In this document: positions 1 to 64,000 of the stretch, piece after piece | Numbering within the stretch: position 1 is the stretch's first letter | How the letters are laid out: each line of letters starts with the position of its first letter | DNA from: Thermodesulfobacteriota bacterium | Lineage (GTDB): Bacteria; Desulfobacterota; Desulfarculia; JACQYL01 | Assembly (NCBI GenBank): GCA_963675595.2 | Contig: CAXXLZ010000002.1 | Coordinates: 3,968,001 to 4,032,000 of the forward strand | Direction of reading: 5' to 3' | DNA: 64,000 nucleotides | Position numbers and translations under genes: made by a program | The notes under the pieces: model-generated | Told to the model about the DNA's origin: nothing | Seen by the model: only the letters and a program-made list of their open reading frames with translations | Databases searched by the model: none

Positions 1-46
1 TTCGGAGCTCTCGGATCGCGGGACGGGGGATCGAACTGAAAAAAGC

Positions 47-514
47 ATGCTGGGGATTGAAGGCAACTATCTTATTTTTTCCATGGCCGATCAGGAATAC
101 GGTGTCGGAATTCTGTCCGTCAGAGAAATTATTGGAATGATGTCCATTACTTCCATCCCGAGAGCGCCTTCATATGTCAAAGGAGTAATCAATCTCCGCG
201 GCCGCGTTATTCCAGTGGTGGATCTTCGACTTAAGTTCGGTCTCGAGCCCGTGGAATACGATGCGCGTACGTCCATCGTGGTGCTGGATATCCGGGGTCC
301 CAAGAGCATGTTTCAGGTGGGCATGATCGTCGACGCCGTTTCGGACGTATCCAACATTCGGGCGGAGGATACGGAAGAATCCCCTCGTTTTGGGCTGGGC
401 GGCAACACGAGCTACATCCTGTCCATGGCCAAAATGGAAGGGGGCGTCAAGGTATTGCTGGATGTGGACGTGCTTTTCGGGGGAATGGAATCGCTCGGCG
501 TGTCCGGCGCTTGA
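47..514 (+). CDS. cheW: Chemotaxis coupling protein CheW
   Basis: YLIFSMADQEYGVGILSVREII...IPRAPSYVKGVINLRGRVIPVVDLRLKF...VGMIVDAVSDV, classic CheW signature. Confidence 0.95.
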   Translation: MLGIEGNYLIFSMADQEYGVGILSVREIIGMMSITSIPRAPSYVKGVINLRGRVIPVVDLRLKFGLEPVEYDARTSIVVLDIRGPKSMFQVGMIVDAVSDVSNIRAEDTEESPRFGLGGNTSYILSMAKMEGGVKVLLDVDVLFGGMESLGVSGA

Positions 515-588
515 AGCAACCGAGACTGGGCGGGAGAGCCGGTTGGGCGCGAGCTTAAGGCCGCCGGCCGCTCCCGGAACGGCGAGGC

Positions 589-1056
589 TCAATTGACTTC
601 GATGATTTCCATCTTCTGAATGCCGCCCGGAGAGCGGAATTCAACGACGTCCCCTTCTTCTTTGCCCAGCATGGCCCGCCCCAGAGGGGAGCTGAAAGAT
701 ATGGTCCCTTCGTTGGGATCGGAATCGTAAGGCCCGAGCACCCGGTACTGCTTCTCTTCGCCCGTGGACAGGTTTTCGATGGTGACCCGGGCGCCGAAGA
801 CTACACGATCCTTGGGAGTCGAATCAGGGTCTACGACTTCGCAAGTGGCGATTTTGTTCTTGAGTTCATTGATTCTCGCTCGCAGCAGCCCGTTGGTTTC
901 CTGTGCTGCATGGTATTCGGCGTTTTCGGAGAGGTCTCCGTGGCCTCGAGCGGTTTCGATATCCTTAATGTTCTGAGGAAGGCGGACCTTGATAATATGA
1001 TCAAGCTCGCGACGGAGCTTTTCGCAGCCTTCGGGAGAAATAGGGATACGTTCCAT
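589..1056 (-). CDS. greA: Transcription elongation factor GreA
   Basis: ARGHGDLSENAEYHAA motif, C-terminal ISFSSPLGRAMLGKEEGD. Confidence 0.97.
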   Translation of the reverse strand: MERIPISPEGCEKLRRELDHIIKVRLPQNIKDIETARGHGDLSENAEYHAAQETNGLLRARINELKNKIATCEVVDPDSTPKDRVVFGARVTIENLSTGEEKQYRVLGPYDSDPNEGTISFSSPLGRAMLGKEEGDVVEFRSPGGIQKMEIIEVN

Positions 1057-1397
1057 GAGCTTTACCTGTTTGTTGCTTTTGGTTGAAAAGTAAATCGGCC
1101 CTTCCGCGCTTCAAAGCGCCCTATGGGGTGTCGGGAAGGTTCGCTCCGAAAAATGAGAAACGCCGTGAGAGGCACGGCGAAGGACATCTTGACTTGCGCA
1201 TGTTTTGAAAAACCGGAAGATCAGTTTACCCAAAAATGTATGCTTTGCAACAAAAAACGGAAAGGTGTCGGTCGGTGAGAACTTGACAAACGCTCCGTGT
1301 CGTAGCATATACGGCGTCTGCGCGAGAGGGCGTTCCCGCAAGTCCGAATTCCGTATCGTCGAAAGTCCCACCGAAATCTTGTTCGAGGAGCTTCAGT

Positions 1398-2942
1398 TTG
1401 ATCTGCGTTTCCATAACCGAAAAGACCACCAGGGAAGCTGTCCGGGTCGCCGAGTCGCTGCCTCCCGAAGTGGAGCTGGTGGAAGTGAGAGGGGACCTGA
1501 TCCAGGACATCGACGTGGATGCGATCCTCGGCTCGATTTCTCGGCGCGTAATTTTTACCGTCAGGTGTCTCGAACAGGGGGGAGCTTTTACCGGGAGTGA
1601 AGAAGAACGGGTGAATTTGCTCCTACGCGCCAAACGGTCGGGTGCGGCTTACGTGGACGTGGAATCATGCACAGCGGAGGAACTGAAGCGGCAGGTGCTC
1701 ACCGGACCTGGAGACGCCAAGGTGATTCTTTCATTCCACGATTTCCTCGGGACGCCGACGGACCTGTTTGCCTTGGCCAGAGAGCTGTATCGGGAGCCTG
1801 TGGATGTAGTGAAAATCGTTACCTTTGCGAGGACCCTCGAGGACAACTTTCGCATTTTCAGGCTGCTCAGGCACATGAAGGGCCGGATGGTCGCTCACGC
1901 CATGGGAGAACTGGGTTTCATCAGCAGGATTTTGGCTCCCAAGTTCGGCTCCTTGTGGACCTATACCTATCTACAGGGCGCTTCCCCCGCAGCGCCGGGA
2001 CAGATCGATCTGGATACGCTGTTGGACGTCTATCACGCCCATCGGGTCAAGCCGGATACGGATGTCTATGCCATCCTCGGCAATCCGGTGGGGCATTCCT
2101 ACTCTCCGCACATGCATAACGCCGCCTTTCGGCATTACGACCTGAACGCGGTTTATGTTCCGGTGAAGGTTTCCGACCTTACTTCGGTTCTTTCCTTTTT
2201 TGGAGACATGGGCGTGAAAGGCTGCAGCGTCACCATTCCGTTCAAAGTCACCATCATGGACTACCTGGATTCCGTCACGTATTTGGCCGGGAAAATGGGA
2301 GCGACCAACACGGTCACGGTCAGGGACGGTCGGCTGCTGGGAAGCAACACCGACGGCCTGGGAGCCTTAAGAACGATTCAAGCGGCGGGTATCCAGTTGA
2401 CCGGAGCCAATGTGGTCATTTTGGGAGCCGGCGGGTCCGCACGCGCCGTTGGGTACGCGCTGGGCTCGGCGCTGCGGCTCGGCTCTCTCACGTATGCGTC
2501 ACGAAGACCGGACCAAGCCAAGATTCTCATTAAGGAATTGTTTCCTCACTCTTCAAGAAAGATGCAAGCTTGCGGTTTTTCCGAGGTAGAACTGGGCAGA
2601 GCCATGGCACAAGCGGACCTGGTAATCAACTGTACGCCGGTCGGCATGCACCCCCATGGGGATGATACTCCCGTGCCTTCGCACCTCTTGCGGGAGAAGC
2701 CCGTGGTTTTCGACATCGTTTACCACCCGTTGGCGACCAGGTTATTGAAGGAAGCCCGGGCTGCGGGTTGTCTAACTCTCAATGGACTCGAAATGCTGGT
2801 TCACCAGGGAGCGGCGCAGTTTGAAACCTGGACCGGACGGAGAGCGCCTTTCAAAGTGATGCTGGAGGCGGTGCTTAGACGTGTCGAAAACGTCGGCGGC
2901 AACCTCGAACTTCCCCTAAGCCGCGATCCCTTCTCCTCGTAA
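1398..2942 (+). CDS. aroE: Bifunctional type I 3-dehydroquinate dehydratase / shikimate dehydrogenase (AroD-AroE fusion)
   Basis: N-half: VEVRGD, ILSFHDF, VVKIVT, AMGELGFISR, APGQ (type I DHQase). C-half: GNPVGHSYSPHMHN, SVTIPFK, NTDGLG, LGAGGSARA, NCTPVGM, DIVYHP. TTG start with GAGGAG RBS. Confidence 0.93.
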   Translation: MICVSITEKTTREAVRVAESLPPEVELVEVRGDLIQDIDVDAILGSISRRVIFTVRCLEQGGAFTGSEEERVNLLLRAKRSGAAYVDVESCTAEELKRQVLTGPGDAKVILSFHDFLGTPTDLFALARELYREPVDVVKIVTFARTLEDNFRIFRLLRHMKGRMVAHAMGELGFISRILAPKFGSLWTYTYLQGASPAAPGQIDLDTLLDVYHAHRVKPDTDVYAILGNPVGHSYSPHMHNAAFRHYDLNAVYVPVKVSDLTSVLSFFGDMGVKGCSVTIPFKVTIMDYLDSVTYLAGKMGATNTVTVRDGRLLGSNTDGLGALRTIQAAGIQLTGANVVILGAGGSARAVGYALGSALRLGSLTYASRRPDQAKILIKELFPHSSRKMQACGFSEVELGRAMAQADLVINCTPVGMHPHGDDTPVPSHLLREKPVVFDIVYHPLATRLLKEARAAGCLTLNGLEMLVHQGAAQFETWTGRRAPFKVMLEAVLRRVENVGGNLELPLSRDPFSS

Positions 2943-2945
2943 AAA

Positions 2946-2975
2946 TTCACATTTCCGTGAGATTTCCTCCTTCAC
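2946..2975 (+). promoter_or_regulatory. Possible OmpR/PhoB-type direct-repeat operator upstream of the EAL-CBS-GGDEF gene
   Basis: TTCACATTTCC-GTGAGATTTCC repeat with 11-bp period, a further TTCAC, then an AT-rich TTAATTAATTAA tract. Confidence 0.3.
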
Positions 2976-3072
2976 TTCGGATCATTAATTAATTAACCGA
3001 GTCTTAAAGCGGTTTCAAGGGAGCGCTGGAAGACCCGCCGCACCCGCCCTCGACCGAAGAGGAGCTTCCGTC

Positions 3073-4866
3073 GTGAAATCCTTCGTCCGTCTGAGGTATT
3101 CGACCATCGAGGCAGGACAGGACGACCATTATCAGTCCCTGGCTGACATTCTGGCGTTTCGGAAGATTTATACGGTGTTTCAACCGATCTTCCATCTTCA
3201 GACGGGGGACCTTTTCAGCTACGAAGCGCTGAGCCGAGTGGAAGGTGCTTCTCCTTTCTCAGGTCCGGAACATCTGTTTCAAGTCGCCCAAAGACATCGG
3301 CTCACCCCGGAATTGGAGAAACTTTGCAGTTCCAAGGCCCTGAATCGGGCACGGCGATTGGGGATTGAAGAGCCCTTGTCCTTCAATGTGTGCCCCTCCC
3401 TCCTCAGCTCTCCAAACAGCGCAACCGAGGGCGTGTTTACCGGCATCGAGGACCTGATTGCGGTTCGGGATCGGATCATTCTGGAAATCACGGAACGCTA
3501 CTACATCGAAGACAACGAACGTTTCATTAAAGCAGTGGATTATTATCGAGATATGGGTTTCAGGATCGCCGTGGACGACCTCGGGTCCGGATTTGCCGGT
3601 CTTAAAATGCTTTCCAGGATCGAGCCGTTCATGGTCAAAATCGATCGATTCCTCATAGCGGATATTCATCGCTCCACCAAAAAGCAAATGCTGCTGGAAT
3701 CTCTCGTGTCCTTTTGTCACAAGATCAATGCGTTGGTGGTGGCGGAAGGTATTGAAACGAAAGAAGAACTGGAAGTGGTTTGCTCCATGCAAGTGGATTT
3801 GGGGCAAGGATATTTCTTGGGGCGTCCGGATCGCGAACTTCCGGACGACACTCGCTTTCAGAAAAACCTAATTTCGCAATTCGCAGGGAACACCACCACG
3901 GAGGGCATCAGCGGCAATCTCATCGGTTCTCTATCCCGGCACGTCAAGTCGCTGTCCTTACAGGACAACGTTTCAAAGGTAGTGGAACGCTTCAAGCAGG
4001 ACCAGACCCTGACCGCCATACCGGTTCTTGAAGGCCGTCGGCCGGTGGGCGTGATTCACAAAGCCAAACTGTTCTATCAGCTCGGGCAGCGGTTCGGATA
4101 TGATCTGTTCCACAAGAAGCCTCTAAAAACCATCATGAAGTCCCCGTTTGTGTTCGAGTCGGATACTCCCCTTGAAGAGGTTTCCCGAAAGATCCTCGCC
4201 CGTGATGAAACCTCTGTTTATGATGCCGTTCTTGTGGTGAGGAACGGTGTTTACCTCGGGGTGGTCAAGATTCATCATATTCTGGAACGGCTCACCGAGC
4301 AGAAGATCAATCTTGCCATCGAGGCCAATCCGCTCACCGGGCTTCCCGGAAACAATCAGATCAAGGAAGAGATTGCGCGGTGCCTTGGAATCGACCGGGT
4401 CTTTGCCGTAATGTACTTCGACTTGGACAACTTCAAGCCTTTCAACGACAACTTCGGTTTCGAGGAAGGGGACCGTGTTCTAAGGTTTCTGGGAAACTTG
4501 CTCAAAGACAGCATAACGCATTGGGATCCCCAGGGATTCGTAGGCCATGTCGGAGGAGACGATTTCGTCGCGGTGTGCAAGCCGTTCGAGGTTGAACGTA
4601 TCTGTAAAATGATCATTGAGCGATTTGATAGGGAAAGCGACCGATTTCATGATTCTTCGGCGGCAGAGTCCGGATACTACGAGAGCTGCGACCGCATGGG
4701 CAACATCCAGAGATTTCCTCTTCTATCGCTTTCCATCGGCGTGGTGGCCACAAGTCTCAGAAAATTCAATTCTTACGGACATCTTGTGTCCGTAGCCTCG
4801 GAAGTGAAAAAAAAGGCAAAAAACTTGCCCGGGAGCAGCTATTACGTCGACAAACGTCGGCTGTAA
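3073..4866 (+). CDS. EAL-CBS-GGDEF cyclic-di-GMP phosphodiesterase/diguanylate cyclase
   Basis: YEALSR, DDLGSGFAGL, VKIDR, VVAEGIET, QGYFLGRP (EAL); CBS pair; NPLTGLPGN, DLDNFKPFND, GHVGGDDF (GGDEF). GTG start with GAGGAG RBS. Confidence 0.93.
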   Translation: MKSFVRLRYSTIEAGQDDHYQSLADILAFRKIYTVFQPIFHLQTGDLFSYEALSRVEGASPFSGPEHLFQVAQRHRLTPELEKLCSSKALNRARRLGIEEPLSFNVCPSLLSSPNSATEGVFTGIEDLIAVRDRIILEITERYYIEDNERFIKAVDYYRDMGFRIAVDDLGSGFAGLKMLSRIEPFMVKIDRFLIADIHRSTKKQMLLESLVSFCHKINALVVAEGIETKEELEVVCSMQVDLGQGYFLGRPDRELPDDTRFQKNLISQFAGNTTTEGISGNLIGSLSRHVKSLSLQDNVSKVVERFKQDQTLTAIPVLEGRRPVGVIHKAKLFYQLGQRFGYDLFHKKPLKTIMKSPFVFESDTPLEEVSRKILARDETSVYDAVLVVRNGVYLGVVKIHHILERLTEQKINLAIEANPLTGLPGNNQIKEEIARCLGIDRVFAVMYFDLDNFKPFNDNFGFEEGDRVLRFLGNLLKDSITHWDPQGFVGHVGGDDFVAVCKPFEVERICKMIIERFDRESDRFHDSSAAESGYYESCDRMGNIQRFPLLSLSIGVVATSLRKFNSYGHLVSVASEVKKKAKNLPGSSYYVDKRRL

Positions 4867-4908
4867 AATGGGCCGGCTTCGCTGAACGGAACTCTCGTTC
4901 CCGACCGT

Positions 4909-5313
4909 TTACGGCTGCCGCCGATAGAATTCCAGAATTCCTCTGAGCTCTTCCTCAAGCTCCGGAGACCAAACGTTTCTCCAGGCCTCTTTTTCCCAGA
5001 CTTTCATCGATTCCACCTGGATCACATTGTAGTTCGGGTTCTTCCGTCCCGTTACGTAAACGGTTTGATTCAGGTGACGAGCTAGAACGCCCCGATTGAG
5101 ATTGGGCAACAAGTACCAGGAGCCGTCTTCCAGGTAGAGAACGAAGCTGCTTTCCAGGGCCGCCATGGGGTCTTCCATGTTCACGGGGCAGACTTCGCCC
5201 GTGAGGACGCAGTTCAGTCCCTGAATGGTTCCTTCCCATTCCCCTCCGCGTGCCGAAGTCGCGGAAAGCAACAACAGGCAAACCAACGGAAAAAATCTAA
5301 ATCCCCTCTTCAT
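4909..5313 (-). CDS. Hypothetical exported protein
   Basis: Sec-type signal peptide (MKRGFRFFPLVCLLLLSATSARG), beta-rich body with C-x6-CP motif. Confidence 0.75.
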   Translation of the reverse strand: MKRGFRFFPLVCLLLLSATSARGGEWEGTIQGLNCVLTGEVCPVNMEDPMAALESSFVLYLEDGSWYLLPNLNRGVLARHLNQTVYVTGRKNPNYNVIQVESMKVWEKEAWRNVWSPELEEELRGILEFYRRQP

Positions 5314-6166
5314 TTCAAGACTCCAGGTGTTGAGGCTGGTCCGGTCGGAATGCGCTCCGAGAATCCGACGCCGCCGGCGAGCACTTCATTCGTGCGCGGC
5401 ACCTTCGGTGCGTCTACCTGCGGTTCCGGGCTCGGGCAACGTTTATCCGCAATCCGCGGGCTATTCAGGAGGTACATAACGGACGAGAATGTATGAGGAA
5501 GCCACTGAAAAGCCCTTGTCCCTTCTCTTGTAGACAGGTGCGGAGGCACTATTCACGGAATCGTCGGGCTTGCTCTCCCGGAAGTTTGAGTACCCCTTCA
5601 GCGGGGAAGTTTTTCTTAGAAATTCCCGGGAAAGATCCTTTTTTGCATCTTATCCTAAGGGCCGCTTCTAAGCAATCAGGTTTGCAGGGCGGGATCGGAC
5701 GGAGTCCCTTTCGGCCGGTCGTTTCGGAGCCTTGACGAGGAAGATCATCCTCTTCTTTACATTCCCGAAAAAATTGGATAATCGTATTTTTTGCTTTCCG
5801 GACGATGAATCCGTCGAACAACCGGCAAACAAGGCATGGCGGGCCTCCGGGTGAACCCCGGATGAATGTCCGGACGGATTTCCGGTCATATCCACTCCCT
5901 CTTTCCATGGGAGCACGCCATGCAGCGGCCGGCTCGGAGAGCGGAAAGGCGTTCCCGAGAGCCGAGCAGCGCGTGGGGACTATTATGCAGACGTCCGAAC
6001 CGCAGGCGGGGTAAGGTTCGGGCGTTTCCTCCGTTGAGCCCTGAGCAACCGTGTTCAGCAGCGAAAGCATCGTCGGGATCGGCTGATGAGCCGGGCCTAA
6101 GGCTTGTAGGATCGGCCGTGTACCTCTTCCGCGCGGTTGGTTTATCCTTTTCCGGAAATATCGCCC

Positions 6167-6793
6167 ATGGACTCAGAAAGTTTCGAAAACGTGACCGGTG
6201 TGGTTTTGGCGGGCGGCAGAAGCAGCCGTTTCGGTGAGAACAAAGCCCTGGCCAAACTGGATGGGAAAACGCTGATCGAGTGCATTGTGTCCGGTCTGGC
6301 CTCTTTGTTTCCTCGGCTGTTGATCGTTACCAACCAGCCGGAAGAGTTTCGTTTTCTGGGAATTGAAACGGCGGAAGACGCAGTCAAGGGACTGGGACCC
6401 ATAGGAGGCATCTTCACGGCGCTGAAGATTGCGACCGATCCCTATATTTTTGTGACCGCCTGCGACATGCCCGCTTTGAATTTTCGATTGATCCACCGGC
6501 TGGTGTCGCTGCGCGAATCCCACGACGTGGTAGTGCCCAGGATCGGTAAATGGTTGGAGCCACTCCACGCCGTTTACGGCCGGAGATGCCTGGAACCCAT
6601 TGAAGCGTTGGTGAGGACGAAGCAGTATCAGATACTGCGGCTTTTCCCCTCGGTAAGGGTGCGATTCGTGGAAAAAGAGGAGCTTGAACAAATGGACCCC
6701 GATCTGGGCTCGTTTTACAACATCAACACTCGGGAGGACTTAAGGCTTTTCCTGATGGGAAAGAAGCGGGACGCGGGGAAACCGTGCTCATAA
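6167..6793 (+). CDS. mobA: Molybdenum cofactor guanylyltransferase
   Basis: VVLAGGRSSRFGENKAL, GPIGGI, TACDMP, EPLHAVY, FYNINT; start placed at ATG 6167. Confidence 0.93.
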   Translation: MDSESFENVTGVVLAGGRSSRFGENKALAKLDGKTLIECIVSGLASLFPRLLIVTNQPEEFRFLGIETAEDAVKGLGPIGGIFTALKIATDPYIFVTACDMPALNFRLIHRLVSLRESHDVVVPRIGKWLEPLHAVYGRRCLEPIEALVRTKQYQILRLFPSVRVRFVEKEELEQMDPDLGSFYNINTREDLRLFLMGKKRDAGKPCS

Positions 6794-8001
6794 CCTTGCG
6801 GCACAAGATGACCCTGGTGGCGGTTCTCTACTTTTCGGAAGGATTCCCCTTCGGCACGGTCTGGGATGTGTTGCCCGTATATTTTCGTTTTTCCGGGGTT
6901 TCACTGGAGGCCATCGGTCTGTTGAGCCTGGCCGGGCTTCCCTGGACCTTCAAGTTCCTTTGGTCCCCATTGGTGGACTATTTCGGCCGAATTCGGGATT
7001 GGATCTGGTCCGTTCAGTTTCTTCTGGCCGCTTCGCTGGTTTCCTTCGCTTTCGTTGATCCCGCCGGGCCGTCGGTATGGTTGTGGGTCGCCATATTGGG
7101 CATTGCCACTTTGTCCGCGACACAAGATATTGCGATTGATGCGTACACCATCCGGATACTATCGCGCGAGCAGATGGGGTTTGCCAATGGTGTTCGGGTT
7201 TCCGCCTATCGCGCGGCGCTCATCGTTTCCGGAGGAGCTTTGGTGGCGGTGGCCGGATGGTTGGGATGGAACTTCGTTTTCTTGACCTCGGCCGGCGTGA
7301 TGGCCGCTTGTGGGGTTTTGGTACTTGGGATGCCGAGAACGGGGGATGTCCGGAACGATCATCCCTCGGATGTGTTTTGGAAGCCCTTCGTGGATTTCCT
7401 TGCACGGCCCAAGGCTGTCCGAGCTTTGCTGTTCGTGCTCCTTTTCAAGCTCGGAGACATGGCGATGGGCCCCATGGTCCGGCCCTTCTGGGTGGATCGC
7501 GGGTTGTCGACTTCGGAAATCGGCCTGATTACAGGGACGGTCGGTCTCCTGGCCGCGGTGGCCGGCGCCCTCGTTGGCGGTGCCTACACCAGCCGAAAGG
7601 GAATTTTCCGGGGACTTTGGGTATTAGGGCTGTGGCAGGCGGTAAGCAACCTCGGATACGCCGCTGTGGCACGGTTTCCGGAATCGGGGCATTGGGGGGT
7701 GTATGGAGCCTCGATGGTTGAGTCTTTTTGTGGCGGACTGGGCACCGCATCCTTTCTGGCCTATTTGATGGCGGTGTGCAGAAAAGACATGGCTGCGACC
7801 CAATATGCCCTCTTGACCGCGTTATTCGGGTTGGCACGAACGGTATCCGGAGTGTCGAGCGGTTGGGCTACGGTCCATCTGGGTTATGCCTCGTACTTTG
7901 GATTTACATTTTTTCTGGCATTGCCCGCTTATCTACTGCTGCCTTCGGCGAAAACATGGCTCGACCGGGCTCCCGGAGCCTCCGAGGAACATCAGGCATA
8001 G
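6784..8001 (+). CDS. ampG: AmpG-family MFS permease
   Basis: LYFSEGFPFG, LPWTFKFLWSPLVD, SATQDIAIDAY, FKLGD, ATQYALL; about 12 TM helices. Confidence 0.85.
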   Translation: MLITLRHKMTLVAVLYFSEGFPFGTVWDVLPVYFRFSGVSLEAIGLLSLAGLPWTFKFLWSPLVDYFGRIRDWIWSVQFLLAASLVSFAFVDPAGPSVWLWVAILGIATLSATQDIAIDAYTIRILSREQMGFANGVRVSAYRAALIVSGGALVAVAGWLGWNFVFLTSAGVMAACGVLVLGMPRTGDVRNDHPSDVFWKPFVDFLARPKAVRALLFVLLFKLGDMAMGPMVRPFWVDRGLSTSEIGLITGTVGLLAAVAGALVGGAYTSRKGIFRGLWVLGLWQAVSNLGYAAVARFPESGHWGVYGASMVESFCGGLGTASFLAYLMAVCRKDMAATQYALLTALFGLARTVSGVSSGWATVHLGYASYFGFTFFLALPAYLLLPSAKTWLDRAPGASEEHQA

Positions 8002-8096
8002 GGGTGCCGAGAGAGCCGCGGGAGTACGGTTTCGCACAACCTTTTTGTCGGGGTTCCGCAAACTTGCCCACGCGTATGGAAACAAGGGAGTATTGC

Positions 8097-9332
8097 ATGG
8101 AGGAGACCGCGGGCCGTCCACCCGCGGATCAGGCGACCCGACGGGCTCCGGAAGGAGACTCCGGGAACTCGGCCCTGGTCCGGCGCATCAAAAAGTATAT
8201 TTGGAGCCGTACACACCGGTTTCTGGCCATTTGCCCGCCCGGCCTCGAACCCGTGTGCAGGCGGGAACTGGAAGCGCTTGGGGTTCGGAACCTTTCGATG
8301 GCTCGAGGAGGCGTGGAATTCGAAGGTAGACTTGAATCGGCCTACTCTGCTAATCTCCATCTCCGATCGGCGAGTCGAGTGCTGATGAGATTCGCATTCT
8401 TTCGGGCGGGAGCTTATGAAGAGCTTTTTTCCCGTGCTTCCAAGCTGCCCTGGGAGACCGTGATCGACCCGAACTTGTCGCTTTCCTTTAATACCGTGCT
8501 TCGGCGGTCCCGGATCAGCCATTCGAGTAAGGCGGAAGAAGCCCTCAAAGATGCCGTCCGTCGGAGGTTTCAGGACGGTGGATTGTTCGTTGGGACCACT
8601 CCGCGGGAACCTCAGGAAATCTACCTGCGGGTTCAAGAGAACCAATGCCTTCTAAGCCTGGACACTACGGGATCGCATTTACGGTTCCGGGGATACCGTA
8701 CGGACGTGCGGCGGGCGCCTCTCCGCGAAAATCTGGCCGCCGGCTTATTGCTTTACCTGGATCGAAATCCGGATGCTCCGTTTCTGGACCCTATGTGCGG
8801 GTCAGGCACCATTCCGCTGGAAGCCGCCCTGATGGCAATGCGTCGTGCTCCGGGGTCGGACCGTTTTTTTGCTTTTATGAATTGGCCTTCATTCAGACAA
8901 CCGACGTGGGAGCATCTTCTCGGCCGAGCTCTAAACGCCGTAATGAAAGAGCCTCCTCCACGGTGCATGATTTTCGGTGCGGACGTCGACGAAGACGCGA
9001 TCGCGGCGGCCCGAGACAACGCGGGCCGTGCCGGAGCCGGAGCGTGGTGCTCCTTCGAACAGAAGGACTTTTTTTCTTCGAGGCCGCCTGCGGGCAAAGG
9101 TGCGCTGGCCGTCAACCCTCCCTATGGGAGGAGGGTTTCCGGTGATCAGGACCTCTCGCGATTCTATGCGGAGATCGGGGCGAAGCTCAGGGCGGACTAT
9201 GGAGGTTGGAAGATGCTTGTCTTGATTCCTTCGGAGGTGGAACCTTCGAAGCTCGGGATTGCCGCCGGCGAGACGATTCGACTCGATCATGGGGGAATCC
9301 GTATTCGAGCGGTGTTCGCTCGAGTTCCCTGA
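8097..9332 (+). CDS. THUMP-domain class I SAM-dependent RNA methyltransferase (RlmL/YpsC-like)
   Basis: CPPGLE, ANLHLRSASRVL, SLDTTGSHLRFRGYR, APLRENLAAGLL, DPMCGSGTIPLEA, NPPYG; ATG 8097 preceded by AAGGGAG (upstream part of the ORF overlaps ampG). Confidence 0.9.
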   Translation: MEETAGRPPADQATRRAPEGDSGNSALVRRIKKYIWSRTHRFLAICPPGLEPVCRRELEALGVRNLSMARGGVEFEGRLESAYSANLHLRSASRVLMRFAFFRAGAYEELFSRASKLPWETVIDPNLSLSFNTVLRRSRISHSSKAEEALKDAVRRRFQDGGLFVGTTPREPQEIYLRVQENQCLLSLDTTGSHLRFRGYRTDVRRAPLRENLAAGLLLYLDRNPDAPFLDPMCGSGTIPLEAALMAMRRAPGSDRFFAFMNWPSFRQPTWEHLLGRALNAVMKEPPPRCMIFGADVDEDAIAAARDNAGRAGAGAWCSFEQKDFFSSRPPAGKGALAVNPPYGRRVSGDQDLSRFYAEIGAKLRADYGGWKMLVLIPSEVEPSKLGIAAGETIRLDHGGIRIRAVFARVP

Positions 9333-9418
9333 AATCGGAAAGCCTCCAGTCCCGAAAAAAAGTCGGCAAAGCCGTTTGCGACATTATCTTACTAATTCGA
9401 ACAAAGCGAAATCATCTT

Positions 9419-10054
9419 ATGGGGAACAATCTTACTTGGTTCGACGGATTCGTGACGAGGGCGGATCGGGAGTGCCTTCGGGGGCATAAGGCATTTGTTC
9501 TTTGGTTCACCGGGCTTTCGGCGTCGGGAAAGTCCACCATCGCTCACCATACCGAGAAGCTGCTTCATCTGAAGGGCTTGGCCACCTATGTGTTCGACGG
9601 GGACAACGTGCGGCACGGCCTTTGCTCGGATCTGGGATTCAGCGACGCAGACCGGAAAGAGAACATCCGCAGGATCGGAGAAATGATCAAGCTGTTTGTG
9701 GATGCTAATGTGATTACGTTGACCTCTTTCATTTCGCCGTTCAAGGAGGATCGGGATCGCATCCGCGCTCTGTTTCCCGAGGGAGAGTTCTTGGAGGTGT
9801 ATGTGAGTTGCCCGGTCGATGTCTGTGCGGCCAGGGACAAGAAGGGACTCTACGCCAAAGCACGGGCCGGCCTGATTGAGAATTTCACCGGGATTTCATC
9901 GCCGTATGAGCCGCCGGAGAACGCGGAAATCGTGGTGCACTCCAATTTGGACGGCCCCATGGATGCGGCGAAGAAGATCATGGCCTACTTGGAGGCATCC
10001 GGGCGTTTGAGCGCGTTGGCCGGTGAAATGCTGCGGGAAATGCCGGGGCGCTGA
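9419..10054 (+). CDS. cysC: Adenylyl-sulfate (APS) kinase
   Basis: LWFTGLSASGKSTIA, FDGDNVRHGLCSDLGFS, ENIRRIGE, FISPF, KGLYAKARAG, NFTGISSPYEPP. Confidence 0.96.
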   Translation: MGNNLTWFDGFVTRADRECLRGHKAFVLWFTGLSASGKSTIAHHTEKLLHLKGLATYVFDGDNVRHGLCSDLGFSDADRKENIRRIGEMIKLFVDANVITLTSFISPFKEDRDRIRALFPEGEFLEVYVSCPVDVCAARDKKGLYAKARAGLIENFTGISSPYEPPENAEIVVHSNLDGPMDAAKKIMAYLEASGRLSALAGEMLREMPGR

Positions 10055-10206
10055 TGCCTGAACGGGCCGGCGGGATTCGCCCCTTTTCCTCCGAAGCCTG
10101 ACCCCGCGTCTGTTCTCTTGTGCTCGATTTTGCGCTTCGAAGTACGGTATCGTTTTCGGGGTCGGCCGCAGGGGGCTGCCGTGAGGATGGTTAGGTTTGT
10201 TTGTGA

Positions 10207-10222
10207 TGGCATGATTCCTGCT
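10207..10222 (+). promoter_or_regulatory. Sigma54 (-24/-12) promoter at the head of the EPS/exosortase locus
   Basis: TGGCATGATTCCTGCT: GG and GC at the exact spacing of consensus TGGCACGNNNNTTGCW, in a 460-bp intergenic region. Confidence 0.7.
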
Positions 10223-10515
10223 TAAAACAAAGTGGGGTGAGTGTCCCTCCTGGCCGGCCGTTTCAAAGTGGGGCGGTTCCGAACTCCGGCAACACGGCTT
10301 TGGTGGATTGTTACCCTAAGGGGTACCGGGTTTATCCGGCAGGTGCGGAATGTATTGGTTCGATCGGAAGGCTCGGCTCGTTGCGTGAGCGAAGCTCGGC
10401 CGACGGTCTTTGCGATGACGACGGCTGTTTGACCGTCGGCCGTTCGAAAGATCGCTCAAGGCTCCGGGCGCGGGTAATTCTCCGAGGTTGCCGATCGTAG
10501 GTAGGAAGGTGGCGT

Positions 10516-13026
10516 ATGGGTTTACGAGCATTTAAGATGTATGGTTTGGGTTTCGTTCTATGGTTGCTTTTTACGGCTACCGCATCCTGGGCGATTCCAC
10601 CGTTGGCTCCTTATGTCTACCAGGAAGACTTCGAGACATCGGATCCGTTCGAATATTGGGTTTCCAATGGAAGTTATACGGTGAACTCGAAGGGGATCAC
10701 TTCTGAAAAGTCCTCGGTTGGAGCCAAATCATTCAAGCTCGATATTTCGCTGGATTCCGCGACGTACGTCTATTTCATGATTCCGGTGGATATCCCGAGC
10801 GTGGGAACGTTGAGCTTTAAGGGCGACATCTATATCCAAAGCATAACAGGCGGGCTTTCGGCCTCACTGGGAACCAATGCGACGCATCATCCGTATTCGA
10901 ACAGCTGGGTGAACGTGATCCAGAAACTCGGAACCGCCGGCGGTAGTTGGACCACGCAGTCAAGCAACCTGGCAGCGGAGTACGAAACTAGAGCGACCAG
11001 CGTGGTCGCGAGCAAACTGGGCGGAGCCACCATCGACGACGTTGGGAGATGGACGAACAAGATCGTGTTATACTTGTATGCCTCGTCTCCGGGAAGAATC
11101 GTATTGTATATAGACAATGTCGTGGTCGAAGGACAAATACCGTCGGCATCCGAATACGAGACCTTCACCCAGTCCGCATGGCAGAGCTATCTCACTCGAA
11201 TTCAGAGTGAAGTGAATACCATGGCGGACGTCGTTACCTCCTTCGACCGGCAATTGGAGGATTCCGAGGAGTCGGCATACCTTCAGACCGCGCAAGCGAG
11301 GACGGTCGAAATCAAGAATTCGGTGGCGTCACGAGGGTATGCCACCCCGGCGGAATATACCGAGCTAAAAGAATACTACGCCACGGTCCCGGGTTTGGGA
11401 CAAGTAAGCGCGACGGAATCCGCTATGGCCGTCTATCCTTGGCCGGCGATTACCGACGCGATGGTGCTTCCCGACTCGTATCCCATTCCCGCAAGTGTGG
11501 GGGACAACCTTTCGCTAAAGGCCTGCAGGGGCGAATACGAACCGGTCAGTTTCATACTTCGGGCATTGCGGCCTCTGTCCAACGTGCGGATTGCCTGGAC
11601 GGATTTGGTCGGTTCCGGCGGAGGCACCATACCGGCGTCTGAAGTGGACATACGACTCGTCAAGTGTTGGTACCAATCGGGTAGGGATTCGATCCTCCCG
11701 GGGGCGAAGGTGCTGGTGCCCGAGCTGCTGCTGAAGGACGACGACTTGGTGCGTGTGGACACGGTTGCGCAAACCAACGCCTTGAGGGTTACCGTGGGCG
11801 GGCAACAGCAATATGTTGACATCACTTCCGCGACTTCGGTGATACCCGACGGTGCGGTTCTGAGCGACGCGTCGTCGCTGCAGCCCTTCAACCTCGATGA
11901 AGACAGGAACAAACAAGTCTGGATCACCGTGCATGTTCCGGAAACCGCGGCTGCGGGATCCTATCAGGGAACCGTGGAGGTGTCGCCGGAAAACGAAAGC
12001 ACCCGGGTTTTGACCTTGTCGGTGGAAGTGCTTTCTTTTGAACTGAAGCCTTCGATCCTTGAATACGGCCTGTATTACCGCGGCAAACTCGATAGCAATC
12101 CCGGGTCGGCGCTGACTTCCGAGAAGAAGTCGAGCACATTGTATCGCAAGGAAATCGAGGACATGAAGCGGCACGGGGTGCTGTATCCCACTCTGTACAA
12201 CCACAACACCATGATGGACCAGGTGTTGTCCATACGCAATGAAGTGGGCCTACCCCAAGACAAGTACTACAGTTGCGGGCTTTCCACCGGGAATCCCACG
12301 GACGCGGATGGGCTTGCCGCTCTCAAGCTGAAGGTGACGGAACAAATCGCGCTGGCGCGGCAATACGGCTACGATGAGGTGTATGCCTATGGCAAGGATG
12401 AAGCGGTGGGAGATGCCTTGTTGTCTCAGCGGGCTGCGTGGCAGGCCGTGCACGAAGCGGGCGGCAAAGTGTTCGTCGCTTGTGACGAGGGGGCCGCGGA
12501 CCTCATGGGAGACCTTCTGGACACGGCGGTCCTTCATGGGTATAAACCGGACGAGGTTGCGAAGTGGCACCAATACGGCAAACGGGTTCTAAAGTACCAT
12601 AGCCCTCAAGTGGGCGAGGAAAACCCCCTCAGCTACAGGCAGGAGTACGGTTTGAAGCTTTGGTGCGGCGGCTATGACGGCGCCATGAATTATGCGTATC
12701 AACACGGATTCGGACATGTGTGGAACGACTTCGACAGTGATCGTTACCGTGACCACGTGTTTGCCTACCCCACTTCCGATGGTGTGATCGATACGGTCGA
12801 GTGGGAAGGATTTCGTGAGGCCGTAGACGATACTCGATATCTTTCCACGTGGCTCTCCCGTGTCTCCGATACCGCATCCGTAAAGGACTGGGTGTGCACG
12901 CAGGTTTCCCATGGAAGCGATCTTTCCGAAGTACGGGCCTCGATGATAGAGACGATTTTGGGGCTGCCGTCCGTGAGTGTCCCTGTAATGTCTCCGCCGG
13001 CCAACCTTCAAGTGCTGGAACGGTAG
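10516..13026 (+). CDS. Secreted glycoside hydrolase-like protein (GH123/DUF4091-like) with N-terminal beta-sandwich domain
   Basis: Signal peptide ending ASWA; CRGEYEPVSF, QVWITVHVPETAAAGSYQGTV, YGKDEA (adjacent DE pair), DHVFAYP...WEGFREAVDDTRYL. Confidence 0.75.
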   Translation: MGLRAFKMYGLGFVLWLLFTATASWAIPPLAPYVYQEDFETSDPFEYWVSNGSYTVNSKGITSEKSSVGAKSFKLDISLDSATYVYFMIPVDIPSVGTLSFKGDIYIQSITGGLSASLGTNATHHPYSNSWVNVIQKLGTAGGSWTTQSSNLAAEYETRATSVVASKLGGATIDDVGRWTNKIVLYLYASSPGRIVLYIDNVVVEGQIPSASEYETFTQSAWQSYLTRIQSEVNTMADVVTSFDRQLEDSEESAYLQTAQARTVEIKNSVASRGYATPAEYTELKEYYATVPGLGQVSATESAMAVYPWPAITDAMVLPDSYPIPASVGDNLSLKACRGEYEPVSFILRALRPLSNVRIAWTDLVGSGGGTIPASEVDIRLVKCWYQSGRDSILPGAKVLVPELLLKDDDLVRVDTVAQTNALRVTVGGQQQYVDITSATSVIPDGAVLSDASSLQPFNLDEDRNKQVWITVHVPETAAAGSYQGTVEVSPENESTRVLTLSVEVLSFELKPSILEYGLYYRGKLDSNPGSALTSEKKSSTLYRKEIEDMKRHGVLYPTLYNHNTMMDQVLSIRNEVGLPQDKYYSCGLSTGNPTDADGLAALKLKVTEQIALARQYGYDEVYAYGKDEAVGDALLSQRAAWQAVHEAGGKVFVACDEGAADLMGDLLDTAVLHGYKPDEVAKWHQYGKRVLKYHSPQVGEENPLSYRQEYGLKLWCGGYDGAMNYAYQHGFGHVWNDFDSDRYRDHVFAYPTSDGVIDTVEWEGFREAVDDTRYLSTWLSRVSDTASVKDWVCTQVSHGSDLSEVRASMIETILGLPSVSVPVMSPPANLQVLER

Positions 13027-13246
13027 GATATCGTTTCGGCGACCCGGCCGATTGAAGTGGGGTCAAGCGCGAACTCCGGGGGAGGGACCTTCCCTCCTCC
13101 GCAGAGGGTACGCCGGGTTTGGTGATCGGCGATCTCCCTGGTTCCAGTCGCTAAGTAATTCTCGGGACCGGAGTCGTTTTGGTCCCCGCACGGAGCGGTC
13201 CGAGCCGCCATTCAGGATCGGGTGAGCCGAAACACAAAGATGGCGA

Positions 13247-14608
13247 ATGCCGAAAAATCTATATCAACTCGTTATTGGCTCCAGTGAGCTTAGAAAAGAG
13301 CTTTCTCGTGGAGCGATAACGAGCCTCGGGCTCAGGTTCGCCAGCGGGCTCCTGAATTTCGTTGTTTCCATTATTCTTGCGCGAACCCTTCTTCCCGAAG
13401 GTTACGGAGTCTACGCTTTTACCCTTTCCACCATCGCCTTCCTGGCCGTACCCGTGCAAATGGGTATTCCTACCTTGGTGACCCGTGAAGTCGCGCGGTA
13501 TCATCTGATGCATCAGTGGGGGCTCTTGCGCGGGCTTCTTTTGCGGTCCTATCAGGTGGTCGTAATTCTTTCCCTCGCCACCGCACTAGTAGCCGGGGTC
13601 GTGGTGTGGTGGTTGGCGGAAAGCGGAACCACCGAATTCGATCCGTCCGCATTCCTGTGGGCCCTTCCTCTGCTTTTCCTGAACCCCGCCAATCGTCTTC
13701 AAGAAGCGACCCTCATGGCGTTGCGGCGGGTGGCGCAGGCCATGACTCCAAGCATGGCCGTCAGACCCGTGGTCTTTCTGGGCCTTTTGGGAATCGCCGT
13801 TATGGTCGGAGGATTGATGCCGAGCCACGCCATAGCCCTCTACTGCGCTTCGGGTGGAGTGGCTTTCATCGTGGGGCGGTTTTTCTTGGTTCAAGGCCTT
13901 CCCGAAGAGGTCCGAGCCGCTTCTTCGAGCTATGAAACCAAAGCGTGGGCGAGAAGCATCCTGCCCTTATCCATGATCACCGGCCTGGGAGTGATTAATG
14001 GACAAACCGATCTGTTCATGCTGGGCACGCTTTCCTCTCAGGAAGAAGTCGGCCTCTACAGAGTGGCCTTTTCTTGCGCCACATTGGTTATTTATGTCTT
14101 GGGAGCGGTGAACTCCGTGCTGGCGCCGCACATCTCTCGGCTTCACCGTTCGGGAGATTTCGCCCGGCTTCAGAAGATGGTTACGAGAAGTGCACAAATC
14201 GTTCTCGCTGCGGCGATTCCCGTGGCCGGAGGCTTCATTCTCTTCGGCAAACCTTTTCTGGAACTGGTTTACGGAGCGGCCTATCGTGGAAGCTACGGAC
14301 CTTTGGCCGTATTGTGCATCGCGCAGCTGGTGAATGCCGCTGTTGGGGCGACACACGACATCCTGAACATGACGGGGAAGGAGAAGGAGACGCTGAAAGG
14401 AGTGGCTCTCGCCGCAATACTCAATGTAGTCTTGAACGCCCTCCTGATTCCCCCTTACGGCTCTCAGGGGGCGGCGTACGCCACGGGAGTGAGCATTGCC
14501 GTCGTGAATGTATTCCTCTGGCACAAGGTACTGACCCGAGTCGGCCTGGAGAGCAGCGCTTTGGCGGTTCGCGGTCTTTTCGGATGGAAGGGGCGAGGGA
14601 AGGATTAG
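13247..14608 (+). CDS. wzx: Wzx-type polysaccharide flippase (MOP family)
   Basis: ILARTLLPEGYGVY, TDLFMLG...EVGLYRVA, LNVVLNALLIPPYGSQGAAYAT; many TM helices. Confidence 0.92.
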   Translation: MPKNLYQLVIGSSELRKELSRGAITSLGLRFASGLLNFVVSIILARTLLPEGYGVYAFTLSTIAFLAVPVQMGIPTLVTREVARYHLMHQWGLLRGLLLRSYQVVVILSLATALVAGVVVWWLAESGTTEFDPSAFLWALPLLFLNPANRLQEATLMALRRVAQAMTPSMAVRPVVFLGLLGIAVMVGGLMPSHAIALYCASGGVAFIVGRFFLVQGLPEEVRAASSSYETKAWARSILPLSMITGLGVINGQTDLFMLGTLSSQEEVGLYRVAFSCATLVIYVLGAVNSVLAPHISRLHRSGDFARLQKMVTRSAQIVLAAAIPVAGGFILFGKPFLELVYGAAYRGSYGPLAVLCIAQLVNAAVGATHDILNMTGKEKETLKGVALAAILNVVLNALLIPPYGSQGAAYATGVSIAVVNVFLWHKVLTRVGLESSALAVRGLFGWKGRGKD

Positions 14609-14862
14609 ATGGTGGTTTGTCCTCTTTCCGTACCGTATTCCAGGCTGTTGGAGATTTGATTGACAAGTTCTTGGAGGGGCAAGTACCGTTGTTGGGTCGA
14701 CGGGTCGGACGATCGAGCCTTTCGACAATGATTCGGCAGGCTGTGCCGCGTTTTCCTCGAACGGGAAGGTGATCTGTTGATTCCGCTGTTGACATGGATG
14801 TTCGGTATGCTCCTCGCGGAAGCCTGTGGAGGAGTGCCCCGCCTGCAAAGTGAGGCCTCTCA

Positions 14863-15987
14863 ATGAGAACGGCCTTTCTTCTTCCAAACCTTGCGGGGGG
14901 AGGCGCGGAACGTGTCCTGTTGACCGTGGCGGATTTTTTGAGCGGTGAGGGGCACAGGGTTGATTTGGTGCTCATGGCGGTCCGAGGGGAATACCTGAAG
15001 GACGTGCCGGGGTCGGTAAATATTGTGAACCTCGGTTGCCCTCGTCTGTGGACCAGTCTGCCCGCCTTTGCCGGATATCTGAGAAGAAACCGTCCGGACA
15101 GCGTGCTGTCCGCCATGCCTCTCGCCAACGGTATCGCCGCGTGGGCGCGGGTAGTCTCACGAGTGGATACGCGTCTGATTCTTTCCGAACGGAATATTCG
15201 CAGCTTGACATTCGGCGACGGGGCTACGCCAAAGCGCTACGCGGCACTCCAATACCCCATCCGCTGGTCGTACCATTGGGCGGACGACGTGATAGCGGTT
15301 TCCGGAGGTGTTGCGGAGCGGGTCCGCAAACTCCCGCGAATGAGACCCGAGCGCGTCCATGTGGTCCATAACCCCGTGGATGGACGGAAGATCGAGAATC
15401 GAGCTTCGGAATCCGCCAACCATCCCTGGTTCGAAGACCGTTCCGTACCCGTGGTCTTGGGCGTGGGCCGTTTGGTCGCCCAGAAGGATTTCGGCACCTT
15501 GATTCGTGCTTTCCGGTTGGTGCGCAAACGCAGAGAGGCCAAGCTGATTATTTTGGGGGAGGGAAAGGAAAGAGATGCGCTGGAGCGCCTAACGACCGAA
15601 TTCGGTTTGCGGGATTCCGTGGATTTGCCGGGCTTCGTGGCCAATCCGTGGGCCTATATGGCGCGATCGAAGGTCTTCGTCCTTTCCTCCATCCACGAGG
15701 GATTCGGAAACGTCCTCGTGGAGGCCATGGCTTGCGGGACTCCCGTAGTGAGCACCGACTGTCCTTTCGGGCCGGCGGACATTTTGGATCATGGTGCATA
15801 CGGGCCTCTGATTCCCGTGAGTGACGCTTCGGCTCTTGCAATCGGCATTGTTCGAATGCTGGATGAACCCACACCATCGGAACTGCTTAAATCCCGCGCG
15901 AAAGAATTCGGAGTGGAGAAGGCGTGCCGGAGGTATCTGGATTTGTTGGATCCGCTTCGGAGCAAGCCGGATGCCCAAGCATCTTAA
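14863..15987 (+). CDS. Glycosyltransferase family 4
   Basis: LPNLAGGGAERV, VGRLVAQKDF, FVLSSIHEGFGNVLVEAMACGTPVVSTDCPFGP. Confidence 0.95.
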   Translation: MRTAFLLPNLAGGGAERVLLTVADFLSGEGHRVDLVLMAVRGEYLKDVPGSVNIVNLGCPRLWTSLPAFAGYLRRNRPDSVLSAMPLANGIAAWARVVSRVDTRLILSERNIRSLTFGDGATPKRYAALQYPIRWSYHWADDVIAVSGGVAERVRKLPRMRPERVHVVHNPVDGRKIENRASESANHPWFEDRSVPVVLGVGRLVAQKDFGTLIRAFRLVRKRREAKLIILGEGKERDALERLTTEFGLRDSVDLPGFVANPWAYMARSKVFVLSSIHEGFGNVLVEAMACGTPVVSTDCPFGPADILDHGAYGPLIPVSDASALAIGIVRMLDEPTPSELLKSRAKEFGVEKACRRYLDLLDPLRSKPDAQAS

Positions 15988-16200
15988 GCCGGATGAAAGA
16001 ATGTTGTTTTCCCGGGCGAGCCGCCGGCGGGTTTGTCCTCATGTCCCACTCCAAAGGGGCTTCGGTATCGTGCGCAGCCTTCACGCCTCCGTCGGACCTC
16101 CGGATAGGGCGGATGGGACCGTCGAGGGAAGACTGTCGCTGCGGCCGAGCTTCGATGGATTCCCCAGGAAGTTCGACGATTTCATGTGAGCGAGTGAAAG

Positions 16201-17181
16201 ATGGCAAGTCCCGATCAATCCGGAATGTTGAGTAACCTTACGGTGGTGGTGCTGTCCTATAATCGACTGGCCGAAATTCAACGCAACATTCCTTTCTTGT
16301 GCTCATTGGCCGAAGAGCACGGATTCAAACTCATCGTGGTGGATAACGCTTCCGACGACGGGAGCAGGGAGTTCCTCGTCTCCGCCGCAGCCCATCCGTT
16401 CGTGCGTCTGGTTCTCAATGACGCGAATTTAGGTGTTGGGGAAGGACGGAACACGGGTCGCCGTCATGCGCGTACGGAATACGTTCTGCACCTGGATGAC
16501 GATACAAGAATCGAACTGGAGGATATGCGGAGAATGTGCGCCGTCATGGATGCACAACCGGCCGTGGGCGTGCTTTCACCAAGAATCATCCATGCGACGA
16601 CGGGGATTCCTCAAAATGATCACGGTAGTGTTGCCTGCGAGGTGGGGAATTACCACGGGGCCTGCCATCTGGTTCGAGGCGAGGCCTTGCGGCGAGTAGG
16701 CGACATTGACCCCAAATGTGTATTCGGCGGGGAAGAAATCGACTATTCCATCCGGATGCGGGCCTTGGGTTACGAGGTATGGTATACTCCGACAGTCGTG
16801 GTGCGGCACAACAACTTGTTGAGGAAGGAAAGAGATGGACGATGGCGAAGGTCCATGCGCGTGTATAATTTCACCAGAATTCATTTCAAGCATTTCCCGA
16901 AGCATGTCGCGCTCGTGTTTTCTTTCCGCTATTGTCTTTCCCACATAGTATCCGGAATTCGAGCGCACGGCCCGATTTTCGGTCTTTTGTTGCCGGCTCA
17001 TGCCTGCAGGGGAGCCAAAGACGGCATTAGAAGTCATCACGACATACCCGATGAAGTGTTGCGCTTCTACTGCAACCCGACAGTGGAACCGGATTTCGGC
17101 AATGTACCGATACTTAGAAAAGTCGTCGGTAGACTGCGGAAGGCTTTCCGTAGAGATAAAAGCGAAATTCGATCTCACTAG
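16201..17181 (+). CDS. Glycosyltransferase family 2
   Basis: VVVLSYNR, IVVDNASDDGS, NLGVGEGRN, LHLDDD, GEEIDYSIR. Confidence 0.92.
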   Translation: MASPDQSGMLSNLTVVVLSYNRLAEIQRNIPFLCSLAEEHGFKLIVVDNASDDGSREFLVSAAAHPFVRLVLNDANLGVGEGRNTGRRHARTEYVLHLDDDTRIELEDMRRMCAVMDAQPAVGVLSPRIIHATTGIPQNDHGSVACEVGNYHGACHLVRGEALRRVGDIDPKCVFGGEEIDYSIRMRALGYEVWYTPTVVVRHNNLLRKERDGRWRRSMRVYNFTRIHFKHFPKHVALVFSFRYCLSHIVSGIRAHGPIFGLLLPAHACRGAKDGIRSHHDIPDEVLRFYCNPTVEPDFGNVPILRKVVGRLRKAFRRDKSEIRSH

Positions 17182-17380
17182 ATTTCTATTCCTCCATCCA
17201 TATCTCATTTTTGATGACACCGGATACTGAAATTGCCTGCAGACGTAGTGGTGAAGAATCATTTGACGATTACAGTCCGGACCCGTTCGAGGTTGGTTAT
17301 TCTCTGTGCATAAGAAATGCCGACTTCCAGTGTAAGGGCTAGGAAAGATACGTAATCTCCTATCTTAGAGTTGTCATGCC

Positions 17381-18706
17381 ATGGGCGAAAGTGACCGCAA
17401 GATAGAGCGGCATAAACTTGGATTGTCCGGGATTCTGTTGGGGCTTTACTTGGGTACGGCACCCGTCTATTGGTTCTGGAATATTCCTGTAAGCATAATA
17501 ACATATGGTAAATATGCGCTTGCCATAGTGACGGTATTACTCGTTTGGATGACGGCAGTCGGGAAACGAGCCACAATGCTGCCCTCCGGTCTGCTGGGAC
17601 CCATTGGGTTTCTTCTATTGATCATGTCCATGATGTTTGGATTATATCAATCGGAAGTGAAGGAGATCGTATCTCGTATTATCGATTTGGTTCATTCTTT
17701 TGTATTCTTATGGACCATATATATTTACGTTATGAACGATGGAGATATTGAAAAGGTTTTCTGGATAGGTTCCACTCTTATTTTAGGATTCTGTCTGCTG
17801 GTGTTGTCGGCAGGTGTGATCGGCTTTCCTGATTGGCCGTCTCCTTTCCTGGGAAGACCTTTTACTCTCGCCGATACGGGTTTTGGCGGCATGCGAACCG
17901 GATGGTCCATTGGAATTGCTCTATTGCTTCCCACCGCACTGATGTTGGCCGATTACCTCGGGAGAAACATGGTCTTGCTACGGGCGGCCTATCTGGGGGT
18001 GGTCTGCTTGTTGCTTATCGGGTCTCAAGTCGTCGTAGGAGGGAGGACGGGGCTCGTAGCCTCGTTTGTCGGTATCGCTTGTTGGATGCTCTACGGTAGA
18101 AAGGCGGTCTGGTTGCTGGTTATTCCAATCGCCGGTGTGGTATTTATGAGTTTGGATATGGATTGGCTGTTGCATCATCTTCGTATCGATCGTCTCCAAA
18201 GCGGTGTGACCATGAAGACGGTGGATCATTTCAGCGCCTCACGCATTGAGGGTTACGAAACGGCCCTGAAATTGATTGTAAGAGAGCCTATATTGGGACA
18301 CGGATTCGGCTCATTCCACCTTAGTGGCTGGTCTTATATAAGGGGAGATTCAATCCACAATTTATGGCTCAGACTGGGAGTCCAGGCAGGCTTGCTTTGT
18401 CCGATCGTCTTTGCCGTCATTGTGGGCGCCGTTGGGAGAAAAGTTTTGATGGTTCGTAAGATGGCCGTGTCTCTAAAAATGAATTCCATCGGATCGATGC
18501 AACACAATTTGACCACGGCTTTTCTAGGGGTCTATTTGGCGGGGCTGGTGGCCACATTGGCGGAACCGAGCGTTCTGCTTGGAACATTTCAGAACTCGGC
18601 ACCTTGGTGGATGATCGCAGGATCGGCCGTCGCCATGTCTGAAAGGCTTTCCGGAGCCGGGAAGCGAACGGAGGCTCCGGGGGCCGGAGGGACGCTCAAC
18701 CCTTGA
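17381..18706 (+). CDS. wzy: Wzy polymerase / O-antigen ligase family membrane protein
   Basis: About 11 TM helices, GGRTG, SASRIEGY, PILGHGFG, SIHNLWLRLGVQAG; located in a Wzx/PCP locus. Confidence 0.82.
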   Translation: MGESDRKIERHKLGLSGILLGLYLGTAPVYWFWNIPVSIITYGKYALAIVTVLLVWMTAVGKRATMLPSGLLGPIGFLLLIMSMMFGLYQSEVKEIVSRIIDLVHSFVFLWTIYIYVMNDGDIEKVFWIGSTLILGFCLLVLSAGVIGFPDWPSPFLGRPFTLADTGFGGMRTGWSIGIALLLPTALMLADYLGRNMVLLRAAYLGVVCLLLIGSQVVVGGRTGLVASFVGIACWMLYGRKAVWLLVIPIAGVVFMSLDMDWLLHHLRIDRLQSGVTMKTVDHFSASRIEGYETALKLIVREPILGHGFGSFHLSGWSYIRGDSIHNLWLRLGVQAGLLCPIVFAVIVGAVGRKVLMVRKMAVSLKMNSIGSMQHNLTTAFLGVYLAGLVATLAEPSVLLGTFQNSAPWWMIAGSAVAMSERLSGAGKRTEAPGAGGTLNP

Positions 18707-18835
18707 GAATATCCGGGAGAACTTTTCGCCGGCTCGCTCTTCCGGCTCGCCGCAACAGAGGTTGGTGTCTCCGGTACCAGGGAATACGATGCCTCGCACT
18801 GGAATCGCACCTCTTATCATAGCTGCCGTAACGTC

Positions 18836-19975
18836 GTGAAAATTGTTTTCTGGCAAAATATCCCGTCACTTCATCAAGCCGCTTTCATTCGAGCTCTCAA
18901 TGAGCGTACCGGCGAAAGTACGGTGTTGGTGGCGGCGAGCGACGTTGGAGCGCGAGCGGAGACCAGCGGCTGGGGTCGACCGGATTTCGGCGGAGCGGAG
19001 CTGATCATCGAACCGGCCGAGCTCGAATGGCCTCATCTGGCAAAACGGTTTTCGGGCGAGGCATGGACTCACGTATTCTCCGGGTTGGGTTCCTATCCTC
19101 TCGTGGATGTGGTATCGAGAATACTGATTAGGAACCGGAGTCGTTGCGGAGTCATGACGGAGACGCCCATGCTTTTCGCCGACTCTTGTCGAGCCCTGAG
19201 GCGGCGAGCGCTTCTTTGGAGAGACCGATTCCGGGTGCTTGGACGCTGGCGAGCTTCCGATTTCGTGCTGGGTATGGGACACATGGGCGCGGAATGGTAT
19301 CGAGCGGCGGGATTTCCGGCGAACAAGGTGTTCCCTTTTGCCTATTTTTTGGACCCTGTCGACGGGGAGATGGGAAGCACGAAGACTGGAAACGGGTGCA
19401 CCGATTTTGGAATCATCTTCGTGGGTCGGCTTATCCGACGAAAAGGGGTGGATGTCTTGCTGAGGGCGCTTGCCGGTTTGGCGGCCGCGTCGTGGCGACT
19501 GGACGTCATAGGTGAGGGTCCGGAAAGGCAAAGCCTCCAAAGCCTTTCAGACGCTTTGGGCCTCGGATCGAGGGTCCGGTGGCATGGTCTGGTGGGAAAT
19601 GCTCCGGCCAGAAAAATGATCCTACGATCGGACTTACTGGTGCTGCCCAGTCACCACGACGGGTGGGGTGCGGTGGTCAACGAAGCCCTGCTGTCGGGCG
19701 TACCGGTCATCGCGACGGAATCGTGCGGCAGTGCGGTTTCCGTAGCCGCATCAGGGCTCGGCGCGGTCGTTCGTCCCGGAGATTCGGAATCTCTCCGAGA
19801 TGCCTTGGACGATCATCTCCGCAAAGGACCCCTTTCAGTCGAGGAAAGAGGAAGGCTTAAACGGTGGGCGGTCTGCCTGAATGGAAAAAGCGGGGCTTCA
19901 TATTTCTTGTCCATCATGGATTACGTCTATAATGCGGGTTCTCTTCCGTTGCCTCCCTGGAGCGAACAAACATAA
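18836..19975 (+). CDS. Glycosyltransferase family 4
   Basis: FWQNIPSLHQ, FVGRLIRRKGVD, VLPSHHDGWGAVVNEAL. Confidence 0.92.
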   Translation: MKIVFWQNIPSLHQAAFIRALNERTGESTVLVAASDVGARAETSGWGRPDFGGAELIIEPAELEWPHLAKRFSGEAWTHVFSGLGSYPLVDVVSRILIRNRSRCGVMTETPMLFADSCRALRRRALLWRDRFRVLGRWRASDFVLGMGHMGAEWYRAAGFPANKVFPFAYFLDPVDGEMGSTKTGNGCTDFGIIFVGRLIRRKGVDVLLRALAGLAAASWRLDVIGEGPERQSLQSLSDALGLGSRVRWHGLVGNAPARKMILRSDLLVLPSHHDGWGAVVNEALLSGVPVIATESCGSAVSVAASGLGAVVRPGDSESLRDALDDHLRKGPLSVEERGRLKRWAVCLNGKSGASYFLSIMDYVYNAGSLPLPPWSEQT

Positions 19976-20066
19976 GGAGCAAGGGTCGGAAACATGCTCC
20001 GAGGCGGTCCGGACGCCATAGCGACTTCAACGGCCGCGGAAGCGGCGCACCTTTCGGAGAGCCGAT

Positions 20067-21308
20067 TTGATCAATCACTCGGAGGAGCTCGGAACACACA
20101 GTATTCAACACTCGACTTCAAGCTCCAAGCCGCCGACAATCGTTACTTTTCTTCGCTGTTACGTGCCCGGCTACAAGTCCGGTGGACCGGTGCGGACGAT
20201 TCAAAATATGGTGGATCATTTGGGCGATGAATTCCGGTTTAGGATCGTCACTTCCGATCGTGATGACGGCGATTCCGGGCCCTATCCGGGAATTACACCT
20301 GACGCATGGAATCGGATGGGCAAGGCGGATGTTTATTATGCTTCGCCCCACCGGCTTACGCCGGGCGCTTTTTCCCGCATACTGAACGAAACCGTTCACG
20401 ATGTGGTCTATTTGAACAGCCTGCTCAATCCTCGCTTCACCATAGCAGTGTTGGCCTTGCGCAGATTAAGACGCATTCCGCCGAGGCCCGTTGTGTTGGC
20501 GCCCCGAGGCGAGTTCTCGCCGAGCGCTTTGGCGATCAAATCATTGAAGAAAACCCTTTTCCTTTTTTCAGCTCGCCTCCTCTCCTTGTATTCCGACGTG
20601 GTTTGGCAGGCGTCTTCCGAGAGTGAGGCGGACGACATCAGAAGGGTCATGGGGTCAACAGTCGGGACCGTGTTCGTCGCTCCGGACCTGCTCCCGCGTC
20701 CGAACACAGAGGATGTGCCCGCTCCCGCGACACGACATGAATCCGAATCCCTCCGAGTGGTCTTTCTCTCACGCATTGCGCCGATGAAGAATCTCGACTT
20801 TGCATTAGAGGTCATGAAACGTGTACGAGTCCCACTGGTGTTCGATATCTATGGTATAATCAGTGATGAATCCTATTGGAGGTCGTGTTCGGATAAGATC
20901 AAGGAAATGCCGAAACACATAAAGGCGAACTATTTCGGCCCGGTGGAGAACTTCAAGGTTCCGGGTGTGTTGGCAAGGTATGATCTTTTCTTCCTGCCGA
21001 CTCAAGGTGAGAATTTCGGGCATGTGATCTACGAGTCGCTGGCCGCCGGAACACCGGTCCTGATAAGTGATCGCACTCCCTGGTCTGACATCGAGGACCA
21101 TGGATGTGGAAAGGCGCTTTCTCTCGACGAACCGGATGAATTCTCGTTGGAGCTGGAGCGATTCTCCAAAATAAGCATTGATGCACATACGATGCTCCGA
21201 AGGAACGCCCGGGACTATGCCGTGCGAATCGCTTCGAATGAAGATATGCTACGGATGAATCGAGAGCTTTTTCTTTCCGTGTTCTCGAAGTCCGCATCCA
21301 GCGCCTGA
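20067..21308 (+). CDS. Glycosyltransferase family 4
   Basis: YVPGYKSGGPVRTI, LAPRGEF, FLSRIAPMKNL, FLPTQGENFGHVIYESL; start uncertain. Confidence 0.92.
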   Translation: MINHSEELGTHSIQHSTSSSKPPTIVTFLRCYVPGYKSGGPVRTIQNMVDHLGDEFRFRIVTSDRDDGDSGPYPGITPDAWNRMGKADVYYASPHRLTPGAFSRILNETVHDVVYLNSLLNPRFTIAVLALRRLRRIPPRPVVLAPRGEFSPSALAIKSLKKTLFLFSARLLSLYSDVVWQASSESEADDIRRVMGSTVGTVFVAPDLLPRPNTEDVPAPATRHESESLRVVFLSRIAPMKNLDFALEVMKRVRVPLVFDIYGIISDESYWRSCSDKIKEMPKHIKANYFGPVENFKVPGVLARYDLFFLPTQGENFGHVIYESLAAGTPVLISDRTPWSDIEDHGCGKALSLDEPDEFSLELERFSKISIDAHTMLRRNARDYAVRIASNEDMLRMNRELFLSVFSKSASSA

Positions 21309-21353
21309 AGAAAAGTTTCGTCAATCAAAGGAAAGCGACGGATTGCCTCATTT

Positions 21354-23585
21354 ATGAAACAGATCATCCAGTCTTATCGTACCGGTGAAATGGAACTCAC
21401 GGAGGTTCCCAGGCCCCAGGTTTCTCCAGGTATGGTCCTGGTGGAAACCAAGGCGTCGGTCGTTTCCGCAGGCACGGAAAAGATGCTGGTATCTCTCGCC
21501 AAAATGTCCCTGATCGGCAAGGCGCGGGCAAGGCCCGATCTGGTGAGAAAGACGCTTGCCGCAGCACGGAAGGAAGGAATTCGATCCACTTTGGAAAAGG
21601 TTCGCTCCCGCCTCGAATCTCCCGTTCCACTGGGGTACTCATGCAGCGGCATCGTCCGGGAACTCGGCGAAGGAGTCGAAGGTCTGACCGTGGGGGACCG
21701 GGTGGCGTGCGGGGGCGCGGGTTATGCCAACCACGCGGAATTCAACGTGATTCCACGAAACTTGTGCGTTCCCATTCCCGATTCTGGAACACGAGAATCG
21801 CCCATGGCTTTTGAGGAAGCGGCCTTCTCCACCATTGGGGCCATTGCGCTGCAAGGTGTTCGCCAAGCGCGGCTCACCCTTGGAGAGAGCGTTTGCGTTG
21901 TGGGATTGGGGCTTCTGGGACAGATTACGGTGCAGCTCTGCAAGGCCTCCGGTTGTCGGGTGTTGGGGGCGGACATCGATGACGGCAGAATCTCTTTAGC
22001 AGCCGATTTCGGTGCGGAGTCCGCCGTGCGAAGTGAAAGCCTGTCCCGCGAGGCGGCTCGATTCAGCGGAGGCGTGGGCATGGACGCGGTGATCATCACC
22101 GCGGCGGCTTCCGGAAGTGATCTGGTGGCTCTGGCGGGGGAGATTTCGCGTCTGAAGGGGCGAGTGGTCGTGGTGGGCCTGGTGGGTCTCGACATCCCCA
22201 GGGACGTCTACTACAAAAAGGAACTGGAAGTACGGCTGTCCATGTCGTACGGCCCCGGTCGGTATGATGTGGAATACGAAGAACGGGGGCACGACTACCC
22301 GTTACCGTACGTGCGCTGGACTGAGCAGCGGAACATGTCCGCGTTTCTGGGATTGTGCGTTCAGGGCCGATTGGACGTTCGATCCCTGATTACGCATCGT
22401 TATCCCTTCGATCAATCACTAAGCGCTTACCGTTTGATCACTCAAGGAGAAGAACCCTCGCTGGGAGTGGTGCTGGAGTACGACGCCGGGCCTCAACCCC
22501 GGCGAATTCCCGTGATCTCCAAGGCAGGTCGAAAGATGGAAGGGCCTGTGGGCATCGGTTTGATCGGAGCGGGGAATTTCGCCAATTCGGTTCTCCTTCC
22601 CAAGCTGAGCCGCATGTCCCAAGTCCGGTTCCGCGGAGTGACCACCGGGAGGGGTATGACGGCCAAGGCCGTGGCCGAACGGTTTGGATTCGACTACTGT
22701 GCGGAAACCGCGACGGAAATCATTGACGACGACCAAATCCGAGCGGTGTTTGTGGTCACGCGGCACGATCTGCACGGTCCTTTGGTCGAAAAGTGTTTGG
22801 CCGCCGGGAAGCACGTTTTTGTGGAAAAACCCTTGTGTATTCACGCCTCTCAGTTGGCTTCCATCGAGAATATCCTGAAGGACTCAGCCTCCTCATCGGC
22901 GCATCCCGTTCTGATGGTGGGGTTCAACAGAAGGTTTTCTCCCATGGTGCGAAAGATCAAAGACGGCTTAAGCCGACGTGCCTCCCCTCTGGTGGGATCG
23001 TACCGGGTGAATGCAGGCTTGATTCCCAAGGATTCCTGGGTCCAGGACCCCCTTCAAGGAGGAGGCAGAATCATTGGAGAGGCGTGCCATATGGTGGACA
23101 CCCTTCGTTTTTTGACAGGCTCTTCGGTGAAGACCGTGCAGGCGGGATGCGTTCGGTCCGGAAGAACGGAAGATACGGACCGGGATACGGTTTCCATAAC
23201 GTTGACCTATGCGGACGGTTCCCTGGGCGATATCCTCTATTATGCTCTCGGGAGTCCCGCGGTTCCCAAGGAGCGGTTGGATGTCTCGGCGGACGGTTCC
23301 TCCTGGGAACTGAACCACTTTCGTGAACTTGCGACTTACCGGGGGACCCGTTCGGAGAGGACCAAAGAGACGCAGGACAAGGGCCATGAGGAAGAAGTCC
23401 GGGCCTTCCTGGCATCGGTTGCCGGAGAAACTCCGCCTCCCATTCCGCTTATGGAGATTTTTGAGACCACGCGGGTTTCCTTTGCCGTACACGAAGCCTT
23501 GGACACCGGGCGTATGATACACATGGACGAATGGTCGCCGGAGGAAACTTCGGATATGGGGGATTCGAATGGGGAAACCCCCTGA
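21354..23585 (+). CDS. Bi-domain oxidoreductase (Zn-ADH/MDR + Gfo/Idh/MocA)
   Basis: SVVSAGTEK, PLGYSCSG, GLGLLGQ, SMSYGPGRYD, YVRWTEQRN; second domain IGAGNFA, HVFVEKPL, VGFNRRFSP, GGRIIGEACH. Confidence 0.93.
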   Translation: MKQIIQSYRTGEMELTEVPRPQVSPGMVLVETKASVVSAGTEKMLVSLAKMSLIGKARARPDLVRKTLAAARKEGIRSTLEKVRSRLESPVPLGYSCSGIVRELGEGVEGLTVGDRVACGGAGYANHAEFNVIPRNLCVPIPDSGTRESPMAFEEAAFSTIGAIALQGVRQARLTLGESVCVVGLGLLGQITVQLCKASGCRVLGADIDDGRISLAADFGAESAVRSESLSREAARFSGGVGMDAVIITAAASGSDLVALAGEISRLKGRVVVVGLVGLDIPRDVYYKKELEVRLSMSYGPGRYDVEYEERGHDYPLPYVRWTEQRNMSAFLGLCVQGRLDVRSLITHRYPFDQSLSAYRLITQGEEPSLGVVLEYDAGPQPRRIPVISKAGRKMEGPVGIGLIGAGNFANSVLLPKLSRMSQVRFRGVTTGRGMTAKAVAERFGFDYCAETATEIIDDDQIRAVFVVTRHDLHGPLVEKCLAAGKHVFVEKPLCIHASQLASIENILKDSASSSAHPVLMVGFNRRFSPMVRKIKDGLSRRASPLVGSYRVNAGLIPKDSWVQDPLQGGGRIIGEACHMVDTLRFLTGSSVKTVQAGCVRSGRTEDTDRDTVSITLTYADGSLGDILYYALGSPAVPKERLDVSADGSSWELNHFRELATYRGTRSERTKETQDKGHEEEVRAFLASVAGETPPPIPLMEIFETTRVSFAVHEALDTGRMIHMDEWSPEETSDMGDSNGETP

Positions 23586-25296
23586 AGAGGATTCGGAAAA
23601 AGTGTTGAAGCGTCTTGGGCTGCTTCTGCGTACCGCCAGATACTTGAAGGCGGAACAGGCGATGTATCTGGCCAAGACCCGAGTTCCCACCGGGCTGCTG
23701 TCTTTAGGGCTCAGGACCGGACTGGGCGACTCCGCAGTCACCGGCTGGAAAATGCTGAAACCCAGGGTTCCCTTTCCCTGCTACCCGTGGTGGATTCCGG
23801 AGAATCTCCGGTCGGGCCGTTTCGACTTTATAGGACGGAAGAAGACTTTCCTGGACGTTTTGGACTGGGCTTCGGAAGACATGCCGCTCCTATGGCGATA
23901 TAATCTCCATTATTTCCAGTTTCTGCTTCCGGATGGAGGTCTGGACGCCGACACCGGAGGCAAGCTGATTCGGGAATGGGTCCGTCACAACCCGATTCGC
24001 ACCCCGGTGGCTTGGGATCCTTTCCCTCTGTCGCTGCGCGTGGTGAATTGGGCCAAGTATCTGAGCCTGACGGAGCATGCGCCTTCCTTTCAAGAAGAGG
24101 CGGCCCGTTCGCTTTTTCAGCAGATTCGCTATTTGGAGGGAAATCTCGAGCGCCATTTGCTGGCCAACCATCTCTTCAAAAATATAAAGGCCTTGCTTTT
24201 CGCAGGAGTGAGTTTCGATCGTCCGGAAGCGGCTCGATGGCGTGAACAGGGGCTTGGACTTCTGCGGAGAGAACTGGCCGAGCAAATTCTTCCGGACGGC
24301 GGGCATTTCGAAAGAAGCCCCATGTACCACTGCATGATCTTCGAGGATTGTCTGGATTTGCTCAACATTGCTCACTGCTTTCCGATGTCCATAGGGAGCT
24401 CGCCGGAAAACGAACTGAGGGAGGTGTGCGGGAGAATGGCCGGGTTCCTGGCCGGTACCCTGCACCCCGACGGCGATATTCCTCTGTTCAATGATTCGGC
24501 TTTCGGTATCGAATTGCCGCCGCGAAGGCTGCTTCAATACGCGTCCGAACTGGGCGTCACGGTGGAGACGGATCGAAAGAGGAGGCACTTTTCCTTTCCA
24601 GATACGGGCTACTATATTTTCTCTCCCGGCGAGGATTCCCGATTGATCGTGGATTGCGGCCCCATTGGGCCCGACTATCAGCCGGGGCATGCTCATTGCG
24701 ACACCCTAAGCTACGAGCTTTCCCTGTCGGGGCGTCGTGTGGTGGTGGACAGCGGAGTGTACGGCTACGAGCCCGGAGACTTGAGGTCCTACGTGAGGAG
24801 CACGTCGGCTCACAACACGGTCGAGGTGGACGGGACCGAACAAAGCGAGATATGGAAATCCCACAGAGTGGGCAGGAGAGCGAAACCCTTGTCAGCCCGA
24901 ATCGAGGGGAACGGAGCGGGTGCCGTGAGTTTCGCGGGTTCCCATGACGGCTATTCTTTCCTGCCTGGAAAAGTGATCCATGAAAGGACCATCCGATACG
25001 AACCCCAAAACAACTGGATGGTTTTGGATCGGATTCTCGGCAAGGGGAACCACGGCGCGAGGAGCCGAATCCACTTGCACCCGGATTTGAGGCCCGTGGT
25101 AGACGGAGAGCGCGTATTGATTTTGGACTCCTCGCAAAGGACCGTGGCGGAATTGACGCCTGTGGGAACCCAGGAGGTGCTGTTCGAAAAAGGCTGGTAT
25201 TGTCCCCGTTTCGGTCTTCGAAAGGGAAAGTGGGTGATCGCTTTCGAGGTCGAGGGGGAACTTCCCCTGGAAGTCGGCTATTGGTTTCGGACCTGA
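23569..25296 (+). CDS. Heparinase II/III-family (alginate-lyase-like) protein
   Basis: LWRYNLHYF, SLRVVNW, LLANHLFKN, QILPDGGHFERSPMYH, PLFNDS, PGHAHCDTLSYEL, RSTSAHNTV. Confidence 0.9.
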   Translation: MGKPPEEDSEKVLKRLGLLLRTARYLKAEQAMYLAKTRVPTGLLSLGLRTGLGDSAVTGWKMLKPRVPFPCYPWWIPENLRSGRFDFIGRKKTFLDVLDWASEDMPLLWRYNLHYFQFLLPDGGLDADTGGKLIREWVRHNPIRTPVAWDPFPLSLRVVNWAKYLSLTEHAPSFQEEAARSLFQQIRYLEGNLERHLLANHLFKNIKALLFAGVSFDRPEAARWREQGLGLLRRELAEQILPDGGHFERSPMYHCMIFEDCLDLLNIAHCFPMSIGSSPENELREVCGRMAGFLAGTLHPDGDIPLFNDSAFGIELPPRRLLQYASELGVTVETDRKRRHFSFPDTGYYIFSPGEDSRLIVDCGPIGPDYQPGHAHCDTLSYELSLSGRRVVVDSGVYGYEPGDLRSYVRSTSAHNTVEVDGTEQSEIWKSHRVGRRAKPLSARIEGNGAGAVSFAGSHDGYSFLPGKVIHERTIRYEPQNNWMVLDRILGKGNHGARSRIHLHPDLRPVVDGERVLILDSSQRTVAELTPVGTQEVLFEKGWYCPRFGLRKGKWVIAFEVEGELPLEVGYWFRT

Positions 25297-25300
25297 CGAT

Positions 25301-26536
25301 ATGCATGTTCTCTTCTTGACCCATTATTTCCCACCGGAAGTCAACGCTCCCGCGTCCCGGACCTTCGAACACTGCAGGTTGTGGGTTCGCGAGGGCCATG
25401 AGGTCACAGTGGTGACCTGCGTTCCCAATCATCCCAAGGGACGGCCGTACCCGGGATATCGGAATGCGTTTTTTCAGAGCGAGACCGTGGAGGGAATCCG
25501 CGTCCTTCGAGTTTGGACTTATCTGGCGGCCAACGAGGGCTTCCTCAAACGTACCTTGAATTATGTCTCCTACCTTGTGTCCGTACTGGCACAGGTTTTT
25601 CGATTGCCGAAACCCGATGTGGTGGTTTCCACGTCTCCCCAATTCTTCTGCGGATTGGCGGGGTGGCCCGTGGCTCGCATCAAGCGGGCGGCGTGGGTCT
25701 TGGAAATACGGGATTTGTGGCCGGACTCGATTCTGGCCGTGGGTGCACTGACGAATCCCGGCATCATCGGCATATTGAAGGGGATCGAAAGAAAAGTCTA
25801 TCGGACCGCGGATCGGGTGGTGGCTTTAACGGAGCCGTTTCGCCGTCACATCATTCGTTGCGGAGCGGATGCCGGGCGAGTGACCGTCCTTCCCAACGGG
25901 GCGGACCTGAGCAGGTTTCAAAGAGTACCTCGTCTGAACGATGTGTCCGACAGTTTGGGATTGTCGGATCGTTTTGCAGTGGGATACTTCGGCACACACG
26001 GCATGGCCCACGGACTGGACACCGTCCTGGACGCCGCCGAACGCCTGGCATCGCACAAGGACGTGGTGCTTCTGCTGGTGGGCGATGGAGCGGAGCGCAG
26101 GCGGCTTGAGGAATCGAAGCGGCGGAGAGGCCTCGACAACGTCCTCATGCTCGGCCAAGTATCCAAAGACCGAATGCCCGCCCTCTTGGGCTCCTGTGAC
26201 GCCACCATGGTCCTTCTGATCAAAAACGATCTCTTCAAGACGGTGATTCCTTCAAAGATCTTTGAGGCCATGGCGTTGGAGAAACCGATCATTCTGGGCG
26301 TGGAAGGCGAAAGTGAACGGATTGTCCGGCAGGCGGAGTGCGGCATTTGCATCGAGCCGGAGAACGCGGATGCTCTGGCCCAAGCCGCATTGACACTGAA
26401 GGAGGACCCGGAACGCCGACGCCGATTGGGAGAGAACGGGCGAAAGTACGTCGAGGAATATTTTGATCGCGAAGTGATCGCGCGGCGGTACCTGGATTTT
26501 TTGCGGGATGCCGTAAAATGCCATAAAAATCGGTAG
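25301..26536 (+). CDS. Glycosyltransferase family 4 (WbuB-like)
   Basis: LTHYFPPEVNAPASR, TCVPNHPKG, TSPQFF, EIRDLWPDS, GTHGMAHGL, IPSKIFEAMA. Confidence 0.93.
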   Translation: MHVLFLTHYFPPEVNAPASRTFEHCRLWVREGHEVTVVTCVPNHPKGRPYPGYRNAFFQSETVEGIRVLRVWTYLAANEGFLKRTLNYVSYLVSVLAQVFRLPKPDVVVSTSPQFFCGLAGWPVARIKRAAWVLEIRDLWPDSILAVGALTNPGIIGILKGIERKVYRTADRVVALTEPFRRHIIRCGADAGRVTVLPNGADLSRFQRVPRLNDVSDSLGLSDRFAVGYFGTHGMAHGLDTVLDAAERLASHKDVVLLLVGDGAERRRLEESKRRRGLDNVLMLGQVSKDRMPALLGSCDATMVLLIKNDLFKTVIPSKIFEAMALEKPIILGVEGESERIVRQAECGICIEPENADALAQAALTLKEDPERRRRLGENGRKYVEEYFDREVIARRYLDFLRDAVKCHKNR

Positions 26537-26642
26537 AGCGGCTTTCGCGTGCCGGCGAACCATGAGGATGCGGAGACCTCGTTTCCCGTTGCGAACGAAG
26601 GGAAGGGACTTCCTCGCATGAAGAAAACCGGAGAAATTATCG

Positions 26643-27737
26643 GTGAATGTCTTGCTAGTGGCCGGAGCACGGCCTAATTTCATGAAAATCGCTCCTTTGT
26701 ACCGGGAGTCTCGTCGCTATCCCGACGTACGTTGCCGGATCGTACATACGGGTCAGCATTACGATTACGTCATGTCTCAAGCGTTTTTTGAAGACCTAGA
26801 GCTGCCGGCGCCCGACTTCTTCTTGGAGGCCGGGTCCGGTTCCCACGCGCATCAGACGGCCAAGATCATGGTGGCTTTTGAAGAAGTGTGTGAACGGGAA
26901 CATCCGGATCTGGTCGTCGTGGTGGGAGACGTTAATTCGACCTTGGCATGCGGCATCGTGGCCAAAAAGCTGTGGATACTGCTGGCGCACGTGGAGGCCG
27001 GGTTGCGGAGTTTCGATCGCAGGATGCCCGAGGAGATCAACCGTCTTGTGACGGACGCGGTTTCGGATTTGTTCTTCGTTACCGAGGAACGCGCCGTCGA
27101 GAATCTGGTACGAGAGGGTAAGCTTGAGGAGCAGGTTCATCAGGTGGGCAACGTGATGATTGATAACCTGCATCACCAACTTGAGCGCTTGAACCGGGAC
27201 GACCAAACGCGCTTTCCCTCCTTCGAACTCAAGAAAAGGCTCGGGGATTATGCGTTTCTTACGCTTCATCGACCGTCCAACGTCGATTCTCGAGAGGTCT
27301 TTCAAGGGATCGTGAAGGCCGTCGATCGAATATCGGAAGAGATGGATATCCTCTTCCCCGTGCATCCCCGGACCCGAGAAACCATGAGTCGCTTCGATGT
27401 TCGCTTTTCGGATCGGGTGCACCTGCTTCCGCCGTTGGGCTTCAGGGAATCCTTGTTTCTTTGGAAAGACGCCCGAGTGGTCCTGACGGACAGCGGGGGG
27501 CTGCAGGAAGAAACCACCGCCCTGTCGATTCCCTGCGTAACCATTCGAGAGAATACGGAACGACCCATCACCGTAGAGGTGGGGAGCAACGTGCTCGCCG
27601 GAACCGAAACGGGAAAGATACTTGATGCGTACGGGCAATCGCTGAAAAGGGCCGAATCGGGCTCCGCCGTGCCGCCTCTATGGGACGGGCGGGCTGCGGA
27701 ACGGATATGGCGGGTATTGGTGGGCGCGGGAGGCTGA
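26643..27737 (+). CDS. wecB: UDP-N-acetylglucosamine 2-epimerase (non-hydrolysing)
   Basis: GARPNFMKIAP, HTGQHYD, VGDVNST, HVEAGLRSFD, MPEEINR, TLHRPSNVD, TDSGGLQEET. Confidence 0.96.
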   Translation: MNVLLVAGARPNFMKIAPLYRESRRYPDVRCRIVHTGQHYDYVMSQAFFEDLELPAPDFFLEAGSGSHAHQTAKIMVAFEEVCEREHPDLVVVVGDVNSTLACGIVAKKLWILLAHVEAGLRSFDRRMPEEINRLVTDAVSDLFFVTEERAVENLVREGKLEEQVHQVGNVMIDNLHHQLERLNRDDQTRFPSFELKKRLGDYAFLTLHRPSNVDSREVFQGIVKAVDRISEEMDILFPVHPRTRETMSRFDVRFSDRVHLLPPLGFRESLFLWKDARVVLTDSGGLQEETTALSIPCVTIRENTERPITVEVGSNVLAGTETGKILDAYGQSLKRAESGSAVPPLWDGRAAERIWRVLVGAGG

Positions 27738-27823
27738 GGTATTCGAGGCTGAAACGGAATGGACTCGGGCTCCTGAAAACTCCGTCGTGAACGGGATGGA
27801 ACCTGAAAATCGGTTGGAGAACC

Positions 27824-29380
27824 ATGGCGATCAATATTGGAATCGTAATCGTATACGCCTTGCTTCTCGGGGGCATCTACTACGAAACTCTTACCTACAT
27901 GGTCGCCCGCTGGGACGGTGACTACAGCTACTGCTATCTCGTCCCTCCCATTGTTCTTTATCTGTTATGGGAGAACAGGAAAGAGGTAATGCGAAAGCCC
28001 GCGGCCGTGGGGCCGTGGGGGCTGATCCCGTTCTTCCTGGGAGTGGCGTTCTTCTGGTTCGGCGAATTCGGCGGGGAGTATTTGTCCCTTTTTCTCTCAT
28101 TCTGGCTCGTCTTGGTGGGGCTTCTGTGGATCCATCTGGGCCGCGAAAAGATCAAGGCCGTGTGGTTTCCTTTGGTCCTGATTCCCACCATGTTTCCACC
28201 CCCAAGTTTTCTGCATAACAAGTTGACCGTCTATCTTCAACTGGCCGCCTCGAAACTCGGTGTGGACATGATCCATCTCGCGGGGATTACGGCCTACCGT
28301 GACGGCAACATTATCGATCTGGGTTTCACACGGCTCCAGGTAGTGGAAGCCTGCAGCGGCCTGAGGTATCTTTTCCCTCTGATCATTCTGGGGCTTTTGC
28401 TGGCCTATTTCTTCAAAGCGAAATTATGGAAGCGCAGTTTGCTGGTGGTTTCGGCCATTCCCCTGGCGATTTTTACCAACAGCATGCGCATCGCGCTGAC
28501 GGGCATTATTTCCGAGCTCTGGAGTACCGAGGCGGCCGAGGGGTTCTTTCACGGATTCTCCGGGTGGTTCATCTTCATGTTTTCTCTGGCGGTTCTTCTG
28601 CTGGAGATGTGGTTGCTGGGAAAGATACCCGATGGAAGGGACGAACAAGCCGGGAAAGACGAGGTTTCGCCGAAGAAGACCTCCGTATCTTCGAGTCCCG
28701 CCGGGCGGAACACCGGAAATGTTTGGGGCTTCGGCGCCCTGATCACCATCCTGATCCTGACCGGCACTTTGGGGTTCGCGAGGATGCATGAATACCGAGA
28801 ACAGGTGCCCGCCTTGCAGTCCATGAGGTACTTTCCCATGGAGATCGACGGATGGAAGGGAACAAGGCAACCCTTGGAATCCGACGTCCTGAAGGAACTG
28901 GATCTGACCGATTATGTTTGGGCCGATTACCGGAACGACAAGGGTCGCGATGTCAATTTCTATATGGCGTATTACGCGAGTCAGAGAAAAGGCGAGTCCA
29001 TTCATTCGCCGGAGTCGTGCCTGCCCGGCGGAGGCTGGTTGTTCAAGGAAGCGGGTACGATCAGCCTTGCTCCGCCCCGCCCCGGTATGACGTCATTGGT
29101 GGTCAATCGGGCCATCATGCAGAAACTCGACTACCGTCAGATCGTATATTACTGGTTTCCCCAGAGGGGGAGGGACTTGACCAATGCCTATCAGCTGAAG
29201 TTGTTTACTTTTTGGGATGCTTTAACCATAAATCGGACGGACGGGGCGCTGGTTCGCCTGATTACTCCCGTATATTCCGATGAATCGGCGAAGGACTCCG
29301 AAGAGCGACTACTTCGGTTCACTTGGGAAGTGCAGCCTCTCCTTGGGGAGTACATTCCGGGACGCGCCATCGACAAGTGA
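27824..29380 (+). CDS. xrtD: Exosortase fused to EpsI domain (XrtD-like)
   Basis: Catalytic triad VVEACSGLRYL (C), NSMRI (R), FFHGFSGW (H); C-terminal EpsI domain with SQRKGESIHSPESCLPGGGW, YYWFPQRGR, RTDGALVR. Confidence 0.88.
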   Translation: MAINIGIVIVYALLLGGIYYETLTYMVARWDGDYSYCYLVPPIVLYLLWENRKEVMRKPAAVGPWGLIPFFLGVAFFWFGEFGGEYLSLFLSFWLVLVGLLWIHLGREKIKAVWFPLVLIPTMFPPPSFLHNKLTVYLQLAASKLGVDMIHLAGITAYRDGNIIDLGFTRLQVVEACSGLRYLFPLIILGLLLAYFFKAKLWKRSLLVVSAIPLAIFTNSMRIALTGIISELWSTEAAEGFFHGFSGWFIFMFSLAVLLLEMWLLGKIPDGRDEQAGKDEVSPKKTSVSSSPAGRNTGNVWGFGALITILILTGTLGFARMHEYREQVPALQSMRYFPMEIDGWKGTRQPLESDVLKELDLTDYVWADYRNDKGRDVNFYMAYYASQRKGESIHSPESCLPGGGWLFKEAGTISLAPPRPGMTSLVVNRAIMQKLDYRQIVYYWFPQRGRDLTNAYQLKLFTFWDALTINRTDGALVRLITPVYSDESAKDSEERLLRFTWEVQPLLGEYIPGRAIDK

Positions 29381-29576
29381 CGGTTCAAGCGAAAGGCTTC
29401 CCTGCAAGCCGACAATCAATCTTTGGCGCGGTGATTTCTGAAGGGGGCGGATTTCCGTTCCCTCCTCTCCAAATTCGATAGGTGAGTTGCGCGTTGCTTG
29501 GAGTGACGAGATTTCCGGCAACGCACACGACTCCGGAATTCAATCACCCCACTCACTTTTGAGGAATCCGACCGGC

Positions 29577-31238
29577 ATGTTCAGTTTTTTTGCCCTGCTT
29601 CTAGCCTTCTACATTACGGTGGTGCTCATCCCATTCACCAACCGTCTGGCGTTGAGGCTTGGAGTTATGGATGTGCCGTCGGAGGCCCGCAAAGTGCATG
29701 TTCATCCGACCCCCAGAACGGGAGGTATCGCCTTGGCGGGCGGGATTCTGGTTCCCGCCTTGATTTGGCTCCCCATGGGTCGAGAAATGAAGGCCTTTTT
29801 CACCGGTGCCGGGGTGATCTTCGTTTTCGGGTTACTGGACGATTTGTTCAATCTGGATTACCGGAAGAAGTTTACGGGGCAGATTCTTGCGGTGTGCCTG
29901 ACCATGGCCATGGGCGGCTTCTTCATTAGAGATTTGGGCATGTGGGGCGGGTATGAAGTGGTATTGAACGCATGGCTCGGGGTTCCTCTTACTATTCTGT
30001 TTCTCGTGTCCACGACCAATGCGATCAACTTGGCGGACGGTTTGGACGGGCTGGCGGGAGGGCTGTGCATCATCATATTCGGCGCCATCGGTTTGCTGGC
30101 CTACACGCAGAGCAGCACCGACCTGGCAGTCTGTTGCCTCATCATCATCGGAGCTTTGCTGGGTTTTCTCCGATACAATACATTTCCGGCAACCGTCTTC
30201 ATGGGGGACACCGGATCCCAGCTCTTGGGCTTTTCCGCGGGTGTGCTGTCACTTTACTTAACCCAAGGAGAATCCACGTCTTTGGCCCGATCGCTCCCCC
30301 TCCTGATTGTGGGATTTCCTCTCCTGGATATGGCCTCGGTGATGGTGGAACGGATGTTGGAGGGACAATCACCCTTTAAGGCGGACAAGCGACATTTCCA
30401 CCACCGTTTGCTTAAAATGGGCGGATCCCAGGTTGCTTCCGTTGTATTCATCTATGTGCTGCAGAGCGCCATGGTTTTTTTCGCCTGCTATTTCAGGTAC
30501 TACCCCGAGGACTGGATCGCTGCGATCTATCTGGCCATTGCCGCGCCGTTGCTGCTTCTCTTATGGATCAGTGTCCGATTCGGGGTTCATTTCGGCCCTC
30601 TGTTAAGCTGGGGTGAAGGATGGGTCGAATCTTTCACGACCGGCCGCCTGGGCGGAATGATCATGAACGGTTGTCTGGTCGTCATGAAGATCGTACTGAG
30701 TATCGGCCTGCCTTGGCTTGCCCTGTCTTGTGAGCCTAAATTCGCCGCCAGTTGGGAATCCGTGATCTTCCTGCTGGTGGGGGCAATGGTCGTCCTGTCG
30801 TACTGGATCCGGAAGTCCTTGTTTCGAAGGTTGATGACCTATTCCCTATACTTGGTGGGATTCTTTCTGATGTTTGCCACCAGGGGCGGGGAACTGGCCT
30901 TTGTGCACGTTCCCATTCGATTATTCAACTACGTGTTTTGGGGATTTCTGGCCGCAGTGCTGGTGATTTACCTGGTGGTCAGCAAATTCAAGGATCTAGA
31001 GGCCAGTACGGTTGATTATTTGTTACTCCTTCTGGTGGCTTTGGTGCCTTTCCTGCCTCTTGAACAAGTCCATGAATACCATTTGGGGTCCATTGCGGGA
31101 GCCATGATCGTTCTGCTTTGGGTCAGTGAGGTCGTTGTCCGAAACCAGAAAAGAATGTGGGGCCTGCTCGTTTTTTCCTCGCTGGTTTCTCTGCTTCTGG
31201 TGGGGCTCAAAGGGTTGGGATGGGGGATTGGATCCTGA
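29577..31238 (+). CDS. wecA: Undecaprenyl-phosphate GlcNAc-1-phosphate transferase (WecA/MraY family) with C-terminal membrane extension
   Basis: RKVHVHPTPRTGG, GLLDDL, TNAINLADGLDGLAGG, FMGDTGS, SPFKADKRHFHHRL; start placed at ATG 29577. Confidence 0.9.
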   Translation: MFSFFALLLAFYITVVLIPFTNRLALRLGVMDVPSEARKVHVHPTPRTGGIALAGGILVPALIWLPMGREMKAFFTGAGVIFVFGLLDDLFNLDYRKKFTGQILAVCLTMAMGGFFIRDLGMWGGYEVVLNAWLGVPLTILFLVSTTNAINLADGLDGLAGGLCIIIFGAIGLLAYTQSSTDLAVCCLIIIGALLGFLRYNTFPATVFMGDTGSQLLGFSAGVLSLYLTQGESTSLARSLPLLIVGFPLLDMASVMVERMLEGQSPFKADKRHFHHRLLKMGGSQVASVVFIYVLQSAMVFFACYFRYYPEDWIAAIYLAIAAPLLLLLWISVRFGVHFGPLLSWGEGWVESFTTGRLGGMIMNGCLVVMKIVLSIGLPWLALSCEPKFAASWESVIFLLVGAMVVLSYWIRKSLFRRLMTYSLYLVGFFLMFATRGGELAFVHVPIRLFNYVFWGFLAAVLVIYLVVSKFKDLEASTVDYLLLLLVALVPFLPLEQVHEYHLGSIAGAMIVLLWVSEVVVRNQKRMWGLLVFSSLVSLLLVGLKGLGWGIGS

Positions 31239-31304
31239 CGGCGCGCGGACGCTATGGGGCCTTTGCGTGTAACCGGCGATCCTCTTTGACTTTTCGTGTT
31301 TGTT

Positions 31305-31334
31305 TTGCTCTGTTAGAGTGTACAATACTACAAT
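31305..31334 (+). promoter_or_regulatory. Possible internal sigma70 promoter for the export module
   Basis: TTGCTC-N18-TACAAT (TACAAT occurs twice, 31321 and 31329) in an AT-rich gap before wza. Confidence 0.35.
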
Positions 31335-31360
31335 TTCAAGTAACTATTCGAGCATGGAGC

Positions 31361-31933
31361 ATGGGGATGAGAGTATTTAAGATGGCATTGGTGATCGTGT
31401 GCGTCCTACTCACTTCCCAATTGGGGACTGCGTGGGCGGAGGAAGCCGGAGACGACTACATTATCCGGCCGCCGGACGTGCTCGAGATTTCAGTTTATGG
31501 TGAGCCGGAATTGAGTCGTCAACTCGTTGTACGGCCCGACGGAAGGGTGAGTTTTCCCCTGATCGGCGACATTCGGGTGGCGGGACGATCGACTCGGCAG
31601 GTGAAAGAACTGGTGGACCAGAAACTCGACGCTTTTGTGCCTGAAGCCAGTTCCACGGTGATCGTCCGGGACTTGGGGAGTCTGATGTATTTCGTCATCG
31701 GGCAAGTCGCCAAACCGGGCGTCTTTAACGTGTCCACGCCTTTGACCGTTCTGCAGGCGTTGTCGCTGGCCGGAGGAATGACCACGTTTGCCGATACGGA
31801 CGATATCCTCATCATACGCGGACATGGAGAAGCGACCCAAAGGCTCAGGTTCGATTATAGTGAGGTGCGGAAAGGCAAAAAACTCGAAGACAACATCCTC
31901 CTTGAGAGAGGCGATGTGGTTCTAGTTCCGTAG
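31361..31933 (+). CDS. wza: Short OPX polysaccharide export protein (Poly_export + SLBB)
   Basis: Signal peptide; YIIRPPDVLEISVY, VRPDGRVSFPLIG (PES motif), VIGQVAKPG, LQALSLAGG, LERGDVVLVP-stop; no C-terminal outer-membrane helix. Confidence 0.92.
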   Translation: MGMRVFKMALVIVCVLLTSQLGTAWAEEAGDDYIIRPPDVLEISVYGEPELSRQLVVRPDGRVSFPLIGDIRVAGRSTRQVKELVDQKLDAFVPEASSTVIVRDLGSLMYFVIGQVAKPGVFNVSTPLTVLQALSLAGGMTTFADTDDILIIRGHGEATQRLRFDYSEVRKGKKLEDNILLERGDVVLVP

Positions 31934-32085
31934 GCGGTTGCTGATAAATGCGATCTTCCGCGTTGCGCTTCATCCGTCGTCAATTGGTCAATCCACTGCT
32001 CATTCCTCGGGCTTTACGCGCCCGCAAGCATTCGACGAGCGGGCAGGCCGTTTCGAATGTCGACAAAATACCCCGGATGGTGCCT

Positions 32086-33309
32086 ATGATGAGATTCCAT
32101 ATTCGATCCTTTTCAACCGTGGCATTGGTCGTTTTTCTCGGGTTGGCATGGTCGGTGCCCTGCATGGCGGCGGACTGGTACGTGTCGCCTCGCCTCAACA
32201 TCGAAGAGGAATACGACAATAACATCAATATCAGTGACGACAAAGAGGACGACTTCATAACGCGGATCAAGCCCATGATCAGGGGCGCTTACCGGACGCA
32301 ACGATCCGAGGTGTCGCTGACTTCCTTCGCCGAATACGAGAAATTCGCCACCAACTCCAAAGAGGACGGACTCAAGCATGATCACAACTTGATTCTCGAG
32401 TACGCGGTTTCGTCTCGATTCAATATACGGATGGGAGGCGTTTTCCGAGAAGACCGGACCCTCGAGACCGAACTGACCGAGGAGGGTCGGTTGGCGAATC
32501 GCCAGGATCGACGTCGGTTCGGAGGCAACGTGGGCATGGATTATGTAATCTCTCCAATATTCTTTGTGGCCTTGGATTATCGAAGGTTGTACACGCAGTT
32601 TACCGGAGGGGACACCGATCTGGTGGATGACGTGGGAGACGTGATTTCCGTGTCGCCCAATTACATATGGAGTCCCAAACTCACTTTTTCCCTGAATCTC
32701 AACTACTCCCGAACCAAGTACGACGATCAGGAATTCGAGCAATACACAGTATCGGATCGTTCGATCGAAAACTACTCAATCATGCCTTCGGCGGTCTACC
32801 AGTTTTCGGAAAGGTTTCGCCTATCCGGAGGAATCGGATATCGACATACGAACACGAAACAGAAGACGCGGGCCATCCCTCCCTTCGACCTGATTATACC
32901 GGATCAAACGGTGGACGAGGGAACGGATGGTTTCGTGATGAATTTTCTTTTTCACCGCGACTGGAGCCGAAGTTCCCTGGAGTTCGGCGCCTCGAGAGAT
33001 CAGTATTCCACCCTGGACGGCCGCAGCATCGAGCGGGATAGGGTTTTCGTACGAGGCATGTACCGAATGAGTCCGCGTCTGACGACCCGCGGTACCATTG
33101 ATTTCTTTCGGTCAAGTGGGGACCGGGAATCCGACGACAGTACCTACTTCACTTTCTCACCCTCTTTGGACTATCGATTGACACGCACATTTCTGTTAAG
33201 AGGCTTTCTGCGCTATACAATTTATGATTCCGATAGTGTCGATACGGATCGTTTTCAGGGCGGGTTGAGTTTGGCGATGGAGTGGGAAAGGCTGTTCAGC
33301 GGGAATTGA
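32086..33309 (+). CDS. Outer-membrane beta-barrel protein of the EPS export system
   Basis: Signal peptide ending PCMA; EEEYDNNI, alternating amphipathic aromatic-rich beta strands; lies between OPX and PCP genes. Confidence 0.8.
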   Translation: MMRFHIRSFSTVALVVFLGLAWSVPCMAADWYVSPRLNIEEEYDNNINISDDKEDDFITRIKPMIRGAYRTQRSEVSLTSFAEYEKFATNSKEDGLKHDHNLILEYAVSSRFNIRMGGVFREDRTLETELTEEGRLANRQDRRRFGGNVGMDYVISPIFFVALDYRRLYTQFTGGDTDLVDDVGDVISVSPNYIWSPKLTFSLNLNYSRTKYDDQEFEQYTVSDRSIENYSIMPSAVYQFSERFRLSGGIGYRHTNTKQKTRAIPPFDLIIPDQTVDEGTDGFVMNFLFHRDWSRSSLEFGASRDQYSTLDGRSIERDRVFVRGMYRMSPRLTTRGTIDFFRSSGDRESDDSTYFTFSPSLDYRLTRTFLLRGFLRYTIYDSDSVDTDRFQGGLSLAMEWERLFSGN

Positions 33310-33339
33310 TTCCCATAAACACACCCGGTGGTCGACGTT

Positions 33340-35103
33340 ATGAGCAATCCCAAAAGCATCGATGATTATTTCGCCATTATCCGCAGAAGAATCCACTGGA
33401 TTATTTGGCCGGCACTGCTGATCGCCTTTTCGGGTTTCGCCGTTGCCACCGCTCTGCCCAATATCTACCGTTCGGAAGCGAGAATTCTGATTGAGGGACA
33501 ACAGGTCACCGAGACTCTGGTGCCCACAACGGTTACTTCATTCGTGGATCAGCGGATTCAGTCCATCGTGCAACAGGTGATGAGCCGTTCCAAGGTCCTT
33601 GAAATCATCAAGAAGTTCGACCTTTACAAAGAACAGAGGGATAAACTCACAACGGATGCGCTGGTCGATAAATTCACCGAAGCCATTCAAATCCTTCCCA
33701 TCAGTACGGAGATCAAAACCAGTCAATCCAAGTCGCCTTCGAGCCTCACCATTGCCTTCAGCCTCTCCTTCGAGGCACGTTCTCCCAAAAAGGCGCAACA
33801 GGTCACCAATGAACTGGCATCGTTTTTTCTCGCGCAGAATATCGAGGCCAGGAAAGACACGGCCAAAGGAACCGTGGATTTTCTGTCGATGCAGGTGAAA
33901 ACGACCAAAGCTGAATTGGATCAGCTGCAGGATCAATTCAGTCGATTCAAGGAAGAGCATCTTGAGGAACTTCCTGAGTTCATGAACGTGAATATTCAGA
34001 ATTTGACCCGTCTTGACGGCGAGCTGAACAACGTCAACAGGGAAATTGTCTCCCTGGAGGAACAAAACGTCATCACCAGGAATCAGTTTGCCGCATTGGA
34101 CCCTTATTTGGGAGAAACCAAACGAGTGCTTACCGACGAAGAGCAGTTACAGCAACTGGAGCTCAAGAGGGCGGAGCTCAGGGCAAGATATTCGGATAAG
34201 CACCCTACATTGCGGGCCATTGACAAAGAAATCGAAATCATCGGGTCCACGGCGAGCGGAAGCAAGGGCCTTCAGAACAAGATGGATAGATTGAAGATTC
34301 TCGAACAGGAACTCGCTCAGATGCGATCCAAATACAGCGAACAGCATCCGTCCGTGAAGAAGCTTGTCGGGCAAATCGAAGAGCTGAAACAGGAGATCGA
34401 GAAGCAGCGCAAAGAAATGCCTGCGTCCAAGCAACCCGAGGTAACGGATTCAAAAGAGATCACCAATCCCGCCTATCTTTCCATGAAATCGGAACTGGAG
34501 CGTTCGGAGGTGCGGGTGAAGTTTCTTCGCAAGGAACGGCAGAGAATCTTGACCGAGAGGGAGGAGCTTCAGAACAAGTTGAAGACGATGCCCAACGTGG
34601 AGAAGCAGTATCGGGAATATCAGATGGATTACGAGAACGCGAAAAACCGGTTGAACGAACTACAGCAGAAGCTTCAAGTGGCTAAGATCGCGGAAGGAAT
34701 GGAAGAAGGACAATTGGCGGAGAAGTTCACCCTGATCGAGCCGCCTTACCTACCTGAAGAACCCGACAAACCCAACCGCAAGGCTATTCTCCTCATCGGT
34801 ATTGTTTTGGGCATCGGAGTCGGCTTTGGTTTGGGCTTCTTTCGAGAATACCTCGATCATTCCATACGAACGCCGGAGGAGGTGGAGCAGTACGCCGGAT
34901 ATCCCGTTCTCGCCGTTATCCCTAAAATCGCCTCTCCGAAGGAGGTGCGGAAGCGCCGGAACAGGATCATCGGGGTATCGGTCGCGGCACTAGTCGTCCC
35001 GGCTGCCGGGCTGGCGATATTCCATTATTATGTAATGGACCTCTACGTGTTTTATTACCGGCTGGCCCGCTTTCTGGCGGAGCGGTATTACACTTCCTTT
35101 TAA
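33340..35103 (+). CDS. Polysaccharide co-polymerase (Wzc/GumC-like chain-length determinant)
   Basis: N-terminal TM, LPNIYRSEARILIE, long coiled coil with two YSxxHP repeats, IEPPYLPEEPDKPNR, TM, EYLDHSIRTPEEVE, PVLAVIP. Confidence 0.92.
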   Translation: MSNPKSIDDYFAIIRRRIHWIIWPALLIAFSGFAVATALPNIYRSEARILIEGQQVTETLVPTTVTSFVDQRIQSIVQQVMSRSKVLEIIKKFDLYKEQRDKLTTDALVDKFTEAIQILPISTEIKTSQSKSPSSLTIAFSLSFEARSPKKAQQVTNELASFFLAQNIEARKDTAKGTVDFLSMQVKTTKAELDQLQDQFSRFKEEHLEELPEFMNVNIQNLTRLDGELNNVNREIVSLEEQNVITRNQFAALDPYLGETKRVLTDEEQLQQLELKRAELRARYSDKHPTLRAIDKEIEIIGSTASGSKGLQNKMDRLKILEQELAQMRSKYSEQHPSVKKLVGQIEELKQEIEKQRKEMPASKQPEVTDSKEITNPAYLSMKSELERSEVRVKFLRKERQRILTEREELQNKLKTMPNVEKQYREYQMDYENAKNRLNELQQKLQVAKIAEGMEEGQLAEKFTLIEPPYLPEEPDKPNRKAILLIGIVLGIGVGFGLGFFREYLDHSIRTPEEVEQYAGYPVLAVIPKIASPKEVRKRRNRIIGVSVAALVVPAAGLAIFHYYVMDLYVFYYRLARFLAERYYTSF

Positions 35104-35115
35104 GGACTCGAGGAC

Positions 35116-36135
35116 ATGAGCCAATTTAAGAAAGCCTTGGAAAAGGCCAAGAAAGCCGGCCAACTGGACAAGGTCAAGTCGCACCCCACCGAAAGCGAAC
35201 GGGCTTCTTCCTACAAATATGTGTCTTTCGATCAGGTGGGGGCCGAGCCGAGCCGAGAAGAGCGGGTCGCCAAGGAAAAAGAGGAAGAGATTTCGGTGCA
35301 GGAAGCGCTTCGGCGGAGCGGGACACCTGCGGAACCTTCCGGTTTGTCCAAGGATGTAGCCCCCTCGGCCCCGAAGGGTGAAATATCCCTTGAGGAGGCC
35401 AAGTACCACTATGCACAAGGCGGCATGGATACGGAATCACATGTCTATTCCCAGACCCGACAGGTTTCGCTGGATCAGGATCTTCTTCTTGATCGGAAAG
35501 TATTTGCCATTCTGGAGCAAAACATCGTCGCGGATCAGTACAAGCTGCTCAGAACCATGATGCTGCACAGGATGCGTCCTTTGGGGCATAACACCATCGT
35601 AGTGACCAGCTCAAAGGAGCGGGAAGGCAAGACACTCACCGTTGTGAATCTCGGAATCACGATTGCCAGGGAAACGCGTCAGACCGTTATGCTGGTGGAT
35701 CTGGACTTGAGGCAACCCATGATTCACTCTTACCTGGGTATCAACATATCCCCGGGAATCCGGGACTATTTCTCCGATGATGTCCCCCTCAAGGACATGC
35801 TCGTGAATCCCGGAATCGAGAGCCTCACCGTGGTCCCGGCGGGGGGCAGGATGCCGAACTCCACGGAGATCATCGGCTCTTACCGGATGGAGCTGATGGT
35901 CAACGAGATCAAGAACCGCTATCCGGACCGATACGTCATTTTCGACACGCCGCCCCTCGCCAGTTGTCCGGACGCCATCGTTCTCGCGAGTTACGTGGAT
36001 ACCCTTCTTCTTGTGGCAAGGTCCGATTACACCACGGGCGCCGATTTGACGAAATCGGTGGGGCTCCTAAAAGGCGTGAATATCGCGGGCGTTGTTTTCA
36101 ACGAGGGAAAAGTAAGTCGTCAGTGGGCCTACTGA
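35116..36135 (+). CDS. CpsD/CapB-family bacterial tyrosine kinase
   Basis: QYKLLRT, Walker A TSSKEREGKT, A' LVDLDLRQP, Walker B IFDTPP. Confidence 0.9.
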   Translation: MSQFKKALEKAKKAGQLDKVKSHPTESERASSYKYVSFDQVGAEPSREERVAKEKEEEISVQEALRRSGTPAEPSGLSKDVAPSAPKGEISLEEAKYHYAQGGMDTESHVYSQTRQVSLDQDLLLDRKVFAILEQNIVADQYKLLRTMMLHRMRPLGHNTIVVTSSKEREGKTLTVVNLGITIARETRQTVMLVDLDLRQPMIHSYLGINISPGIRDYFSDDVPLKDMLVNPGIESLTVVPAGGRMPNSTEIIGSYRMELMVNEIKNRYPDRYVIFDTPPLASCPDAIVLASYVDTLLLVARSDYTTGADLTKSVGLLKGVNIAGVVFNEGKVSRQWAY

Positions 36136-36188
36136 CCCGGCACCTCCTTGTCTTATTCCCCGATTTATTGAGCACGGAAAGAAGTCGC

Positions 36189-37364
36189 ATGTACCTTGAA
36201 TACTATGGCCTTGAGATGAAGCCTTTCGACTTGCTGCCGGACCCGCGTTTTCTCTACATCAGCAAGGGGCACGATGTGGCGCTTTCCCACCTTGAGTACG
36301 GCATTCTGGACAACAAAGGACTCATCGCTCTGACGGGAGATGTGGGAACCGGGAAAACGACACTGCTCAATTACCTTCTTCAGAAGGTCGAAGGTGAAGT
36401 CGATTGGGCCTTTGTGCTCAATCCTCAACTCACGCCTTCGGATTTCATGCGAGTCGTCCTGCGTCACTTCGGCCGGCCACAAACCGATTCGACCGCAGTC
36501 GACCTTTATGAGCGCCTCCATCAGTTCCTGCTTCGCCAGCATTTTTCCGGGCGCCGATCCATTCTCGTCATTGATGAAGCGCAGACCATGCCTATCGATA
36601 CCTTGGAGAGCGCACGAACTCTGTCCAATCTGGAAACGCAGGAAAGCCATTTGATTCAGATCATTCTCGCGGGGCAGCCCCAGTTGAGAACTCGTCTCCA
36701 AGACCCGGAGCTCGCGCAACTCGCGCAGCGCATTTCAGTCAGCTACCATCTGTCACCTCTGGATATGGAAGAAACCCTGCGCTATATCGACCACCGGCTG
36801 GAAGTGGCCGGATACGAGAGGGCGACGCCGTTGTTTGATGACGGCGCCTTGGAAGCGGTATTCGAAGGATCTCGCGGCATACCTCGTTTGATAAACCTGA
36901 TCTGCGACACGGCGCTTATGTATGGATATGCGGACGATTTGGCATCCGTGGATGCGGGGGTGGTGGAACGGGTCCTGAAAGATCGCAATATCGGATGGGG
37001 GGCTCATCCGTCGAGTGACGCTCCGGGCGGGCGAGGAAGCGTCACGAATGTTGAATTCCTTTCCGACGTGAGCAAGCTCAGGGCAAGAATCCTGGAGTTG
37101 GAGGAAGACAACCGAGAATTGAGGCTGAAACTTCAAAGGTCCTTTGAAGAATACGGGCGACTGGCGGCGCTGTACAAGGAACGGAAGAGGAAGGGTGACG
37201 CCTTGATGGGGCACTACTCGAAACTCTGGAAGCGGCATGAGGACTTGAAAGGGGCGGTGGAGGAACTGAAAGGAGCATTGCGGTCCGGGAAAAGGGCCGG
37301 CGGGGAAGCATCATCATGGGACGGCCGGGCGGATTCGCGAATGGACGAAGGACGCGACGACTGA
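36189..37364 (+). CDS. ExeA-family AAA ATPase (exosortase/PEP-CTERM-locus type)
   Basis: MYLEYYGLEMKPFDLLPDPRFLY, GDVGTGKTT, VIDEAQ, ILAGQPQL, GIPRLINLICD; C-terminal coiled coil. Confidence 0.92.
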   Translation: MYLEYYGLEMKPFDLLPDPRFLYISKGHDVALSHLEYGILDNKGLIALTGDVGTGKTTLLNYLLQKVEGEVDWAFVLNPQLTPSDFMRVVLRHFGRPQTDSTAVDLYERLHQFLLRQHFSGRRSILVIDEAQTMPIDTLESARTLSNLETQESHLIQIILAGQPQLRTRLQDPELAQLAQRISVSYHLSPLDMEETLRYIDHRLEVAGYERATPLFDDGALEAVFEGSRGIPRLINLICDTALMYGYADDLASVDAGVVERVLKDRNIGWGAHPSSDAPGGRGSVTNVEFLSDVSKLRARILELEEDNRELRLKLQRSFEEYGRLAALYKERKRKGDALMGHYSKLWKRHEDLKGAVEELKGALRSGKRAGGEASSWDGRADSRMDEGRDD

Positions 37365-37431
37365 CCGTTACTTTTTCCGGGAACCCCTGCTTTCGGCACG
37401 AAGCCGAACCTTATCGACGAGCCCCGCCTCT

Positions 37432-39861
37432 TTAATCGAAGCACGAGGAATCGTCTGCATCGCATCCCACGAAATCCAACTCCACATGGAAGTTTGAGCC
37501 TTTCCCCGGCTCGCTGTCCGCCCACATCTTTCCCCCGAGGAGTTGGGTCAGCCTCAGGGCGATACTGAGGCCGAGTCCCAGCCCGCCGAATTTCCGAGTA
37601 CTTGAGCCGTCGCCCTGGGTAAGTCCCCCAAAAATGAGCTTCAGATTTTCCCGGGAGATGCCGACACCGCTGTCCCTGATCTGAAAATGGAGTCGGACCT
37701 TGTTCTCATCCCGACTCGTGCAGCTCACGGAGATATCCACCGAACCTTTTTCCGTAAACTTCACTGCGTTATAGAGTAGTTTTTCGATCAGGACCGACAG
37801 CTTTTTGAGATCGCCCAGAAGAATGGGAGGAATGTCCGGGGATACCGACGTATTGATCGAGATGCCTTTGAGTCGGGCTTCGTGATCCACCCGGTGCGCC
37901 AACCCGGCAAGCACTGAATGAACGTCGAAAGGCTGTAACTGAACCCCTATCTTTCCGGCTTCCAGATGGCTTAACTCGATCAGGTCGTTGATCATATCGA
38001 GCAGCGAGTGAGCCGAGTCTTGGGCCAATTGGAGCAACTCTCGTTGGTCCGGGGTAAGCCGGGCTTCAAGAATCAGGTCGATCACGCCCATGACGTGGTT
38101 CATGGGAGTCCGAAATTCATGGCTGATGTTGGCCAAGAACTCATTCTTTGCTCGATTGGACGACTCAGCCGCGTCTTTGGCCCGAATGAGGGATTCTTCC
38201 GCTTCCTTTTTCAGAGTGACGTCTTCCGTGATTCCTGCGACTCGATAAGGCTGTCCCGATTCGCCCAATACGGGAAAAGCCCTATCCTGAATCCAACGGA
38301 TCGTGCCGTCCGGACGGCGGATTCGATAAGTTTCATCATACCTGCCCTCGACCTGAAGATTGACGGCCGATTCGCGCACCCGTTCCCGGTCCTCGGGCAC
38401 AACAGCGTCAAGCCAGGAAGCCGGATTCGCATACAGGCTGTCGACCGAACGGCCCCATATCCGTTCATAGGCGGGCGACACATAAATCGTCCGGTTATTT
38501 TTCAAACTCGTCAGCCAGAACACTTGCTCGATGTTTTCCGCAAGTTGGCGGAATCGCTCTTCACTTTCGCGCAGAGCCTTTTCAGACTCTTTGCGTGCGG
38601 TGATATCTTCGGCGAAACCTTCCAGGATGGTGGATTTTCCTTCCGAATCTCTGACGAACCTCAGTTGGAGCAGGGCGGACCAGACTTCTCCGTTTTTTCG
38701 GAGCAACTCCACCTCCGCGCTGTGGACTCCTTTCTTCTCCGAAATTCTTAGGATCATTTCCCGTCGTTGTTCAGGATCGTCATAAACCTGTTGGGCAATA
38801 TCCTTGATTTCGCTTATGACCTCCTCCGGCCCTGAGTAGCCCAGCATGGTTGCGAAGGCCGGGTTAACGTTAAGGAACTTTCCCTGAAGTGTTGTCTGGA
38901 ATATCCCCACGGCGCCGTATTCAAAGAGGGAGCGGTACTTCTCCTCGGATCGGCGGAGAGCCTCTTCGGCTCGTTTTCGTTCACTAATATCCCGATAGAC
39001 AAAAAAGAACGTGGTCTTTCCGCCCATATCCATCGATCGTGCGCTGATTTCCACCGGAACTTGTCGTCCATCGGGACGCAATACCAGAGTCTCCATCCGG
39101 GCAACTCGCCCGGTTCGGTTTTGGACGCGAAGGGGATCAAGAAATTCTCGTTGAATTCTCTCTCGTTCGTCCTCAGGATGGATTTCGGATTGATGTAAGC
39201 CTACGATATCGTCGTAGGAGCTCTCCAGGAGTTGAACGGCGGTGGGGTTGAGATGAAGGATGCTCAATGTGACCGGGTCCGTCAGGAAGAGGGCGTCGGG
39301 CGCTTCGTCGAAAACGGTACGGTATCGCCTTTCCGCTTCATACAATCGACGTTCGATTTGTGCGCGCTTCTTGATTTCGTTGACCAGTTGTTCGTTCGTC
39401 TTTTTCAGCTCGGCCGTGCGCTCTTCCACCCTCCGTTCCAGATTGGCGGACAGTTCACGATTTTCGGCCTGGAGTCTCTGTTTCTCCAGAGCACTTTCGA
39501 CCACGTTCAGGAGTTCGGTTTGTCCCGACAAAGGTTTGGTGAGGTAGTGGAAAGCACCGGCTTCCCTTAAACTGCTCACAGCTTCCTGAACACCGCCGAG
39601 TCCGGAAAGAACTATGAACTGGATGTCCGGGTCCAATTGCCGAATTTCCCGCATGAGCTCGAGACCGTTCATGCCCGGCATGACCAGGTCGGTGATCACC
39701 AAATGGAAGGAGTGGGAAGAGAACAAGTTCAGGGCCTGGAGGCCGTCGTCGGCGGTCTCCACTTCGAACCCTCGTTGAGAAAGTATGTTCCGTAAATACC
39801 TTCTCGGTTCGATCTCGTCGTCAATTACAAGGATTCGAGGGCGCAACGAGCACTTCCCCAT
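37432..39861 (-). CDS. Hybrid sensor histidine kinase (N-terminal receiver, 3 PAS domains, HisKA, HATPase)
   Basis: RILVIDDE...TDLVMPGMNG...YLTKP; three PAS/PAC repeats (DISERK, DITARK, DVTLKK); ISHEFRTPMN, NAVKFT, DSGVGI, GGLGLGLSI; no TM segment. Confidence 0.93.
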   Translation of the reverse strand: MGKCSLRPRILVIDDEIEPRRYLRNILSQRGFEVETADDGLQALNLFSSHSFHLVITDLVMPGMNGLELMREIRQLDPDIQFIVLSGLGGVQEAVSSLREAGAFHYLTKPLSGQTELLNVVESALEKQRLQAENRELSANLERRVEERTAELKKTNEQLVNEIKKRAQIERRLYEAERRYRTVFDEAPDALFLTDPVTLSILHLNPTAVQLLESSYDDIVGLHQSEIHPEDERERIQREFLDPLRVQNRTGRVARMETLVLRPDGRQVPVEISARSMDMGGKTTFFFVYRDISERKRAEEALRRSEEKYRSLFEYGAVGIFQTTLQGKFLNVNPAFATMLGYSGPEEVISEIKDIAQQVYDDPEQRREMILRISEKKGVHSAEVELLRKNGEVWSALLQLRFVRDSEGKSTILEGFAEDITARKESEKALRESEERFRQLAENIEQVFWLTSLKNNRTIYVSPAYERIWGRSVDSLYANPASWLDAVVPEDRERVRESAVNLQVEGRYDETYRIRRPDGTIRWIQDRAFPVLGESGQPYRVAGITEDVTLKKEAEESLIRAKDAAESSNRAKNEFLANISHEFRTPMNHVMGVIDLILEARLTPDQRELLQLAQDSAHSLLDMINDLIELSHLEAGKIGVQLQPFDVHSVLAGLAHRVDHEARLKGISINTSVSPDIPPILLGDLKKLSVLIEKLLYNAVKFTEKGSVDISVSCTSRDENKVRLHFQIRDSGVGISRENLKLIFGGLTQGDGSSTRKFGGLGLGLSIALRLTQLLGGKMWADSEPGKGSNFHVELDFVGCDADDSSCFD

Positions 39862-40238
39862 CGGTTTCCCCGACCCTTGGGGCAATGGTGGCGAAGCGCA
39901 TTACCCTAAGCGTGAGTCGCCGGGAAACCGACTCAATCTTGTTTAAGAGAATGTTACGATTGTATCCTTTCGTTTGATATGTTTCCAATCGTATTTGCCG
40001 GTTTTCCGTCGTGAACACCTTGGGTTACCGGCTCATTGATATCTGAACGCGCAAGACCGCATGTGCGGGCCCTTATGTAATCGATGGGCGTCCGTTACCG
40101 CTTCAATGGGATGTCCTTCGCGATTGAAGTGTCGGAACTTCGGGAGTCGACGAGAAGCATACTTGGATTCTTCGTGGACATCCGTCACGCTTGGCAGTAT
40201 ATTGATTGCACGATTTCCAAGGCAGGAGGTTTCAGACC

Positions 40239-40985
40239 ATGACGAAGATAATTTTGCTCCGACACGGCGAGAGCGTTTGGAACCTGGAGAACCGGTTTAC
40301 CGGTTGGACCGACGTGGACTTGTCGGAAAGGGGCCTGAAAGAAGCCCATGAAGCAGGGAAAACCCTGCTGGCCGAAGGTTATGTGTTCGACGTGGCCTTC
40401 ACGTCCGTGCTCAAACGAGCCATCCGCACTTTGTGGATCGTCATGGACGAGATGGACCTCATGTGGGTTCCGGTGGAGCGTTGCTGGAGACTCAACGAGA
40501 GGCATTACGGAGCGTTGCAGGGCTTCAATAAAGCCGATACCGCGGAAAAGTACGGTATGGAGCAGGTGCATTTGTGGCGTAGGAGCTACGACGTGCCTCC
40601 CCCTGAGTTGGAGGAGACGGATCCCCGACATCCGGGCCGGGATCCCAGGTACGCGAACCTGGAAAAGAAGGACATTCCCGCGTCCGAATCCCTCAAGACC
40701 ACGTTGGACCGGGTGCTTCCCTACTGGCACGAAACCATCGCGCCCACGGTGGCGCAGGGCAAACGGGTTCTGCTGGCCGCCCACGGCAACAGTCTCCGAG
40801 CGCTGGTGAAATATCTGGACAACATTCCGGATGAGGAAATCGTGGGTTTGAACATTCCCACCGGAATTCCATTGGTTTATGAGCTTGATGGGGACCTTCG
40901 ACCCATACGGCATTACTACCTGGGGGATCAGGAAGCCGTAGCCAAGGCCACAGCTTCGGTGGCCGGACAGTTGAAGAAGAAATAG
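40239..40985 (+). CDS. gpmA: 2,3-bisphosphoglycerate-dependent phosphoglycerate mutase
   Basis: [57 protein letters not shown]; GGAGG RBS. Confidence 0.97.
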
Positions 40986-41021
40986 AGCTTCTCTTATTTC
41001 CTTGAAAATACATGATTATTT

Positions 41022-41056
41022 GGGGACACCCCATCTCCGATGTGCGGGGTGTCCCC
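41022..41056. terminator. Stem-loop between convergent genes (probable terminator)
   Basis: GGGGACACCCC ... GGGGTGTCCCC perfect 11-bp inverted repeat. Confidence 0.55.
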
Positions 41057-41082
41057 GAGGTTTCCCCGGACCAAATCTCGTT

Positions 41083-41316
41083 CTAATCCGAACTTTTGCC
41101 TTCCTTGAATTCCCGGGCCGCATGTTTGGCTTCTTCCCAGATGTTGCGGCCCCGTTTCTTCAGAATCTTGTTGGCCTCGTCAACGGTGGAAGTGCAGATT
41201 TGATCGAGGGTCTTTTCGTCCGGGAGCGGTTTGCCCTCTTTTTGGAGTTTCCACCGGACCAGGGACTTGGCCGCCTGTTTCTGACCGGCGAAAAGCAGGT
41301 CCGAAAGCTTGCCCAT
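41083..41316 (-). CDS. Small hypothetical helical protein (77 aa)
   Basis: Strong RBS AAAGGAGGAG before ATG 41316; MGKLSDLLFAGQKQAAKSLVRWKLQKEG..., charged helical composition. Confidence 0.7.
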   Translation of the reverse strand: MGKLSDLLFAGQKQAAKSLVRWKLQKEGKPLPDEKTLDQICTSTVDEANKILKKRGRNIWEEAKHAAREFKEGKSSD

Positions 41317-41565
41317 AATGCTCCTCCTTTTCTTCGCCCGCATTGTATCGTTTCCGGGTTCCAAGATAAACCCGTCGGGTTCGCGTGAGCCTGTCGGCAC
41401 ATGTCGGGCAAGGGAGGCGGCGTCCGGTCTTTTCAATCGTCCAAGACGCGGGCGCTGGGACAAATGAATACGGGCCGACCCGATAAACCGTGCCGGTTGA
41501 CGGGCGGTCCCGTTTGCTTTACGTAATCAGGCATTGTGTGAAAGGAATTGGTAAAGACGACGAAC

Positions 41566-42342
41566 ATGGAACAATGGATCGACACACACGCCCATCTGGA
41601 CATGGAACCTTTCCTGGAGGATTTGGAACAGGTCATCGACAGAGCCCGGATGACGGGCGTCAAAGGAATCATTTCAGTGGGCTCGGATATTGCCTCAAGT
41701 AAAAGGGCCGTAAGCATCGCCGGACAATACGGTATGGTCAAAGCGGCAGTGGGAGTGCATCCTCATGAGGCCTGCAAGGGCGGCCGGACGGAAGAACTGG
41801 AACGCCTGCTGAAGGAGGCCGAGGTTCTGGCCGTCGGCGAGATGGGATTGGATTATTTCTACAACCATTCCGAGCGGGAGGAACAGCTTGAAGTGTTCCG
41901 GATGCAGGTGGAACTGGCCGGCGACGTCGGGAAACCAATCATCGTGCACGTGAGGGACGCTCATGACGACGCCGTGGAAATCCTCCGCGGCGCGGGGAAT
42001 GGGAAGGTGCGCGGAGTGATTCACTGTTTCACCGGCGGTCCCGAGGACCTGCACTCCTACCTGGAAATGGGATTCTATATTTCCTTCGCCGGTATCGTCA
42101 CATTCAAGAAGGCATCCGAGCTCCGCGATGCTGCGGCCATGGTCCCGATGGATCGCTTGCTCGTGGAAACGGATGCGCCTTACTTGGCTCCGGTTCCCAT
42201 GCGAGGCAAACGCAATGAGCCGGCGTTCGTGGTCCATACGGGAGCAGCCTTGGCGGAAGTGCTCGGCGTTTCCTCCGAGGAACTTGCGAGCCGAACTACG
42301 GCCAACGCGGATTCACTCTTCAAACCGGGGTCATGGGCGTGA
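41566..42342 (+). CDS. tatD: TatD-family deoxyribonuclease
   Basis: IDTHAHLD, AVGVHPH, AVGEMGLDY, IVHVRDA, VIHCFTG, LVETDAPYLAPVPMRGKRNEP. Confidence 0.95.
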   Translation: MEQWIDTHAHLDMEPFLEDLEQVIDRARMTGVKGIISVGSDIASSKRAVSIAGQYGMVKAAVGVHPHEACKGGRTEELERLLKEAEVLAVGEMGLDYFYNHSEREEQLEVFRMQVELAGDVGKPIIVHVRDAHDDAVEILRGAGNGKVRGVIHCFTGGPEDLHSYLEMGFYISFAGIVTFKKASELRDAAAMVPMDRLLVETDAPYLAPVPMRGKRNEPAFVVHTGAALAEVLGVSSEELASRTTANADSLFKPGSWA

Positions 42343-42947
42343 GATCGGAGCCTCTTTTCGTCCTGGCTTCCGGCTCACCCCGGCGCAAAGAGCTCTTGGC
42401 GCGCATGGGCTTCGATTTTGAAGTGCACCCCGCCGAATGCGATGAGAGACCGCGTTCCGGAGAACCTGCGGAGGACTACGCAAGGCGGATGGCCAAGGAA
42501 AAGGCGGAAGCGGTTACTTCGCTTCTGCCTTCTCGCTGGGTGTTGGCCGCGGACACCGTGGTGGTGGTGGACGGTGCGATCCTCGGAAAACCCGGAGACG
42601 AGAATGAAGCGGCGGCCATGATCGCGACGCTGGCGGGAAAGACTCACTCGGTAATCACTTCCTACTGCTGGTCTCATGGACGCCGTGGAACGGTTCGCGT
42701 GTGTTCCGTGAAGAGCCTTGTAGAGTTCAAGCCCTTGGATTCGGGCGAAATAGGACGCTATGTGGATACCGGCGAACCCATGGACAAAGCCGGCGCTTAC
42801 GCGGTGCAGGGTCTGGGGGCATTCATGGTAAGGGCGGTCCACGGCTCCTACAGCAATGTCGTTGGTCTGCCTTTGTGCGAGGTGATCGACACTATGGTGG
42901 AACTGGGCGTCATACCCGAGTTCCCTGTTTCTTTCGATCGGAAATAG
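42333..42947 (+). CDS. maf: Maf-family nucleoside triphosphate pyrophosphatase
   Basis: LASGSPRRKELL, AADTVV, ILGKP, EPMDKAGAYAVQG, GSYSNVVGLP. Confidence 0.96.
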   Translation: MGVRSEPLFVLASGSPRRKELLARMGFDFEVHPAECDERPRSGEPAEDYARRMAKEKAEAVTSLLPSRWVLAADTVVVVDGAILGKPGDENEAAAMIATLAGKTHSVITSYCWSHGRRGTVRVCSVKSLVEFKPLDSGEIGRYVDTGEPMDKAGAYAVQGLGAFMVRAVHGSYSNVVGLPLCEVIDTMVELGVIPEFPVSFDRK

Positions 42948-43019
42948 AGCCTTTTCGGCCCCCCCGACTTTTGCCGATTTCGAGTAACCCTCGGCCGGGC
43001 GGCGGGGCTTGGAGTGTGC

Positions 43020-43712
43020 ATGTCTTCCATCGCGGACAACCTGCGGCTAGTGATGGACCGGATCGCGAGAGCCGCTTCAAAATCCGGACGCGCGCCCGAG
43101 GCGGTCCGACTTGTGGCAGTGAGTAAGACCGTTTCTCCCGAGCGGATTCAAGAGGCCGTGAACGCCGGGGTCCAAATACTGGGGGAGAACTATCTACAAG
43201 AAGCCCAGGAGAAAATGCCGAAGGTGTCCGGTCCCGTATGCTGGCATTTCATCGGACATCTTCAGTCCAGGAAGGCCAAAGACGTGGTTCGCGATTTTGA
43301 TCTGATTCATTCGGTGGACAGCGTCAAACTCGCTCGCGAAATCGACCGGCGGGCCGAGGCTCTCGGTAAGACCATGGATATCCTGGTTCAGGTCAACGTG
43401 TCCGGAGAGGAATCCAAGTTCGGCTTGGACCCTGAGGATATCGAACCCTTCCTGGACCAAGCCCGGGGGCTGGAGCACGTTGTGATATCGGGTCTAATGA
43501 CCATGCCGCCCTTTTTCGACCAGCCCGATCGTGTCCGGCCGTATTTCGCGAAATTAAGGGAACTTTCTCGGCGAGCGGCGGACCGTAACCGGGAGGGCAA
43601 CATCCGCCTCACGGAGCTGTCCATGGGGATGAGCGGTGACTTTGAAGCCGCTGTTGAAGAAGGAGCCACATTGGTTCGAGTGGGAACCCTGTTGTTCGGC
43701 TCCAGAACCTGA
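43020..43712 (+). CDS. yggS: PLP homeostasis protein YggS
   Basis: LVAVSKT, GENYLQE, WHFIGHLQS, IHSVDS, GLMTMPP, LSMGMSGDF, ATLVRVGT. Confidence 0.96.
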   Translation: MSSIADNLRLVMDRIARAASKSGRAPEAVRLVAVSKTVSPERIQEAVNAGVQILGENYLQEAQEKMPKVSGPVCWHFIGHLQSRKAKDVVRDFDLIHSVDSVKLAREIDRRAEALGKTMDILVQVNVSGEESKFGLDPEDIEPFLDQARGLEHVVISGLMTMPPFFDQPDRVRPYFAKLRELSRRAADRNREGNIRLTELSMGMSGDFEAAVEEGATLVRVGTLLFGSRT

Positions 43713-43733
43713 CATGGATATCGAGCACCAACC

Positions 43734-46700
43734 ATGACGAACAAACGAGAGCTTAGGGCGTATCTCCTATCTCACGGGGATATCCCCGACGATTTGGTTG
43801 ACGAGCACCTGTCTCGATTGGGCGCTCGTTACTTCGAGAGATTTACTGAAGTCGAGATTCGGAGCCATTTGTTGGGGTTATCCGATCTGACTCCGGACAA
43901 ACCGGGTGAAGTCCTGGTAAGGCGTCTCGGGGACGGCAGGACGGACTGCACGGTGCTCGGATTTGATTATCCTCACCTTTTCTCTCTCCTGACCGGCATC
44001 CTGGCGGCGCTGGGCTTTAATATACTGATCGGAGACGTGTTCACCTACCTGCCGGCGGCATCGCATCCTTCTCCTTCACAACGTGGCCCCCAGCGGAGAA
44101 GGCTTTCTCCGGATCCTTTGAAACGGCGTCGCATCGTGGATTATTTTTCCGGAGAGGCGGCGTCCTCCGTGCCCTTTGAAGTCTGGTCGGATCAGCTTTC
44201 CGGAACCGTGGTGGAGGTGCTGAAGCTGTTGGAGGCGGGAGACGACGACTCCGCGGCACGAGCCAAGCGGACGGTCAACGAGATGGTGGTCCGGATGTTG
44301 GCCGGTCGAAAATTCAGTTCGAAGCCTATTCTGTATCCCGTACAGATCGACATCGACAACAGCGATCCGGCGGTGACTTCCTTGAAAGTGATTTCGCAGG
44401 ATACCGTGGCATTTCTCTATACCTTGTCGAGCGCGCTTTCCCTTCATCGGATTTCCATCGAAAGCGTACGGATACGGACTCTCGAAGGTCGAGTGGAGGA
44501 CGAAATCGACTTCGTGGATTCTCGAGGTGATAAAATCGAGGATCCTGGAATTCTCAGCCAGATCCAACTTTCCGTGGTGCTCACCAAGCAGTTCACCTAT
44601 TTCCTGGAATCCGCTCCCGATCCTTACGCCGCTCTTAGCCGTTTCGGCCGCCTGGCTGAAGAGGTGCTCCTCATGTCCAAAGAAGGACAATGGGTCCAGC
44701 TGCTGTCCAATCCAACGATCCTGAAAGAGCTGGCAAGGCTGCTGGGAGCGAGCGATTATCTCTGGGAAGATTTCATTCGACGCCACTACGAAGTGGTCTT
44801 GCCCATGTTGGAGCAGGATGGGAAGGATCAGGATTTCAGTACTCCGGCCGAGCTGCTCGGACGCAGTATGGATGAGGCTCTACGGGGTGCGATTGAGCCG
44901 GCGGAACAGCGACGCCGACTGAATGAATTCAAGGATCGAGAGATCTTTCTGATCGACCTCGATCATATCAGGGGAAGGCTGGACTACCGTTCTTTCGCCG
45001 AAAAGCTGACCGTGTTGGCGGAACAGGTCATCGGCACCGCCGCACGCCTCGCCTATGGGCATTTGGCCCGACGGCACGGCATTCCGAGAACTGTCGGAGG
45101 CATGGAGGCCCAATTTTCCGTCCTCGGTTTGGGAAAGCTCGGAGGGGCCGCTCTGGGATATGCGTCGGACGTGGAATTGTTGTTCGTTTACAGCGACAAC
45201 GGGGCCACGGATGGAGAGTCCCCTCTCGATAATGCCGAGTTCTTTGATCGATTGGCCAAGGGGGTGGTTCAAATCATCGAGGCCAAGCAACAAGGAATTT
45301 TTCACATCGACCTCCGACTCCGACCTTACGGGAACCAGAGCCCTTTGGCCTGCAGCCTGGAGAATTTCTATCGCTATTACGTCAAAGACGGGCCGGCCCA
45401 CTCCTATGAGCGATTGGCCCTGGTACGCCTACGGACCGTGGCGGGCAACGCGGCGCTGGGGGCGCGAGTGGAACGCTTGCGTGACGAGATCGTCTACAGT
45501 TCGGCCGCCATCGACTTCGATGAACTTCGTGAGTTGAGGAAGAAGCAATTCGAGAGCAAAAGCTCCGGGGAACAGCTTAACGCGAAGTTTTGCCCGGGCG
45601 GATTGGTGGATTTGGAGTATGACGTACAGATGCTTCAAGTCATGTACGGCGGAGGAGTGTCCGAACTGCGAACTCCAAGAGTTCACCAAGCGTTGCTGGT
45701 CCTCGCGGACTTGGAGATTTTGGCCCCCCAGGAGGCCAAAGGGTTGATCGAGGCGTATGGATTCCTTCGGGAACTGATCAACGGTCTGCGGATGCTTCGC
45801 GGGTCCGCCGAAGACTTGCTGCTTCCCCCCACGGACTCACAGGAATTCGCACACCTTGCCCGGCGAATGGGTTATCGCCGAGGCGGCGCCTTGGATGCCG
45901 CCGAAGAGCTTCGTCTGGACTTTGAAACCCACACGGCCGCGGTGCGAGCGTTCGCTGAGAAGCATTTCGGTCGGGATTCCTTGCCTCGTCCCCACGCGGG
46001 GAGCGTTGCGGATCTCGTGCTTTCGGCCGATCCCGCCGAGGAACTTCGAAACCGGGTTCTTACGGAAGCCGGTTTCTCCAATCCCGGTCGGGCTTACGTG
46101 AATTTGCGAAGCTTGGCGGGAGAGGGAGGCAGCCGAAAGAACGCGTTCGCTCGCTTGGCCGTGCTGGCCGTAGACATTTTGCGAAACACTCCGGATCCGG
46201 ACATGGCTCTCAATAACCTCGAGCGTTATATCCGTATTGTGGCCAGTGCCGAATCTCGTTTCAATACGTTGTTGTCGCAACCCATGCGTCTTGAAATCCT
46301 CCTGGGAATCTTTTCCGCGAGTCAGTTCTTGGCGGATACCGTAATCCGGCATCCGGGGTTCATGGACTGGGTCACCGTGCCGGAGAACCTTTACGAAACC
46401 CGAAAACGCAATGAAATGGAGGAGGAACTTCGCTCCTTTACTTTGAGCGGCGCGGGCCGAAAAGAATGGCTTAAGGAGGTTCGGCGGTTCCGAAGGAGAG
46501 AGATTCTGCGTATCGGGACGAGAGATATGGTCCTCGGCGTGGTGACTCCGGTGGTCACTCACGAACTTTCCATTCTCGCAGAAGCCCTGGTAAAGGAGTG
46601 CCTCTCCTGGATATGGAGGGAAACCGCAGAGGAAGCCGGCAGGGCAGATGACTTGTGTGTGCTGGAGAACCGTCTGTGCATTGTGGCCATGGGAAAACTG

Positions 46701-47522
46701 GGTGGGGACGAGCTGAATTATAGTTCGGATATTGATCTGATCGCCTTCTTTGATGATTCCACCGGAATCGGACCCAACGACAAGAAGCTGTACTCCGGAG
46801 TGGTTGAACGTCTGAGAGCCGACCTCTCGGACCATACTGAGGAAGGCTACGCCTATCGGGTGGATTTTCGGTTAAGGCCCTATGGGAGGGCCGGTGAACT
46901 GGTGCCGTCGCTCTCCAGCTTGGTGGACTACTATCTCAACAAAGCATCGGCATGGGAGGTGCAAGCCCTTCTAAAGGCCCGTCCCGTGGCCGGCAATGCC
47001 GCACTCGGAGAAGACCTGATGGCTAGGCTTAAACCGGTTCTTCTCCAGGAGAGGAACCGGGAGTCCGTAGTGGGTTCCATCGAAAAAATGCGGCGGGCCG
47101 CCATAAAGCAATCGGCGGGCTTCATGGGAGGAGGCATCGACGTCAAGACCGCCGCCGGAGGAATTCGGGATATCGAGTTCCTGGTCCAGGGGCTGCAACT
47201 GCTGTACGCTTCGGAAAGGCCCGGCATTCTCACCGGGAACACGCTTCGAGGACTCGACGCCTTGGTGGACGCCGGGTTGTTGCCCCCTGAACAGGGGGCC
47301 CGTCTTGAAGGCGGTTATGTGTTTCTCAGAAGGGTCGAACACTGTCTTCAAATTATGGAAGATCTTCAGGTCCATGACGTACCGAATGAGCGGGAAGCAT
47401 TGGAACCCCTGGCAAAAAGAGTCTTGGGCAAAGATTGCACGGCGGAGGCTTTCCTGGAAACATTGCACGCCTGTATGGAAGAAGTCCGGGAATCCTATAT
47501 TGAAATCTTGGTGGAGGGATGA
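43734..47522 (+). CDS. glnE: Glutamine synthetase adenylyltransferase/removase (GlnE family) with N-terminal ACT domains
   Basis: Two NTase modules: GKLGGAALGYASDVELLF...IDLRLRPYG and MGKLGGDELNYSSDIDLI...YRVDFRLRPYG; about 290-aa N-terminal extension with two ACT-like repeats. Confidence 0.9.
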   Translation: MTNKRELRAYLLSHGDIPDDLVDEHLSRLGARYFERFTEVEIRSHLLGLSDLTPDKPGEVLVRRLGDGRTDCTVLGFDYPHLFSLLTGILAALGFNILIGDVFTYLPAASHPSPSQRGPQRRRLSPDPLKRRRIVDYFSGEAASSVPFEVWSDQLSGTVVEVLKLLEAGDDDSAARAKRTVNEMVVRMLAGRKFSSKPILYPVQIDIDNSDPAVTSLKVISQDTVAFLYTLSSALSLHRISIESVRIRTLEGRVEDEIDFVDSRGDKIEDPGILSQIQLSVVLTKQFTYFLESAPDPYAALSRFGRLAEEVLLMSKEGQWVQLLSNPTILKELARLLGASDYLWEDFIRRHYEVVLPMLEQDGKDQDFSTPAELLGRSMDEALRGAIEPAEQRRRLNEFKDREIFLIDLDHIRGRLDYRSFAEKLTVLAEQVIGTAARLAYGHLARRHGIPRTVGGMEAQFSVLGLGKLGGAALGYASDVELLFVYSDNGATDGESPLDNAEFFDRLAKGVVQIIEAKQQGIFHIDLRLRPYGNQSPLACSLENFYRYYVKDGPAHSYERLALVRLRTVAGNAALGARVERLRDEIVYSSAAIDFDELRELRKKQFESKSSGEQLNAKFCPGGLVDLEYDVQMLQVMYGGGVSELRTPRVHQALLVLADLEILAPQEAKGLIEAYGFLRELINGLRMLRGSAEDLLLPPTDSQEFAHLARRMGYRRGGALDAAEELRLDFETHTAAVRAFAEKHFGRDSLPRPHAGSVADLVLSADPAEELRNRVLTEAGFSNPGRAYVNLRSLAGEGGSRKNAFARLAVLAVDILRNTPDPDMALNNLERYIRIVASAESRFNTLLSQPMRLEILLGIFSASQFLADTVIRHPGFMDWVTVPENLYETRKRNEMEEELRSFTLSGAGRKEWLKEVRRFRRREILRIGTRDMVLGVVTPVVTHELSILAEALVKECLSWIWRETAEEAGRADDLCVLENRLCIVAMGKLGGDELNYSSDIDLIAFFDDSTGIGPNDKKLYSGVVERLRADLSDHTEEGYAYRVDFRLRPYGRAGELVPSLSSLVDYYLNKASAWEVQALLKARPVAGNAALGEDLMARLKPVLLQERNRESVVGSIEKMRRAAIKQSAGFMGGGIDVKTAAGGIRDIEFLVQGLQLLYASERPGILTGNTLRGLDALVDAGLLPPEQGARLEGGYVFLRRVEHCLQIMEDLQVHDVPNEREALEPLAKRVLGKDCTAEAFLETLHACMEEVRESYIEILVEG

Positions 47523-47595
47523 CGTGCGGCCGAGAATCTCCCGCCCCGGTGTGGTTTGAGCCTTTCAGGAGTCCGTGAGACGCCGGGAACCGGCG

Positions 47596-48399
47596 TCATT
47601 CCCCTTGTTCCCTTTCGCTGTAAAGAGTGTCGTACAGCAGTTCCGCCATATCCACGATCCTGGGTCCCGTCCTACACGTGAGATTGCAGGGGAACTGGTG
47701 AACCTTTCCCGACTCCACCGCCCGGAGGCGGTTCCAAAGGGGATGGGAGAGGATCATGTCGAGAAACCGCTTGTCCGTGCCGCAGAAGAAGAACATTTCC
47801 GGATTCAATTCGGCGAAGCGTTGGAAGGAGATGCGGGGATACGCTTCCGTGGTCCCGCCGGTGACGTTTCGTCCGCCTCCTCGGGTAATCACGTCGTACT
47901 GAAAAGATCCCGGACCTGCAACGATCAGCTCTTCACCGTCCCATTCCAGCACCCGGGCCACAGTGGTGCGCTTTTCGGGCGGGATTCGGCTTACCTTTCC
48001 ATCCAGTACCGAAAGCCTCGATCGAAGCCCTGCGATGAGCCGTTCGATGTCCTTTTCGGCTTCGAGGAGTCTTGCCGTGTGCTTCATATCCTCGAAAACC
48101 TCATCCATGGTACGGGAATCGTAAAGTACGACCCGGACGCCCCTGCGCTCCAGTTGGGGCGATAGTCGGGAATGAGCGCGTTTCAGACCGAACACCAGAT
48201 TGGCGCCGAGTTCTATTATCTTGTCGATATCCGGATCAAACCAGGAAGCCACATGAGGTTTTTCGGCGACGTTCGCCGGGAAATCGCAGCTGTCCGTGAC
48301 GCCCACGAGAACTTCATCCAGGCCGAGGGCATACAGAGTCTCCGTGATGGAGGGTGTCAATGAGACGATTCTGGTATTCTTGAGCGGGCTTCGCGGCAT
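47596..48399 (-). CDS. BtuF-like (helical-backbone metal receptor) substrate-binding protein
   Basis: RIVSLTPSITETLYALG, VGVTDSCDFP, PDIDKII, LRAVESGKV, GPRIVD; no signal peptide. Confidence 0.85.
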   Translation of the reverse strand: MPRSPLKNTRIVSLTPSITETLYALGLDEVLVGVTDSCDFPANVAEKPHVASWFDPDIDKIIELGANLVFGLKRAHSRLSPQLERRGVRVVLYDSRTMDEVFEDMKHTARLLEAEKDIERLIAGLRSRLSVLDGKVSRIPPEKRTTVARVLEWDGEELIVAGPGSFQYDVITRGGGRNVTGGTTEAYPRISFQRFAELNPEMFFFCGTDKRFLDMILSHPLWNRLRAVESGKVHQFPCNLTCRTGPRIVDMAELLYDTLYSEREQGE

Positions 48400-48709
48400 G
48401 ATCTGGTCCCGATGCTTCAAGTAAGAAATGAACGCTTGGCAGCCCCGCTTGACTCTCGGAGGCGATGTGGACTCTTTGGACTATTCCCGGGCACGGGAAA
48501 ACCGAGCGGGTTGCGGCGCCATGCACCGCATGGTTCGCCGATGAGTGTCTCACATCGGGGCTTTATTTGGAAGATTTTTTGTTAAGGATGGGCCGGGCTA
48601 TTTGCCCAATCAATGGAATGGCGAGTGTGGTTCAACGGGGTTGTCTATGGGCGAAGCGGTGACCCGCAGCCTTCGCGCGGGAGCATAAGAGTTGAATTCA
48701 CGAGCTTAT

Positions 48710-49651
48710 TTATTGCTCACGGCGGTTCCAGGCTTCCGTGCCGCCTTCAAAGTTGCGGGCTTGGGGCAGCCCCGCGAGTTCATGAACCAACCAGACGTAA
48801 CCGGAACGGACTCCGCCCGTGCAATAGTATACAACGGGCCGCTCCATAGAGACCCCTTCACGTTTCAGAAGGCTATGAGTGCGCCGGGGGTCGAGGGGAC
48901 GCCGCTCCGATCCGGTAAAGAACCCGGTCCAGGGGATGTGGATCGCTCCCGGAAGTCTGCTTCCCATGAACCATTCCAGCGTGGAGCGTGTATCCACCAA
49001 CGTCCAACGGGAAGGGTCTTCCGCTAATTCGGAAACGGATACCTCGACTTCGGGGCGCAACGACAAACGATACTCGGCCGCGGAACGTTGAGCGTCGGCT
49101 TTGCCGGTATCGAGAGGAAAACCTTGCTCTTTCCATGCCTGAATGCCGCCGTCCAGCAAACGCAAACGGCCCTGGTGGCCGAGAAGCGTGAGCACCCAGC
49201 AGGCCCAACCTTCGCCGCCCCAGCTCGAATCCGCGTCTCCGTAGACAACCAGGGAATCGGACTCGGAAATTCCCATTTCGCCCAGGAGCTCGGCGAGCCG
49301 CTCGGGTGCCGGCGTCCGATATCGAACGCCTCGATCGTCGGTGTTGGTGATGTCGCCCCAATGGAAACTAAGGGCTCCGGGAAGCCTGCGCTCCTCCCAT
49401 CGGTCCCGTGGACGGGCATCCAGCAGAGTCCACTGGCTTAGGGACGCCCGAAGGGCGTTCGGGTCGATCAGTTCCAAATCAAACTCCGCTCCAAAAGAAG
49501 GCATCACATAATTCAACAGAAAGAGCGCGCAAAGAACCCCTCCCAAGAGACGGATTTTGTGCCGGAGTCGAGAGAAATGGAAATGTCTTTGCTTCGATCC
49601 GGTATGAGGAACGCTTTTCGGAGCGCCCTCTACTGTATGGAAACGACGCAA
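48710..49651 (-). CDS. Tandem-domain rhodanese / sulfurtransferase, probably exported
   Basis: LLDARP, LPGA, VVYGD, LLDGGIQAW, LVDTRS, active site YYCTGGVRSG, NFEGG; start uncertain (TTG 49651 has a GAGAGGA RBS); hydrophobic stretch LLGGVLCALFLL. Confidence 0.85.
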   Translation of the reverse strand: MRRFHTVEGAPKSVPHTGSKQRHFHFSRLRHKIRLLGGVLCALFLLNYVMPSFGAEFDLELIDPNALRASLSQWTLLDARPRDRWEERRLPGALSFHWGDITNTDDRGVRYRTPAPERLAELLGEMGISESDSLVVYGDADSSWGGEGWACWVLTLLGHQGRLRLLDGGIQAWKEQGFPLDTGKADAQRSAAEYRLSLRPEVEVSVSELAEDPSRWTLVDTRSTLEWFMGSRLPGAIHIPWTGFFTGSERRPLDPRRTHSLLKREGVSMERPVVYYCTGGVRSGYVWLVHELAGLPQARNFEGGTEAWNRREQ

Positions 49652-50271
49652 CGTATACTTCCTCTCATGCCCAAACGACCCAAGGGGAAGACCAGTTCTT
49701 CTCCGTCGAACGAGCCCGGAGGGATGCTCAGGGCCACGGTATGGATCCCGCGGCGAATGCCCCGGCCGCCGCAGTCGGAGCAAACACCGAAGAAGTCGTA
49801 TCCGCGGCCGCCACATGTTCCGCAAAGAGCCTCGATGGGGACATCCAGGTTTACCCGGGTGCCTCTTTGTGCCTGCGCGGGAGTGAGAACCACCTCGGCA
49901 TAGAGGTCTCGGCCGTGTGCGTGGCGTGTTTCATGGGGAAAACCGCGTCCGTTGAGAAGCGCCTCAATGAAGCTCGCAAGAGACATGTGCCCTTCGAAAA
50001 AAGATTCCGCTCTTCCGCCGTAGGCCGGACGCCGCGGAGGGACGGCATTACGGGGTCTGCGAGCGGCTTCCATCTCGCGGTCGTATCTACGTCGACCGGC
50101 GGGGTCGCCGAGCACTTCGTAGGCTTCCTGCACTTCGATGAACTGCTCGACGGAAGCATGCTCGTTGAGATCCGGATGGGTCCGCAGCACGGCTCGGCGG
50201 TGCGCCCGCCTGATGCAGGCTTGATCCGAGTCTCTCGTGATTCCCAAGATGGCGTAGTAATCTTTTTTCAA
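49630..50271 (-). CDS. Short DnaJ-domain protein with one zinc-finger pair
   Basis: KDYYAILG, HPD motif, EAYEVLGDP; CGTCGGRG and CSDCGGRG; truncated C-terminal domain. Confidence 0.88.
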   Translation of the reverse strand: MKKDYYAILGITRDSDQACIRRAHRRAVLRTHPDLNEHASVEQFIEVQEAYEVLGDPAGRRRYDREMEAARRPRNAVPPRRPAYGGRAESFFEGHMSLASFIEALLNGRGFPHETRHAHGRDLYAEVVLTPAQAQRGTRVNLDVPIEALCGTCGGRGYDFFGVCSDCGGRGIRRGIHTVALSIPPGSFDGEELVFPLGRLGMRGSIRCVVSIQ

Positions 50272-50399
50272 GGTCTTTCGACTCTTCGGGATCGCCTTAG
50301 GTCCCGACTGCTTGGGGGCTGCGGTGGATGAAAAATGTTCCGGTAAGCCCTTTTTTGAAGAGGATCCCGCCCATTCTATCCCAATGGGAGATCCGACGC

Positions 50400-50437
50400 A
50401 AAAAAAGGTCGGGGCGGGCGTCTAAGACGCCGCCCCC
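50400..50437 (-). terminator. Rho-independent terminator of gltA
   Basis: Minus strand GGGGCGGCGTC-TTA-GACGCCCGCCCC followed by a T7 tract, about 30 nt after the stop codon. Confidence 0.75.
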
Positions 50438-50465
50438 ATAGTGATTCCGGGAAACTGAGTCCGCG

Positions 50466-51818
50466 TTACAGGGCGATTTCCGAGATGCGTCTGGGAATGC
50501 GGAAGGCATTGACGTCTTCAGGGTCTTCCACACGGTCTTCAAGGGGTATGTAGGTGGTGAGCCCTCGACCTTCGTAGACTTGTCTCGGTCGATAGATTTT
50601 CCAGTTGGGATCGTCCGCGCCTTCCTTCCATTGAGCAATCCATCCCGGAAGGCGACCGATGGCGAACATGACCGTAAACATATTTGTTGGAATTCCAATG
50701 GCGCGCAAGACGATGCCGCTGTAGAAATCCACGTTGGGATAAAGCTGGTGGTCGACGAAGTAGGGGTCTTCCAGAGCGGTTTCCTCGAGCTGAAGGGCGA
50801 TGTCCAATAATGGGTCTTTGATATGCTTTTTCGCCAGGATCTTGTCGCACATCTTCTTCATCACTTTGGCGCGCGGGTCGTAAGTCTTGTAGATACGGTG
50901 TCCGAAACCCATGAGTCGGAACGGATCCGACCGGTCTTTGGCTCGTTTGATAAACGGCTGGATGTCGCCGCCGTTTTCGTCGATTTCGGTAAGCATCTTA
51001 ATGACGGCCTGATTCGCGCCACCGTGGAGCGGACCCCAAAGAGCGTTAATACCCGCCGCTATGGCTGCGTAAAGGTTGACGCGTGCGCTGCCGACGAGTC
51101 GGACCGCAGTGGTGGAGCAATTCTGACTGTGATCCCCGTGAAGTATCCAGAACGCATTCAATGCTTTGACGATGTCTTCGTCCACGTTATAGTGCTTTAC
51201 CGGCGTATGGAACATCATGTTCAAGAAATTGGCGCAGTAGCTCAGATCCGGTCTGGGATACACGACCTTGTGGCCGCGAGATATCTTGTAGGACATGGCG
51301 GCCATGGTGCGCACTTTGGACAGAAGCCGCGTGAGGGTGATGTTGATCTGTTCCTCTTCCGAGAGTCCCTCCAGCTCCGGGTAAAAGGCCATGAGGTTGT
51401 TTACCATGGAAGACAGAATTCCCATGGGATGGGAATGATGTGGAAAATTTTGGTAAAAAACCTGCATGTTTTCGTGGACCAAGGAATGGTCGTTCAACAG
51501 CATTCGAAAATTGTTCAGCTGGGGCAGCGTCGGAAGCACTCCGTTGATCAACAGGTAGGCCGTCTCGACAAACGTGGATTTTTCGGCGAGTTCCTCCACG
51601 GGAATCCCGCGATACCGGAGGATACCGTTCTCACCGTCCACATATGAAATGCAGCTTTTGCAACTCGCGGTGTTGGCGAACCCCGGATCAATGGTCATGT
51701 ATCCGGTGAGTTGTCTGAGTTTTGTGATGTCAATGGCCTTTTCCCCTTCGGTACCGGTGATCACGGGGAGTTCAACGATTCTGTCGTCGGGCAAGGTAAG
51801 CTTCAACGTTTCTGACAT
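50466..51818 (-). CDS. gltA: Citrate synthase (type II, Si)
   Basis: DPGFANTASC, GILRYRGIPVEELA, HPMG, LWGPLHGGANQAV, RLMGFGHRIYK, LYPNVDFYSG, RPRQVY. Confidence 0.96.
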   Translation of the reverse strand: MSETLKLTLPDDRIVELPVITGTEGEKAIDITKLRQLTGYMTIDPGFANTASCKSCISYVDGENGILRYRGIPVEELAEKSTFVETAYLLINGVLPTLPQLNNFRMLLNDHSLVHENMQVFYQNFPHHSHPMGILSSMVNNLMAFYPELEGLSEEEQINITLTRLLSKVRTMAAMSYKISRGHKVVYPRPDLSYCANFLNMMFHTPVKHYNVDEDIVKALNAFWILHGDHSQNCSTTAVRLVGSARVNLYAAIAAGINALWGPLHGGANQAVIKMLTEIDENGGDIQPFIKRAKDRSDPFRLMGFGHRIYKTYDPRAKVMKKMCDKILAKKHIKDPLLDIALQLEETALEDPYFVDHQLYPNVDFYSGIVLRAIGIPTNMFTVMFAIGRLPGWIAQWKEGADDPNWKIYRPRQVYEGRGLTTYIPLEDRVEDPEDVNAFRIPRRISEIAL

Positions 51819-52390
51819 ATCCGTTATTCCTTTCCTGAACTGTCATAATCTGCCTCGAACGGGGATATACTCCGGCGACATGGCAGGGACAGGATATTCC
51901 ATTCCGACTTCAAGCCGGCAAATGACGGAATTGCTGGTGTTCCGGGTTACAGCCGAGCAGAAAGCAGAGAACTGCTGCGGGAAAAGACCCTTGATCGGTC
52001 CTGTCCGTGTTGCGATGAAAACACGAAACGAACCCTCGTCGAAAGTCTCTCTTTCGGAGGTGGAGGGAATCAGCCGAACCCGATCCACCGATAAGTACCG
52101 CTTCGTACAAGCGCGGTTTTCGGCGAGCCGATAAGGCAGGACCCAACCTCAGCCCGAGACACGACTCACGGTTCAGCGGCACCCAAAAACACACCGCCTT
52201 GCTTCGAACGGATCGCGAATCGCGGGCAACAAATCCGTCCCGGTTGAGGACACCAACGACATACCGCAGTGTTCACTCGGAATCGGACCTTCTGGCTCAT
52301 TCTATACCATACGAAAGCTGCAAAGGATTGTCCAGCAGATTACTTGGGCGGGAGAGAAAGAAAGTCGAGGGGAGGGAAGGATTGACCTGA

Positions 52391-52410
52391 AAATGAATAG
52401 CCATTCATTT
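52391..52410. promoter_or_regulatory. Palindromic operator (TetR/FadR-like) upstream of thiolase
   Basis: AAATGAAT-AGCC-ATTCATTT, perfect 8-bp arms, flanked by TTGACC (52382) and TATACT (52421). Confidence 0.6.
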
Positions 52411-52662
52411 GGATTCGGGTTATACTGCGCCCCACGCATCAAAACACCGATTGATGAAGCCGCCGAAGACCGACCCCGATGAACCGCCTTGGAGCGCCAC
52501 CCACCGTTCACGGCGTTTACATACACCGGAGTCGAATCTCGGGGCATCGGCGGCACGGATATATTCCGGACGTGCGTCCCGGGGACTTTCCGCCGAATAT
52601 CTCGTTGGAGAGCCGAACAAGCGCATCAAACCGATGCGGAAACTCGATCTGAGGAGGACATA

Positions 52663-53862
52663 ATGAAAAAAGATACCGACGTTGTTATCGTTTCCTACGC
52701 TCGCACCCCCATTGCCAAATTCGGTGGAAGCCTCGCGTCCTTGAGGGCCTTCGAACTGGCCGGAGTAGCCATGGAGACTGCGGTGGCTCGTGCGGGCATC
52801 GAAAAGAGCCTATTGGACGACGTAATCATGGGGGACTGCATTCAGGCTCCGTCGGAAGCCAATACGGCCCGCACTGCGGCTTTGCATATCGGAATCCCCG
52901 TTGAAGTGCCCGCGGTCACCATTCAACGCCAATGCTCTTCGGCCATGCAGGCCGTCATTTTCGGCAGCCAGCAGATCATGTGCGGAGATTCCGAGGTGGT
53001 GCTTGCCGGTGGAACGGAATCCATGAGCAACGCCCCTTACGCCCTACCCTCCGCCCGATGGGGGCAAAGGCTTCAGCATGGCGAAATGATGGACATCGTG
53101 TGGGAAATCCTCTATTCCGGGAGCCGGGCTCTGGACGATCCCATCATCATGGGCCAGACTGCGGAAAACTTGGCCGACCAGTACGGAATTTCCCGCGAAG
53201 AGCAGGACGAAGTGGCGTTGAGAAGCCATAACAACGCCGAAGCCGCCATAATAGCGGGAAGGTTCAAAGATGAGATCGTCCCCGTGGTGATCAAGAACCC
53301 GAAAAAGGGCGATACCGTTGTGGATACGGACGAACATGTGCGCATGGGTCTAAAGATGGAAGACATTTCACGTTTGAAACCCGTATTCAAGAAGGACGGC
53401 ACCGTCACTGCGGGCAATTCTTCCGGCCTGAACGACGGCGCCGCCGCCATGATCATCATGTCCCGCGCCAAAGCTCGTGATTTGGGGGTCTCGCCCATCG
53501 CGCGGATCGTTAATCATGCGTTGGCGGGCGTGGATCCCAAAATCATGGGATACGGCCCCGTACCGGCAACGACCAAGTTGCTTAAGAAGGCGGGGGTGGC
53601 CCTGGCGGATATCGAGCTCATCGAACTGAACGAAGCGTTTGCCGCACAGTACCTGGCCTGCGAGAAGGGGTTGGGGCTGAATCGGGAGATCGTCAACGTC
53701 AACGGCAGCGGCATCGGGCTCGGCCATCCCGTGGGATGCACCGGCGCCCGGATCATGATTTCCTTGCTGGAGGAGATGAAACGACGCGGCAGCGGTGTGG
53801 GTTTGGCCACTTTGTGCGTGGGCGGCGGCATGGGGGCCGCGACTCTTCTGGAACTGGAATAA
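52663..53862 (+). CDS. Acetyl-CoA C-acyltransferase (thiolase)
   Basis: ARTPIAKFGG, QCSSAMQA, GGTESMS, GTVTAGNSSGLNDGAA, ELNEAFAAQ, NGSGIGLGHPVGCTG, LCVGGGMG; GAGGAGG RBS. Confidence 0.96.
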   Translation: MKKDTDVVIVSYARTPIAKFGGSLASLRAFELAGVAMETAVARAGIEKSLLDDVIMGDCIQAPSEANTARTAALHIGIPVEVPAVTIQRQCSSAMQAVIFGSQQIMCGDSEVVLAGGTESMSNAPYALPSARWGQRLQHGEMMDIVWEILYSGSRALDDPIIMGQTAENLADQYGISREEQDEVALRSHNNAEAAIIAGRFKDEIVPVVIKNPKKGDTVVDTDEHVRMGLKMEDISRLKPVFKKDGTVTAGNSSGLNDGAAAMIIMSRAKARDLGVSPIARIVNHALAGVDPKIMGYGPVPATTKLLKKAGVALADIELIELNEAFAAQYLACEKGLGLNREIVNVNGSGIGLGHPVGCTGARIMISLLEEMKRRGSGVGLATLCVGGGMGAATLLELE

Positions 53863-53877
53863 GAGAGGTCGTCCATG

Positions 53878-53908
53878 AAGGAGCGCCCTGCGCAGGGCGC
53901 TCCTTTCT
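53878..53908 (+). terminator. Terminator-like hairpin after thiolase
   Basis: Perfect 28-bp palindrome AAGGAGCGCCCTGC|GCAGGGCGCTCCTT followed by TCT; a second hairpin CCGCCCCT/AGGGGCGG lies at 53943-53964. Confidence 0.7.
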
Positions 53909-53997
53909 ATGATGTATTATCGGGCTCCGGGTAGTCTGTGCGCCGCCCCTGAGCTGAGGGGCGGGATTGGGTCATGGGCCAAAGAAGGGAGAGCATT

Positions 53998-54759
53998 ATG
54001 AGTTTGTCGGTGGATCTCAAAGGAAAGACCGCCCTGGTCACCGGGGGAAGTCGAGGACTGGGAAAGGGAATTGCCCTGGCTCTGGGCCGGAACGGCGCAC
54101 GAGTGGCCGTATTCGGAAGGAAACAGGAAAACCTGGATCAGGCTTTGAGCGATTTGAAGGCCCAGGGTGTCGACGCCGTTGGTATGACGGCCAAAGTGGG
54201 CGATCCGGACCAAGTTGCCGACGTCTTTTCAGCCGTGAGGAAAGAGTTCGGACGATTGGACATTCTGGTCAACAACGTCGGCATGAACATTTTCACTCCT
54301 TCGGTGATGGAAGCGGAACTTGGGCTTTGGAACAAGACCCTTGAGACCAACCTGACCGGGGTGTTCTTGTGCAGCCGTGAAGCGGTCGGGCTCATGAAGG
54401 AACAGGGCGGGGGCAAGATCGTCAATATTTCCTCGCTGGCCGGAACCCGTGCCGAAACCGGGTTGGGAATTTATTGCGTGGCCAAGGCCGCGGTGGAGAT
54501 GCTCACCCGGGTAATGGCCAAAGAACTGGCCCTCTCCAATATCCAGGTGAACGCCGTGGCACCCTCCGTGGTAAGGACGGATTTCAGCAAGCCGCTGTGG
54601 AACAATGAGGAAATTCTGAAACAAATTCTGAAGACCATACCCATGGGCCGCATTGCCGAAGTGGACGATGTGGTCGGTACGGTCTTGTTCTTGGCGTCTC
54701 CTGCCGCCGACTTCATCACCGGGGCGGTAATTCCGGTGGACGGGGGATCGCTTACGTAA
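53998..54759 (+). CDS. Short-chain dehydrogenase/reductase (FabG-like)
   Basis: VTGGSRGLGKG, LVNNVG, NISS, YCVAK, VNAVAP, ITGAVIPVDGG. Confidence 0.94.
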   Translation: MSLSVDLKGKTALVTGGSRGLGKGIALALGRNGARVAVFGRKQENLDQALSDLKAQGVDAVGMTAKVGDPDQVADVFSAVRKEFGRLDILVNNVGMNIFTPSVMEAELGLWNKTLETNLTGVFLCSREAVGLMKEQGGGKIVNISSLAGTRAETGLGIYCVAKAAVEMLTRVMAKELALSNIQVNAVAPSVVRTDFSKPLWNNEEILKQILKTIPMGRIAEVDDVVGTVLFLASPAADFITGAVIPVDGGSLT

Positions 54760-54800
54760 AGCCGAACAACCGAGGGAATCCTGACCCCTCGGAATCGCGG

Positions 54801-55892
54801 ATGGATATGAAGATTGCGCTTATTCGCCGGGAATATACCGATTTCGGCGGTGCGGAACGGTATTTGGCGGCGCTGGCCAACGCACTGTGCGATGTGGGGC
54901 ACGAGGTGCATATTCTAGCGGGACGGTGGAAGTCGGGAGACACGCGTCTCCGCTTCCATCAGGTCCGAACGGCACCGGGGCCCGGTTTCGTCAAGATTCT
55001 CTCTTTCGCCCGAAATTGCCTGCATTTGACTTCCCAAGGCCGGTATGACATCATTCACAGCTTCGAACGTACGCTGAAACAGGACGTGTACCGGGCGGGG
55101 GACGGTTGTCATAAAGAATGGTTGATCCAACGCCGTCAGGCGGACTCACTGCCGAAAAGATGGTCCTACAGGCTTAATCCGCTTCATTTGACGTACCTTT
55201 ATCTGGAGAAAAGGCTGTTTGCGGACCCTCGACTGCAAAGGGTCATTGCCAATTCCCACCGAGGCAAGAGGGAAATCGTAAGTCATTACGGTGTGTCGCC
55301 GGAGCGCATTTGCGTTATTCACAACGGTGTGGACCGGACCCTGTTGAAACGATCCGCCGCTTCGCCGCCCGCCGATGTTCCCTGGAAAAGTTTCATTTTG
55401 TTCGTGGGATCGGGCTTTGAACGCAAAGGGTTGACCACGGCGATCCGGGCCGTGGCCATGCTTGACGACCCTGCCGCCCGATTGGTTGTTGTGGGGAAGG
55501 ATCGTCCGGCTCCGTACGCGGCTTTGGCCTCGAAACTGGGGGCCGGTGAGCGGGTCTTCTTTGCGGGTCCACGTCGGGAAGTGGGCTCCTTCTACAGAGC
55601 GGCGAGTGCTTTCGTGCTTCCTACCCTTTACGAGCCTTTCAGCAACGCTTGCCTGGAAGCTTCGGCGTTCGGGCTTCCCGTGGTGACGACTCGGGCCAAC
55701 GGTTTCTCGGAATGCCTCAAGGAGGGAGAAACCGGATATGTCCTGGAAGACCCTTTGGACGCCGAGTCGGCTGCTGCGGCTTTACGAAAAGCGCTCCGCG
55801 GCGGAAGAGTCGTTCCTCCGAATTATCCGACCATCGAGGACAATGTGAAGGAGATGCTCAAGGTATACGAGGATATCCGATGGCGGGGGTAG
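54801..55892 (+). CDS. Glycosyltransferase family 4, LPS core (WabG/WaaG-like)
   Basis: FGGAERY, DVYRAGDGCH, FVGSGFERKG, LPTLYEPFSNACLEA. Confidence 0.9.
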   Translation: MDMKIALIRREYTDFGGAERYLAALANALCDVGHEVHILAGRWKSGDTRLRFHQVRTAPGPGFVKILSFARNCLHLTSQGRYDIIHSFERTLKQDVYRAGDGCHKEWLIQRRQADSLPKRWSYRLNPLHLTYLYLEKRLFADPRLQRVIANSHRGKREIVSHYGVSPERICVIHNGVDRTLLKRSAASPPADVPWKSFILFVGSGFERKGLTTAIRAVAMLDDPAARLVVVGKDRPAPYAALASKLGAGERVFFAGPRREVGSFYRAASAFVLPTLYEPFSNACLEASAFGLPVVTTRANGFSECLKEGETGYVLEDPLDAESAAAALRKALRGGRVVPPNYPTIEDNVKEMLKVYEDIRWRG

Positions 55893-56641
55893 GAGTGTCG
55901 CGCATAACCCTTCCAATCCTGTATTACCATCGGGTGGACCGAGGCCTTCATCCCTCCAAGGGTGTCTCTCCCGGTTCCTTTTCCAGGCAAATGGCTTGGC
56001 TCCGTCGCATGGGGTACCAATCCGTCCGATTCGACGATCTGGCGGCGTATTTCGAAGACCGGGCACGGCTGCCCCGAAAACCCGTAATCATCACTTTTGA
56101 CGACGGCTACGAGGATAACTACCGACAGGCCTATCCGATCCTCCGGCATTTCGGTTTCACCGCGACGATCTTCCTGGTGACCGATCTCATCGGCCAAACG
56201 AGTTCCTGGATCGACAATCCCGAGGAGGTCCTCCCTTTGATGAACCTCGAACAGGTTCGGGAAATGCAATCCGAAGGATTTTCTTTCGGGTCGCACACTT
56301 GCGGCCATTCCTGCTTGGTCGAGGTCACCGATGAAAAGGCCCGGGATGAAATCTTCCGGTCGAAGCAAGACCTGGAGAACCTTCTCCAGGAAGAAGTGAC
56401 CAGCTTCTGCTATCCCTTCGGGGATTACAGCGATGCGGTGGTAGGCATGGTGCGGGAGGCCGGCTATCGGGCGGCACGGGTTGTGGACACCGACAACCGG
56501 CATGGGCGTTCCGACCTTCCGGCGCTCCGTTGCGTGAAAGTCAACGGCTACGTTCCTTTCACCAAATTCGCTTTCTATCTGACTCGTTGGTACCATTGGG
56601 AGGTCGTACTGCAGGAGCGCAGGCGGAAGACCGCTCAATAA
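55880..56641 (+). CDS. CE4 polysaccharide deacetylase
   Basis: PILYYHRV, ITFDDGYEDNY, FGSHTCGH, SFCYPFG. Confidence 0.92.
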   Translation: MAGVGVSRITLPILYYHRVDRGLHPSKGVSPGSFSRQMAWLRRMGYQSVRFDDLAAYFEDRARLPRKPVIITFDDGYEDNYRQAYPILRHFGFTATIFLVTDLIGQTSSWIDNPEEVLPLMNLEQVREMQSEGFSFGSHTCGHSCLVEVTDEKARDEIFRSKQDLENLLQEEVTSFCYPFGDYSDAVVGMVREAGYRAARVVDTDNRHGRSDLPALRCVKVNGYVPFTKFAFYLTRWYHWEVVLQERRRKTAQ

Positions 56642-56872
56642 TTAGTTTAGGGGGATGAGTGGGCGTCACCGGGTTCACGCGATCCGGCGCATCGGGGCCG
56701 CTCATCCCCAGAGAATCCGGCCGGCGGTCCGAGAACGGTTTTCCGGACCGAGGCCTCCTTAACAGCCCTGAAGGTTTCTAAACGTCGGACTTTGGGGCGG
56801 CGGTTTATTCTCGTCCTTTTCGCCCGTTCCGGGCCCCTTTTTTCAAGTGCTTTTCGGCATCGGAGACCGGTA

Positions 56873-58051
56873 GTGAAGCGCATCGCCATGATCGGACCCG
56901 AACTGACTCCTGTTCCGCCCATCAGGGGCGGGGCCACGGAGAACTGGATCGACAACGTCTGTAGACGTATTCAACGGTATCAATGCACGATTTTCTGTCC
57001 GTCGGATCCTGCGTTGGCCCCTCGGGAACGCCTGGACGGAGTGGAATACGTACGAGTACCGGCGGGAAAATGGCGGAGGCGTGTTGCGGAATGGCGTCAC
57101 CGCCCGGATTTCACCTACGCGAAACGCGTGGCGAGGGAGTTGGATCGGCTGAAACCGGATCTGGTTCACGTACAAAATCGTCCGCTCATCGCAGCCTACT
57201 TGAAAGATCGTCTTCCCGCAAGAGTGCCGGTTCTTCTCCACATGCACAACCTGTACGAGTACCTTGGAAAATACGAACGTCCCTCCGATGCTTCGGGGGC
57301 TCCCCTGGACGGTTTCTTGGCCGTCAGTCGGTTCGTCCTCGATCGGGAACGAAACCGGCTTGGGGCCTTGGCGGGTTGGTCGAGCGTCCTGAACAACGGT
57401 GTAGACACGGATCTGTATTCTCCGGAAAACCGTTTCAATCTTATGCCCCTTCAGGGGCTCTCAGGGAAACGGGTGGTTCTGTATACGGGGAAATTACGGG
57501 AGGGCAAAGGGGTCACTCTGCTTTTCCGGGCGATGAAGACCGTCTTCGAAAACTACCCGAAGGGCGAATTGATCTTATTGTTGGTGGGAGGCACCAATTT
57601 CGGACGCAAACGGAGCGATCGGAAGACCGATTACTACATGGAACTCATGGACATGGTTCGGGATTACGGGGACCGAGTGGTGGTGACGGGCTTTGTCACA
57701 CCCCGGGACATTCCCCCCTACTACGGGCTTGGAACCGTTTATGTGTGCCCGTCCCAGCTTGAGGAGGGGTTTCCGTCCGTGTTGCTCGAAGCCATGTCTT
57801 CGGGTTTGCCGGTGATCTCCACCCGGATGGGCGGCATTCCGGAACTGATCCGGCATGGCGAGAACGGTCTGCTCATGGAACGGGCGGACGATCCTGCCGA
57901 GCTGTCCCGCCTGATTATCGGACTCCTTGACGATCCCGACAGGCGGGATGTTTTGGGGAAGCGTGGTCGCGAGACCGTAATCGGATCCTTTTCCTGGCGG
58001 ATCTTGGCCGAGAACACCGAGTCTGTTTACGGGCGGTTTCTGAAGGAGTAA
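56873..58051 (+). CDS. Glycosyltransferase family 4
   Basis: PVPPIRGGATE, HVQNRP, LHMHN, NGVDT, CPSQLEEGFPSVLLEAMSSGLPVI; GTG start 56873. Confidence 0.92.
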   Translation: MKRIAMIGPELTPVPPIRGGATENWIDNVCRRIQRYQCTIFCPSDPALAPRERLDGVEYVRVPAGKWRRRVAEWRHRPDFTYAKRVARELDRLKPDLVHVQNRPLIAAYLKDRLPARVPVLLHMHNLYEYLGKYERPSDASGAPLDGFLAVSRFVLDRERNRLGALAGWSSVLNNGVDTDLYSPENRFNLMPLQGLSGKRVVLYTGKLREGKGVTLLFRAMKTVFENYPKGELILLLVGGTNFGRKRSDRKTDYYMELMDMVRDYGDRVVVTGFVTPRDIPPYYGLGTVYVCPSQLEEGFPSVLLEAMSSGLPVISTRMGGIPELIRHGENGLLMERADDPAELSRLIIGLLDDPDRRDVLGKRGRETVIGSFSWRILAENTESVYGRFLKE

Positions 58052-58053
58052 CC

Positions 58054-59193
58054 GTGGGAATTTGGAACCGACTTGTTTCCTCCGCCTTGAGGAAGGCCTA
58101 TCTGGCAAAGGCCAAGAAATCTCCCCCCATCGGTCTTGAACAAATCCAAACCGACCGTGTGGAGCGCATCCTGCTGGTTTCCAGCACGGCCATCGGGGAC
58201 ACTCTCCTATCCACTCCCGCCATCCGGGCCCTGAAAAAGGGATTCCCGAACCGATTCCTGGGGCTGGTCTGCCACACACGCAACAGGGAACTGGTGGAAC
58301 ACAATCCCTACCTCGACAAGATACATACCTGCCGGAGCAAGTTTTTCGGTATGCGGAACCTGGTTCGAGAACTGCGGGACACGGGCTATCAACTCGGAGT
58401 GGTCCTCCACGGTAATGATCCGGAGTCACTTCCCATGTGTTATGAAGCGGGAATCCGGACCATTATTGGGAGTGATCAGAGCCGCTTTCGATTTCTGACT
58501 TCGGATCCCGTATCGGTGGGGGACCCCTTCAGACACGCCATCGAACGACGTCTGGACTACGTCCGCCTCCTCGGCGTGGAAGCGGACGGCGTGCACATGG
58601 ACCTGATGGTTTCGGAAGAGGACGAGCGAATCGGGTGCGAAATATTACACTCCCGCCTTAAGGGCCCGTCGGGTCCTTTGGTAGCCTTTCATCCTGCGGG
58701 CTCCGGTTCTTACAAGTGGTGGCCCGCGGAGCGCTTTGCCGAGCTGGGACGTAGACTGGAAAGAGAATTCGGGGCTTCCATATTGGTCCTGACCGGTAGG
58801 AAGGAAGCGGACTTCGGAAATCGAATCGTAGAGGGTTGCGGGGGGGCCGCGTTGAACACCGCCGGGGAGTATGGACTCGCGCATGTGGCGGCCATGTTGA
58901 AGCGTTGCGCGTTGATGGTGACCACGGACAGCGGTCCCATGCATATGGCTCTCGCAATGAAGGTCCCCACCCTGGCGATCATCGGAGCGGATCATCCCTC
59001 GCGGATCGGTCCCTACGGGGTGGAGAACGCCCGGGTGCTGTACCGGGGATCGGAGGTCTGCCGTGAACCCCGCTGTTTGAGAGGGAAATGCCGGGATAAC
59101 GTGTGCATGAAAGCCATTGAAGTGGAGGATGTTTGGGCCTGCCTGACGGAGCGGTTTAAACGATTCATGATTTTCTCTAGGGTTTTTTGCTAG
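58054..59193 (+). CDS. Glycosyltransferase family 9 (LPS heptosyltransferase)
   Basis: AIGDTLLSTPAIRALK, HNPYLD, KWWPAERF, TTDSGPMHMALA. Confidence 0.93.
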   Translation: MGIWNRLVSSALRKAYLAKAKKSPPIGLEQIQTDRVERILLVSSTAIGDTLLSTPAIRALKKGFPNRFLGLVCHTRNRELVEHNPYLDKIHTCRSKFFGMRNLVRELRDTGYQLGVVLHGNDPESLPMCYEAGIRTIIGSDQSRFRFLTSDPVSVGDPFRHAIERRLDYVRLLGVEADGVHMDLMVSEEDERIGCEILHSRLKGPSGPLVAFHPAGSGSYKWWPAERFAELGRRLEREFGASILVLTGRKEADFGNRIVEGCGGAALNTAGEYGLAHVAAMLKRCALMVTTDSGPMHMALAMKVPTLAIIGADHPSRIGPYGVENARVLYRGSEVCREPRCLRGKCRDNVCMKAIEVEDVWACLTERFKRFMIFSRVFC

Positions 59194-59306
59194 GGTATAG
59201 ATCTTTACACTTGATTTTGTTGTTTTCTTCGGAAAGAATGGATTCGTGCACGGTCACTGGTAGATTGTCTCTCTTTTCTTAATGAAAGTCGTTCTTTTGC
59301 AGGAAT

Positions 59307-59332
59307 AGCTCCCACGCCGATGGGAGCTTTTT
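59307..59332 (+). terminator. Terminator-like hairpin immediately before the DUF4416 RBS
   Basis: AGCTCCCA-CGCCGA-TGGGAGCT-TTTT. Confidence 0.55.
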
Positions 59333-59347
59333 ACAGGAGGTGGCAGG

Positions 59348-59893
59348 TTGAGCATCCCCCGATTGCCCGGGCCCGGAAAGCTCGTGGTGAGCCTCCTGGG
59401 GAAGACCGATGAACGCATCCTGGAAGTTCGGGATCGAATGGAGCGGGAATTCGGGCGAGCGGACTTCACCAGCGACCTGCTGCCTTTTCACTGGACGGAT
59501 TATTATCAAGCTGAGTTTGGTGCGCCGTTGGTGCGCCGTTTCTTATCCTTCGAGCCGTTGATGGAGCAGGACAAGCTGGTGGAAGCCAAGATCCGGACCA
59601 ATGAGATTGAGAGAGATTTTTCAGAGACTGGGATGCGTACGGTGAATTTAGACCCCGGAATCTTGACCCAGGCCCGCTTGGTGTTGGCAACGGGCAAGGA
59701 TCACGCCCACCGGATATATCTTGGTGAAGGAATCTTCGCCGACCTGACGCTCATTTACAGGAATAAGTCTTTTCGCCCTCTTGCCTGGACGTTCCCCGAT
59801 TATGCGGACGAGACCATTATTCGCCTCATGAACGGAATTCGTGACGCGTACAGCCGTCAAATGAAGGCACGGGTTTCGGAGGAAGTACAATGA
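59348..59893 (+). CDS. DUF4416 family protein
   Basis: TDYYQAEFG, KIRTNEIE, RTVNLDPG, LVLATGKDHAHRIYLGEGIFADLTL, WTFPDY; TTG start with AGGAGG RBS. Confidence 0.85.
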   Translation: MSIPRLPGPGKLVVSLLGKTDERILEVRDRMEREFGRADFTSDLLPFHWTDYYQAEFGAPLVRRFLSFEPLMEQDKLVEAKIRTNEIERDFSETGMRTVNLDPGILTQARLVLATGKDHAHRIYLGEGIFADLTLIYRNKSFRPLAWTFPDYADETIIRLMNGIRDAYSRQMKARVSEEVQ

Positions 59894-60765
59894 AGAGCAT
59901 GACTTCTTTTGCTCGGGAAACGGTGCGTGTGGGCGGGGTGGACTACTTTCTGGAAATTCGGACCGTAAACGGCCGCTTCAGGGATATCACCCTGCGTTTG
60001 CCCAATCATCTTCGGGATTTGGAAGATCGTATCCGCAGGGAAGTGAGCGGAGAAGTCGACCGGGGCAGAATCCAGGTTTCCTTGATTGCAGGCGCTTCCG
60101 AAACGAAGGCCCCACAATTACAGGTGAATTTGGACCTAGCAAGACAGTATCTGGATGGATTGCGGGTACTTAAAGAGGAACTGAATCTCTCTGGAGAGAT
60201 TACGGTAGACTTGTTCACGCGTTTAAGAGATGTGCTCGTGTTGCAGTCACCGGAGGAAGATCAGGATACCGCTTGGTCGGAGTTGGTTCCCGGCCTGAAA
60301 CGGATTCTGGAATCTTTAAACCGTATGCGTTTGCTCGAGGGAGAGGTCCTGTCCAAGGACCTGGAGACTCGGGTCGATCTCATCGCCGAGCTGGTGGACC
60401 GCATCCGACAAAAGTCGGGAGAGGTGGTTCGGGCGTACGCGGAAAAGCTGACGGAGCGTATACGAGAGCTGGCTGAGGGAATCGAACCGGAAAGGGACCG
60501 AATCCTTCAGGAGGCGGCGTTGATGGCGGATCGGTGCGACATCACGGAAGAGGTGGTTCGGGTGGGCAGCCACGTGAAGCAGTTCAAGTCCTTGATGGCG
60601 CGTCCCGAGCCGGTGGGCAGGAAGTTGGAGTTCCTGATCCAGGAGTTGCACCGCGAAATCAACACCATCGGTTCGAAATCGCAGGATGCGGAGATTGCTC
60701 ACTGGGTTGTGGACGCCAAGAGTGAAATCGAAAAAATGCGGGAACAAGTTCAGAACGTGGAGTGA
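59890..60765 (+). CDS. yicC: YicC/YloC family endoribonuclease
   Basis: [56 protein letters not shown]. Confidence 0.95.
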
Positions 60766-60782
60766 AAAGGGGAGGACACCAA

Positions 60783-61058
60783 ATGTCTGGAAGGTTACTG
60801 AACATCGGTTTTGGCAATTCCGTGGTGGCGGACCGTGTGGTTGCGATCGTGGCTCCGGGATCGGCTCCTATGAAGCGACTCAGGGAAGAAGCCAAAAAGG
60901 AAAAACGGCTTGTGGACGCCACTCAGGGCCGAAAGACCCGGTCCATCGTGGTGACGGACTCGAACCATGTAGTTCTGTCTGCGGTCCAGGCGGAGACCAT
61001 CGCCCAAAGGTTCAACAGCGACCTGCTTAAGAGCGTGGCGGGCTTGGACGAGAAGTAA
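60783..61058 (+). CDS. remA: RemA/DUF370 family regulator
   Basis: [49 protein letters not shown]. Confidence 0.93.
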
Positions 61059-61666
61059 TGCCTCGGAAGGGCGGACTGTTCGTCGTTTCAGCTCCCTCCG
61101 GCGCCGGGAAGACTACCTTGTGCCGGGGGCTGATGGAACCGGCCGCTCCCTTGGAATACTCGATTTCCTATACCACCCGTGAGCCGCGGGAGGGAGAGGT
61201 CCAAGGACGGGATTACAATTTTGTCTCAAGGGAGACCTTCGAGTCGCTGGTTTCGCAGTCGGCAATGGCGGAGTGGGCCGTCGTTCATGGGCATTTCTAC
61301 GGGACGCCCAAACCGGCCATTGATGCCGTTCTGGATTCCGGGCGCGATCTTCTGGCGGATGTGGACGTGCAGGGTAGTGTTTCGTTGAAGAAGAACTATC
61401 CCGAGGCGGTTCGCATCTTCATTCTTCCTCCCTCCATGGAGGAACTGGCTCGGAGGCTTCATAACCGAGGGAAGGACTCCCAGGAGGTCGTGGCCGGACG
61501 TTTGGCCGCAGCCCGGAAGGAGATCGAGGCTGCCGGCGCGTTCGATTACGCGGTGGTCAATGATCGTCTGGAACAAGCCCTCAACCGGTTGGTCGCCATT
61601 ATTACGGCTCATCGATGCCGCGTCGAAAATTCCCTGGACCTGATTTCCAAGCTGACCGGCCCGTGA
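61058..61666 (+). CDS. gmk: Guanylate kinase
   Basis: SAPSGAGKTT, SISYTTREPREGE, YGTP, DVDVQG, FILPPS. Confidence 0.96.
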   Translation: MPRKGGLFVVSAPSGAGKTTLCRGLMEPAAPLEYSISYTTREPREGEVQGRDYNFVSRETFESLVSQSAMAEWAVVHGHFYGTPKPAIDAVLDSGRDLLADVDVQGSVSLKKNYPEAVRIFILPPSMEELARRLHNRGKDSQEVVAGRLAAARKEIEAAGAFDYAVVNDRLEQALNRLVAIITAHRCRVENSLDLISKLTGP

Positions 61667-62433
61667 ATTCTGCAAGCGGTGAGAGTGTGGTTTACGGAGT
61701 GCATCCGGTGCTTGAAGCGCTGCGGTCCGAAGCCTCACGCCTGCAGAAAATCTACTTGGCCCACGGCAAGGTAAGCCCGGCACTGGCGCGGGTGCGCGCC
61801 GCAGCCAAGCAGGCGCGCGTTCCGTGCTCGGAGAAGTCCGCTTCCGAACTCGATCGTCTCGCCGAAGGCGGAAATCACCAGGGCGTGGTGGGCTTGGTGC
61901 GCCCTTTTGAATCCGTTTCGCCCGAAGAGATGCTCGATCGGGCGGCGGCGGCGGGTGTCGCTCCCTTGATCCTGGCGTTGGATCAGGGACGTGATCCACA
62001 GAATCTAGGATCTCTGATCCGTTCCGCGGAAGGCGCCGGTGCTCACGGCGTCCTCCTTTCCAAGCACGACTCGGCTCCGGTGACGGGAGTGGTCGGACGC
62101 GCTTCGGCCGGCGCTCTGGAGTACGTCTCCGTCGCTCAGGTGACCAATCTGGTCCGAACCCTTGAAGATATGAAAACCAAGGGATTGTGGGTGTTCGGAG
62201 CCGACGCTTCCGCTGAAGCCTCCATCTATGAAGCGGATTTTACGGTTCCAGTGGTTCTCGTCATTGGGAGTGAGGATCGGGGGATTCGCCCTCTGGTCAA
62301 GAAAACCTGCGACGCTCTCTACCGTATACCCCTCCTGGGCAGGATTCATTCCCTCAACGCAGCGGTGAGCGGTGCCCTGGTACTTTACGAGGCGGTGAGG
62401 CAACGGTTGTCGGCATCGTCGACAAAACCTTAA
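61663..62433 (+). CDS. rlmB: 23S rRNA Gm2251 2'-O-methyltransferase
   Basis: YGVHPVLEAL, HQGVV, DPQNLGSLIRSA, ASAGA, IGSEDRGIR, SLNAAVS. Confidence 0.93.
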   Translation: MNSASGESVVYGVHPVLEALRSEASRLQKIYLAHGKVSPALARVRAAAKQARVPCSEKSASELDRLAEGGNHQGVVGLVRPFESVSPEEMLDRAAAAGVAPLILALDQGRDPQNLGSLIRSAEGAGAHGVLLSKHDSAPVTGVVGRASAGALEYVSVAQVTNLVRTLEDMKTKGLWVFGADASAEASIYEADFTVPVVLVIGSEDRGIRPLVKKTCDALYRIPLLGRIHSLNAAVSGALVLYEAVRQRLSASSTKP

Positions 62434-62490
62434 CCGCCCAGGAGTGACGGGCAACCGCGGATTACGAAGCCTGCCCCCGGTTGCACCTGT

Positions 62491-64000
62491 TCATTGCTTT
62501 ACCGGCGATGCTTTCCCTTCCGTGGATTCCACTCCGCGCAGGGGGCGCAGGAGTTCCTCGTACACCGCTTCCAGCAATGCCATGTGACGTTGCTTGGACA
62601 TCAGGCGTACCACCCTGTGCCGGGCTTGCTCCGTCATGGTGCGAGTCGCTTCCCGGTCATCGAGAATCCGGATCACGGCTTTTCGGATCGCCTCGGGATC
62701 TCCGGGGGGGATCAGCAGTCCCGTTTCTCCATCCAAAACGATTTCCGAAGTGCCCCCCACTTCCGTGCTTACCACCGGAACGCCGGACGCCATGGCTTCT
62801 CCCAAAACCAAACCCAGTCCCTCCCAGAGAGATGGGAGAACAAAGACGTCCATGGCGGACATCAGTTCGGCCACCCGGTTGCTGGTCCCGGTGAAAACCA
62901 CCACGTCCAGTAAACCGAGTTCCTTCGCTTTGTGCTCGATGGAGGAACGAAGTCGCCCGTCTCCCACAAGAAGCAGTCGGATCCCGGCGCGTTGTCTTCT
63001 GAGGAGATTTGCGGCCTCCAAGAGGTATACGTGCCCCTTCTGCTCTTCGAGGCGGGCCACGCAGCCCAATACCAACTCCCGGGGTGTGAATCCAAGCTCT
63101 CGGCGGACTCGTTCCCGGTCTCCTCGTCCAAAGGCGTCGAGGTCGATCATGTTGGGAATCACCAGCACCTTGTCCGGTTCCAGTCCGTCGTACCTCAAGA
63201 GGTCTCGTTTCACCGCTTCCGATACCGCAATGATCCGATGAGTGAATTTCCCAAGGAACCGGTTGATCAGGTGAATCCGCATCCGTCTTCGTGTGTAGAC
63301 GTTGTGGAAAGTGGAGACGATGCACGGGCTTCCGGCCCACAAAGCGGCAATCCGACCGTACCTGCCGCCGTCGAGCAGGTGGGTGTGAACGATGCTCACC
63401 TTTTCCCGGATCAAGAGCTGTTTGAGACGAAGGATCACTTGAAATTCGAAACGGTTGCTCTTGAGGCCCTGTAGAGCGAACACGGGCACTCCCAGCTCCT
63501 CGATCTTTTTCCCCATGGGCCCCTTGTCTCTCAGACTGCACACCATGGGCCGGAATCGGGATCGGTCCAAGGCTTCGATCTGGTTATAAAGGAGCATTTC
63601 CGCACCTCCCACGGGCAGCGCTGCGAACACGTAAAGAACCGGGACGGGAGAACCGTCGCATGTTTCGGATATACGGTTGCGGTATGGTCTGCAGCATCCG
63701 GTAATCAGCGGACATGAAATACCTAAAAGGAACCAGAACAGGTTTGCGGGCACGTCCACGAACAAGTCGTCCGCGATGTTTCGGAGCAGAAACCCGATGA
63801 TCATGATGAAAACGGCGATCCCGAGATAAGACTGAAAGGAAGTCTCAGACTCGGATGGTTTCTTGGGTCGCCAAGTCCATAGAGCTCGGATCAATAAAAA
63901 CAGCAACGCGGCGAGACCCTGTAACCCCATTTGCAGAGCCACGTTCAAATAAAGGCTGTGAGCGTGCCACATGGTATGTACATGGCCGGCAACGAAATCG
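62491..64000 (-). CDS. O-antigen ligase (WaaL-like) C-terminal part fused in frame to a GT4 glycosyltransferase; 5' end outside the window
   Basis: Frame open to the window edge; HAHSLYLNVALQMGLQG plus TM helices, then VLYVFAALPVGGAE, VARLEEQKGH, VLPSLWEGLGLVLGEAMASG. Confidence 0.85.
   Translation of the reverse strand, partial: DFVAGHVHTMWHAHSLYLNVALQMGLQGLAALLFLLIRALWTWRPKKPSESETSFQSYLGIAVFIMIIGFLLRNIADDLFVDVPANLFWFLLGISCPLITGCCRPYRNRISETCDGSPVPVLYVFAALPVGGAEMLLYNQIEALDRSRFRPMVCSLRDKGPMGKKIEELGVPVFALQGLKSNRFEFQVILRLKQLLIREKVSIVHTHLLDGGRYGRIAALWAGSPCIVSTFHNVYTRRRMRIHLINRFLGKFTHRIIAVSEAVKRDLLRYDGLEPDKVLVIPNMIDLDAFGRGDRERVRRELGFTPRELVLGCVARLEEQKGHVYLLEAANLLRRQRAGIRLLLVGDGRLRSSIEHKAKELGLLDVVVFTGTSNRVAELMSAMDVFVLPSLWEGLGLVLGEAMASGVPVVSTEVGGTSEIVLDGETGLLIPPGDPEAIRKAVIRILDDREATRTMTEQARHRVVRLMSKQRHMALLEAVYEELLRPLRGVESTEGKASPVKQ

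Follow-up and report, generated by a model that had tools for sequence, protein, structure and literature searches.

Locus and gene identification

The window, a stretch of 64,000 nucleotides from a Thermodesulfobacteriota genome, carries on its forward strand a long ORF (Table 1) which scored 660.2 bits to the GlnE equivalog model NF008292 (cut-off 487, aligned aa 327-1165) and stayed below the cut-offs of the two other GlnE equivalog models (475.5 against 625 and 408.9 against 724 bits). Its domain content was that of GlnE, with two stretches of PF03710 (343.1 bits in Pfam), each followed by the helical domain PF08335 (two stretches, 138.3 bits), and the catalytic pattern G-K-x-G-G ... S-D-x-[DE] was found in both halves (GKLGGAALGYASDVEL and GKLGGDELNYSSDIDL). 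The score of the whole protein to the GlnD model TIGR01693 (70.8 bits) was far under the cut-off of 519.4, and Pfam gave no match to an HD domain of the GlnD type in the ORF. The source genome (G000) contained a single GlnE match. By its sequence, the ORF encodes the only GlnE of this genome, the predicted bifunctional enzyme that adenylylates (AT) and de-adenylylates (AR) glutamine synthetase (GS). The start codon was backed by 16 relatives beginning at the equivalent position, 13 of them with MKP and three with MAKP, MSKP or MKS.

A gap of 21 nt separates the start of glnE from the stop codon of the YggS-type gene, upstream of which maf and tatD lie on the same strand. No nitrogen gene adjoins glnE inside the window, and a promoter and terminator scan of positions 41000-48600 gave the same counts as in shuffled sequences.

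Table 1. Features of the ACT-GlnE locus (positions in the window; residues of the encoded protein).
Feature	Residues	Positions	Strand	Basis or remark
YggS-type PLP-binding protein, upstream neighbour		43014..43712	+	Context only, outside the system
Whole ORF, ACT-GlnE	1262 aa	43734..47522	+	Pfam, NCBIfam; sole GlnE-family gene found in the genome
Helical segment, R-L-x3-Y-F...H	1-51	43734..43886	+	hhalign from query position 12; helices 4-50 in model
ACT1	58-168	43905..44237	+	Alignment, predicted model, structure match, hhalign
ACT1 beta2-beta3 hairpin insert	105-132	44046..44129	+	Variable, basic, predicted disordered
Extra helix between ACT1 and ACT2	171-190	44244..44303	+	Model; mostly unaligned to GlnD (hhalign)
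ACT2	204-293	44343..44612	+	Sub-cut-off Pfam ACT match, alignment, model, structure match, hhalign
First nucleotidyltransferase half and helical domain	~301-755	44634..45998	+	Pfam, trees; AT assignment from trees
First-half catalytic motif, D-x-E (GKLGGAALGYASDVEL)		45132..45179	+	
Junction	~759-857	46008..46304	+	BLASTP E 6.5e-10 to P0229, 1.7e-8 to P0258
Second nucleotidyltransferase half and helical domain	858-1262	46305..47519	+	NCBIfam on the half, trees
Second-half catalytic motif, D-x-D (GKLGGDELNYSSDIDL)		46692..46739	+	

Homology of the N-terminal module to the C-terminus of GlnD

A sequence-only reading of this DNA had described about 290 extra N-terminal residues as a GlnD-type linker and tandem ACT domains fused to GlnE. 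The three peptides on which it was based map to aa 25-46, 70-104 and 215-271 of the translation, and profile comparison, structure prediction and structural matches bore out the fusion. Positions 604-835 (of 850) of the TIGR01693 profile aligned to aa 5-270 of the ORF, with an E value of 7e-20 for the whole protein. In addition, the hhalign comparison of a profile of 17 N-termini with a profile of 12 GlnD C-termini gave 99.7% and an E value of 3.5e-26 over 231 aligned columns, and the scan of 401 genomes matched nothing outside the ACT-GlnE family except GlnD C-termini, at both ACT1 and ACT2. The Pfam ACT model (PF01842, cut-off 27) was less favourable to the earlier reading, as it gave sub-cut-off scores of 17.9 bits with the whole protein and 22.9 bits with the N-terminus alone, the match lying at aa 217-277. 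Some relatives pass this cut-off; those with the module between the catalytic halves (mid-type, see below) score 27.1-29.7 bits, and their module is also matched by the ACR9-like ACT model of Pfam. Judged by these profiles, residues 1 to ~295 are the counterpart of the entire GlnD C-terminus, with homology across its helical linker and two ACT domains.

The helical segment corresponds to the GlnD linker ahead of ACT1 (L-P-x-R-Y-L...H). The module and GlnD have several conserved positions in common, among them R-Y...H of the linker, the Asp of the loop, and D-N...T and G-x-K-I, which flank ACT2 on its N- and C-terminal sides, respectively. Among 17 aligned modules the mean column identity was 61%, and conservation spanned the entire ACT cores. 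The beta1-alpha1 loop glycine is usually tied to the ligand sites of ACT domains. All 12 GlnD sequences had an unchanged D-R-x-G-L loop in each of their two ACT domains, whereas ACT-GlnE modules carry FDYPxxF and [EQ]DTPAFLY in its place, with the Asp kept and the Gly lost; in the window protein these loops are FDYPHLF in ACT1 (D-R-x-G-L-F in GlnD) and QDTVAFLY in ACT2 (D-R-x-G-L-L-Y in GlnD). The insert of ACT1 has pLDDT below 50 at aa 111-124, variable alignment columns and a gap at the same place in the GlnD profile.

A recent copy of the ACT domains of the genome's own GlnD was ruled out, as BLASTP of the module against this protein gave 35% identity over only 40 aa. Because of this low identity, the module appears to be old and not recently copied.

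Predicted fold of the module

The AlphaFold2 model obtained from the 17-row alignment of the module (pLDDT 85.2, pTM 0.84) contained two beta-alpha-beta-beta-alpha units, in agreement with what the earlier reading had anticipated. In ACT1 the predicted elements were strand 70-77, helix 82-92, strand 96-104, the insert, strand 133-141 and helix 148-168; ACT2 comprised strands 204-208, 215-222, 240-250 and 253-262 and helices 227-237 and 271-293. The best structural match of the model was aspartate kinase 3l76_B (Z 11.4, rmsd 3.4, 150 residues), followed by the IlvA regulatory domain 9d2s_A (Z 8.4) and CASTOR2 (Z 7.1), and single ACT-like domains matched at Z 6.5-6.7 with an rmsd of 2.1. Foldseek matches included the ACT-bearing L-GDH180, SerB2 and aspartate kinase, the top one being the ACT-like N-terminal region of L-GDH180. 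The predicted fold is thus supported as a tandem ACT pair packed as one unit. A search of solved structures by sequence with the module profile gave nothing meaningful (best E 0.05, an unrelated protein).

A model of aa 1-745 reached pLDDT 81.8 and pTM 0.69, the junction (aa 300-370) being modelled with pLDDT 58-69, and a complex prediction of the module against aa 301-745, run without controls, scored 0.00 and gave no answer.

The fold and the loops bear on the nature of a possible ligand. It might be argued that the module senses something other than glutamine, such as another amino acid, 2-oxoglutarate or a nucleotide, given that D-R-x-G-L is replaced in both ACT domains, that the 26-28 residue basic insert of ACT1 and the extra helix are absent from GlnD, and that Lys/Thr, Ile/Val, Arg or Ser are the ligands of the ACT pairs in the top structural matches. 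Furthermore, a second input would add information, since canonical GlnE is already glutamine-responsive in its C-terminal part, according to the available text of a recent study (10.64898/2026.09.02.748916). We consider a different ligand unlikely, however, as GlnD C-termini alone make up the closest sequence relatives of the module, and ACT domains of the GlnD type are those linked to glutamine in the accessible portions of two reports (PMC11190351, PMC12702975).

Order of the catalytic halves

Two placements of the module were found among the relatives. It is N-terminal in the window protein and others like it (N-type, ACT-X-Y), and it lies between the halves (mid-type, Y-ACT-X) in proteins from MAGs labelled Calditrichota and Anaerolineae, as determined by Pfam on 9 proteins. 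The half following the module in mid-type proteins scored 231-317 bits to the first half of the window protein and the other half 90-127 bits, and the ACT-adjacent halves of both architectures formed one clade (100/100). The ACT-adjacent half carried D-x-E in 66/66 N-type and 6/6 mid-type proteins (72/72) against 0/38 canonical halves, and G467, K468, D479 and E481 of the first half were invariant in the family alignment. The junction between the halves corresponds to the extreme N-terminus (aa 10-120) of mid-type relatives and, because of this match, marks the permutation seam. As read from these alignments, the N-type and mid-type forms are circular permutations of each other. The new element here, at the level of sequence, is the existence of relatives in which the same module stands between the catalytic halves and precedes the same D-x-E half.

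The relationship of both forms to canonical GlnE was studied with trees of the separate halves, from which L150 was left out as only one motif matched. An LG+G4 tree of 78 rows separated canonical h1, N-type h2 and mid-type h1 from the rest (SH-aLRT 98), and an LG+C20+F+G4 tree (56 rows x 422 columns) gave the same grouping with 100/100. In addition, the motif type LN[FY]SSD[IV]D was found in 66/66 second halves and in 19/19 canonical h1, and when the second half was run alone, each of the three GlnE equivalog models aligned with it through its N-terminal half (261, 275 and 226 bits). Since the halves group with AT and AR in the trees, the window protein would read ACT-AT-AR, a permutation of the canonical AR-AT; the domain content is the same and the arrangement differs. 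We therefore infer that X, the first half, is the orthologue of the canonical C-terminal AT half and Y, the second, that of the N-terminal AR half.

Several observations would agree with a collinear protein, in which the first half is AR, the second is AT, the module gates de-adenylylation and the mid-type is the permuted form. The whole ORF aligned in order to NF008292 (aa 327-1165 to positions 27-873), of the three NCBIfam models aligned to the first half alone, two did so with their N-terminal half and only one with its C-terminal half, and in phmmer E. coli AT-N (1v4a) was matched a little better than AT-C (3k7d) by both halves, with 136 against 126 bits for the first half. Moreover, the AU test with LG+G4 and 78 rows did not reject the collinear order (delta lnL 2.17, p 0.46). 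Against this, the AU test under the site-heterogeneous LG+C20 model with the trimmed 56-row set rejected the collinear order (delta lnL 36.45, p 0.0086), and an AU test also rejected the grouping of the canonical halves together (delta lnL 34.76, p 0.00087), the groups of the AU tests having been named only after the first tree was seen. The tree support, the AR-type motif of the second half and its higher scores to the AR half of the three models point in the same direction, and under the permutation reading the mid-type order simply matches that of canonical GlnE. Altogether, the collinear arrangement seems to us decidedly unlikely.

With the permuted order, the ACT module would take the position filled in canonical GlnE by the central regulatory region, whose first ~100 residues have no counterpart in ACT-GlnE.

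The constant position of the module also bears on a role as a docking or assembly device, for the GS dodecamer, PII or a GlnE oligomer, with no metabolite bound. The loss of the ligand-loop glycine and the top Foldseek match would fit such a role, for which the basic disordered insert could serve as a contact loop, and the plant GlnD-like ACT-repeat protein ACR11 is reported, in the part of the source at hand, to interact with plastid GS and Fd-GOGAT in vitro (PMC12702975). Nevertheless, the same source disputes the ACR11-GS link (PMC12702975), the conservation covers the entire ACT cores, and in both permuted architectures the partner fused next to the module is invariably the same catalytic half, which points to intramolecular coupling and not to a free tether. 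We would give docking as the main function only a slim chance.

Distribution and gene neighbourhood

Module carriers are numerous: at least 558 of the 590 pattern matches in species-representative genomes encode a relative. Among 8000 candidates scored, 321 proteins had E<=1e-3, and cluster representatives numbered 250 at E<=1e-30, 808 at 1e-10 and 2706 at 1e-3. Among the 120 matches listed, all carry PF03710 and PF08335, and nearly all are 1250-1320 aa long (five have 897-1199 aa). When the module was cut off, one branch of the core tree split the 23 ACT rows from the 20 canonical rows with an SH-aLRT of 100; L054, L087 and L099 were left out because the protein taken was the other long ORF of the locus, without a BLAST match to GlnE. 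On this sequence evidence ACT-GlnE is a large, distinct and widespread clade, not a one-off chimera; neither this clade nor the permuted order of the halves had been noticed in the sequence-only reading.

The database names "glutamate-ammonia-ligase adenylyltransferase" and "ACT domain-containing protein" hide the difference of ACT-GlnE. Short proteins consisting of the module alone (e.g., P0122, P0128 and P0133) are either stand-alone genes or contig-end fragments. No description of GlnE fused to a GlnD-type ACT module was found in the literature searched.

In 46 of 80 related loci (71/80 informative), glnA lies on the same strand and ends less than 700 nt upstream of ACT-glnE. This conserved glnA-glnE pairing fits product sensing and is a further point against a ligand other than glutamine. 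The same 80 loci contained PII in 12 cases, amtB in 10 and glnD in 7. A second PF03710 gene was absent in 5/5 other ACT-GlnE genomes checked.

The nitrogen cascade in the carrier genomes

The earlier reading had proposed that the modifier reads glutamine directly, possibly bypassing the GlnD-PII cascade. The source genome keeps the full cascade: its glnD is full-length (642.6 bits, cut-off 519.4) and lies in an amtB-glnK-glnD row away from glnE, and it has two PII proteins with Tyr51 in the T-loop plus two further PII genes. GS-I was also present (TIGR00653, 680.3 bits), with the adenylylation tyrosine in the loop DKDIYDLPPEE (LDKDIYDLPPEE); this loop was found in G000, G141, G180 and G232.

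Among the carriers the proposal was partly borne out. Although glnD is kept in 13/19 ACT-GlnE genomes, it was not found in the remaining 6/19, compared with 4/153 genomes with canonical GlnE; this excess comes from a small set of related genomes, some of which are incomplete. Completeness is 96-100% in three of the six, whereas the contig of G117 ends where its kin have glnD, and G269 and G371 are 78-85% complete. In G141, G180, G232, G117 and G371 no PF08335 match was detected outside ACT-glnE. Two of the near-complete genomes, G141 and G232 (family f56; 100% and 96% complete), lacked GlnB/K-type PII as well as glnD; they contained only a PII-like ORF of 23-27 bits without the T-loop, and their glnA adjoins ACT-glnE.

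A one-component bypass, in which ACT-GlnE reads glutamine itself and the modification of GS in the present genome is independent of GlnD and PII, would agree with the uneven occurrence of glnD, with PF08335 confined to ACT-glnE in five genomes, with the situation in G141 and G232 and with the location of the module at the place of the canonical central regulatory region. The presence of glnD is, besides, no proof that GlnE responds to GlnD, and a PII/GlnD-independent GlnE is known from Streptomyces coelicolor, as stated in the available part of the source (10.64898/2026.09.02.748916). On the other hand, the source genome retains amtB-glnK-glnD, the second Tyr51-type PII and two more PII genes, most ACT-GlnE genomes (13/19) retain glnD, and in family f47 as well as in 7/80 loci glnD and ACT-glnE are no more than a few kb apart, which suggests that the two work together. 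Such a bypass is therefore doubtful for the source organism.

Comparison with known systems

Like canonical GlnE (E. coli, Herbaspirillum seropedicae; NF008292; 1v4a, 3k7d), ACT-GlnE has two nucleotidyltransferase halves with PF08335 after each, passes the equivalog cut-off, is the sole GlnE of its genome and coexists with a GS-I that has the adenylylation tyrosine. It differs in the ~300 extra residues forming the GlnD-type ACT pair, in the separate clade of its core, in having D-x-E and not D-x-D in one half and in the apparently swapped order of the halves, ACT-AT-AR. With the C-terminus of GlnD (TIGR01693) it shares homology over the linker, ACT1 and ACT2; unlike GlnD, it has no GlnD-type HD domain, its module is N-terminal or internal and not C-terminal, its D-R-x-G-L loops are replaced, and ACT1 has a basic insert and is followed by an extra helix.

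Two eukaryotic cases are comparable, as described in the accessible parts of the respective papers. Chlamydomonas alpha-amylase 2 (AMA2) also has an N-terminal GlnD-like ACT domain ahead of an unrelated catalytic domain, and this domain renders the enzyme glutamine-activated (PMC11190351). AMA2 is a different enzyme with a single ACT domain per chain, and its glutamine site is unmapped (PMC11190351). Plant ACR11 and ACR12 consist of ACT repeats resembling those of GlnD and have been linked to the GS/GOGAT cycle (PMC3173338, PMC12702975), but they are stand-alone proteins without a catalytic domain, and their GS interaction is disputed (PMC12702975).

The sequence-only reading took PII to be the sole route of control over canonical GlnE, which is inexact. 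In the available text of one study, the C-terminal part of canonical GlnE senses glutamine directly, E. coli being cited likewise, and the glutamine-responsive site is placed in the central-plus-AT part (10.64898/2026.09.02.748916). The same text describes the PII/GlnD-independent GlnE of S. coelicolor and the GlnE of Rhodospirillum rubrum, insensitive to PII-UMP and glutamine, and together they show GlnE regulation to be plastic and separable from GlnD and PII; both apparently have the canonical architecture, no ACT module being mentioned in that text (10.64898/2026.09.02.748916).

Proposed mechanism and significance

The explanation which we favour, with a probability of roughly 55%, is that ACT-GlnE is a GlnE of a distinct clade with a permuted ACT-AT-AR order, in which the GlnD-type ACT pair is a cis-acting sensor that gates AT. 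The pair would sense a small molecule, for which glutamine is the likeliest candidate by analogy with GlnD. Under nitrogen excess, the pair would stimulate the neighbouring AT half or alter the balance between AT and AR, and GS-I would then be adenylylated at the tyrosine of the DKDIYDLPPEE loop. In the source genome ACT-GlnE probably works alongside GlnK/GlnB and GlnD, all of which are present, whereas in the few lineages without glnD, one family of which also lacks GlnB/K, the module may be the sole nitrogen input to GS modification. The loss of the ligand-loop Gly in both ACT domains counts against a sensor role, and the ligand could differ or be absent; on the other side, glycine exchanges in AMA2 did not abolish the glutamine effect, in the part of the report available (PMC11190351).

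A stronger version can be put forward tentatively, as possible and no further. In it, an ACT pair descended from GlnD would have taken over from the PII-binding central region and would gate AT directly; modification of GS could then proceed in the absence of GlnD and GlnB/K, as in the family f56 genomes with glnA-glnE only, and the ACT-AT cassette would have stayed intact through the permutation. If true, this self-contained, glutamine-gated switch would be a third wiring of the GS cascade, spanning Thermodesulfobacteriota, the PVC group, Spirochaetota, Calditrichota and Chloroflexota.

Textbooks present the GlnD-PII-GlnE-GS cascade as a model of signal integration. ACT-GlnE, which bears a recognisable sensor module on one half, offers a direct way to ask which of the two halves responds to nitrogen status, and by what means. 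The group is also a natural experiment on whether GS modification can do without GlnD and PII, and a clear-cut example of how a large bifunctional enzyme can be circularly permuted. Finally, ACT-GlnE is widespread in uncultured anaerobes, whose models of nitrogen regulation are copied from E. coli, and this group of enzymes may read nitrogen status directly.

Identity of the window gene as GlnE

The window contains a single long ORF whose 1262-aa product carries two copies each of the GlnE nucleotidyltransferase domain (PF03710, 343 bits) and of the helical domain PF08335 (138 bits) according to Pfam. The GlnE equivalog NF008292 of NCBIfam matched it at 660.2 bits (cut-off 487), and in the membership test the protein was classed as GlnE in all but its domain order and not as GlnD. 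Sixteen relatives start at the equivalent position (13 with MKP and three with MAKP, MSKP or MKS) and, as a consequence, the extra N-terminus is considered genuine. The three peptides quoted from it in the sequence-only reading were all located in the ORF translation. No second GlnE gene was found in the window's genome or in the five other carriers checked.

Coordinates of the window gene, its protein and other features of the window's genome
Feature	Location	Strand	Source
ACT-glnE ORF	43734..47522 of the window	+	
Hybrid sensor gene	37432-39885 of the window	-	
PII-family pair (L118, L119)	G000:C1:1528162-1528897		
Second GS-like gene (L121)	G000:C2:360197-361537		
Quoted peptides	aa 25-46, 70-104, 215-271		ORF translation
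GlnD model match	aa 5-270		TIGR01693
ACT match	aa 217-277		Pfam, whole protein
GlnE equivalog match	aa 327-1165		NF008292
Four helices	aa 4-50		AlphaFold2 model
ACT1	strand 70-77, helix 82-92, strand 96-104, strand 133-141, helix 148-168		AlphaFold2 model
Disordered basic insert in ACT1	aa 105-132		AlphaFold2 model
Extra helix between ACT1 and ACT2	aa 171-190		AlphaFold2 model
ACT2	strands 215-222, 240-250, 253-262; helices 227-237, 271-293		AlphaFold2 model

The N-terminal ACT module

The claim that this GlnE bears a GlnD-type ACT module was confirmed by profile, alignment and fold prediction. Pfam gave ACT matches under the cut-off of 27 bits (17.9 bits with the whole protein and 22.9 bits with the N-terminus alone as query), and positions 604-835 (of 850) of the NCBIfam GlnD model TIGR01693 aligned to the N-terminus (whole-protein E 7e-20). 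An alignment of 17 module N-termini, with a mean column identity of 61%, matched one of 12 GlnD C-termini in hhalign (probability 99.7%, E 3.5e-26, 231 columns) along the helical linker (R-Y...H), ACT1 and ACT2. In the 401-genome sample of the window's phylum, module matches outside the ACT-GlnE family were only to the C-termini of GlnD ORFs of about 850-950 aa.

The AlphaFold2 model obtained from the 17-sequence alignment had a pLDDT of 85.2 and a pTM of 0.84. Its top Foldseek matches all bear ACT domains (L-GDH180, E 7e-6; SerB2; aspartate kinase), and an independent structure search gave aspartate kinase 3l76_B (Z 11.4, rmsd 3.4, 150 residues, span 25..290), the IlvA regulatory domain (Z 8.4), CASTOR2 (Z 7.1) and plant ACT-like domains (Z 6.5-6.7, rmsd 2.1). 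Homology to the GlnD C-terminus together with these tandem-ACT matches indicates GlnD ancestry for the module, whose predicted fold is a packed pair of ACT domains.

Several differences from GlnD were observed. Where GlnD has invariant D-R-x-G-L loops, the module has FDYPxxF and [EQ]DTPAFLY, the loop Asp being retained whereas the loop Gly is gone; the window protein has the predicted ACT fold but not its usual loop glycine. In addition, GlnD lacks the basic insert of ACT1, and the helix between the two ACT domains is extra relative to it. Since the module shares just 35% identity over only 40 aa with the GlnD of its own genome, the fusion is considered old.

Distribution of the ACT-GlnE family

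A word-indexed search with aa 1-300, in which 8000 candidates were scored, retrieved 321 proteins at E<=1e-3. All 120 matches listed contain PF03710 and PF08335, and nearly all of them measure 1250-1320 aa, five being shorter (897-1199 aa). Among species-representative genomes, at least 558 of at least 590 pattern matches encode a relative; their titles include Deltaproteobacteria/Thermodesulfobacteriota (Desulfobacterales, Desulfatiglandales), Verrucomicrobiota, Lentisphaerota and Planctomycetota, as well as Spirochaetales, Firestonebacteria and FCPU426. When 1.84 billion cluster representatives were searched with a profile, the numbers of proteins recovered were 250 at E<=1e-30, 808 at 1e-10 and 2706 at 1e-3.

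In the 401-genome sample ACT-GlnE was present in 19 genomes, the window's included, and canonical GlnE in 153. ACT-GlnE is also carried by the two other family members of the window's genome, and it was detected in none of the 18 genomes sampled elsewhere in that order and class. A tree of the core, with the module removed, separated 23 ACT-GlnE from 20 canonical GlnE by one long branch (SH-aLRT 100), ACT-GlnE thus being a distinct clade.

Other arrangements were also seen. In the 997-aa protein P0186 the ACT module, together with one GlnE half, comes after a dihydroneopterin aldolase (FolB) domain (aa 17-118); either a fusion or a gene call that ran on could account for this. P0122, P0128, P0133 and other profile matches of 160-340 aa comprise nothing but the module; they may be independent GlnD-like ACT proteins, or pieces of ACT-GlnE cut off at a contig end. 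For several matches to canonical GlnE or GlnD the open frame reaches about 1365-1660 aa, well beyond the normal length (e.g., G021:C1:3588003-3590474, G227, G136, G333, G197; G256, G332, G132); these could be further fusions or merely long stop-free upstream stretches. In family f2, sister to the window's family within the same class, GlnE, GlnD and the module were not detected in any of the 12 sampled genomes (92-100% complete), and the entire layer of glutamine synthetase (GS) modification seems to be missing.

Genomic context and linkage to glutamine synthetase

The window glnE is preceded on the same strand by gpmA-like, tatD, maf and yggS genes, with 21 nt between the yggS stop and its own start, and no nitrogen gene adjoins it in the window. 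About 4 kb upstream, on the opposite strand and with no evident tie to glnE, an 817-aa hybrid sensor is encoded with a receiver domain, several PAS domains, HisKA and HATPase_c. Elsewhere the genome contains amtB-glnK-glnD (glnD 642.6 bits; PII with the GRQKGHKEIYRGAEY T-loop), a second PII with a T-loop of the GRQKGHKEIYRGAEY type and a GS-I with the LDKDIYDLPPEE loop. It also holds two mutually adjacent PII genes (75 and 73 bits) without the GlnB/K T-loop pattern, which may be a NifI-like pair, and a second GS-like gene (274.8 bits, below the GlnA type I cut-off of 429) devoid of the Y-[DEN]-L-P adenylylation loop.

Analysis of 80 related loci, 71 of them informative, revealed that in 46 of the 80 a same-strand glnA precedes ACT-glnE, its end being less than 700 nt away; PII was present in 12, amtB in 10 and glnD in seven. 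This pairing and the accompanying nitrogen genes firmly tie the ACT-GlnE family to GS. In some lineages amtB, PII, glnD, glnA and ACT-glnE form one row within about 10 kb (G045:C1, G083:C25, G241:C52; L038, L044, L050, L062, L095), a compact nitrogen-sensing island.

Relationship with the GlnD-PII cascade

The sequence-only reading had also suggested that ACT-GlnE possibly bypasses GlnD-PII. This was supported in part: with a threshold of E<=1e-60, and after removal of two genomes whose GlnE matches reached no better than E~1e-4, glnD was found in 13 of the 19 ACT-GlnE genomes, the window's among them, vs 149 of the 153 with canonical GlnE, a contrast to be taken as a lead and not as a statistic because the glnD-less genomes are few and related. 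The cascade is thus retained in the window's genome and in most carriers.

Among the genomes in which no glnD was found, G117 has a contig end where its kin carry the gene, G269 and G371 are 78% and 85% complete, G180 is 98% complete, and G141 and G232, both of family f56, are 100% and 96% complete. In the five re-checked (all except G269), PF08335 matches were confined to ACT-glnE itself. The sole PII-like product of G141 and G232 is an ORF of 23-27 bits without the GlnB/K T-loop; in both, glnA directly adjoins ACT-glnE and the GS retains its tyrosine loop. The bypass could therefore stand for a few lineages, in which GS modification seems to be performed by ACT-GlnE alone. The weak PII-like ORF of the f56 genomes (112-113 aa; L125 1035-2877, L126 1029-1821) overlaps the end of an ORF of about 150 aa, and in G232 a 349-aa membrane protein is encoded after it; it may belong to a different PII-like signalling unit.

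A second architecture related by circular permutation

The profile matches included proteins of about 1170-1260 aa (P0229, P0258, P0259, P0263, P0264, P0270) and fragments (P0246, P0247, P0257), from Calditrichota and Anaerolineae MAGs, in which Pfam places the module between the two catalytic halves (GlnE and PF08335, ACT/ACR9-like ACT, GlnE and PF08335). We refer to these as mid-type and to proteins with an N-terminal module as N-type. The half following the module in mid-type proteins matched the window's first half at 231-317 bits, compared with 90-127 bits when paired the other way, and the mid-type first half pairs with the window's second half. Motifs gave the same correspondence: the post-module half has LGYASD-x-E in 66/66 N-type and [LI]G[FY][AG]SD-x-E in 6/6 mid-type proteins, and the other half LN-x-SSD[IV]D in all of both. 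Canonical halves have LN[FY]-x-SD[IV]D (N-terminal, 19/19) and Y-x-SDLD (C-terminal, 19/19), with D-x-E in none of these 38 halves. In the window protein the D-x-E carboxylates are D479 and E481, and the motif of the second half, with its two Asp, spans aa 987-1002. Window residues ~759-870 align to mid-type residues 10-120 (E 6.5e-10 and 1.7e-8), which locates the permutation seam there. N-type and mid-type proteins are related to each other by circular permutation, the conserved cassette being the ACT module with its D-x-E half.

The functional assignment given in the preprint 10.64898/2026.09.02.748916 makes the N-terminal half of GlnE adenylyl-removing (AR) and the C-terminal half adenylyl-transferase (AT). 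A tree of 78 halves (LG+G4) grouped canonical N-terminal, N-type second and mid-type first halves (SH-aLRT 98) apart from canonical C-terminal, N-type first and mid-type second halves, and a careful tree search with LG+C20+F+G4 (56 rows, 422 columns) recovered the same split (ultrafast bootstrap/SH-aLRT 100/100). A collinear order of the N-type halves was rejected by the AU test under that model (delta lnL 36.45, p 0.0086), as was the joining of both canonical halves (delta lnL 34.76, p 0.00087), with groups defined only after the first tree was known, which weighs against the assignment. The collinear order also stays unrejected under LG+G4 (delta lnL 2.17, p 0.46); the window's first half alone aligned to the N-terminal side in two of the three NCBIfam models, and both halves scored slightly higher with E. 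coli AT-N than with AT-C, all of which counts against the permuted assignment. With the window's second half, all three models aligned through their N-terminal (AR) side. On balance, these sequence comparisons make it probable, at about four chances in five, that the window protein is ACT-AT-AR and that mid-type proteins are AR-ACT-AT, collinear with canonical GlnE; the mid-type module would lie where canonical GlnE has its central regulatory region.

Novelty and proposed role

Database records of ACT-GlnE exist under generic names only ("glutamate-ammonia-ligase adenylyltransferase"). In the main texts of the non-subscription literature searched, GlnE was not mentioned together with an ACT domain, and the best 10 of 94 matches contained nothing relevant on GlnE permutation, although an earlier description may exist elsewhere; the accessible text of 10.64898/2026.09.02.748916 does not mention an ACT-bearing or permuted GlnE.

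GlnD-type ACT domains have been linked to glutamine (PMC11190351; PMC12702975) and a GlnD-like ACT domain rendered an unrelated enzyme glutamine-activated (PMC11190351), as stated in the portions of these works consulted. For canonical GlnE, the consulted portion of 10.64898/2026.09.02.748916 places a glutamine-responsive site in the central-plus-AT part and indicates that GlnE-PII wiring differs among bacteria. Glutamine is the favoured, putative ligand of the module, with the lost loop glycine as one of the main doubts. Given these precedents, the cassette kept intact through permutation, the glnA-glnE pairing and the occasional loss of glnD, and in one family also of GlnB/K, among carriers, the ACT pair would sense an effector in cis for the AT half next to it. 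To the sequence-only reading these results add a distinct clade, a conserved cassette of ACT module and D-x-E half, a circular permutation, a linkage to glnA and a minority of carriers without glnD or PII.

Follow-up and report, generated by a model that had tools for sequence, protein, structure and literature searches.

The 1262-aa protein encoded at positions 43734..47522 of the window (the whole stretch of DNA analyzed here, 64,000 nucleotides) is, judging from its sequence, most probably a bifunctional glutamine synthetase (GS) adenylyltransferase/adenylyl-removing enzyme (GlnE) in which the two catalytic modules stand in reversed order behind a GlnD-type ACT-ACT pair. GlnE is a textbook bifunctional switch, and models of the cross-talk between its adenylyl-removing (AR) and adenylyltransferase (AT) activities start from a protein that runs AR, central region, AT. 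For E. coli and H. seropedicae, a 2026 preprint assigns AR to the N-terminal half and AT together with glutamine sensing to the C-terminal half, and places the glutamine site in the central-plus-C-terminal part of GlnE (bioRxiv 10.64898/2026.09.02.748916). The RefSeq product name was also used for this assignment of the halves. Where GlnE binds glutamine is still being worked out. Full-text literature searches found no paper on a swapped ACT-ACT-AT-AR layout of GlnE; the layout is widespread yet apparently undescribed.

Gene and domain architecture

The gene comprises the following features (aa positions refer to its translation).

43734..47522, + strand: complete GlnE gene (1262 aa plus stop) in the order ACT-ACT / AT-type module / AR-type module (ORF list, translation)
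43734..44633, + strand: GlnD-type sensor region, aa 1-300 (TIGR01693, alignment of the genome's own GlnD to a profile, AlphaFold/Foldseek)
44601..45980, + strand: module M1, aa 290-749, AT-type nucleotidyltransferase plus helical domain (half-profile boundaries; PF03710 155.8 bits, PF08335 66.2 bits)
45129..45185, + strand: M1 nucleotidyltransferase signature LGKLGGAALGYASDVELLF, aa 466-484, with G467 and D479-V-E481 (motif, conservation)
45297..45326, + strand: M1 IFHIDLRLRP, aa 522-531, with the third carboxylate D526 in IDLRLRP (motif, conservation)
45597..45620, + strand: M1 GGLVDLEY, aa 622-629 (motif)
46179..47519, + strand: AR-type module M2, aa 816-1262, resembling the E. coli N half (half-profile; PF03710 191.8 bits, PF08335 76.9 bits)
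46689..46742, + strand: M2 nucleotidyltransferase signature MGKLGGDELNYSSDIDLI / GKLGGDELNYSSDIDL, aa 986-1003, with DxD at D999-I-D1001 (motif)
46845..46880, + strand: M2 motif GYAYRVDFRLRP, aa 1038-1049 (motif)
47157..47189, + strand: M2 GGIRDIEFLVQ, aa 1142-1152 (motif)
47325..47351, + strand: M2 LRRVEHCLQ, aa 1198-1206 (motif)
47157..47375, + strand: M2 AR-diagnostic residues R1145 (GGIRDIEF), Q1206, Q1212 and H1214 (LRRVEHCLQimedLQvH) (residue frequencies)

Pfam detected two GlnE domains (PF03710) in tandem, each followed by a GlnD_UR_UTase domain (PF08335). The protein scored 660.2 bits against NF008292, the NCBIfam GlnE equivalog (cut-off 487), and the alignment is colinear, with aa 327-1165 on model positions 27-873 of 946. 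Annotation pipelines thus notice nothing unusual in the order, and swapped proteins are labeled ordinary GlnE because NF008292 is above its cut-off. Compared with canonical GlnE (E. coli glnE b3053, 946 aa; 1v4a for the N half and 3k7d for the C half), the protein shares the two PF03710+PF08335 modules, the NF008292 score above cut-off, and the catalytic Gly and carboxylates. However, the canonical order, with the AR-type module in the N-terminal and the AT-type module in the C-terminal half, is reversed here; the protein also has an extra 300-aa GlnD-type ACT pair at the N-terminus, and DxE rather than DxD in the AT module. In organisms with such proteins, an E. coli-style truncation ("delete the N-terminal AR domain," as used to engineer ammonium excretion) would take away the wrong half.

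The initial annotation gave the interval 44900-47522, which spans the two catalytic modules and leaves out 1166 bases at the beginning of the gene, where the ACT pair and the first part of module 1 are encoded; all seven motifs quoted there were found in the translated ORF. An assembly artefact was rejected, as the gene is internal to a 4.7-Mb contig and more than 100 homologues share the layout. Nearby lie TatD, Maf, and YggS-like genes rather than genes of nitrogen metabolism.

Identity of the two catalytic modules

For the phylogenetic analyses 120 proteins were extracted, 104 of which had exactly two modules; 11 of these 208 modules were shorter than 330 aa and were excluded, leaving 197. 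The ORF filter gave no ORF for L045, L140, L143, L144, and L146 and the wrong one for L067 and L139, and these were left out. The trees are unrooted and were built without actinobacterial references (Mycobacterium, Corynebacterium, Streptomyces). Among 31 genomes sampled from the phylum of the L045 genome (labeled Bifidobacteriales), GlnE was above cut-off in only 2, both times as a contig-broken permuted form.

A single branch (SH-like support 98) in the FastTree analysis of the 197 modules parted an AR side, made up of 88 canonical N, 5 insert-class N, and 11 permuted-class C modules including M2, from an AT side with 77 canonical C, 5 insert-class C, and 11 permuted-class N modules including M1. 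All 165 canonical modules fell on the expected side. The same split was recovered with IQ-TREE (LG+C20+F+G4, 66 modules; SH-aLRT 99), where the ACT-linked AT modules (9 permuted N and 4 insert-class C) formed a clade with support of 99, and their AR partners (9 + 4) grouped with support of 87. A faster LG+G4 tree of 48 rows gave the AR/AT branch a support of 80, with the canonical C module L022_C on the AR side. The topology in which all N-position modules form one clade was rejected by the AU test (40 rows, LG+G4; delta lnL 193, p 1.6e-44).

Profiles built from canonical modules only gave the same assignment. M1 scored 312.7 bits with the AT profile and 274.4 with the AR profile (margin -38.3), and M2 scored 423.0 with AR and 381.2 with AT (margin +41.8); these margins of about 40 bits fall well short of the median (145-152 bits) but exceed the smallest value (26-27 bits) among held-out canonical modules, which were correctly classed in 77/77 and 77/77 cases. 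The AR profile was preferred by all 11 permuted C modules and the AT profile by all 11 permuted N modules, and the five insert-class proteins came out in canonical order.

Individual residues follow the same pattern. Among the 88 canonical N modules, the diagnostic Arg is present in 100%, Gln at the Q1206 position in 100%, Q1212 in 97%, and H1214 in 76%, while each of the four occurs in at most 10% of the 77 canonical C modules. M2 carries six of nine AR-specific residues and M1 none of the nine. The third Asp of M2 is located in VDFRLRP, and the ELN[YF]SSD[IV]DL form belongs to the N-terminal module in the canonical GlnEs listed. The E. coli GlnE motifs on which the initial annotation relied from recall agree with the K-12 glnE translation, which has MGKLGGGELNFSSDIDLIF / YRVDMRLRP / GGIREIEF in the N half and GKLGGWELGYSSDLDLIF / GGITDIEF in the C half.

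Trees, AU test, profiles, and diagnostic residues together bear out the earlier proposal that the halves are swapped, AT first and AR second, with removase-type signatures in the C-terminal half: M2 lies on the canonical N-terminal side. In the tree of isolated halves M1 went with canonical AT and M2 with canonical AR, the opposite of the pattern that would speak against a swap. From these sequence comparisons M1, which is E. coli C-terminal-like, is predicted to be an adenylyltransferase, and M2 an adenylyl-removing (phosphorolytic) enzyme.

It might be objected that the order is canonical after all, with M1 as AR and M2 as AT, and that the motif likeness stems from convergence or gene conversion between paralogous halves. 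The colinear NF008292 alignment would fit this, as would the slightly higher phmmer score of M1 to the E. coli AR structure sequence (136.5 bits to 1v4a versus 126.3 bits to 3k7d). However, M2 is also higher to AR (170.4 versus 155.1 bits), so that pairwise scores do not discriminate between the modules. The trees, the AU test, the canonical-only profiles, and the diagnostic residues along the module all disagree with a canonical order, and 11 of 11 proteins of the swapped layout give M1 as AT and M2 as AR. We consider the objection very improbable and take the modules to be in reversed order.

The DxE variant of the AT-type module

Both modules carry the Pol-beta-type signature and the third Asp, M1 with Glu at the second carboxylate. 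This Glu (D479-V-E481) had been pointed out before, and it is real. The catalytic Gly and the first and third Asp are invariant across all 197 modules compared. The second carboxylate is Glu in 11/11 permuted N modules and 5/5 insert-class C modules, and Asp in 165/165 canonical modules. As DxE is fixed in 16/16 ACT-linked AT modules, it is a clade trait and not decay, and reading it as a possible mark of impairment finds no support. The usual notation for the Pol-beta-fold signature is Dh[DE]h, and Glu is presumably tolerated at the second position.

A silent M1 would be the alternative: through DxE the module would have become a regulatory pseudo-nucleotidyltransferase, with the protein effectively monofunctional and the chemistry carried out by M2. 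The replacement of the second metal-binding Asp, otherwise kept in every canonical module, is consistent with this, and by Pfam M1 is the more divergent module (155.8 versus 191.8 bits). We regard it as improbable, however, since Glu remains a carboxylate that does not vary within the clade and the Gly and the first and third Asp are invariant, a picture suggestive of an active site under purifying selection, and since stand-alone ACT-ACT-AT genes beside AR genes fit two active enzymes.

The N-terminal ACT pair

The sensor region consists of a helical lead-in, ACT1 (~aa 58-141), a helical linker, and ACT2 (~aa 204-291). It is colinear with the C-terminal ACT1-ACT2 of GlnD: aa 5-270 align to positions 604-835 of 850 in TIGR01693 (GlnD) with an E-value of 7.1e-20, and a profile made from 17 such ACT regions matched residues 632-856 of 865 of the genome's own GlnD (74.5 bits). 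Pfam ACT (PF01842) aligned to aa 217-277 of ACT2 with 22.6 bits (E 9.3e-5), short of its gathering score of 27, and the Pfam scan of the protein gave no PF01842 match to ACT1. The AlphaFold model of the region (pLDDT 88.2, pTM 0.86) contains two strand/helix units with an ACT-like fold. Foldseek top matches in the PDB include the large GDH 7jsr (L-GDH180; E 1.4e-5) and SerB2 5is2, both of which we take to carry ACT domains, as well as the GL3 ACT-like domain 9c7n and aspartate kinase regulatory chains.

The first 300 aa thus resemble the last ~230 TIGR01693 positions, but the nucleotidyltransferase and HD domain of GlnD itself are absent, and the pair, C-terminal in GlnD, is N-terminal on GlnE here. 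The ACT domains of GlnD have been reported to mediate glutamine sensing. By analogy with these homologous domains, the pair is predicted to bind glutamine or another amino-acid signal, and the layout, with swapped halves behind this pair, may give the enzyme a direct readout of nitrogen status.

Distribution and related layouts

The ACT2-AT-AR layout is conserved in several phyla. Homologues are 1247-1316 aa long in 118 of 120 cases among the matches listed. A census with the ACT-pair profile, covering its best 150 cluster representatives, comprised 38 ACT2-AT-AR, 37 ACT2-AT, and 13 AR-ACT2-AT proteins, the remainder being fragments. In all 119 classifiable relatives among these representatives an AT-type module comes next after the ACT pair, and this succession is the constant feature across layouts. 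The ACT-ACT-AT-AR layout with the sensor beside the transferase, as first suggested from the motifs, is supported as an architecture by this constancy and by the GlnD-like character of the pair.

There are two sister layouts. In the AR-ACT-ACT-AT GlnE of Planctomycetota and Chloroflexota (L013, L015, L033, L039, L052) both modules are of the same subfamily as here, the ACT insert between them is homologous to the pair of this protein, and the same DxE is found; the difference is that the pair lies between the modules and AR-then-AT is kept, whereas here ACT-ACT-AT precedes AR. In Nitrospirota and Acidobacteriota (L030, L062, L059, L054) an ACT-ACT-AT unit of ~750 aa and an AR-type protein of ~550-590 aa are encoded by two separate genes, not one polypeptide, and in the three Nitrospirota loci (L030, L062, L059) these are divergently transcribed. 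The AT module of the split system falls in the same clade as that of the present protein (support 100, 48-row LG+G4), but its AR groups with canonical N modules and not with the AR of the fused ACT forms. The ACT-ACT-AT block can stand alone, follow AR, or precede AR. Unexplained N-terminal extensions on the canonical-order GlnEs L065, L049, and L142 matched no Pfam families.

A natural family in which AT carries its own GlnD-type ACT sensor just upstream, and AR lies before, after, or separate from ACT-ACT-AT, is a clean experimental system. With it one could study the gating of adenylylation by glutamine and ask if the topology must be fixed for AR/AT cross-talk.

Nitrogen control and proposed mechanism

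Under plentiful nitrogen, M1 would adenylylate the loop Tyr of GS with ATP; under scarce nitrogen, M2 would take AMP off GS by phosphorolysis. The ACT pair would sense the amino-acid signal and gate the adjoining AT module. The swap could have originated when the gene split in two, an autonomous ACT-ACT-AT gene and one for AR, which later fused again in the opposite order.

The genome encodes a full GlnD (642.6 bits) adjoining a PII gene, and has four PII matches. The ACT pair is therefore no simple stand-in for the GlnD/PII pathway, and the idea that it replaces GlnD in this genome was rejected. GlnD was not found in 7 of the 11 genomes with the permuted form, all seven being Spirochaetota or Lentisphaerota MAGs. 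The ACT-linked family also hints at GlnD-independent regulation of GS in some phyla. A broader reading is more tentative, and we give it slightly less than even weight: ACT-ACT-AT would be an autonomous, directly glutamine-gated adenylyltransferase, independent of GlnD and PII-UMP where GlnD is not found, with the domain order set by fission and re-fusion and spread across phyla by transfer. If an autonomous glutamine-gated block is indeed present, the family would be a naturally rewired nitrogen sensor, and intramolecular signaling in GlnE would be independent of domain order.

It is also conceivable that GlnE chemistry was kept in this lineage but directed at another target or signal, for example a non-glutamine ligand. 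The lack of nitrogen genes next to the gene, its coexistence with a complete GlnD/PII set, and the fact that the ACT ligand is not readable from sequence are compatible with such a change. We think it unlikely, since the GlnE equivalog score is well over cut-off, the gene is the only GlnE in the 6.79-Mb genome, and the ACT pair is specifically GlnD-like. Also against it, a GS-I is encoded in the same genome (G000:C2:2847901-2848995; 447.9 bits to PF00120), and its Tyr loop, DKDIYDLPPEE, presumably matches the E. coli adenylylation-site motif.

Gene and domain architecture

The glutamine synthetase (GS) adenylyltransferase GlnE of the window is encoded by a single long open reading frame. It is the sole GlnE gene of the genome, and it follows directly, with short gaps or overlaps, on three genes of the same strand:

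41548-43712, + strand, genes for a TatD-like DNase, Maf and a YggS-like PLP-binding protein (Ala_racemase_N)
43734-47522, + strand, glnE, 1262 aa

The initial annotation had covered 44900-47522; this interval does lie within the one glnE frame, but the gene starts 1166 bases further upstream. The additional sequence encodes an N-terminal region (aa 1 to about 300) and the start of the first of two nucleotidyltransferase modules, M1 (aa ~290-749) and M2 (aa ~816-1262). Two matches each to PF03710 (GlnE nucleotidyltransferase) and PF08335 (GlnD_UR_UTase, helical) were found. The NCBIfam GlnE equivalog NF008292 scored 660.2 bits (cut-off 487); its alignment is colinear and does not discriminate the order of the modules. 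The motifs from which swapped halves had been proposed were all present at the places given, and the E. coli motifs given for comparison agreed with the translated glnE of E. coli K-12.

Order of the two modules

Simple comparisons of GlnE halves are ambiguous because both halves of any GlnE are paralogues. In phmmer searches against the solved E. coli halves, M1 scored 136.5 bits with the N half (1v4a) and 126.3 with the C half (3k7d), and M2 scored 170.4 and 155.1 bits, respectively; such pairwise scores do not separate the adenylyl-removing (AR, E. coli N half) from the adenylylating (AT, E. coli C half) type. Since neither these scores nor the NF008292 alignment discriminate, a wide collection of GlnE proteins was assembled. 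It comprised 80 loci obtained by scanning species-representative genomes with an alignment of four halves (enriched in M2-like modules, because they were selected as best M2 matches), 8 loci from genomes related to that of the window, 35 spread evenly over the phylum of a Xenorhabdus genome, and E. coli. Seven loci were lost at the ORF filter, and 104 of the 120 extracted proteins had exactly two modules. After exclusion of modules shorter than 330 aa, 197 remained for the tree.

In the FastTree phylogeny, one branch (SH-like support 98) parted an AR set of 88 canonical N, 5 insert-class (AR-ACT-ACT-AT) N and 11 query-like C modules from an AT set of 77 canonical C, 5 insert-class C and 11 query-like N modules. 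All 165 canonical modules fell on the expected side. The same split was recovered by IQ-TREE (LG+C20+F+G4) with 66 modules from 33 proteins, 33 modules on either side, with SH-aLRT 99. In both trees of isolated halves, M1 groups with canonical C modules and M2 with canonical N modules. Forcing all N-position modules into one clade cost 193 log-likelihood units and was rejected (AU test, p 1.6e-44; 40 rows, LG+G4). When split-gene modules were added, M1 and M2 stayed in unchanged clades of a 48-row LG+G4 tree, in which the deep AR/AT branch had a support of only 80 and one canonical C module (L022_C) fell on the AR side.

Profiles built only from canonical modules (88 N and 77 C) gave M2 423.0 bits as AR against 381.2 as AT, and M1 274.4 as AR against 312.7 as AT. 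The order was reversed in 11/11 query-like proteins and canonical in 5/5 insert-class proteins. Held-out canonical modules were correctly assigned in five-fold cross-validation (77/77 and 77/77), with median margins of 145-152 bits and minima of 26-27 bits; the margins of the query, about 40 bits, are therefore modest, yet within the correct range. Nine residues are conserved in canonical N modules but seldom present in canonical C modules; of these, M2 carries six (R1042, P1101, R1145, Q1206, Q1212 and H1214) and M1 none. The LQ..D.Q.H motif singled out in the initial annotation proved to be part of this AR signature. Profiles and diagnostic residues, both independent of tree search, agree with the trees. 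Taken with the AU test, these sequence comparisons bear out the proposed swap and strongly support orthology of M1 with AT-type and of M2 with AR-type modules.

N-terminal ACT pair

Residues 1-270 align with the C-terminal end of GlnD (TIGR01693 positions 604-835 of 850, E 7.1e-20). A profile of 17 such N-terminal regions was colinear with residues 632-856 of the genome's own 865-aa GlnD (74.5 bits). The Pfam ACT match (aa 217-277) is weak and stays under the gathering score, so membership in the ACT family rests on GlnD homology and on the fold. An AlphaFold model from the 17-region alignment (pLDDT 88.2, pTM 0.86) has two strand/helix units with long helices between them. The PDB entries that Foldseek ranked among the closest to the model include the GL3 ACT-like domain, regulatory chains of aspartate kinase, M. 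smegmatis large glutamate dehydrogenase and SerB2; the last two proteins carry ACT domains. Reversed module order and a GlnD-type sensor mark the query as a genuine, conserved variant of a known enzyme.

Layouts within the family

The 300-aa ACT region lies between the modules in proteins of Planctomycetota and Chloroflexota (loci L013, L015, L033, L039 and L052; also L020), and forms the N-terminal part of ACT-ACT-AT proteins (about 750 aa) that are encoded by genes of their own. Separate genes for the two modules were found at four loci, and may represent a natural 'unfused' state of the system:

L030:1455-5383, L062:1428-5467 and L059:2-3938, Nitrospirota, head-to-head, AR-type (~550-590 aa) and ACT-ACT-AT (~750 aa) genes
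L054:3761-7760, Acidobacteriota, convergent, AR and ACT-ACT-AT genes with ~640 bases between them

One clade unites the AT modules of every ACT-bearing form (support 99 in the 66-module IQ-TREE; 100 in the 48-row tree, split forms included), and a second one the AR modules of both fused ACT forms (87 and 96, respectively). A search with the ACT-pair profile over 1.84 billion cluster representatives gave 353 proteins at E <= 1e-30, of which the best 150 were classified.

Table. Layouts among the best 150 of 353 proteins with the ACT pair
ACT2-AT-AR, 1194-1349 aa: 38
ACT2-AT, 672-999 aa: 37
AR-ACT2-AT: 13
Fragments consistent with one of these three: rest

Since the module after the ACT pair was of the AT type in 119 of 119 cases among these 150 (partial modules being less surely classified), the succession of ACT pair and AT module is the invariant, with the position of AR free. 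A single protein was classified as AT-ACT2-AT.

Several irregular loci were also observed. The open frame L010:2147-5365 (Victivallales) has only the second ACT domain before AT (its aa 9-110 correspond to aa 198-300 of the query), owing either to a truncated N-terminus or to an upstream frameshift. Permuted GlnE genes of genomes G042 and G112 (L116, L117, L120, L121) are cut by contig ends, with ACT-ACT-AT at one edge and AR at another. In Bryobacterales, Solibacteraceae and Acidobacteriaceae MAGs (L023, L025, L064, L074), canonical GlnE appears split between AR and AT into two overlapping frames, probably through frameshifts or assembly errors of long-read MAGs. Three canonical-order proteins are extended at the N-terminus by 310-420 aa; Pfam gave no match to these stretches (E <= 0.001), which may be other unrecognised sensor domains:

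L065:1238-2497, Magnetococcales MAG
L049:3131-4060, Planctomycetaceae MAG
L142:1449-2633, proteobacterial genome G057

Active sites

The signature Gly and the first and third Asp are invariant in 197/197 modules. At the second carboxylate, 165/165 canonical modules and all 16 AR-type modules of ACT-bearing proteins have Asp, and all 16 ACT-linked AT modules have Glu. In the query, this Glu is E481 of M1, and M2 has D999 and D1001. The pol-beta fold probably accepts Glu at this position. That a conservative change is fixed in several phyla speaks for a slightly altered metal site that still works, and against decay.

Proposed activities and origin

In canonical GlnE, AMP is removed by the N half and attached by the C half, and the central-plus-C-terminal part is where glutamine acts, according to a preprint (bioRxiv 10.64898/2026.09.02.748916). 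The RefSeq product name of E. coli GlnE agrees with this assignment of activities. The halves were reportedly the subject of original truncation work in E. coli. By homology, we infer that M1 would adenylylate the Tyr in the GS loop, that M2 would take AMP off GS by phosphorolysis, and that the ACT pair would bind glutamine or a related signal and gate the neighbouring AT module. The swap could have arisen if the gene first split into an ACT-ACT-AT and an AR gene and the two later fused again.

Full-text search, which excludes subscription journals and database architecture pages, gave no paper on GlnE with ACT domains. GlnE with the word ACT returned papers on other subjects among the matches listed, by title and start of abstract; by title, none of those on GS adenylyltransferase and domain architecture concerned an ACT-bearing GlnE. 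A term search of the text of a nucleotidyltransferase-fold classification (PMC2794190) found neither GlnE nor ACT domains.

Genomic setting and nitrogen genes

The TatD-like, Maf and YggS-like genes may form one operon with glnE. Downstream, on the opposite strand, are a periplasmic-binding-protein gene and a rhodanese gene; no nitrogen genes were found near glnE. One more gene was noted further upstream:

37432-39885, - strand, hybrid sensor kinase, 817 aa, with a receiver domain, several PAS domains, HisKA and HATPase_c

Elsewhere, the genome encodes a full GlnD (642.6 bits) adjoining a PII gene, the two spanning G000:C2:1748023-1751167, and has three further PII matches. Two PII genes adjoin each other on contig 1 (G000:C1:1528162-1528897), and this pair may be nitrogenase-linked. 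One of the two GS genes (G000:C2:2847901-2848995) has the loop DKDIYDLPPEE, presumably a match to the E. coli GS adenylylation site. GlnD is present in 4/11 genomes with the permuted form (the window's genome, G001, G002 and a Fibrobacterota MAG) and in 4/5 insert-class genomes; at E <= 1e-20 it was not found in five Spirochaetota and two Lentisphaerota permuted-form MAGs, which may be incomplete.

Distribution

Among the best 120 homologues listed, 118 are 1247-1316 aa long with at least 98% query coverage, and come from MAGs labelled Deltaproteobacteria or Thermodesulfobacteriota; the remaining two have lengths of only 1085 and 1199 aa. Proteins laid out like the query were found in Spirochaetota, Lentisphaerota and Fibrobacterota as well. 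Within the window's class, GlnE was not found in 32 of 41 genomes. The remaining nine have frames of 1269-1343 aa (three genomes of the window's own family) or 931-1020 aa (six genomes of other families). In the phylum of the MAG with locus L045, labelled Bifidobacteriales, GlnE above the cut-off was present in only 2 of the 31 genomes sampled.
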